A stretch of DNA of 26,642 nt from a virus (IMGVR_UViG_3300030372_004520:1-26642); one strand, 5' to 3'. Numbered from the stretch's first letter, positions 1-26,642 are shown. The notes: generated from the letters alone by a model not told the origin. Numbers and translations are program-made.

Positions 1-89
1 GAGGAAAGTTTGTTAAACATATTAAACTAGATGATAAATCTTTAAAAATACTAACAGAAGGATGGATCATACATAAGGAGGATAAATAA
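1..89 (+). CDS. 3' end of a hypothetical protein (partial, runs off the window start)
   Basis: Open frame from nt 3 (GKFVKHIKLDDKSLKILTEGWIIHKEDK) to TAA 87-89, overlapping the next ATG (TAATG coupling). Confidence 0.6.
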   Translation, partial: GKFVKHIKLDDKSLKILTEGWIIHKEDK

Positions 90-187
90 TGGACTTTTTT
101 ATGAGTCTACCAAATTGGGCTATTTATTTAGGAATATTCTTAATAGGAGCAACAATATGGTATTTTATAGTTAAATGGTTATTTTAA
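89..187 (+). CDS. Small single-pass membrane protein (32 aa), not in the ORF track
   Basis: AAGGAGG at 75-81, ATG 89, TAA 185-187. MDFFMSLPNWAIYLGIFLIGATIWYFIVKWLF has one hydrophobic helix. Confidence 0.7.
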   Translation: MDFFMSLPNWAIYLGIFLIGATIWYFIVKWLF

Positions 188-224
188 TCTTATATAAGAC
201 TAACATGCGTTAAGGTTATTTAAA

Positions 225-369
225 TAGGGCTGTAGTGACAGGCGAGTGGTTTAGGTGGCAGTAATCAGTCTAGATGTCCACTAACGAGGGTCAATCAGCC
301 CTAAAGCTTGACTGGCATACTCAAGGCAGGACATTTTGAGCGTACGCGGTGCTAATGCGATGTATGCCA
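225..369 (+). ncRNA. Putative structured RNA / leader with two stem domains
   Basis: GC-richer than its surroundings. TAGGGCTG(225-232) pairs with CAGCCCTA(296-303), with inner AGTGG/CCACT and a GTAA loop. TGGCATAC(313-320) pairs with GTATGCCA(362-369), with inner CTCAA/TTGAG. Confidence 0.45.
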
Positions 370-385
370 AGAATTAGGAGGCAAT

Positions 386-550
386 ATGGCAAGAAAATAT
401 AAACCACGAAAGAAAAAACCAATGAGTGAGGCTAAAAAGAAAAGATTGCTTCATTATGTAGAGCATCATATGTCTAAAAAAGATAAAGGACGAAGAAAAG
501 AGCCTGCAATGGTTAAATATTGTGGTGTGGTAAAAAAAACAAGATTGTAG
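386..550 (+). CDS. Small highly basic protein (54 aa), not in the ORF track
   Basis: AGGAGG at 376-381, ATG 386, TAG 548-550. MARKYKPRKKKPMSEAKKKRLLHYVEHHMSKKDKGRRKEPAMVKYCGVVKKTRL. Confidence 0.7.
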   Translation: MARKYKPRKKKPMSEAKKKRLLHYVEHHMSKKDKGRRKEPAMVKYCGVVKKTRL

Positions 551-602
551 TTGTAGTACTACATTAACTAACGACAATAACAAACAAAGAAGGGAGTTTA
601 CA

Positions 603-830
603 ATGGCAAAAGTCAATGTATCCGCTTGGAATCAAAATAATGGTATTTTAGCTGAAAAAGAAGCTGAAACACCAGGGGAACTATTAACTGAATTCGGTCT
701 AAATCCTACAGAGGTAGCAGTAGAAGTTACAGACTCACAAGGGGAAGAACGAAGATACACCGCTGGTTTATCACTAAATGACGGCGATACAGTTATTATA
801 ATGAAATCTAAGAACAAATCAGGCAGATAA
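603..830 (+). CDS. Ubiquitin-like (beta-grasp, ThiS/MoaD-like) protein with C-terminal Gly masked by one Arg
   Basis: 75 aa with ThiS/MoaD-like pattern (T-x-x-ELL-x-x-FGL...VAVEV...LNDGDTVII) and tail KNKSGR. RBS AGGGAG 591-596. Lies directly upstream of E2, JAB and E1 genes. Confidence 0.8.
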   Translation: MAKVNVSAWNQNNGILAEKEAETPGELLTEFGLNPTEVAVEVTDSQGEERRYTAGLSLNDGDTVIIMKSKNKSGR

Positions 831-842
831 GTTCTTATAACT

Positions 843-928
843 TAAAAAGACGAGGTTCTAGAGATATACTAGAGACGGTTGGTGTTGAGCTAAGGTGACA
901 GGAGAATGTCCTGCGTGTAGTCTTTTTA
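843..928 (+). promoter_or_regulatory. Intergenic multi-stem RNA element between the Ubl and E2 genes (attenuator, processing or stability element?)
   Basis: TAAAAAGAC(843-851) pairs with GTCTTTTTA(920-928), enclosing TCTAG/CTAGA (857-873) and CAGGA/TCCTG (899-913) hairpins. Confidence 0.4.
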
Positions 929-952
929 TAAACTTACAGAAAGTGAGGTAAA

Positions 953-2443
953 ATGAAAGAATATTTATTAAATCTAATAGAACAATTGTGGGAAGCAGGC
1001 TATTTAGCAGAAGAAGACTATAATACTGCTAAAAATCAAGTAGATATACATGCTAATGTATTAGAAAAAAAGTATTCAATCGAAACAGGGATGACATATA
1101 GACAAATGCCTAATCCAGATAATAATGATGAAATAGAGCCTGTCTTATGTGAGCAACCTCTTGTAAAGTTTTCAAATGTTATATGCAAATTTAGGCCTCA
1201 CTTACATATGGGTGACTATTATTTGGACATAATCATAACATCTACAGATATTAAATATAAATACAGATATAAAGTAGACTATGATGAAGAAAATATAAGA
1301 TGGGACTATGCTAAACATCCTCATATGAGTAATGGACAACCTTGTCTTGGAACATTTGGAGCACAGCTTAATACTGCTATTAAAAGTTGTAACTTTTTAG
1401 GATTCTTTAATAATATGGCTAAATGGTTACAAAACTATACTGGTAGAGATACATATGTAGCTGGTTCTAGATTTAAAAAGAAACAAATAGTATATGCTTT
1501 AAATAACTATAGACATGTTATAGATACATTTGGTAATGGTGAAGCAGATGATTATGAAGGAAATCAAAATCTAGACATTACAGGAATATTAAAAGATGGT
1601 ACAAGATGGGGTTATCCTCAAGATATTCCAGCTTTAGGCACGATTCCTATACAAGGACAAGAACTATCTTTATTTAAAACATTATTAAATGTACACGATC
1701 AAAATGGTGGTCACAATGTAGCATTTAGTAGTAGTAATTTTTCCGATTTTACATATATGGGAACAAATAATGTATGGATAGATAGTGCTACTCATAATTA
1801 TGCTACATATAGAGATTATGATAATGATCCTGGTTGGAATATTAATAAAATAATGGGATACATATTCTTAGTTAACAAATTTGGTGATTATAATTTAATA
1901 CAATCTATTGAATTTGTAAGAATATTCTTATTAACACTATATTCTCAATACACAGGAAGCTTAACACCAGAAGCAATAAAACAGCTTAAAAGTATGTCTG
2001 ATAAATTGAACCAAGTTAGCAGCTATAATAATAATTATAGAGTAAACAATAGATACAGTGTTCAATTAAGTGAAGATATACAAAAGATAGCTCTTGATGC
2101 TAAGAAAACAATAGAATCTACAGCTGGTAGTAGCTCAAGTGAGAGATCATTTATGGGATCATTACTATTTGCAGGTGAGAAAATAGGTAATTTTATTACT
2201 TTAATATCTAAAGGTATACCACATAAAGCAAAAGCTAGTGCATATCTTACAAAGCTAGATATAATCACTGAAGGTAAAATAGAAGAATGTATAGATAGTT
2301 ATAATCAATTTGAGACCTTTATTTATAGAAAGGCTCTTGAGAAACTTAAAAAGGATGAAAGGAGGTTCATGCGTGAGCTCAACAAATCAAATAAAGTTAA
2401 CCATTTCACAGAGGATAATGGACAAGGTTCGTTATTTTCTTAA
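953..2443 (+). CDS. Prokaryotic E2-like (Ubl-conjugating) protein with a long C-terminal extension
   Basis: HPHMSNGQPCLG (Cys131, nt 1343-1345) matches the E2 HP[NH]-x(n)-CL active-site signature and is followed by amphipathic helices (FLGFFNNMAKWLQNY). RBS GAGG. Operon context supports the call. Confidence 0.72.
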   Translation: MKEYLLNLIEQLWEAGYLAEEDYNTAKNQVDIHANVLEKKYSIETGMTYRQMPNPDNNDEIEPVLCEQPLVKFSNVICKFRPHLHMGDYYLDIIITSTDIKYKYRYKVDYDEENIRWDYAKHPHMSNGQPCLGTFGAQLNTAIKSCNFLGFFNNMAKWLQNYTGRDTYVAGSRFKKKQIVYALNNYRHVIDTFGNGEADDYEGNQNLDITGILKDGTRWGYPQDIPALGTIPIQGQELSLFKTLLNVHDQNGGHNVAFSSSNFSDFTYMGTNNVWIDSATHNYATYRDYDNDPGWNINKIMGYIFLVNKFGDYNLIQSIEFVRIFLLTLYSQYTGSLTPEAIKQLKSMSDKLNQVSSYNNNYRVNNRYSVQLSEDIQKIALDAKKTIESTAGSSSSERSFMGSLLFAGEKIGNFITLISKGIPHKAKASAYLTKLDIITEGKIEECIDSYNQFETFIYRKALEKLKKDERRFMRELNKSNKVNHFTEDNGQGSLFS

Positions 2444-3269
2444 AAAATACCCGAATAGAGAATGGTCAGGCCCTGCTTGGTATTCTCAGAAGTTTAATGA
2501 AACTGGGTTTCCAACTGAAGTTAAATTAGAATATTTCCATGTACTAAATCTTGGATCGGCATCAGAAACAGATTGGGATGGAGCTGACTTAGCTAAAAGA
2601 TTTACAAAGTTAAGAAAGTTATATCCAAAAATAGGTACTAAATGGGTGCAAGGAAATGTTCATTCTCATCATACTATGGGAGCATTCTTTAGTGGAACAG
2701 ATAAAGAACAATTAGACGAAGGTGTAAACGAAGAGGGATTTTACTATTCATTAGTAGTATCAACTAAGCCAGGTAAAGAAATAGCATTTGGTTTTAGTTA
2801 TATGGACCAATTTAAAAATATACACAGAGAATATGTCAATAAATTTGATGTATCTGAGTATGTTAAGAAATGTCCTGACTGGGAAGAAGAAGTAAAATTC
2901 ATCGAGAAAGAATCTAAGAAAGCATCAGTAATAACAATAGGCAAAAGTAGAACCAAAAGTTATATTCATGGTGGACAAGGAACATTGTTTTATGAGACAC
3001 ATGATCCAACTGTAGGCCTTTTGCATGGTGAGCATGAAGAAGATTCTTATGAAGAATATTTAGACTTTGCTAGCTATAATGGATGGAGTAGAATGAATAT
3101 TCTAAACGAAGAAACCTTTGAAGCTGTTAAAGAGATAGAAGAAAAGTATAATAATACTAATATGAACGAAAGAAAGTTCAAGAAACTATTAAAAAAAGCA
3201 GGTTCTACACCAGAAAGGATGGCAACGCATTATGAGTACTCGATATTTGCGCAACCAAGATCTAATTGA
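2373..3269 (+). CDS. JAB/MPN+ zinc metallopeptidase (Ubl-processing / deconjugating)
   Basis: E(WSG)...HSHHTMGAFFSGTD (2661-2702) fits E-xn-HxH-x7-S-x2-D. Start revised from 2310 to GTG 2373, 7 nt after AGGAGG (2360-2365). Confidence 0.88.
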   Translation: MSSTNQIKLTISQRIMDKVRYFLKKYPNREWSGPAWYSQKFNETGFPTEVKLEYFHVLNLGSASETDWDGADLAKRFTKLRKLYPKIGTKWVQGNVHSHHTMGAFFSGTDKEQLDEGVNEEGFYYSLVVSTKPGKEIAFGFSYMDQFKNIHREYVNKFDVSEYVKKCPDWEEEVKFIEKESKKASVITIGKSRTKSYIHGGQGTLFYETHDPTVGLLHGEHEEDSYEEYLDFASYNGWSRMNILNEETFEAVKEIEEKYNNTNMNERKFKKLLKKAGSTPERMATHYEYSIFAQPRSN

Positions 3270-3912
3270 GCAAAGTAAATTAGACAAAATAACTGTAATA
3301 GGGGCTGGAGGTATTGGTTCAGCCCTTATACAAAATGCAGCTATAATGGGTTTTAAATATATAGAAGTTTGGGACGATGATATGTTAGAAGAACATAATT
3401 TATCTTCAACATCATGGTCAGAAGAATTTTTAAGTAAACCCAAAGTAACTGCGGCTTATCATACAGTTAGAAAATTAAATAAAAACTGCGATTTAAGGGC
3501 TAAAAATCTTAGATGGGAAAAAGGATACCCAATCGGAAGCAAAGTTTTCTTAACACCAGATAGCATGGAGTGTAGAAAGCTAGTATACGAAGAGTGGTTA
3601 AAAAACCCTGCAAGAGAATGGCTTATAGATATGAGAATGGGAGCATTGACTTATGAAATAATAACCGTAACCAGAGAGAACGATTATTTTATGGATTCAT
3701 ATGTTCCCAGCTCAGAAATAGCTGATGATCCGTGTACTGCTAAACATACTATCTTTTGTGGTAGTCTAGCAGCATCATTAGGTTTATCTCAAGCATTTAA
3801 TGTCTTGCAAGATAGGCCTTATTATGCGTATATTTGGGGGTCGTTAGGTCCTGTTTCATTAAGAAGACAACACTTTGTCCTTCCTAAGATTGAAACAAAA
3901 AAAGTCGCATAA
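3232..3912 (+). CDS. ThiF/MoeB-family E1-like activating enzyme
   Basis: N-terminal RYLRN, VIGAGGIGS nucleotide-binding loop, WDDDMLEEHNL, KPKV, PDSMECR, IDMRMG. Candidate catalytic Cys168 in DDPCTAK (3733-3735). No CxxC zinc pairs. Confidence 0.92.
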   Translation: MSTRYLRNQDLIEQSKLDKITVIGAGGIGSALIQNAAIMGFKYIEVWDDDMLEEHNLSSTSWSEEFLSKPKVTAAYHTVRKLNKNCDLRAKNLRWEKGYPIGSKVFLTPDSMECRKLVYEEWLKNPAREWLIDMRMGALTYEIITVTRENDYFMDSYVPSSEIADDPCTAKHTIFCGSLAASLGLSQAFNVLQDRPYYAYIWGSLGPVSLRRQHFVLPKIETKKVA

Positions 3913-4034
3913 AATTAGGCACGATGGTAGCTTAAGTACTGTTAAATAAATAAGCTAACGCGATCAAGAATATACAAGAATAAAGGGTGCGCATAAATAA
4001 ACCTTTACAAGAGATATTTGAGCCTAATAATTAT

Positions 4035-4064
4035 AATAGGGATTAGTTCACGCTAGTCCCTATT
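4035..4064 (+). terminator. Hairpin downstream of the Ubl operon (terminator or processing site)
   Basis: AATAGGGATTAG-TTCACG-CTAGTCCCTATT forms a 12-bp stem (one G-U). The downstream U-tract is weak. Confidence 0.55.
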
Positions 4065-4096
4065 TAATCTATTGATAATATGGAAAGGAGTAACCA

Positions 4097-4969
4097 TTGT
4101 TAGAAATCAATAAAATAGAAAACAAGTGGACCGATGAATTACCCGCTGGAATAACATGGTATTTTATAGGTCAACCAAAAAGTGGTAAAACCACACAAGC
4201 AGCATCATGGAGTAAAAAAGGTTCTGAAGGTGTATTAATTATAGATACAGATTTAGGAGCTGACTTTGTTGATGGTGCTAATGTAATTACTTGCTCATCT
4301 CTAAATGCTCCAACAAGAGTAAAAGAAAAAGATGGCATAAAAATCCTTAAAAATGGAAAAGAAGTTTTAGAAATAATTCCACCAATAGAGCGTGGATTTT
4401 ATTTTAGAAGTGGTCCAAACAGAGGAGAACCAATGCCTGCTTATTCTTTAGCAGAGATATTGCAAGACTTACAAAAAAACTGGGATAAATATCCCTATGA
4501 CACCATAGTAATCGATACTATTGATCAAGTTAACTCTTGGATAGAAGAAGTAGTTAAAGCTGACCAAGGTATAGAGAATATGGGAGATGGTAGCTGGGGC
4601 GCAGACTGGGCTGCAGCTAAAAAGAAAAATGCTGATATTGTTAAAAGATTACAAGATTTCCTTAAGAAAGTAGGAGGAAATTTAGTTTTATGTAGTCATG
4701 CAAAACAAACAGCAATGACAGATGATAAAGTTCAGCTGTCACCAAATCTACCTTCAGGTTTAGGTAGAGTGTTATGTGCCAAAGCAGATGTAATAGGATA
4801 TGCAACCATAGATAAAGAAAATGGAGACTATCTTATATCATTCCAGGGATATGACGAAAGAATGGTAGGTTCAAGACTAAAACCATTAGCACAAAAACTA
4901 TTACCATTCAGTTACACTAGTGTTATAAACGAAATAAAATCCTATAAAGAGGAGAAGGGAGCTAAATAA
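4097..4969 (+). CDS. Sak4-like / AAA_24 P-loop ATPase (probable single-strand annealing recombinase)
   Basis: Walker A GQPKSGKT, IIDTDLG, Walker B IVIDTID, GADW, LCSHAK, ADVIGY. TTG start with AAGGAG RBS. Followed by an SSB-like gene, as is typical for Sak4 modules. Confidence 0.8.
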   Translation: MLEINKIENKWTDELPAGITWYFIGQPKSGKTTQAASWSKKGSEGVLIIDTDLGADFVDGANVITCSSLNAPTRVKEKDGIKILKNGKEVLEIIPPIERGFYFRSGPNRGEPMPAYSLAEILQDLQKNWDKYPYDTIVIDTIDQVNSWIEEVVKADQGIENMGDGSWGADWAAAKKKNADIVKRLQDFLKKVGGNLVLCSHAKQTAMTDDKVQLSPNLPSGLGRVLCAKADVIGYATIDKENGDYLISFQGYDERMVGSRLKPLAQKLLPFSYTSVINEIKSYKEEKGAK

Positions 4970-5560
4970 ATGGCTTTAATGAGATCTCAAGTTAAAAGCG
5001 GTGGCGGAGATTGGACTGGTATTAAAACTGGAACAATAACAGCCGTAAGAGACGATTCAAGTAAGTTTCAATGGGCAGATGTATATCTAGCAATTGATTT
5101 TAAAGTTGAAGGTTCAGATTATCCAAGAACTATGAAAATAGCAGGATCTTGGGAAAAGAATCCAGACGGAACAATTCAAGATTGTACATTGCTTAAAAGA
5201 ATAACATTCTTCTTTGACGCTATCGGAGAGATGGGCGGAGTTAACCAACATGGTGAATGGGTTAATCACAAAGAAGAAAAAATAGATGATATTTGTAGTT
5301 ACATTATGAATAACTACAAAGATATGGCTTTAACTATCTTTATTTATAAAGAACAAGGTAAAGACGGTAAAGCTTACACAAGAGTTCATAATAAAGTACT
5401 TGCTGCTAAAAACGGGAGCGAGCAAGAACTTGAAAGTTACATTGCATTCTTAAGAAAGAAAGGTTATCTTAAGGAAGCCAGAGAAGAGAATGGTACTGCA
5501 AATAATGTAGGAGCAGACACTTCTTTTAATGTGGATGAACTAGATGTCGCAAATCTATAA
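4970..5560 (+). CDS. Putative phage single-stranded DNA-binding protein
   Basis: Position between Sak4-like ATPase and primase-helicase, beta-rich N-terminus and acidic tail (FNVDELDVANL). Call rests on context, not on a strong motif. Confidence 0.55.
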   Translation: MALMRSQVKSGGGDWTGIKTGTITAVRDDSSKFQWADVYLAIDFKVEGSDYPRTMKIAGSWEKNPDGTIQDCTLLKRITFFFDAIGEMGGVNQHGEWVNHKEEKIDDICSYIMNNYKDMALTIFIYKEQGKDGKAYTRVHNKVLAAKNGSEQELESYIAFLRKKGYLKEAREENGTANNVGADTSFNVDELDVANL

Positions 5561-7328
5561 TTATATAGAAGTTGCTATTGAGAGCCCTCGGAGACGGGGG
5601 CATCTCATTCCTAAAAATGAACTGTCAAAACACTTAAACAAAGAAGTGCCATTATATAGATCTATGTATCTTTATAGTATGGATGCAGTGGATTACGCAG
5701 ATTCAAAAGGAAATAGCTTGCGAGGCTATTATGGTGTTAGAGATATAGATAATATCTTGATTGATATAGATAAAGAAAAAAATACTGACCAACATACATT
5801 AAGTAAATGTCAAAGTATTTTATATCAATTAACTCAAGATTTAGAATTAAATGAAAATAATTTTAGAGTCTATTTCTCTGGAAGTGGTTATCATATAATG
5901 ATACCTAATAGTGTTTTTAAATTTCCAGCATCAGAAAAACTACCTTTTCAATTAAAAGAAACAATGATGAAAATGTTTCCTAGTATAGACTCAATGGTCT
6001 ATATGAGAACAGGAATATATAGAGTTGCTCATTCTTTAAATAAAAAATCAGGATTATACAAAATTCCTTTATCTTTTAAAGAAGCGATGACTAATACACC
6101 TGAAGAGATTCACGAACTAGCAAAAACACCTAGATATGAATTTCCTTATGAAGAGGTAACTGGTGATGGAGAATTAGAAGAATATATTGTTAAAGAAGTT
6201 AATATGTCAAGGCCAATGGGTAAAATATCCGAGCCCAATAAAGTTGCAACATGTGTACAAACAATGTTCAATATTGGACCACAAGAAGGATCTAGACATA
6301 AAACTTTATTAAGAATAGTATCTCACTTCAGAAGACACGGAGTACCATCAAGCGCAGCAAAAGCCGCATTAAAAGAGTGGAACAATGGAAGCTTAAATGA
6401 AGCAGAAATATGTGATCAGGTCGAATACTCTTATAATAAAGGATACAAATATGGATGCAATGATGAACTTATGCTTCAATATTGTAGTCCTAAATGTATT
6501 TATTATAAAAGAAAAGATTACTTAGTAGATGTTTTATCATCAACAGATTTACAAAAAGAGTTAAATGAAAGACTTACAGAAGACTTTACTGGCAGGTCTT
6601 ACAATCTAAGCAAAGCTTTTGGTATAGATAGAGAATGTATATTCTATCCAGGAGATTTAGTAACTATATTTGGTCCAACAGGTTCAAGCAAAACCACGTT
6701 AGCACATAATATAGCCTTAGGTTATGATCATTTAAATGATGTAATCAATCCAAAGCTCCAAATTCCTACTCTTTACCTTTCTTTAGAGTTAGCTGGTTGG
6801 TATATGCATAGAAGGTCTTTACAAATAGCAGGGAAGTTCACCAAAGATGTAGTTAGTAAAGACTATAATAAAATATATTCATCAGTATCAGACTTAGTAG
6901 GGCATATTAATGTTCAAACAGTCGCTCCTACACTAGAGCAAATACAAACTAAAATAACAGAGTTGCAACCAGCCATGGTTATAGTCGATTACATAGACCT
7001 AGTAGACACTCCACCTCATATAAGAGGAGAGTATGAACAGGTAAAATATATTTCACACGGACTATCTAATATGGCAGTTAATAACGATATAATTATTTTA
7101 CAAGTATCTCAAGTTAGTAGAGATTATAGTAGAAATGAAGTGCTTGATTTATATGCAGGTAAAGGTTCTGGGGCAATTGAAAACGCTTCAAGAAAAGTTA
7201 TAGGTATAAATGGACAAGCAAATTCTAAAGAAAAAGAAGTTAAATTGTTTAAAAATACTGATGGAGAGTTGTTCGATGTAAAATTAGAATGGACTCCATC
7301 ATTTAGGCTAAGGAGGGTAAATGAGTAA
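5544..7328 (+). CDS. AEP primase-polymerase fused to SF4 (DnaB-like) helicase
   Basis: AEP motifs ILIDID, YFSGSGYH, YRVAHSLNKKSGLYKIP. PriCT-like EGSRH...LKEWN and Cys cluster (YGC..C..C). Helicase GPTGSSKT, LSLE, VIVDYID, VSQVSR, KGSGAIE. Confidence 0.88.
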   Translation: MSQIYNYIEVAIESPRRRGHLIPKNELSKHLNKEVPLYRSMYLYSMDAVDYADSKGNSLRGYYGVRDIDNILIDIDKEKNTDQHTLSKCQSILYQLTQDLELNENNFRVYFSGSGYHIMIPNSVFKFPASEKLPFQLKETMMKMFPSIDSMVYMRTGIYRVAHSLNKKSGLYKIPLSFKEAMTNTPEEIHELAKTPRYEFPYEEVTGDGELEEYIVKEVNMSRPMGKISEPNKVATCVQTMFNIGPQEGSRHKTLLRIVSHFRRHGVPSSAAKAALKEWNNGSLNEAEICDQVEYSYNKGYKYGCNDELMLQYCSPKCIYYKRKDYLVDVLSSTDLQKELNERLTEDFTGRSYNLSKAFGIDRECIFYPGDLVTIFGPTGSSKTTLAHNIALGYDHLNDVINPKLQIPTLYLSLELAGWYMHRRSLQIAGKFTKDVVSKDYNKIYSSVSDLVGHINVQTVAPTLEQIQTKITELQPAMVIVDYIDLVDTPPHIRGEYEQVKYISHGLSNMAVNNDIIILQVSQVSRDYSRNEVLDLYAGKGSGAIENASRKVIGINGQANSKEKEVKLFKNTDGELFDVKLEWTPSFRLRRVNE

Positions 7329-7881
7329 GTTAACATCCAGAGATTTAGTTGCTAATTTAATAGAATTAGAACTAGATAGAAAATTCTTAGAGCAGACCCA
7401 AGGTGATGACCCTGGGTTTGCTGAAGAAGTAAAACCTATTGACGAAGCTATCGTTAAAATTAAAAAAGAAATGACTAATAAAGTATCGGGGCTAGATCAT
7501 ATGATTGTAGAAATGAATAAAAGAAAAGACCTTATAGATACAGAAATTGGTAGTTTAATGAAAGAAGTTAGTAGGTTAAGAAGAAGAAAAGATGCTATCA
7601 AAAGAACAGAAGATTATTTTAATAAAAATCTTCTACCAATGATAATAGAAACTGCAGGTAATGATGGCGTTTTAGAAACAAAAACCACAAGATACAAAAT
7701 GTATCAAACCTGGGGACCAATCGAAGTTATAGATGAAAATGATGTCCCTGATAACTACAAAAGATACAAAGTAGAAATTGACAAAAAAGAAGCACGTAAA
7801 GCAGCTATTGAAGCAGCTGAAAGTGGTCAAGGAATACGTGGGTTTAAAATAGAAAAAGTAAAAAGAATCAGGAGGTCTTAA
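7321..7881 (+). CDS. Siphovirus Gp157-like (Gam-like) coiled-coil protein
   Basis: Long coiled coil followed by IEVIDENDVPDNYKRYKVEIDKKEAR..GQGIRGFKI, which resembles the Gp157 C-terminal pattern. Confidence 0.7.
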   Translation: MSKLTSRDLVANLIELELDRKFLEQTQGDDPGFAEEVKPIDEAIVKIKKEMTNKVSGLDHMIVEMNKRKDLIDTEIGSLMKEVSRLRRRKDAIKRTEDYFNKNLLPMIIETAGNDGVLETKTTRYKMYQTWGPIEVIDENDVPDNYKRYKVEIDKKEARKAAIEAAESGQGIRGFKIEKVKRIRRS

Positions 7882-8042
7882 TGAAATTAGCTAAATTAAA
7901 ATTAAGTAAAAATGGATTTCTTTTTACAATATTTGGTATAGGGTTTGGTATTTCAACAAACTCAGATGAAAAAGATAAATCAATTTCTTTTACATTTAAA
8001 ATACTAAAATTCCACACCTTTGTATCTTTCGCTATTTTGTAG
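7881..8042 (+). CDS. Small hypothetical protein (53 aa), not in the ORF track
   Basis: GGAGG 7871-7875, TAATG coupling, TAG 8040-8042. MKLAKLKLSKNGFLFTIFGIGFGISTNSDEKDKSISFTFKILKFHTFVSFAIL. Confidence 0.65.
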   Translation: MKLAKLKLSKNGFLFTIFGIGFGISTNSDEKDKSISFTFKILKFHTFVSFAIL

Positions 8043-8050
8043 GAGTTTAA

Positions 8051-8533
8051 ATGGCTACAAAACAAATAAAAAGAAGAGGTAGAGTATCAGTTTGGGAACA
8101 AAAGTTTGAAAAGGTTCTCAAAAAACATCATGGACATTTTGCTAAAAAAATATTCCATCGATTGATGAAGAAATCATCTACTCTTAAATCTTCACTTAAA
8201 AAAAGGAGTAAAGAATATGAGGTTAAATTTGACATCTCTTTGGAAGAAATCAGAAGCCTATTTCTCAAGAGCTATGGAAAGCAATGTAGGTATTGCTCTG
8301 ATGTACTACTGGTATATAACATTGTATGTGACCATATGTATCCTCTCAGTTTGGGTGGTGATTCAACTCCTAACAACCTTGCAATAATTTGCAAAAGATG
8401 TAACACTCGTAAAGGACACTTAACAGATAAAGAATATAAATCATTATTAAAATTCTTAGGAACAAAAAGTGAAAATATGAAAAGTTATGTTTTAAGAAAA
8501 CTAGCGAAAGGAGATAATTTCGGTGAGAGTTAA
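8051..8533 (+). CDS. HNH endonuclease
   Basis: CRYC...CDHMYPLSLGG..TPNNLAIICKRCNTRKG, with a basic N-terminus and AGGAG RBS. Confidence 0.9.
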   Translation: MATKQIKRRGRVSVWEQKFEKVLKKHHGHFAKKIFHRLMKKSSTLKSSLKKRSKEYEVKFDISLEEIRSLFLKSYGKQCRYCSDVLLVYNIVCDHMYPLSLGGDSTPNNLAIICKRCNTRKGHLTDKEYKSLLKFLGTKSENMKSYVLRKLAKGDNFGES

Positions 8534-8864
8534 TATGGTAAACATAGTAAAAGGATTTATTACTGCAAAGCCAGAGTTAGCTAACTGTGATATTTCCTTG
8601 ATATATGCTATATGGCATTATCAATTAAAAAACAATAAACCTTCTGTGAATCTAGACAAAATAACTGCTAAAGAGCTATTTAAACATTGGTTAAATGGTA
8701 ATATTTCTTCAGTATTTAATATATCGAGATCCAGAAGAAAATGTCAACAACACTATCCAGAAACAAGGGGGAATGACTATGTCAAAAGACAAGAGCACCA
8801 ATCGATTATACAATCAGATGTCAAAAGAGAAGCTAATCGTGCAATTGGAAAATCTACAACGTGA
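8523..8864 (+). CDS. Hypothetical protein, possibly DNA-binding
   Basis: 113-aa ORF with AAGGAG RBS. Contains ISRSRRKCQQHYPETRG. No family assigned. Confidence 0.65.
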   Translation: MRVNMVNIVKGFITAKPELANCDISLIYAIWHYQLKNNKPSVNLDKITAKELFKHWLNGNISSVFNISRSRRKCQQHYPETRGNDYVKRQEHQSIIQSDVKREANRAIGKSTT

Positions 8865-9018
8865 ACTCAAATCAATGAGCGCTAGATCAGTTAGATTTTA
8901 TCAAGCATATGCAGTGCTCCTAGATTTTTGGGAAAGTGCAATTGAAGTTGATGATTACATACCTGAAAAGGTACAAAAAGAAGTACAGGGTAAACTTAAC
9001 CGTTTATTCTTAGATTAA
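8779..9018 (+). CDS. Hypothetical coiled-coil protein
   Basis: Start revised from 8695 to ATG 8779 (GGGGG upstream; 8773 is an alternative) to reduce overlap. Confidence 0.55.
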   Translation: MSKDKSTNRLYNQMSKEKLIVQLENLQRELKSMSARSVRFYQAYAVLLDFWESAIEVDDYIPEKVQKEVQGKLNRLFLD

Positions 9019-9033
9019 CCGAGGACGATACTT

Positions 9034-9064
9034 AGGGGCTTTAGACAGAGTGCTTAGCCCCTTT
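9034..9064 (+). terminator. Possible intergenic hairpin / weak terminator
   Basis: AGGGGCT(9034-9040) pairs with AGCCCCT(9056-9062), 15-nt loop, short T run. Confidence 0.35.
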
Positions 9065-9094
9065 GTATCAAATATAATAAAAAAAGGAGTCAGA

Positions 9095-9433
9095 ATGGGA
9101 TATGTTAAGCTTGGGAAAACAAACCTATACGCTAACAAAGATGCTACTGAAGCAAACAGACAACCTCACTTTAGAGGGGACATCGAGATAACAGAGGACA
9201 TACCAAAAGGAGCAAAAATAGGCCTTGCGGGATGGCTCAACGAGAAGGGAAACAACAGGAGTTTATTTTTTGCAGTAAGCGCAAAAGAAGAAGACCTGCA
9301 ACCTAAACTTGATCTTGGAATAGCAGAATGTGATTGGGAAAATATGCCTCAAGTTATAGAACTTGTAAGAGAAGGTATGGACCCACACGAAGCAGTAGCA
9401 AAAGTAAAGAAAGACTCTGAATTGCCGTTTTAA
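9095..9433 (+). CDS. DUF736-like small ssDNA-binding-type protein with SSB-like C-terminal tail
   Basis: NLYANK..NRQPHFRGDIEI..GLAGWLNE..SLFFAVS pattern, ending DSELPF. Start revised to ATG 9095 (AAGGAG 9084-9089). Confidence 0.55.
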   Translation: MGYVKLGKTNLYANKDATEANRQPHFRGDIEITEDIPKGAKIGLAGWLNEKGNNRSLFFAVSAKEEDLQPKLDLGIAECDWENMPQVIELVREGMDPHEAVAKVKKDSELPF

Positions 9434-9452
9434 ACCAGAGAAAGGGGGGTAT

Positions 9453-9626
9453 ATGGCAGCCAAAGGACAAGCTTCTGTTCATTTACTTGAAAAATACCGA
9501 GGTATGAGTCATGGTAAAAGAATGAAGAAAGCAGCAATGGATGTATCAAATGATGGTAAATGTTGGTGGGTTCATAATTATATTTATTCTACATTAATGT
9601 ATAGAGGTAGAACAGATGACAACTAA
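9453..9626 (+). CDS. Small hypothetical protein (57 aa), not in the ORF track
   Basis: G-rich RBS, ATG 9453, TAA 9624-9626. MAAKGQASVHLLEKYRGMSHGKRMKKAAMDVSNDGKCWWVHNYIYSTLMYRGRTDDN fills the gap between flanking genes. Confidence 0.6.
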   Translation: MAAKGQASVHLLEKYRGMSHGKRMKKAAMDVSNDGKCWWVHNYIYSTLMYRGRTDDN

Positions 9627-10023
9627 AGAACACAAAGAGCTCATGACATCAATATGGGCTGGAATCATTGAGACAAGAGACTCAGGCCAAAAAGAGTATG
9701 CTCATAACGAGGATAATTGTTTTCAAAACTTTGAAAAAATAGCAAATCAATTAAACCTTGACAGGAAACAAATTTTATGGGTATATTTAATGAAGCATAT
9801 AGACGGCATTTTAGCGTTTATAAATGGCCATGAATCTCAACGTGAAGACGTGAGAGGCCGACTAACTGACGTAATAGTTTATCTAACTTTATTATGGGGA
9901 ATGATTGAAGAAGACACTGATGAAGAAGACAGGAAAGAGTTCTTAAAAAGACCCGAGTGGAAGCCCCAGGAGTTGGACAAACTTTACAAGGAGGCGTATT
10001 GCAATGATGAGGCAGATAAATGA
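9616..10023 (+). CDS. All-alpha NTP-pyrophosphatase-like / nucleotide-modification-associated (DUF1599-like) protein
   Basis: KEYA..NCFQNFEKIA..YLMKHIDGI..EDVRGRLTDVIVYLTLL pattern. Confidence 0.6.
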   Translation: MTTKEHKELMTSIWAGIIETRDSGQKEYAHNEDNCFQNFEKIANQLNLDRKQILWVYLMKHIDGILAFINGHESQREDVRGRLTDVIVYLTLLWGMIEEDTDEEDRKEFLKRPEWKPQELDKLYKEAYCNDEADK

Positions 10024-10282
10024 TGCGACTGATTATATCTCAGTTAATGTTACACACTATAAGGATATATCTGATATAGCTTGGAAATTTCTTCTAGGAG
10101 ACAAGATTATAAGATGTCTTAAAAAAATGGAAGAAAGACCAGAAAAAGGGACTGAGCTGAAGATTATATCAAAAGACATTGATTGTCTTAAGCTTAAAAT
10201 GGGTAATGTTACGATTGATATGAAGGCAAGCAAGCCTAATAGTGGGATTGAAATACCACCAAATCAGCCGAACTCAATGTAG
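10004..10282 (+). CDS. Hypothetical protein
   Basis: 92-aa ORF, last gene of the + strand block, GGAGG upstream. Confidence 0.6.
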   Translation: MMRQINDATDYISVNVTHYKDISDIAWKFLLGDKIIRCLKKMEERPEKGTELKIISKDIDCLKLKMGNVTIDMKASKPNSGIEIPPNQPNSM

Positions 10283-10291
10283 ACCTGAACT

Positions 10292-10331
10292 ATTAGACGA
10301 AGAGGGGATTTATTCCCCTTTTTCGTTTAAT
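10292..10331. terminator. Bidirectional terminator hairpin between the convergent blocks
   Basis: ATTAGACGAAGAGGGGA-TTTAT-TCCCCTTTTTCGTTTAAT gives a ~17-bp stem with G-U pairs and one bulge, overlapping the RNAP stop codon. Confidence 0.75.
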
Positions 10332-13300
10332 GTAAGTCTCTTAGAAAATCCTTGAGATATTCTATTTCCTTCTTGAAGTGATTCAACTTTAATAAAATCT
10401 TTATTCTTTAAAGCTATATCCATAGCCTGTTTCAAACTATATTCTTTTAATTTATCACCATCTAATCTTATAGTAGGAAATACTATCCAACCATGTTCAG
10501 GATGCTTTTCAACTGCTGTTCTAACACTTTCATTTTTTGATGTTCTTAAAGGATTATCAACAGCACGTTGCATCCAAGGATATTGTTTAGCTAATTTTTT
10601 AGTTTCTCTTTTACCTAAAGGATCAATAGCCCCAATTCTTCTACCTTTAATTTCTTCAGATAATTTAAGATAAGGTATTCCAGTAGCTTTTTCTATAGTC
10701 ATTGCTGGATTTTCTAAAACACCTTTAACATCACGTGCCATCCTACCAAATGGGAACATAGTCCACATATGATAGTTTGATAATCTAGAGTAATCATCAT
10801 TAACAAAAGCATTAAATGTGGCAGGGACCAACCGCAACCCTGGCGGAGTAACCATTTGGAGCGGAGCTAATGCGGTCGGCCACTGACCAAAAAAGGCTCT
10901 ATCTCGTTCTTTTTCGTCACCAAAAACCCAGTCCGCTGTATCTTGGAACCAGTTCCATGGAGCAGGCATTGCACTTTCAAACAATGAATATGCGAACACA
11001 TTCCCAAGGCCGAAAACGAACATGTCGGTTAGATATTGCCTTTTAAATCTTTCAAATTCTGGAGTACCTCTTCTAAATCCATATAATTTTGCTTGTTTAT
11101 AAGTATCATTTCTAAATCTAACACTATTCCAAGCCCAAGTTTGGAAACGAGTCATAACTTTACCTAAAGCAGAACTAGAGAATGCTGGTCTATAAGGTGC
11201 TGAATATAAGAATTGTGTTGCTTTAACACCTTTTTTAGCCATTTCAATCAACATAGGGTGATCTAAAGGCATATTAGCATGTCCAAACTTTTCTCTAGCT
11301 TGTAAATAATGTGCAGCAAAAGCGTCTCTTCTCAACATTCTTTCAGGTTCTCTCATGAACCAAGCTGCTTTTTGAAATGCTGTTTCAGTAATTTTATGTT
11401 TCTTAGCTATACTTAATAATGTTTCATCTTTTACAGCTGGATCTTTTTCTAATACTTTTTTAGCATCATCTAAAAATAATTTCCATTTACCACCTTTAAA
11501 ATTAGGATTAAGTCCAGCCTCATGAATTATAAAGTCAGGAACAACACCATGTTTAATAACCCATCTATCTATATCTTTTTTAGACTCCCATTTAGATGCT
11601 TCACCTGCTATATTTGTTCTCCAGAACTCTACATTTCTACCATCTTTCCAATTACGCCATCCAGCAGATTGAATTGTATGTATAGTACCACCAAATATAT
11701 TGGCGACAGCAGATTTAGGGTGAGCAAGAAGTGTAGCCATTTGATACTTAGCTTCTAGATTAGACCAATGTCTTAAGTCTTGTTCAGTTAAGCCTAATTC
11801 TTCTGGAAGTCTAGTATCTTCTTTGAATCCTAATGATTTTCTAATTCTTTTAACCATTTTTAATACGTGATTATCTGCAAACCAAGAATAAGGAGTACCT
11901 TTAACTTTCATTAATTCAGCTCCAGGACCTTCCATCCATTCTTGAGGTATTTTAGAAGGAAAACCAAGAGCTCTAGTAGTATAATCCTGAACATAATTAT
12001 TCCAAGCAAATGCTTGACCTTCATCATTCCATTTAGCAGACTCTTTAGTAAAGTCAGTTATAGCACGTTTAGACATTATTTGTCCAATCTGCCTATAAAA
12101 TGTATCAATAAGATTTTTTTGATATATATCCCAATTACCTATATCAGTAGACCAACCAGGTAGATCAGAAGAACGTGACATCATATTACCTGCTATAGGG
12201 TCTTGTTCTAACCATCTAAAATGATCACCTTTTCTTTTTTCAGCAATTTCCCTTAAAGCGCCTAACTCTATTTGACTATCTGTTATATCAGAAATTATCC
12301 AGTCACCAGTCATGTTTCTGTATTTATTTATTTGCTTAGCAACTTCTCTTTCTTTTGTTTGACGATCCATAACATTGTCTGGTATCTTTTTGATTCTTTC
12401 AATTTGTTCTATAACCGCCTGCTTAGCAATAGATTTATTTTCAATAAACTGAGGATGATAATCAGTAGGTTTGAAGTAATTAGTATAATCCATGCCTTGC
12501 TTTTGATACATCTCAATTAAATCATCATACATTTCTCTTTTTGTTGGATCTTTAGTTAAAGCTTTTTCAGCCATAAATTTATCCAAAGTAATAGAACGTT
12601 GTACTTTTCTTAAATTATCTAAACCAAGACCTAAATCTAAAACAGTACCTTCTTTCATAGCTGTTTCAATATATTTAGTAAAAGCTTTTGCATCAATTTT
12701 TGGTAAATCTTTATTATTACCCCAATAAAGTTTTTTCTTAGAACCTTTTGCTCTGACTATAAATTGATCAAGAGGATCTGCCATTTCAGTATTTTTAACA
12801 TAACTTTGAGTAGGTTCATCCCAATACCAGTTTTTACCACGTATCCAAGAAAATGTTGTTTTAGCTCTTTCAGTTAACACATCATTAATAGTATCTTTTA
12901 TTTGTCTTCCAGTTCTAGTTATAGTAGAAGGTTTAGAAGCATCTTCTGCATATATTTTAACAGAAAATTTTTCTTCTTTTATTTTGTCCCAATTAGCAGC
13001 TTCTTTAGCTTCAGCTAATTTGTCTTGGTAATTCTTTAATTTATGATGATATTCTCCAGAATTTTTTTCTATATTTTTACTTTTAAAAGCTCTTAATGAT
13101 CGCTCTGCATTTGTTACACCAGCTATATGGTGACCAATACCATCAGGAAGAGACTCATAACCAGTAACTTCTCTTAATTCTTTTTCTAACGCTAGTTTTT
13201 CATCTTGATTTAGTTGCACAGAAAGAGCCTCTGTTTTACCTAAATAATATTGTATATTTTCAATAATTTGTGTAGGACTACCAACTTTACCAGCTACCCA

Positions 13301-16300
13301 TTCACCTTTATAGTTTTGAAAATGACCCATTTCTTCAAAGATTTTAAAGTCTTTGACCATCATCTCATCTGAAACAGATTTAGGGAATAACATCCAATGT
13401 CTCTTTCCTAGTTTTAATATATTATCTTTGGTTAAGCCTTTAGGAGTTGTAAATATATTGCCACTTCTCATATCTCTAAAAAATCTATTCATTACACGAT
13501 AATCTTCAACAGTGAAAGCATCAAAGTTCTTTTGTCTTAACTTTCTAGCTAATAAGTTTAAATTATCTACACTTTTCATACTATTATGATAATATTTAAC
13601 GTGACCTATGAGCTCATCTACCATTTCTCTCTCAGCATTAGATAGCGCATAACCACTTTCTTTAGCTTCTTTAGACCTTTGTCTAGCTTCTAATATACCA
13701 GAAACATCATCTTCTAATGGATCATCAGGAGCAATTTCTCTTAATTCTTTAGTTTTAGTTTGTTTTTCAACTGCTTGTTTAGTATCAAAATCTTTTAAAT
13801 TACCCGTAGTAACTTCATCAAATTCTTTAGCATAAGTTCTAAAAAAGTCACCAATTGCAGCATCATTTACCCAAGCACTATTTAATCCTGTTTTATAAAA
13901 ATAAGTACCAGAATTAGCTCTTTGCATTTCCCTTATTTGTGGATATATAAGCTTCTTAAGTCTTCCATCTAAATTTTTAAAAGCCTCTATTTCAGTTAAT
14001 CTTCTACCTTTAAAGTAAGTAGATAACATCATAGTGTCGAATAAATAAGATTCTTCGGGACTAAGTTTAGCACCTTTCTTTTTAGTGCCTTTAATTTTAT
14101 TATTTAATTTAAATTCTGCTATTCTTTCATTAATCTTTTGCTGCCTATTAAATGGCATAAATTCTTGATCTTTTTGAAATACTTTTCTAATCTGTTGATT
14201 TAGTTTTACAGCTTCATTTTTATCTTTAGCTATTCTATCTACCTCAGTCTGTAAGAATCTTTCTAAAGCTTTGCCTTTCATATACATTTCTTGATCTTTA
14301 ATATTTTGAACAGCTTTAGCCATTTTGTATATAAAGTCATCTTTTGTTCCAGACTTTCTAGCCATATCAATACCTTTTAGTAATTGTATAGCAGATACTC
14401 TATCCATAGCATTAGATTGAGCAAAGTCAGTACCTTGTCTATATGCGTCTGTAACACTTCTTAAACGATAAGAAGGAGCCTTTGATGCAGCTTCATCTAG
14501 CTCTTGAGTGCTTTTCCAGAAATCTTTATAATCTTGATGTCTAGGAAATGATCTGGCTAAATGTTCTCTTAATGCAGATTTAGTACCCCACCTAGCACCT
14601 TTTAAATCTCTAAAAAATTCAATATATTCATTTGTAAATGATTCATCAGCAAGTCTTATTCTTTCATCAGCTTCCCATAACCTTTTATCCATTACTTTAT
14701 ATATTATAGGATTGTCTCTAGAAACAAAAGAAGGTCTACCTAATAGGCCTCCAGGAGCTTTATAATTATCATTTAATGCTTTAAGTCTAACTGCTATATC
14801 AGAATTAAATGTATTATATCTATTTTCAAGAGCCGTTCTATCAACAGTTCTCATTATATCATCAGCATAATCAAGAGGCTGTATTACTTCTGCCATCCTA
14901 GGTAACATTGATGATCTCTGTTTTTCATTTAACCATAATACACCACTTCCCATATTTTTTATTTCATGAGATTGCCAACGCCTACCTTCTGTATGATTTT
15001 TACCAAAGTAAGCACTATTTAAGTCACCAAATATTTTAAAGACACCTTGTTGCCTAACATTCCAATAAGGATTAAAGCTTGACTTTGCAGCTTCATTACC
15101 ATTCCAATCTACTTTAAACAAAGAATTGAAAGCATTATTATAAAAATGTTCTACACCTGTTAAAGATATTTCATCTAAAGGGTCTGAACCAAAAGCTATC
15201 TGAGCTCTACTTAATTCTCTAGAATTTTTAAGTTCTGATGCAGAAGTTCTAGGTATAACATATACCCATTTAGTCTTTCCATTATGATCAAAAGCAATAC
15301 CATGCCTACGATCTGGTTTATAATTAGCTTTTTCTGCTTTACTTTTCTTATGAAACAAAGACTTAGATATTGTACGACCAGTCTTTTTGTTAATATATCT
15401 CTCAATGTTATTATTTGAAGGAAGTAATGCGTTGTAAGCAGCATTTAGAGTTTGTTTAGAGACTATAGCTGGACCCAATTGCTTACGACCAGCATCAGCT
15501 TCTTGTGATATATTAAGTCTAGAACCAGGAGTGAATCTACCTACTATTGAAGTTTTTCTTGCTAATTCAGCTGCGTCACCTTCAGTTGTTGTAGTAAATA
15601 AGTCCTGCCAAGTAACACCTTTTTTATTTTTTATTAAATCTAATATAAATTTATCATGTGGGTTAGAAGGGTCTAAAGTTTCTTTAAGTATTTTAATACC
15701 AGCTGCATTTATTTTAGCCTCTTTATTATCTTTAACAACATCACCTTCCATAAATTCTTTTTTATTCAAATGGTACATATCTCTAAATTCTTTTTTCATT
15801 CCGAACATTATAGAGACCTTATCACCATCAAGATCAGCACCACCTAATGCTTTCATAGCTCTAGGATGTAAAACTGCTCCATGACCATCAACTCCAGTAA
15901 ACCCAGCGAATACCAATCTATGTGCACCAGATATAGAATCCATAGGTACACGAAGAGAAATAGTTTTGAAAAACTCTTTAACTGCTGGTAATTTTCTGTA
16001 TTCAGGAGTATCTAGCTCTTCTAAAGTGATGTATTTTTTAGTATGAGTTATACCTACATCTTTAACATCGAACCTAACTTTCTTATATCTTTCATCTAAA
16101 AATATAAGTTCATCAGGATTTTCAATGCCGTATTCTTTTTTCATTTTTTTAGTTAATTTATCAGCAGGTAAATCCATTATTGCCAAATTATCTTGCTTAG
16201 CTAGCCACGGGTCTAACCCTCTCATTCTAGCTGACATCGATGCATTCCATTTTGGTCTAACAACTTTACTAACTACGAAATTACGCATAGCAGACTGAAC

Positions 16301-19300
16301 ATAATTCCTAACATCTTTATGAAGAAACACAGTTCTATCTGGATATATTTCAATCATCCTACTTAAAGAAGAATTTATATGTTTAGCATCTGCAACTGCT
16401 GCAGTGTAATCTACACTATTTATCATTCCAGATTCAAATTCAGTGGTTAGATTACTTAAATTAGACCTTAATATTTTTTGGTATAACTTAGTAACAAAAC
16501 CAAAATGGTTACTTTTAAGGCCGTCTATAACCTCACTTAACCCTACTTTATCTAAGTTATCAATAAATCTTTGCTGTTCAATATCAGATAACTGACCAAC
16601 TGGTTTTTCTAAAGCAATTTTAAATTGTTCATTAAATAAAGGATCACCTTTATATCTATCTGTAACAACTTCATCAAAGAATTTATTAATAGTTTCAGGA
16701 GCTATTCTTGAACTAGCATGAGGATGAAGGTTAGACATTGCCTGTTTAGCTATAAGCTGAGGCTCTAACATATGATCAGATTGCTTTTCTGATAAAGAAC
16801 CTTTAATACCTTCTAAATTAAGCTCTAAATCTCCTTTATTCTTTTTAATCTGTAAAGCATTCATAGCCAATTTATTAGCATGATTCTCTCTTTCAGCACC
16901 TTTAGGAGTGTTTTGATTTTCTTTTGTAAAATGAGCTCTTTCGTGAAGTATGTAAAAATCAACTAAATCTTTAGGAGTCTCTATAACTCCATCAGGAAGA
17001 GGATCGACTCCTTTCATTTTAGGGTTTAACCAGGCCTTTTTATTAAAATCTTGTTTAATTTTATCTTCATCTATAAGAATTTGTTTATTTTTATAATCAG
17101 TTCTAGCACCAACCATTCTTCCACCATATGCAGAAGTAATTCCTTTAACTTTCTTTACTTTAATATCAGGCAAACCTGTTCCAAATGTTGCTTTACCATC
17201 TTTATCAACTGTTAAGGCCCCAACTGCTCTAGAACCATATTCTTTAGCGCCTGATTCTGGCATTAAAAAGTGTATACCTTCTTTTCTCATCCATGCGCTA
17301 GCTTCTGGACTTGCCTTATGAAACATAAATTTACCAAGAAGTGCTCCATGTGTTGGATCTGAATCTACCAAAAATGATTTATTTTGACCAGATGAAGGTA
17401 ACCCATAGGCTTCATTTAAAGCATCAACAAAACTAGCTTCAGCAAGAACCGCACCATCTGTAGATTCCATATATAATGTAGCTCTATCGTTTATTGTTAA
17501 GTTTTTAGTATCTGTATCTCTAAATATTCTAAATTTAGCTTTATCACCTTTAAATTTAGTAGGGCCTGCATATTGTTTTTTAAAGAATTTAGTATCAAGA
17601 GAGAAACCATCTGTTAACCATATTTGGTTTCTTTTATTAAAGCCTTTTGCATCTTTTATTTGAGTATTCCTCATTAACCAATCTGCAAAACCTTTTTTAC
17701 CTAATACTGACTCATTTATACCATACATTACTTTATCCCATTTGATATTAGATATAAATGCTCTATCGAAATAGAGGTCTTTTGCTAGCTTATCAAGCTT
17801 AAGATTGAATTTTGAATTAAATTCTTGTTTCATTTCAAGATAATGCTTTTTAGCATTAGGATCAAGTTTTGATAATATATTAAGGTATCTATCTTTTTCT
17901 CTTGTTACACCAACTTTATCAAGCTTAACTACATCTGGATGGTATTTAAAAAAGTACATCTTAGCAGAGTCACCTTTACCACCATTATAGTAATAACCTT
18001 TAGAGTGTAAATCACCAAGAACATCTTTCATTAATTCTCTTCCAAATGATCTATTACCACCCATAAGCCTTTTATTTCTATAATTACTAACACCATAGAA
18101 GCTTTTAACGTCGTTAATCTTATCAATTGGGACAGTTTTCCAATATTTAGAGTCCTTACCCCCAGAATGAATAATTTCGTCTAAAATGAGCATAGCTCTA
18201 TTTGCTGGATTATATCCTTCACCAGTCACTCTTTCATAAGCAAGCTCAAATGCTTTAGGAGAATCACCAACAGATTTAATTTCTCCAGCTTGATTTTTTT
18301 CATTCATTTCTCTTAATTCAACTACTTGTGGTTGAGTATATTGTTTTGAATCTTTATCATATACTACACTTACATCAATATAAGGAGCTGGCCTTTGCAT
18401 TGCTCTTCTTATCAATAATTGTCTTAATTCTTTTTGACCTTCTGGAGAGAAATCTGCCTGTTCAGGGAAAGCTTTATTTACATCTTTAATATATTTCTCA
18501 TATGTATCTAAGCTTGTATGATTATTTAATACATCTATAATCTTATCTGTAGATTCTTTTTGAAACTTGGATAATTCTGCAGTAGTAATATTATCTGCTG
18601 CTTTAAAATACTTTTTAACAATAGATCTAGCCTGTTTATCGATTTCAACTTGTGATGATTCAAAGTCTGTATCATCTACTTTTGTTGTTTCATTATCTTT
18701 TTCGGTATTATCTGTTCTTTTAGCCATCTCTATTTCAGCTTTTTCCATACCAGATGCAATTTTACCTAGTTTATTCACAAGATATTTAGCAGTTTCTGGA
18801 GCAGAATCTCTTAATTCATTGATCATATCCTCTGATACTACTATTTTACGCTCATCAGGTACTTTTTCTAAAACTTCTCTAATTTGCTCTCTATTTTGAT
18901 TTAGATACTCATCAGTCATTCCTTTTAAAGGAAGTTTCGCTATATTTCCTTCAATTGCTTTATCAGTATTGAATCCTTTAACGTGATCTGGTAGTAAAAT
19001 TACATCATCTTGATTAGCCAGGTCATCAGCATTTACCTTTTTAACCTCTACAAATCTTTCATGTTTTTTAGAGAAGTCTGCTAATTGAGCTTGTTTTACT
19101 ATTCCAGTTTCATTGCTAATAACTATATCCGTGGCTATAGCATCTTTCACTCCTTCAATAGTTTCTCCAGCCATAACTGCTTGTGCACCATAATTTCCGT
19201 GTCTTAATGCTATATCTTTATAAACTGCATCTTGAACATCTTTTGGTAAGGTGTCCCATCCTTCAATAACTTCAGGATTAAATACTGTTGTATCCCATTG

Positions 19301-19546
19301 ATAGGGTTTACCTGATGGATCTAATCTACCTAAATCTTTAGCTTTTTTGGTAGACGCTTTTTCTACTTTTTGAATGTGTCTTAATTTCATTGACTCACCA
19401 GCAGTTGTCTCATGAGCGCCAAAGAATGCACCTAGAAGATACGAATATATTATCTCAGGAGTTGTTTCCCCTCTCATTGTAGAGGATAATCCTTCATAGA
19501 GAGATGAAGCTCCAGCTCTTATTAATTGATCTTCCTTTTGTGTCAT
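10310..19546 (-). CDS. Giant two-barrel (double-psi beta-barrel) RNA polymerase, probably virion-packaged
   Basis: LRVPMDS...VLHPRAMKALGGADLDGDK (DLDGD at 15821-15835, aa 1238-1242). First-barrel-like motifs STDGAV, LLGKFMF, MPESGAK. Inserted HExxH domain. C-terminal helical region (TQFLYS..RP..GKVMTRFQTW) resembles ejected internal virion proteins. Located in the virion gene block. Confidence 0.85.
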   Translation of the reverse strand: MTQKEDQLIRAGASSLYEGLSSTMRGETTPEIIYSYLLGAFFGAHETTAGESMKLRHIQKVEKASTKKAKDLGRLDPSGKPYQWDTTVFNPEVIEGWDTLPKDVQDAVYKDIALRHGNYGAQAVMAGETIEGVKDAIATDIVISNETGIVKQAQLADFSKKHERFVEVKKVNADDLANQDDVILLPDHVKGFNTDKAIEGNIAKLPLKGMTDEYLNQNREQIREVLEKVPDERKIVVSEDMINELRDSAPETAKYLVNKLGKIASGMEKAEIEMAKRTDNTEKDNETTKVDDTDFESSQVEIDKQARSIVKKYFKAADNITTAELSKFQKESTDKIIDVLNNHTSLDTYEKYIKDVNKAFPEQADFSPEGQKELRQLLIRRAMQRPAPYIDVSVVYDKDSKQYTQPQVVELREMNEKNQAGEIKSVGDSPKAFELAYERVTGEGYNPANRAMLILDEIIHSGGKDSKYWKTVPIDKINDVKSFYGVSNYRNKRLMGGNRSFGRELMKDVLGDLHSKGYYYNGGKGDSAKMYFFKYHPDVVKLDKVGVTREKDRYLNILSKLDPNAKKHYLEMKQEFNSKFNLKLDKLAKDLYFDRAFISNIKWDKVMYGINESVLGKKGFADWLMRNTQIKDAKGFNKRNQIWLTDGFSLDTKFFKKQYAGPTKFKGDKAKFRIFRDTDTKNLTINDRATLYMESTDGAVLAEASFVDALNEAYGLPSSGQNKSFLVDSDPTHGALLGKFMFHKASPEASAWMRKEGIHFLMPESGAKEYGSRAVGALTVDKDGKATFGTGLPDIKVKKVKGITSAYGGRMVGARTDYKNKQILIDEDKIKQDFNKKAWLNPKMKGVDPLPDGVIETPKDLVDFYILHERAHFTKENQNTPKGAERENHANKLAMNALQIKKNKGDLELNLEGIKGSLSEKQSDHMLEPQLIAKQAMSNLHPHASSRIAPETINKFFDEVVTDRYKGDPLFNEQFKIALEKPVGQLSDIEQQRFIDNLDKVGLSEVIDGLKSNHFGFVTKLYQKILRSNLSNLTTEFESGMINSVDYTAAVADAKHINSSLSRMIEIYPDRTVFLHKDVRNYVQSAMRNFVVSKVVRPKWNASMSARMRGLDPWLAKQDNLAIMDLPADKLTKKMKKEYGIENPDELIFLDERYKKVRFDVKDVGITHTKKYITLEELDTPEYRKLPAVKEFFKTISLRVPMDSISGAHRLVFAGFTGVDGHGAVLHPRAMKALGGADLDGDKVSIMFGMKKEFRDMYHLNKKEFMEGDVVKDNKEAKINAAGIKILKETLDPSNPHDKFILDLIKNKKGVTWQDLFTTTTEGDAAELARKTSIVGRFTPGSRLNISQEADAGRKQLGPAIVSKQTLNAAYNALLPSNNNIERYINKKTGRTISKSLFHKKSKAEKANYKPDRRHGIAFDHNGKTKWVYVIPRTSASELKNSRELSRAQIAFGSDPLDEISLTGVEHFYNNAFNSLFKVDWNGNEAAKSSFNPYWNVRQQGVFKIFGDLNSAYFGKNHTEGRRWQSHEIKNMGSGVLWLNEKQRSSMLPRMAEVIQPLDYADDIMRTVDRTALENRYNTFNSDIAVRLKALNDNYKAPGGLLGRPSFVSRDNPIIYKVMDKRLWEADERIRLADESFTNEYIEFFRDLKGARWGTKSALREHLARSFPRHQDYKDFWKSTQELDEAASKAPSYRLRSVTDAYRQGTDFAQSNAMDRVSAIQLLKGIDMARKSGTKDDFIYKMAKAVQNIKDQEMYMKGKALERFLQTEVDRIAKDKNEAVKLNQQIRKVFQKDQEFMPFNRQQKINERIAEFKLNNKIKGTKKKGAKLSPEESYLFDTMMLSTYFKGRRLTEIEAFKNLDGRLKKLIYPQIREMQRANSGTYFYKTGLNSAWVNDAAIGDFFRTYAKEFDEVTTGNLKDFDTKQAVEKQTKTKELREIAPDDPLEDDVSGILEARQRSKEAKESGYALSNAEREMVDELIGHVKYYHNSMKSVDNLNLLARKLRQKNFDAFTVEDYRVMNRFFRDMRSGNIFTTPKGLTKDNILKLGKRHWMLFPKSVSDEMMVKDFKIFEEMGHFQNYKGEWVAGKVGSPTQIIENIQYYLGKTEALSVQLNQDEKLALEKELREVTGYESLPDGIGHHIAGVTNAERSLRAFKSKNIEKNSGEYHHKLKNYQDKLAEAKEAANWDKIKEEKFSVKIYAEDASKPSTITRTGRQIKDTINDVLTERAKTTFSWIRGKNWYWDEPTQSYVKNTEMADPLDQFIVRAKGSKKKLYWGNNKDLPKIDAKAFTKYIETAMKEGTVLDLGLGLDNLRKVQRSITLDKFMAEKALTKDPTKREMYDDLIEMYQKQGMDYTNYFKPTDYHPQFIENKSIAKQAVIEQIERIKKIPDNVMDRQTKEREVAKQINKYRNMTGDWIISDITDSQIELGALREIAEKRKGDHFRWLEQDPIAGNMMSRSSDLPGWSTDIGNWDIYQKNLIDTFYRQIGQIMSKRAITDFTKESAKWNDEGQAFAWNNYVQDYTTRALGFPSKIPQEWMEGPGAELMKVKGTPYSWFADNHVLKMVKRIRKSLGFKEDTRLPEELGLTEQDLRHWSNLEAKYQMATLLAHPKSAVANIFGGTIHTIQSAGWRNWKDGRNVEFWRTNIAGEASKWESKKDIDRWVIKHGVVPDFIIHEAGLNPNFKGGKWKLFLDDAKKVLEKDPAVKDETLLSIAKKHKITETAFQKAAWFMREPERMLRRDAFAAHYLQAREKFGHANMPLDHPMLIEMAKKGVKATQFLYSAPYRPAFSSSALGKVMTRFQTWAWNSVRFRNDTYKQAKLYGFRRGTPEFERFKRQYLTDMFVFGLGNVFAYSLFESAMPAPWNWFQDTADWVFGDEKERDRAFFGQWPTALAPLQMVTPPGLRLVPATFNAFVNDDYSRLSNYHMWTMFPFGRMARDVKGVLENPAMTIEKATGIPYLKLSEEIKGRRIGAIDPLGKRETKKLAKQYPWMQRAVDNPLRTSKNESVRTAVEKHPEHGWIVFPTIRLDGDKLKEYSLKQAMDIALKNKDFIKVESLQEGNRISQGFSKRLTLNEKGE

Positions 19547-19547
19547 A

Positions 19548-20288
19548 TCAAGTATTATTACCAGTTCTTGGGTCTAATGTAGGTATCCCTCCTCTATTAA
19601 CTAGATTTGCTATACCTCTAAATACACCACCTGTTACTGCTCCGTGCATACCAGACTTAAGCATTTCATTTACACCAAATTGCCATGCACCTACTGAAGA
19701 TGCTATACCAAGATTAAATGCTCCTTCTGCAGTATGTTTAGCTACATCACCTGTTAAGAATTTAGCTGCATCAGCAAATGAGCTATTTTTAGCAGTAGCT
19801 GCTTTTTCAAGAGTTTTAGATACTATTGGGGCCACTGTGTTAGTTGCTTTTTTAGCTACCCATAAAGGTACAGAATTACCTCTTAATTTTTGAGCTGCTT
19901 GAGCAAGACCTGCTGCTCCCATTAATTTAAATGGAGTAGACGGAACGAACCCTACAAAACCAGCAAGTTCACCAACTGAACGCATAATTCTTTCATATTC
20001 GTTTTCTGAAGGTTCACCTACTTGAAATGTTGTAAATCCAGATATAAATCCTTCACCAACACCTTTAACACCTCTTAATAGGTCAAATTTAGCATCTTCT
20101 GGACTTCTTTCTGGTTCTTTAGGGGCTTCTAATTGAAAATGAGCAGCGTGGTCTTTCATTTGATTGACCAGTGCTTCATTATATAACCAAGGCTTCTGTT
20201 GATAAGCCATGATCATTCTTTGGGTCATATCTTTTGAATAAAATGGCCTAAACTCAGCCAGACGGTTGAGTTGATCGTATTCCGACAT
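19548..20288 (-). CDS. Gly/Ala-rich internal virion/ejection-type protein, possibly the true N-terminus of the RNAP
   Basis: GGAG RBS, Gly/Ala amphipathic helices, and a TGA-T-ATG junction with the RNAP ORF. Confidence 0.65.
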   Translation of the reverse strand: MSEYDQLNRLAEFRPFYSKDMTQRMIMAYQQKPWLYNEALVNQMKDHAAHFQLEAPKEPERSPEDAKFDLLRGVKGVGEGFISGFTTFQVGEPSENEYERIMRSVGELAGFVGFVPSTPFKLMGAAGLAQAAQKLRGNSVPLWVAKKATNTVAPIVSKTLEKAATAKNSSFADAAKFLTGDVAKHTAEGAFNLGIASSVGAWQFGVNEMLKSGMHGAVTGGVFRGIANLVNRGGIPTLDPRTGNNT

Positions 20289-20307
20289 TTATACTCCGTT
20301 TTTCTGT

Positions 20308-21618
20308 TTACTGATTATATGGATCGTAAGGATCAGTAAAACCAGATTCTAACTCTTCTCTACTTTGTATTCTGCTTCTAAATGGTTGGCTACCAGCAAA
20401 ACCTAATGCTGCAGCAGAAGTTAGACCTTTCCATTTATCTAAGTCTTGTAATTGCATTTTAGGGAATTGTGCTCCTTTTACTATCCCCTCTGCTCCTAAT
20501 TTTAGCATATCTGGAGCTGCATCTATCATTTTAGTGTGACCTTTACCTTGTAAAAATGTTGTTAACTTTTCAGCATCAGCTCTTGTTATTCTTACTCCAG
20601 CCTTGTTTGCTGTTTTTACTACATTATCTACAGTTAAATTGGCTCCACCATGTCTACCTCCAGTAAATATTTTATCTACTATTAGTTGGTATTGATTAGG
20701 TTTAATACTTCCTATTACTGTTCCTCCAGTTTGATTTGCAGTATTTAACTGTCTCATCATTTCTTTACCAGTATTAGTTAAGCCACCTTTAGGTTTGCTA
20801 TATTTTGTAGTAATTTGTTTTGCTAGATTATTTATTTGTCCAGAACTTAAAGTTTGTCCTGAAACTATATCTTCAATTGAACCTCCAGCTTTAATATTTT
20901 CCTCTGCTTTAGAGAATAATTTTTTACCTACTTCTGTTTGTCTTTTTCCTAATATTCCTTTTGCCCAGGAACTTCCTCTACCTGCCATATATGGTAACGC
21001 AGTATCTGTAATACCTTCAACACCAGCAGTAGTCATTCTACCTAACGGTGTTTTACCTGCTACAGAACCAACTCCTCTAGCTAATGAAGCTAATCCTTCG
21101 GCTCCTACGCCTCCTAATCCTCTAGCTGCTGCTCCTATTTTGCCCATACCTTGAGCTGCTGCAACGCCGCCCCTTAAAGCAGTTCCTGCTGCTGTTAAGC
21201 CTTTACCTGTTGCAAGTAAACTTGAACCTCCAGTAACTGGGGCAGCTAATATACCTCCTATAATTTGTGCTCCTGCACCTCCAATTTTACCATAATTAGC
21301 AGCTTTTCTTGTAGCTTCTGAAGAATACCAATCATCTGGTATTAAATCAAATGCTACAGAGTCTAATACACCACCTTGAAATGCTCCTACATGCTTATAC
21401 CAAGCTGCATCTGGAACTTTTCTTTTAAATGGAATTTGATATTGCATAGCTAATTGTTCTAATTGACTAAGCATAGATGATGAAAATGAGTCTGGGTTTC
21501 TTTCATATTGTCTTATATAAGCTGTAACTCTTTTTCTTTCGTTTTTTAAAGCTTTAGCTTGAGGGTCTTCAGTTGTTTGACCTCCAGGATGAAAAGCCAT
21601 TTGACTAGTTAATGCCAT
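20308..21618 (-). CDS. Gly/Ala-rich putative ejection (internal virion) protein
   Basis: GGAGAQIIGGILAAPVTGGSSLLA glycine-zipper-like hydrophobic segment. N-terminus resembles the 19548-20288 protein. Confidence 0.65.
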   Translation of the reverse strand: MALTSQMAFHPGGQTTEDPQAKALKNERKRVTAYIRQYERNPDSFSSSMLSQLEQLAMQYQIPFKRKVPDAAWYKHVGAFQGGVLDSVAFDLIPDDWYSSEATRKAANYGKIGGAGAQIIGGILAAPVTGGSSLLATGKGLTAAGTALRGGVAAAQGMGKIGAAARGLGGVGAEGLASLARGVGSVAGKTPLGRMTTAGVEGITDTALPYMAGRGSSWAKGILGKRQTEVGKKLFSKAEENIKAGGSIEDIVSGQTLSSGQINNLAKQITTKYSKPKGGLTNTGKEMMRQLNTANQTGGTVIGSIKPNQYQLIVDKIFTGGRHGGANLTVDNVVKTANKAGVRITRADAEKLTTFLQGKGHTKMIDAAPDMLKLGAEGIVKGAQFPKMQLQDLDKWKGLTSAAALGFAGSQPFRSRIQSREELESGFTDPYDPYNQ

Positions 21619-22674
21619 TTAGTAACCATACCCTTCCCAATCATCAAATGTTGATAAATTTACCCATTTATCATTTACTAATATTTGAGCAACGCCATCT
21701 TGAATTCTACCTTCCCAAGATTCATTACCCCAGAAATCATTTTCTTCTATATGAAAACTATCACCTTCTTGTGTAACCCATATAGTATCTGAAGCATCAA
21801 AACTATCATCATAATTTTTAGAGTCTTTTATAGCTTCAAGAAGTATATTAGCGTTACCTTTTTGTGTATCACTAGGAGCACTTGGACCCATAAATTCTAT
21901 ACCACCGCCCCATCCATCTTTATCATTGTAAACTGTTTTATGTTTTTTTTCTCCGTAACCTGATATACTAAACAAATCTTCATCATCACCATCTGGTTCT
22001 CCAGAAACCATATGTTCTCCAAAACTTTGAGAGCCTCTTGGGTTTCCAGCATCTATTAAGAACTTGTCATACCAGTTAGCAAATTCACTATTATCTTTAA
22101 AGAATTTATTGATCTCTTCTTCTGTCATTCCTACAAACTGTTTTCTAACACCTAAAAATCCAGTTTTATATTTATCTGTTAAAGCAGTTTGGGCTCTTAC
22201 AGCATCTTCAGGTGTCATATCAGGATTAGCAGACATAATAGCTTCTAAACTTGTTATAGTATCGTAATTTCTAACTATATCCTCAAATTCTGGATTAACG
22301 AGCAGTGTTCCATCTGAATCAATAATAAGAGATTGTTCTGTACTAGCCATTTGATTCCTGATATATTCATCAGCAGCTTGTGAGCTATCCCACGCAGATT
22401 GGTCTTCTTCTAAATCAAGTGTATTCTGAGCTATTATAGGATCTTGATATTCTTGAAGTTCTTCAAATTTATCTCTATCTAAATCATAACGCCTATTTTC
22501 TTCTCTAACCTTTTGAATAAATTGTCTATCTTGCTCAAGTTTATTCTGGTCAAAGGTATCTTGCCATTGCCTTTTTTGTTCTCTAAAATTAAAACCATCT
22601 TTTACAGTTTGAACAGCATTGGCCATACCTTGAGAAAGTATTTTGTGGCCCTCATATGTACCAAAATTAGCCAT
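21619..22674 (-). CDS. Acidic hypothetical protein, putative internal virion protein
   Basis: 351 aa with Q/E/R coiled coil near the N-terminus and very acidic C-terminal half. Translationally coupled on both sides. Confidence 0.6.
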   Translation of the reverse strand: MANFGTYEGHKILSQGMANAVQTVKDGFNFREQKRQWQDTFDQNKLEQDRQFIQKVREENRRYDLDRDKFEELQEYQDPIIAQNTLDLEEDQSAWDSSQAADEYIRNQMASTEQSLIIDSDGTLLVNPEFEDIVRNYDTITSLEAIMSANPDMTPEDAVRAQTALTDKYKTGFLGVRKQFVGMTEEEINKFFKDNSEFANWYDKFLIDAGNPRGSQSFGEHMVSGEPDGDDEDLFSISGYGEKKHKTVYNDKDGWGGGIEFMGPSAPSDTQKGNANILLEAIKDSKNYDDSFDASDTIWVTQEGDSFHIEENDFWGNESWEGRIQDGVAQILVNDKWVNLSTFDDWEGYGY

Positions 22675-23414
22675 TATTTTCTAGCCCAAGGAAGATGTTT
22701 TTGTGCGTATGCTTTAGCTTCTTTTTTAACGTTTTCTTTCATTTGATCCATTTTTGATACTTCTTCAGGATTATCTAAAGAAACTGTTTTATCATTGTTT
22801 CCATAGTATTCATCAGCAGTTTGGCTTTCAAGACCTCTTCTGTGACCCCAAGGTAGATACCCTCCGAATACTTTTTTATCTAAATTAGTGTATCCTTGTT
22901 TTAATAAACCACCAAGACCTAGTTTAGAATTTGCTACTCTATCATCTAAAGCTTGTTTATTGAAGTCGTATTTTAATACTTCTTTTTCATCAGATTTATC
23001 CATTCCACCAACAGCAAGTCTCCATGCTTTTTCTGTCATGGGACCAAATATACCATCTTGATCAACGCCTAAATAGCCTTGTAATTCTTTTATAGATTCT
23101 GTATCTTCAAAATCTATACCCTCTGGGCCTCTAAATTTTCTAAGATTAGCATAAGGATCAGCTGGTGTCATATCAGATCCATCTGCTAATGTATTGTTTA
23201 CCATAGCTTCATATGCTCTACCACCTGGGTTATTTGTAAAAACATTATTAACCCTAGCATTTTCAGTTCTGCTTAGTCCATCTTCTTCGTTATTTTTTAC
23301 TATTTGTAATATATCAGGATCATTTAATAATGTGTTATTATCTATAGCATTTTGAGTTCTGCTACCTTCTCTTGAAAATATATTATTAAGTCTTGCTTCG
23401 TCTGTTCTGCTCAT
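22674..23414 (-). CDS. Protein with a peptidoglycan-binding (PG_binding_1-like) domain
   Basis: IKELQGYLGVDQDGIFGPMTEKAWR (about 23018-23093). GGAG RBS. Confidence 0.75.
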   Translation of the reverse strand: MSRTDEARLNNIFSREGSRTQNAIDNNTLLNDPDILQIVKNNEEDGLSRTENARVNNVFTNNPGGRAYEAMVNNTLADGSDMTPADPYANLRKFRGPEGIDFEDTESIKELQGYLGVDQDGIFGPMTEKAWRLAVGGMDKSDEKEVLKYDFNKQALDDRVANSKLGLGGLLKQGYTNLDKKVFGGYLPWGHRRGLESQTADEYYGNNDKTVSLDNPEEVSKMDQMKENVKKEAKAYAQKHLPWARK

Positions 23415-23422
23415 TTGTTCTC

Positions 23423-24172
23423 CTATCTTGCGAACGGGTTGGAATATTCAGCCATTTTTATATTATTAGCGAAATTCATAAGTCTCTCATTTCTACTGGC
23501 CTTTGCAGCAGCTTTAGGGTCTGCAGCTTCTGCTCCAGATGTGGCATCTTCAATTTGAGTATTGGAGTCCTGTATTGTATCTGTTGCAGATTGGTCAATA
23601 GAGTTATTAGCATCTTGTGCTGTGTTATTAGTTAAATTTTCATTACTTGCGGCAATTGAAAGCATAGAGTCTTCAGATTGATCGCCTGTTCCACTTTTAT
23701 CGCTTAAATAAGTGTTCCAAGCTCCCATAGTTTCATTACCCCATCCTCCATCAGCTCCAAATTCAGGTAAATCATATCCTGCATTCATTAAATCTTTTTG
23801 GAACGACATTAAATTTTCTTTTCCTAGTGTACTAGGGTCAAAACCTTCTCCTATATTATCTAAACCAGTATAGGTAGATGATTCTACTATTTCGTCCTCA
23901 GCTTCTTCTTGGTCATTTTGAACAGCTGTAACTAGATTTCCTTGATTTGCTTTATTATGATCTACTACATAATTACCATATCCTGCAGATGCATTGGCGT
24001 TAAAATTATTTATGTCAAAATTTTGCTGTGGATTATTGTTATTCATATTAGGATGTAAAGTATCATTAAAGCCTGTAAGATCAGGATTCGGTATGTTTAA
24101 TTGTGGTGGATTATTGTTTAGATATTGTTGTAATATATTTCCACTTGAAACTCCTGAATTTAGAATACTCAT
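23423..24172 (-). CDS. Asn-rich low-complexity protein with a peptidoglycan-binding (PG_binding_1-like) domain
   Basis: FQKDLMNAGYDLPEFGADGGWGNETMGAW (about 23708-23812), flanked by N/Q/D-rich sequence. Confidence 0.72.
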   Translation of the reverse strand: MSILNSGVSSGNILQQYLNNNPPQLNIPNPDLTGFNDTLHPNMNNNNPQQNFDINNFNANASAGYGNYVVDHNKANQGNLVTAVQNDQEEAEDEIVESSTYTGLDNIGEGFDPSTLGKENLMSFQKDLMNAGYDLPEFGADGGWGNETMGAWNTYLSDKSGTGDQSEDSMLSIAASNENLTNNTAQDANNSIDQSATDTIQDSNTQIEDATSGAEAADPKAAAKASRNERLMNFANNIKMAEYSNPFAR

Positions 24173-24173
24173 A

Positions 24174-24869
24174 CTACCCTTTATTAAATAATTGATTCAT
24201 ATCTACATATAATAGGCCATTTTTACCCTTAGAGACAGCTTTTGGCATAACTTTTTGAATGTCTTGAGCCATTACATTAGTTTTTTTACCTTTTCTGCCT
24301 TTATAATTAAAATTATATATTGGAACTTTCTTTCCGTTTTTAATTTTAACATTACCTATTTTTTTAATATTTTCTTTCATACTCTTATCACACATAGCAA
24401 GCATAGCGGCACCTTGTACAGCCATTCCAGCCATAGCAGAATTATAATTGTTTTCAGCAGTTATATTTTGACCATAAGCTGAAACACTAGCATCTCTTGC
24501 TGCCATATCATTACTTGCTGCTGTACCTAAGAGGTTATTAGAAGCACTTAAATTATTATTTAACATGCCTTGGAATTGATTTTGAATATTTCCTGCAGTC
24601 TTTGCTGAAGCATCAGCTGCCATTGCATTTTGTATACCAGATTGACCACCCATACCAGAAGCTTCCATATTCATTCTATTTAGCCTGTTTTGAGTATAAA
24701 GATTATTTTGACCCTCTTGTCTTAATGTATTATACATTCCTTGCATTAATGAACTATTAGGGTCTATCATTTGTTGAGCTCTGTCACCCATTTGTTGGGT
24801 GTAATCAGAGTTCATCATATCATAAACTTTATTTGGATCTATCTTTTTAGGTTTGGAGAACCAACCCAT
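24174..24869 (-). CDS. Pilot/ejection-type protein with C-terminal peptidase S74-like (intramolecular chaperone) domain
   Basis: Q/N/M/A-rich helical body, then CDKSMKENIKKIG..IYNFNYK..VMAQDIQKVMPKAV..GLLYVD, matching the S74 SD-x-R-L-K-x-NI...GxxAQ-E/D pattern. Confidence 0.75.
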   Translation of the reverse strand: MGWFSKPKKIDPNKVYDMMNSDYTQQMGDRAQQMIDPNSSLMQGMYNTLRQEGQNNLYTQNRLNRMNMEASGMGGQSGIQNAMAADASAKTAGNIQNQFQGMLNNNLSASNNLLGTAASNDMAARDASVSAYGQNITAENNYNSAMAGMAVQGAAMLAMCDKSMKENIKKIGNVKIKNGKKVPIYNFNYKGRKGKKTNVMAQDIQKVMPKAVSKGKNGLLYVDMNQLFNKG

Positions 24870-24945
24870 ATTAATACCCCCTAGTACTAATTTTAGCTTG
24901 TATTAAGCCATTATAATATAAGTAATTAATATTAAAGAAACCAAA

Positions 24946-25113
24946 TTATTTTTTAGCTTTTTTAGATTCTTTTTCCTTTGAATCCATAAGAGGCTCTAAA
25001 CTTTGTAATGCCTCTATAGCTCCTTGTAATTTAAAAAACATAGTTTCAGTGTTCTTTTTTTGCTCTTCAAGAGCTTTTATTTGTTCTTTAATAGTTTGTT
25101 TATTGTCCGCCAT
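24946..25113 (-). CDS. Small coiled-coil protein (55 aa), not in the ORF track
   Basis: GGAG RBS, ATG at 25113, TAA at 24946-24948. MADNKQTIKEQIKALEEQKKNTETMFFKLQGAIEALQSLEPLMDSKEKESKKAKK. Confidence 0.75.
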   Translation of the reverse strand: MADNKQTIKEQIKALEEQKKNTETMFFKLQGAIEALQSLEPLMDSKEKESKKAKK

Positions 25114-25122
25114 CTTTACTCC

Positions 25123-25590
25123 TTATAAATGGTTATTTTTATTGTTCATTATAGAATCTAAACTGCTATTATACTGGGCAACTATATCCGCATCAGAATA
25201 AGCTGTAGCTCCTAGTTTCCAATTAAAAGATTCTATAGTATCATCAAAGTCACTTTCTGTAGAATACAAAAAACACTTACGATTATACACTATAATATAC
25301 TTACTGTTTACTGTATTTTTAAAGTTAAAAACACAATTTGTTGCTCTAATCTTACCCCTTAATCCACTTTCTTTAATGGCATTTATGCCTAAGGTCGTAT
25401 CATTAGGATTAGTTGATATATCTGAATAGTAAGTGTAACTACCTATCAGATCTCCTGCATTATGAGCACTAACTAATGTATCAATAAGGCTACCTGAGGC
25501 AGTTATAATATCTGAATTTGTAATCTTTTGCTCCGTTTCATCTGTATAGTTATCAACTAAATTATATATTTTTTCTGATAAACTAGGCAT
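25123..25590 (-). CDS. Hypothetical protein (structural region)
   Basis: 155-aa ORF, TAATG-coupled to the upstream gene, with GGAGG nearby. Confidence 0.7.
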   Translation of the reverse strand: MPSLSEKIYNLVDNYTDETEQKITNSDIITASGSLIDTLVSAHNAGDLIGSYTYYSDISTNPNDTTLGINAIKESGLRGKIRATNCVFNFKNTVNSKYIIVYNRKCFLYSTESDFDDTIESFNWKLGATAYSDADIVAQYNSSLDSIMNNKNNHL

Positions 25591-26642
25591 TAGAATGGAT
25601 TTCCTCCTCCTGAAGTCATACTAAATCCCCAAGGGAAGTGATCAAAAGGATCTGTATTAGAATAAAATACTGATTCTGCAGGAACATTACTCATAGAAAC
25701 TTCCCAAATCATAACATTAACCCACATAACATCTATCTGGAACTTAGAAGCGCTTCTTGGTTGTATGAAAAAATTACAAACTCTTAAGTCGGATACCTCT
25801 GTATTTTCTGGAATAAAGCTATTCCAAGGGCCATATTCTGTACTACTATTAAATAATGTTCCAAGGTTATGTAATTTAGAATTTTCATTAGGAGGAGAAC
25901 TTTGATATTTTAATGTATTTACTTGATACCAATCTGTAGCTCTATAAAAAATTGGACCAAATGAAGCTCTCTGAGATTTACTATCCTCTCCGCTTCCATC
26001 TCTATAACCAGTTTCAAAGATAGCAGGCCAAGGGCCTTGGCTAGCATTAGAATTATTACACATTGCTGCTGAAGTTACTTGTAAAAATAGTGCTCTTCCA
26101 GGCGGAACTTTATTATACAATTCTTCAGTTCCAGGATAATATATCTTTTGTCCATTATAATTGTCAAAAATCTTATTTCCTTTTTGTCCTTGCCATGTAG
26201 TATTACTATCTGTTTTACCTGCCCATCCAGGACATTCTGAAACTGCGCCTATAAAGATTGGATATTCAAAACCTGCTCTATTAAATCCATTTTGGTCTAA
26301 TTTAGAGTAATCATATTTATTTGACCCTGCACCATCGTCTGCGTCTTCATTTCTTAATGTATCATGCTTAACTAATATCCCTTGACCTGATGGTGACGAT
26401 GCTTTTTGATCATCCCAAGTCCCTATTAATACATCATCATGATCATTATTGTCTTGATTGGCTATATCTTGACCAATAATTACATCTACATCATTATTGT
26501 CAACTTTAATATCTCCATTTTTTACGTTTATATTAGCATTTTCAATAAGTAAGCTTTGGTTTTCACCATCAAAGATAAATTTGTAATCATTTTTAACTAA
26601 ACTCATCTTTGGATGTTCATGTTGTCCATCATATGTATGACC
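25590..26642 (-). CDS. 3' part of a putative tail/structural protein (5'-truncated by the window edge)
   Basis: Frame stays open upstream of ATG 26606 to the window end (GHTYDGQHEHPK-MSLVK) with no RBS. Rich in G/N/W and beta propensity. The function call is from context only. Confidence 0.6.
   Translation of the reverse strand, partial: GHTYDGQHEHPKMSLVKNDYKFIFDGENQSLLIENANINVKNGDIKVDNNDVDVIIGQDIANQDNNDHDDVLIGTWDDQKASSPSGQGILVKHDTLRNEDADDGAGSNKYDYSKLDQNGFNRAGFEYPIFIGAVSECPGWAGKTDSNTTWQGQKGNKIFDNYNGQKIYYPGTEELYNKVPPGRALFLQVTSAAMCNNSNASQGPWPAIFETGYRDGSGEDSKSQRASFGPIFYRATDWYQVNTLKYQSSPPNENSKLHNLGTLFNSSTEYGPWNSFIPENTEVSDLRVCNFFIQPRSASKFQIDVMWVNVMIWEVSMSNVPAESVFYSNTDPFDHFPWGFSMTSGGGNPF

Follow-up and report, generated by a model that had tools for sequence, protein, structure and literature searches.

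The window, the whole 26,642-nucleotide stretch of viral DNA that was analyzed (IMGVR_UViG_3300030372_004520:1-26642), carries a four-gene phage operon encoding an Ubl, an E2-like protein, a JAB peptidase and a ThiF-type E1 (Table 1). The E2-like protein and the JAB share a near-identical peptide, and the comparison of homologous loci indicates that both copies are under selection. The E2 QGSLF and the JAB QGTLF probably dock in the peptide-binding pocket of host DnaN, which would have the writer and the eraser of the tag both working on the clamp. We consider it less likely than not that the tag is attached to the clamp itself. The complete scenario, in which an E3-free Ubl cycle of marine and crAss-like phages tags the beta clamp, the pockets being shared and the motif of the writer overprinted on the first helix of the eraser, is offered tentatively, as less probable than not.

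Table 1. Features of the cassette and of the adjacent region in the window
Feature	Coordinates	Strand	Evidence
Ubl (beta-grasp) precursor, 75 aa, ends Ser-Gly-Arg	603..830	+	homologue alignment, profile match
E2-like protein, 496 aa	953..2443	+	His-Pro-His...Cys131 site, AlphaFold2 topology
Shine-Dalgarno-like AAGGAGG for JAB, within the E2 coding sequence	2359..2365	+	sequence reading
JAB/JAMM peptidase, 298 aa	2373..3269	+	Prok-JAB match, invariant residues, model
QGSLF, clamp-binding-like, followed by one residue and the E2 stop; its bases also encode JAB	2423..2437	+	
QGTLF, clamp-binding-like, linker between JAB domain and small helical domain	2976..2990	+	
ThiF-family E1, 226 aa	3232..3912	+	Pfam ThiF E 1.8e-15
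Sak4-like ATPase, 196-aa ORF, primase(-polymerase)/DnaB helicase fusion, Gp157/Gam-like protein	4097..7881	+	after cassette

The predicted conjugation cassette and its genomic setting

The Ubl profile matches the ThiS-like structure 2cu3 (E 1.7e-4) and, weakly, SAMP2, and Pfam ThiS is matched by 2 of the 31 Ubl members. Ser73 and Gly74 are invariant in all 31 aligned homologues, and the last residue would be trimmed, exposing Gly74. The AlphaFold2 topology and the alignment of the E2-like protein outline a beta meander, a His-Pro-His...Cys131 site, a helical C-terminal part and a disordered tail; H122, P123, H124, C131 and G133 are invariant in 47/47 homologues at 11-36% identity. No Pfam, PHROG or NCBIfam family matched this protein, its profile found among solved structures only an unrelated protein as the best match (E 0.012), a whole-chain fold search with VIA-align returned helical bundles only, with residues 328-466 dominating, and Prok-E2_D gave no more than a hint (0.89, for 11% of one cluster). 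The predicted topology and the invariant residues are compatible with the beta meander, the His, the Cys and the flanking helices of the E2/UBC fold, and this architecture agrees with the description of bacterial E2s in PMC1779556. From the alignment and the model, we infer that the protein is an E2.

The JAB gene overlaps the E2 gene by 71 bases and likely starts at GTG 2373, where close homologues have Met. Its product matches Prok-JAB with an E value of 1.1e-4, below the cut-off, and H82, S83, H84 (the HSH encoded at 2661-2669), S92 and D95 are invariant in all 120 homologues; the JAB profile matched no solved structure. The E1 profile matches eukaryotic E1 enzymes (~1e-10), with Cys168 and the other invariant columns kept in 46/46 sequences.

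The cassette is the head of a set of replication and recombination genes, including the primase(-polymerase)/DnaB helicase fusion at 5544-7328 and a 196-aa ORF that, by its position, is presumably SSB-like. The relatives of the window are phages of ~52 kb, and many of them come from Tara and comparable collections; the window represents about half a genome. Among the 20 matches listed, the terminase of a relative is at most 27.5% identical to those of isolates. A JAB homologue occurs in a Rhodospirillaceae MAG and a distant locus in a MAG of Flavobacteriales, and either placement may reflect misbinning.

Several other genes in and around this region merit a mention. The 3078-aa ORF at 10310-19546 (minus strand) contains a DLDGD motif similar to the catalytic one of two-barrel RNA polymerases; the protein matches only a PLxRFG domain, it has no PDB match, and its counterparts, of 2,977-3,141 aa, lie among the virion genes of relatives. 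This protein is likely an injected RNA polymerase. The 127-aa ORF at 9050-9433 (plus strand) has no family match and ends in an acidic ELPF tail resembling an SSB C-terminus; the counterpart in a relative ends in DTPF. Two ORFs at 8523-8864 and 8695-9018 (plus strand) share 170 bases in different reading frames, and the second probably has its real start further downstream. In one relative, a spore photoproduct lyase-like radical SAM gene (L194:7677-8537, minus strand; Pfam SPL E 2.9e-23) lies just upstream of the cassette.

Conservation of the two peptides

Translation of 2420-2443 yields GQGSLFS-stop and that of 2970-2996 yields GGQGTLFYE, so that the two peptides lie exactly where an earlier note on this sequence had placed them. 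That note had also remarked that two unrelated proteins of one operon share nearly the same peptide. Across the 23 ORFs of the window (8,419 aa), QG[ST]LF occurs twice, in adjacent genes, compared to 0.009 expected, and the more permissive QxxLF 3 times, compared to 1.07 expected, the third occurrence being in a short antisense ORF (374-616). In each of the 4 complete relatives scanned, both E2 and JAB contain QxxLF, and these two proteins account for 8 of the 13 QxxLF matches in the 4 proteomes. In the AlphaFold2 models, E2 residues 482-496 and JAB residues 176-206 (P0011 numbering) have low confidence and are probably disordered, and QGTLF falls, as had been proposed, in the linker past the catalytic domain, ahead of the small helical domain.

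Comparison of homologues, which had been suggested as a check, showed that both motifs are kept far beyond chance. Among the 120 JAB homologues, the first motif column contains Gln in 104 of the 115 filled rows, the fourth contains Leu in 78/115, and the fifth contains Phe, Trp or Tyr in 104/114 (Trp in 28/114); G, A and T are the commonest residues at position 2, and the flanking columns are variable. The strict QxxLF pattern, taken over from the earlier note, is present in 55 of 119 JAB linkers versus 0.6 in shuffles, and a broad pattern, fixed after the homologue data had been viewed, in 89/119 versus 10.6 expected. For a wider scan, the 150 best JAB representatives at 50% identity were taken, of which 13 were skipped as too short or devoid of HSH; QxxL[FW] or QxxLxF was detected in 24 of 78 close representatives (1.6 expected) and in 16 of the 59 that are distant (2.2 expected). 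The motifs among these representatives include QLSLF, QLTLF, QLELF, QLELPF and QHDMF. Judging from the alignments and the models, the JAB motif stands out as conserved within a linker predicted to be disordered, where gene overlap is not a confounding factor.

The E2 tail has a second reading, missed by the earlier note: it is the first helix of the JAB gene translated in the -1 frame, over MDKVRYFLK. The tail reads Q[GA][ST]LFS in 9/9 homologues, seven of which are 32-36% identical, and the consensus across 47 homologues (11-36% identity) ends in QxxLF. For the analysis of the overlap, we assembled 169 loci and the window, removed the loci that lack the JAB WSG anchor (at least ten, among them L032, L125, L159 and L163-L169) and dereplicated the rest at 70% JAB identity, which left 59 loci, 57 with an upstream ORF and 55 with an overlap; the expected number of motifs was calculated with the JAB residues fixed and the codons drawn from family usage. 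A QxxLF or QxxLxF-type E2 tail is present in 44 of the 55 overlapping dereplicated loci versus 6.4 expected, and absent from the other 11, counts that, the loci being related, do not represent independent trials. With the JAB residues alone, the probability of the motif is at most 0.25 per locus (0.17 for the window).

Codon choice in the overlap carries additional information. The codon preceding Lys has C as its third base in 42/42 cases versus 96/354 elsewhere in JAB, a bias that mainly appears to show the avoidance of stops in the E2 frame rather than selection for Gln as such. The Arg before Tyr is encoded by CGT or CGC in 19 of 20 cases versus 1/17 elsewhere in JAB; CGT is used 11 times and CGC 8 times, both give Leu in the E2 frame, and the choice between them is synonymous in both frames. 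Conserved two-fold sites elsewhere in JAB are near background, and TAT for Tyr (42/52) is at the background level. At 60% dereplication, the C-ending codon is found in 24/24 cases and CGT/CGC in 8/9; at 50%, the respective counts are 9/9 and 3/4. The form of the E2 tail differs by clade (QG[ST]LF, QSELF, QVPLSF and QQQISF). Of the two loci without an overlap, L162 has an E2 ending in QFELQF and L076 has no motif on E2. The JAB helix predisposes the E2 frame, yet the E2 peptide appears to be selected in its own right, given the 44 tails observed versus 6.4 expected, the CGT/CGC bias, the clade-specific forms and the QFELQF tail that occurs without any overlap.

Both motifs are present in 38 of the 57 loci, only that of E2 in 9, only that of JAB in 9 and neither in 1, such that one enzyme alone has lost the motif in 18/57; a quick tree, with the pattern slightly widened, revealed no co-variation of the E2 and JAB motifs in these 57 loci. 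The variation across relatives follows the described pentamer/hexamer pattern, in line with the clamp-binding-like form originally attributed to both peptides.

Some related sequences are recorded here for completeness. In one clade (L027, L029, L031 and L110), the E2 tail D-L-P-x-F-stop, which resembles an SSB C-terminal tail, replaces the motif, while the JAB keeps the Gln motif. Another candidate within E2, QELSLF (aa 236-241), was discarded, being intact in 2/9 homologues and located within a predicted helix. A motif scan detected no QxxLF in the window E1; at L172:5875-8037, the E1 also contains an internal QQTLF, and a downstream SSB-like ORF ends in QSDMPF.

Related cassettes in crAss-like phages and in a second phage family

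Six crAss-like records (Steigviridae and Flavobacterium phage Fpv3; L188-L193) show the same gene order as the window cassette. In crAss001, the orthologues are gp76-gp79 (L190:3929-8339, gp79-gp76). The JAB homology has E values from 4e-14 to 2e-4, ThiF homology is detectable as well, and the E2s keep His...Cys-x-Gly. The JAB linker contains QxxLxF in 4 of the 6 records (QGELPF in crAss001 gp77), and the E2-tail motif is found in 0/6, although most of these E2s overlap JAB. The crAss-like Ubl differs from that of the window in that its Ser-Gly lies inside the chain, with a long extension after it, and the genomes span 88-103 kb compared to ~52 kb for the relatives of the window. The crAss-like cassette genes have been annotated merely as hypothetical, metalloprotease or thiamine biosynthesis, and the literature, most subscription papers aside, yielded no description of such an operon in crAss-like phages. 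Because crAss001 has an orthologous cassette with a JAB motif and grows on a cultured commensal host, the question raised by these peptides is testable now.

Distant JAB matches led to a second family, of larger phages (L163, L165, L183 and L207-L228; contigs up to 190 kb), with a related cassette. We counted 20 of the 22 inspected loci, omitting L223 and L228 as near-duplicates, with some duplicates remaining. In 19/20 of these loci, a putative clamp gene is located upstream of Ubl-E2-E1-JAB, directly in 11 and with one to three intervening ORFs in 8; the remaining locus is incomplete. The call of the putative clamp is based on phrog_947 (E 2e-4 to 5e-4) and on position, and a clamp loader of the phage's own, with strong matches, precedes the cassette.

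None of the 19 second-family E2s contains QxxLF. Their tail is [DENQ][VILF]W in 16/18 cases versus 0.1 expected, under a pattern chosen after viewing, and stands directly before the E1 gene. In the 2 phages compared, this tail did not match that of PolB; the E2-tail motif is not enriched in the second-family JABs (3/18 versus 1.5), and the tripeptide occurs near the start of, or within, the Ubl ORF in 6/17 cases and also in 9/16 large loader subunits. Profile comparisons of the window E2 family with the second-family E2 and with a Prok-E2_D protein were not significant, though the His...Cys-x-Gly sites aligned. The second family speaks for a connection of cassettes of this kind with clamps and is also compatible with E2 tails docking on E1. 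As a separate observation, in L230-L231 (G010), the PolB gene of this family is in pieces, split by ORFs with repeated zinc-ribbon-like units, which are probably homing endonucleases.

Probable docking on the host clamp and the alternatives

The beta-clamp-binding motif is a pentamer, QL[S/D]LF or generally QxxLF, or a hexamer, Q-phi-x-L-x-L, in which positions 1, 4 and 5 carry the binding, both lengths being known (available sections of PMC12309361 and 10.64898/2026.05.27.728225). Gln1, Leu4 and Phe5 are present in both QGSLF and QGTLF, and both peptides are exposed, flexible conserved islands in the alignments and the AlphaFold2 models. Instead of an aliphatic residue, position 2 is occupied by Gly in both peptides and mostly by G, A, S or T in relatives. 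According to the excerpts available from PMC12926913, PMC12867686 and 10.64898/2026.05.27.728225, the aliphatic residue is a preference rather than a requirement: Ala at this position weakens clamp binding (10.64898/2026.05.27.728225), non-consensus QHDLF and QPDLF are functional in MuC of phage Mu (PMC12867686) and QSSLF has been modelled on the clamp (PMC12926913). The peptides described here share with the clamp-binding motif the conserved Gln1, Leu4 and aromatic residue 5, the terminal or linker site, the predicted disorder and the hexamer variants; they differ in the small position 2, the frequent Trp5 in JAB and the hexamers ending in Phe, and in being carried by predicted conjugation enzymes, not DNA enzymes. 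The archaeal/eukaryotic PIP box (Q-x-x-hydrophobic-x-x-aromatic-aromatic) was considered and rejected for E2, which stops two codons after LF, and for JAB, which has no aromatic pair at positions 7-8.

Under the proposed mechanism, JAB would trim the Ubl after Ser-Gly, E1 would adenylate the Ubl and hold it on Cys168, and E2 would receive it on Cys131. Given that the operon encodes no E3, the choice of the target would fall to the E2 tail, which would dock on DnaN and direct the tag to the clamp or to a clamp-bound protein; by analogy with PCNA, the substrate would be located at or near the clamp. JAB would take the tag off from the same kind of pocket, of which there are two per clamp ring, and Gly at position 2 would make both motifs weak, exchangeable binders. 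The likely purpose would be to redirect the host replisome to phage DNA. PolA, PolB, Pol III alpha and DnaN were each found in 0/5 complete relatives, and PolB in 0/3 complete relatives in a separate scan. The earlier note had taken the lack of a replicative polymerase as a sign that the host replisome is used; PolA, PolB and Pol III are indeed missing from the window, but the argument is weaker than it was made to be because the JAB motif is present in 4 of the 6 cultured or assembled crAss-like records, from phages that encode a polymerase of their own, and because the motifs have been lost independently of each other.

The window operon apparently works like the type 6d/PRTRC, Bil or Bub conjugation operons but lacks features that define each of these. 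Type 6d, described by Iyer, Burroughs and Aravind in 2006, is a mobile, E3-free Ubl/E2/JAB/E1 operon (PMC1779556, in the text available). Its stand-alone Ubl with a terminal Gly, Cys-bearing E2, JAB and E1 in one operon without an E3 are all found here, whereas the extra alpha-helical and ParB-like genes are absent between or beside the four genes of the window, and the window E2 differs in its 496-aa length and in the His-Pro-His before Cys. The helical half of E2 could take the place of the alpha-helical partner. The window proteins scored well below the cut-offs of the NCBIfam PRTRC models TIGR03734-03742 (PRTRC_A 14.8 bits versus 101.8; PRTRC_ThiF 16.1 versus 144.75), and for the Ubl and E2 these models gave no match. 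In the available text of PMC1779556, the word 'clamp' appears as an author name only.

The Bil and Bub operons also encode Ubl, E2, JAB and E1 and no E3; JAB trims the precursor, and E2 is the proposed chooser of the target (10.1101/2024.11.21.623953, as far as its text was available). These are host defence or stress operons, whereas the window operon is phage-borne. Bil (BilABCD) has a multi-domain IAD-AAD-CYS E1, in contrast to the single 226-aa ThiF domain here, and acts against phages by conjugation to a tail protein, whereas the window system is encoded by a phage. Bub forms Ser/Tyr oxyesters and includes BubE, in contrast to the invariant Cys in the E1 and E2 described here, and DUF6527 (BubE) matched none of the 23 window ORFs. 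Phage Mu MuC/Mor is a precedent for a phage protein with non-consensus QxxLF motifs that act on the host clamp (PMC12867686). Unlike the proteins discussed here, it is a transcription activator with two motifs per chain and no covalent tagging. Eukaryotic PCNA is reversibly ubiquitylated and SUMOylated with the help of E3 ligases and PIP boxes. We use it as a working analogy, namely, reversible Ubl tagging centred on a sliding clamp; it differs in that there is no E3 here and that the E2 chain has just one residue beyond LF, which leaves no room for a PIP box.

In the literature, most subscription papers aside, we found neither a link of such an operon to a clamp nor a reported substrate for the simple mobile Ubl-E1-E2-JAB operons, described in 2006. 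Selected clamp-type motifs on the writer and the eraser name a target and the exact mutations to make. If the proposal is correct, viruses infecting bacteria would regulate the host replisome through covalent tagging at the clamp, a logic that, to our knowledge, has so far been described in eukaryotes and archaea.

The strongest competing explanation, which we nevertheless regard as unlikely, is internal docking, whereby E2 and JAB bind one pocket on their own E1 dimer or Ubl, with the shared peptide resembling clamp motifs by convergence. Each of the two enzymes has to meet the Ubl, the window E1 is just 226 aa long, Bub operons include JAB-E1 and E2-E1 fusions (10.1101/2024.11.21.623953, in the portion available), and JAB-E1 fusions are common in operons of the 2006 type (PMC1779556, likewise in part). 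Position 2 and Trp5 do deviate from the clamp consensus, but distant JABs reach the exact QLSLF and the hexamers, which a pocket on E1 would have no reason to favour, and the loss of the motif from only one of the enzymes in nearly a third of the loci (18/57) also speaks against a common internal site. The conserved E2 tail of the second family adjoins the E1 gene, as such docking might lead one to expect; the position of that cassette after a clamp would, however, be left unexplained.

Less probable still, in our estimate, is a different hub of the host or the phage, such as the helicase, a protease adaptor or an anti-phage protein, with the reversible tagging taking place away from the clamp. 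Short hydrophobic tails bind many proteins and could have such partners. The characterized bacterial Ubl systems function in phage defence, not replication (10.1101/2024.11.21.623953, available text). Against this explanation, the spacing of Gln, Leu and the aromatic residue and the coexistence of five- and six-residue forms are those of clamp motifs, as far as the sources available describe them, and the cassette heads replication and recombination genes.

The least credible explanation, that an RNA-level translational-coupling signal holds the overlap (55/57 loci) and the E2 motif is a mere by-product of the JAB K-x-x-Y-[FL]-L helix in the -1 frame, with only the JAB motif functional, would accommodate the modest probability of the motif given the JAB residues, the unenriched TAT and the motif-free E2 tails of crAss-like phages, most of which overlap JAB, but runs against the excess of observed over expected motifs, the use of both CGT and CGC while other conserved two-fold JAB sites stay near background, the change of the motif form between clades (QGSLF, QSELF, QVPLSF, QQQISF) and the retention of the motif without an overlap in L162.
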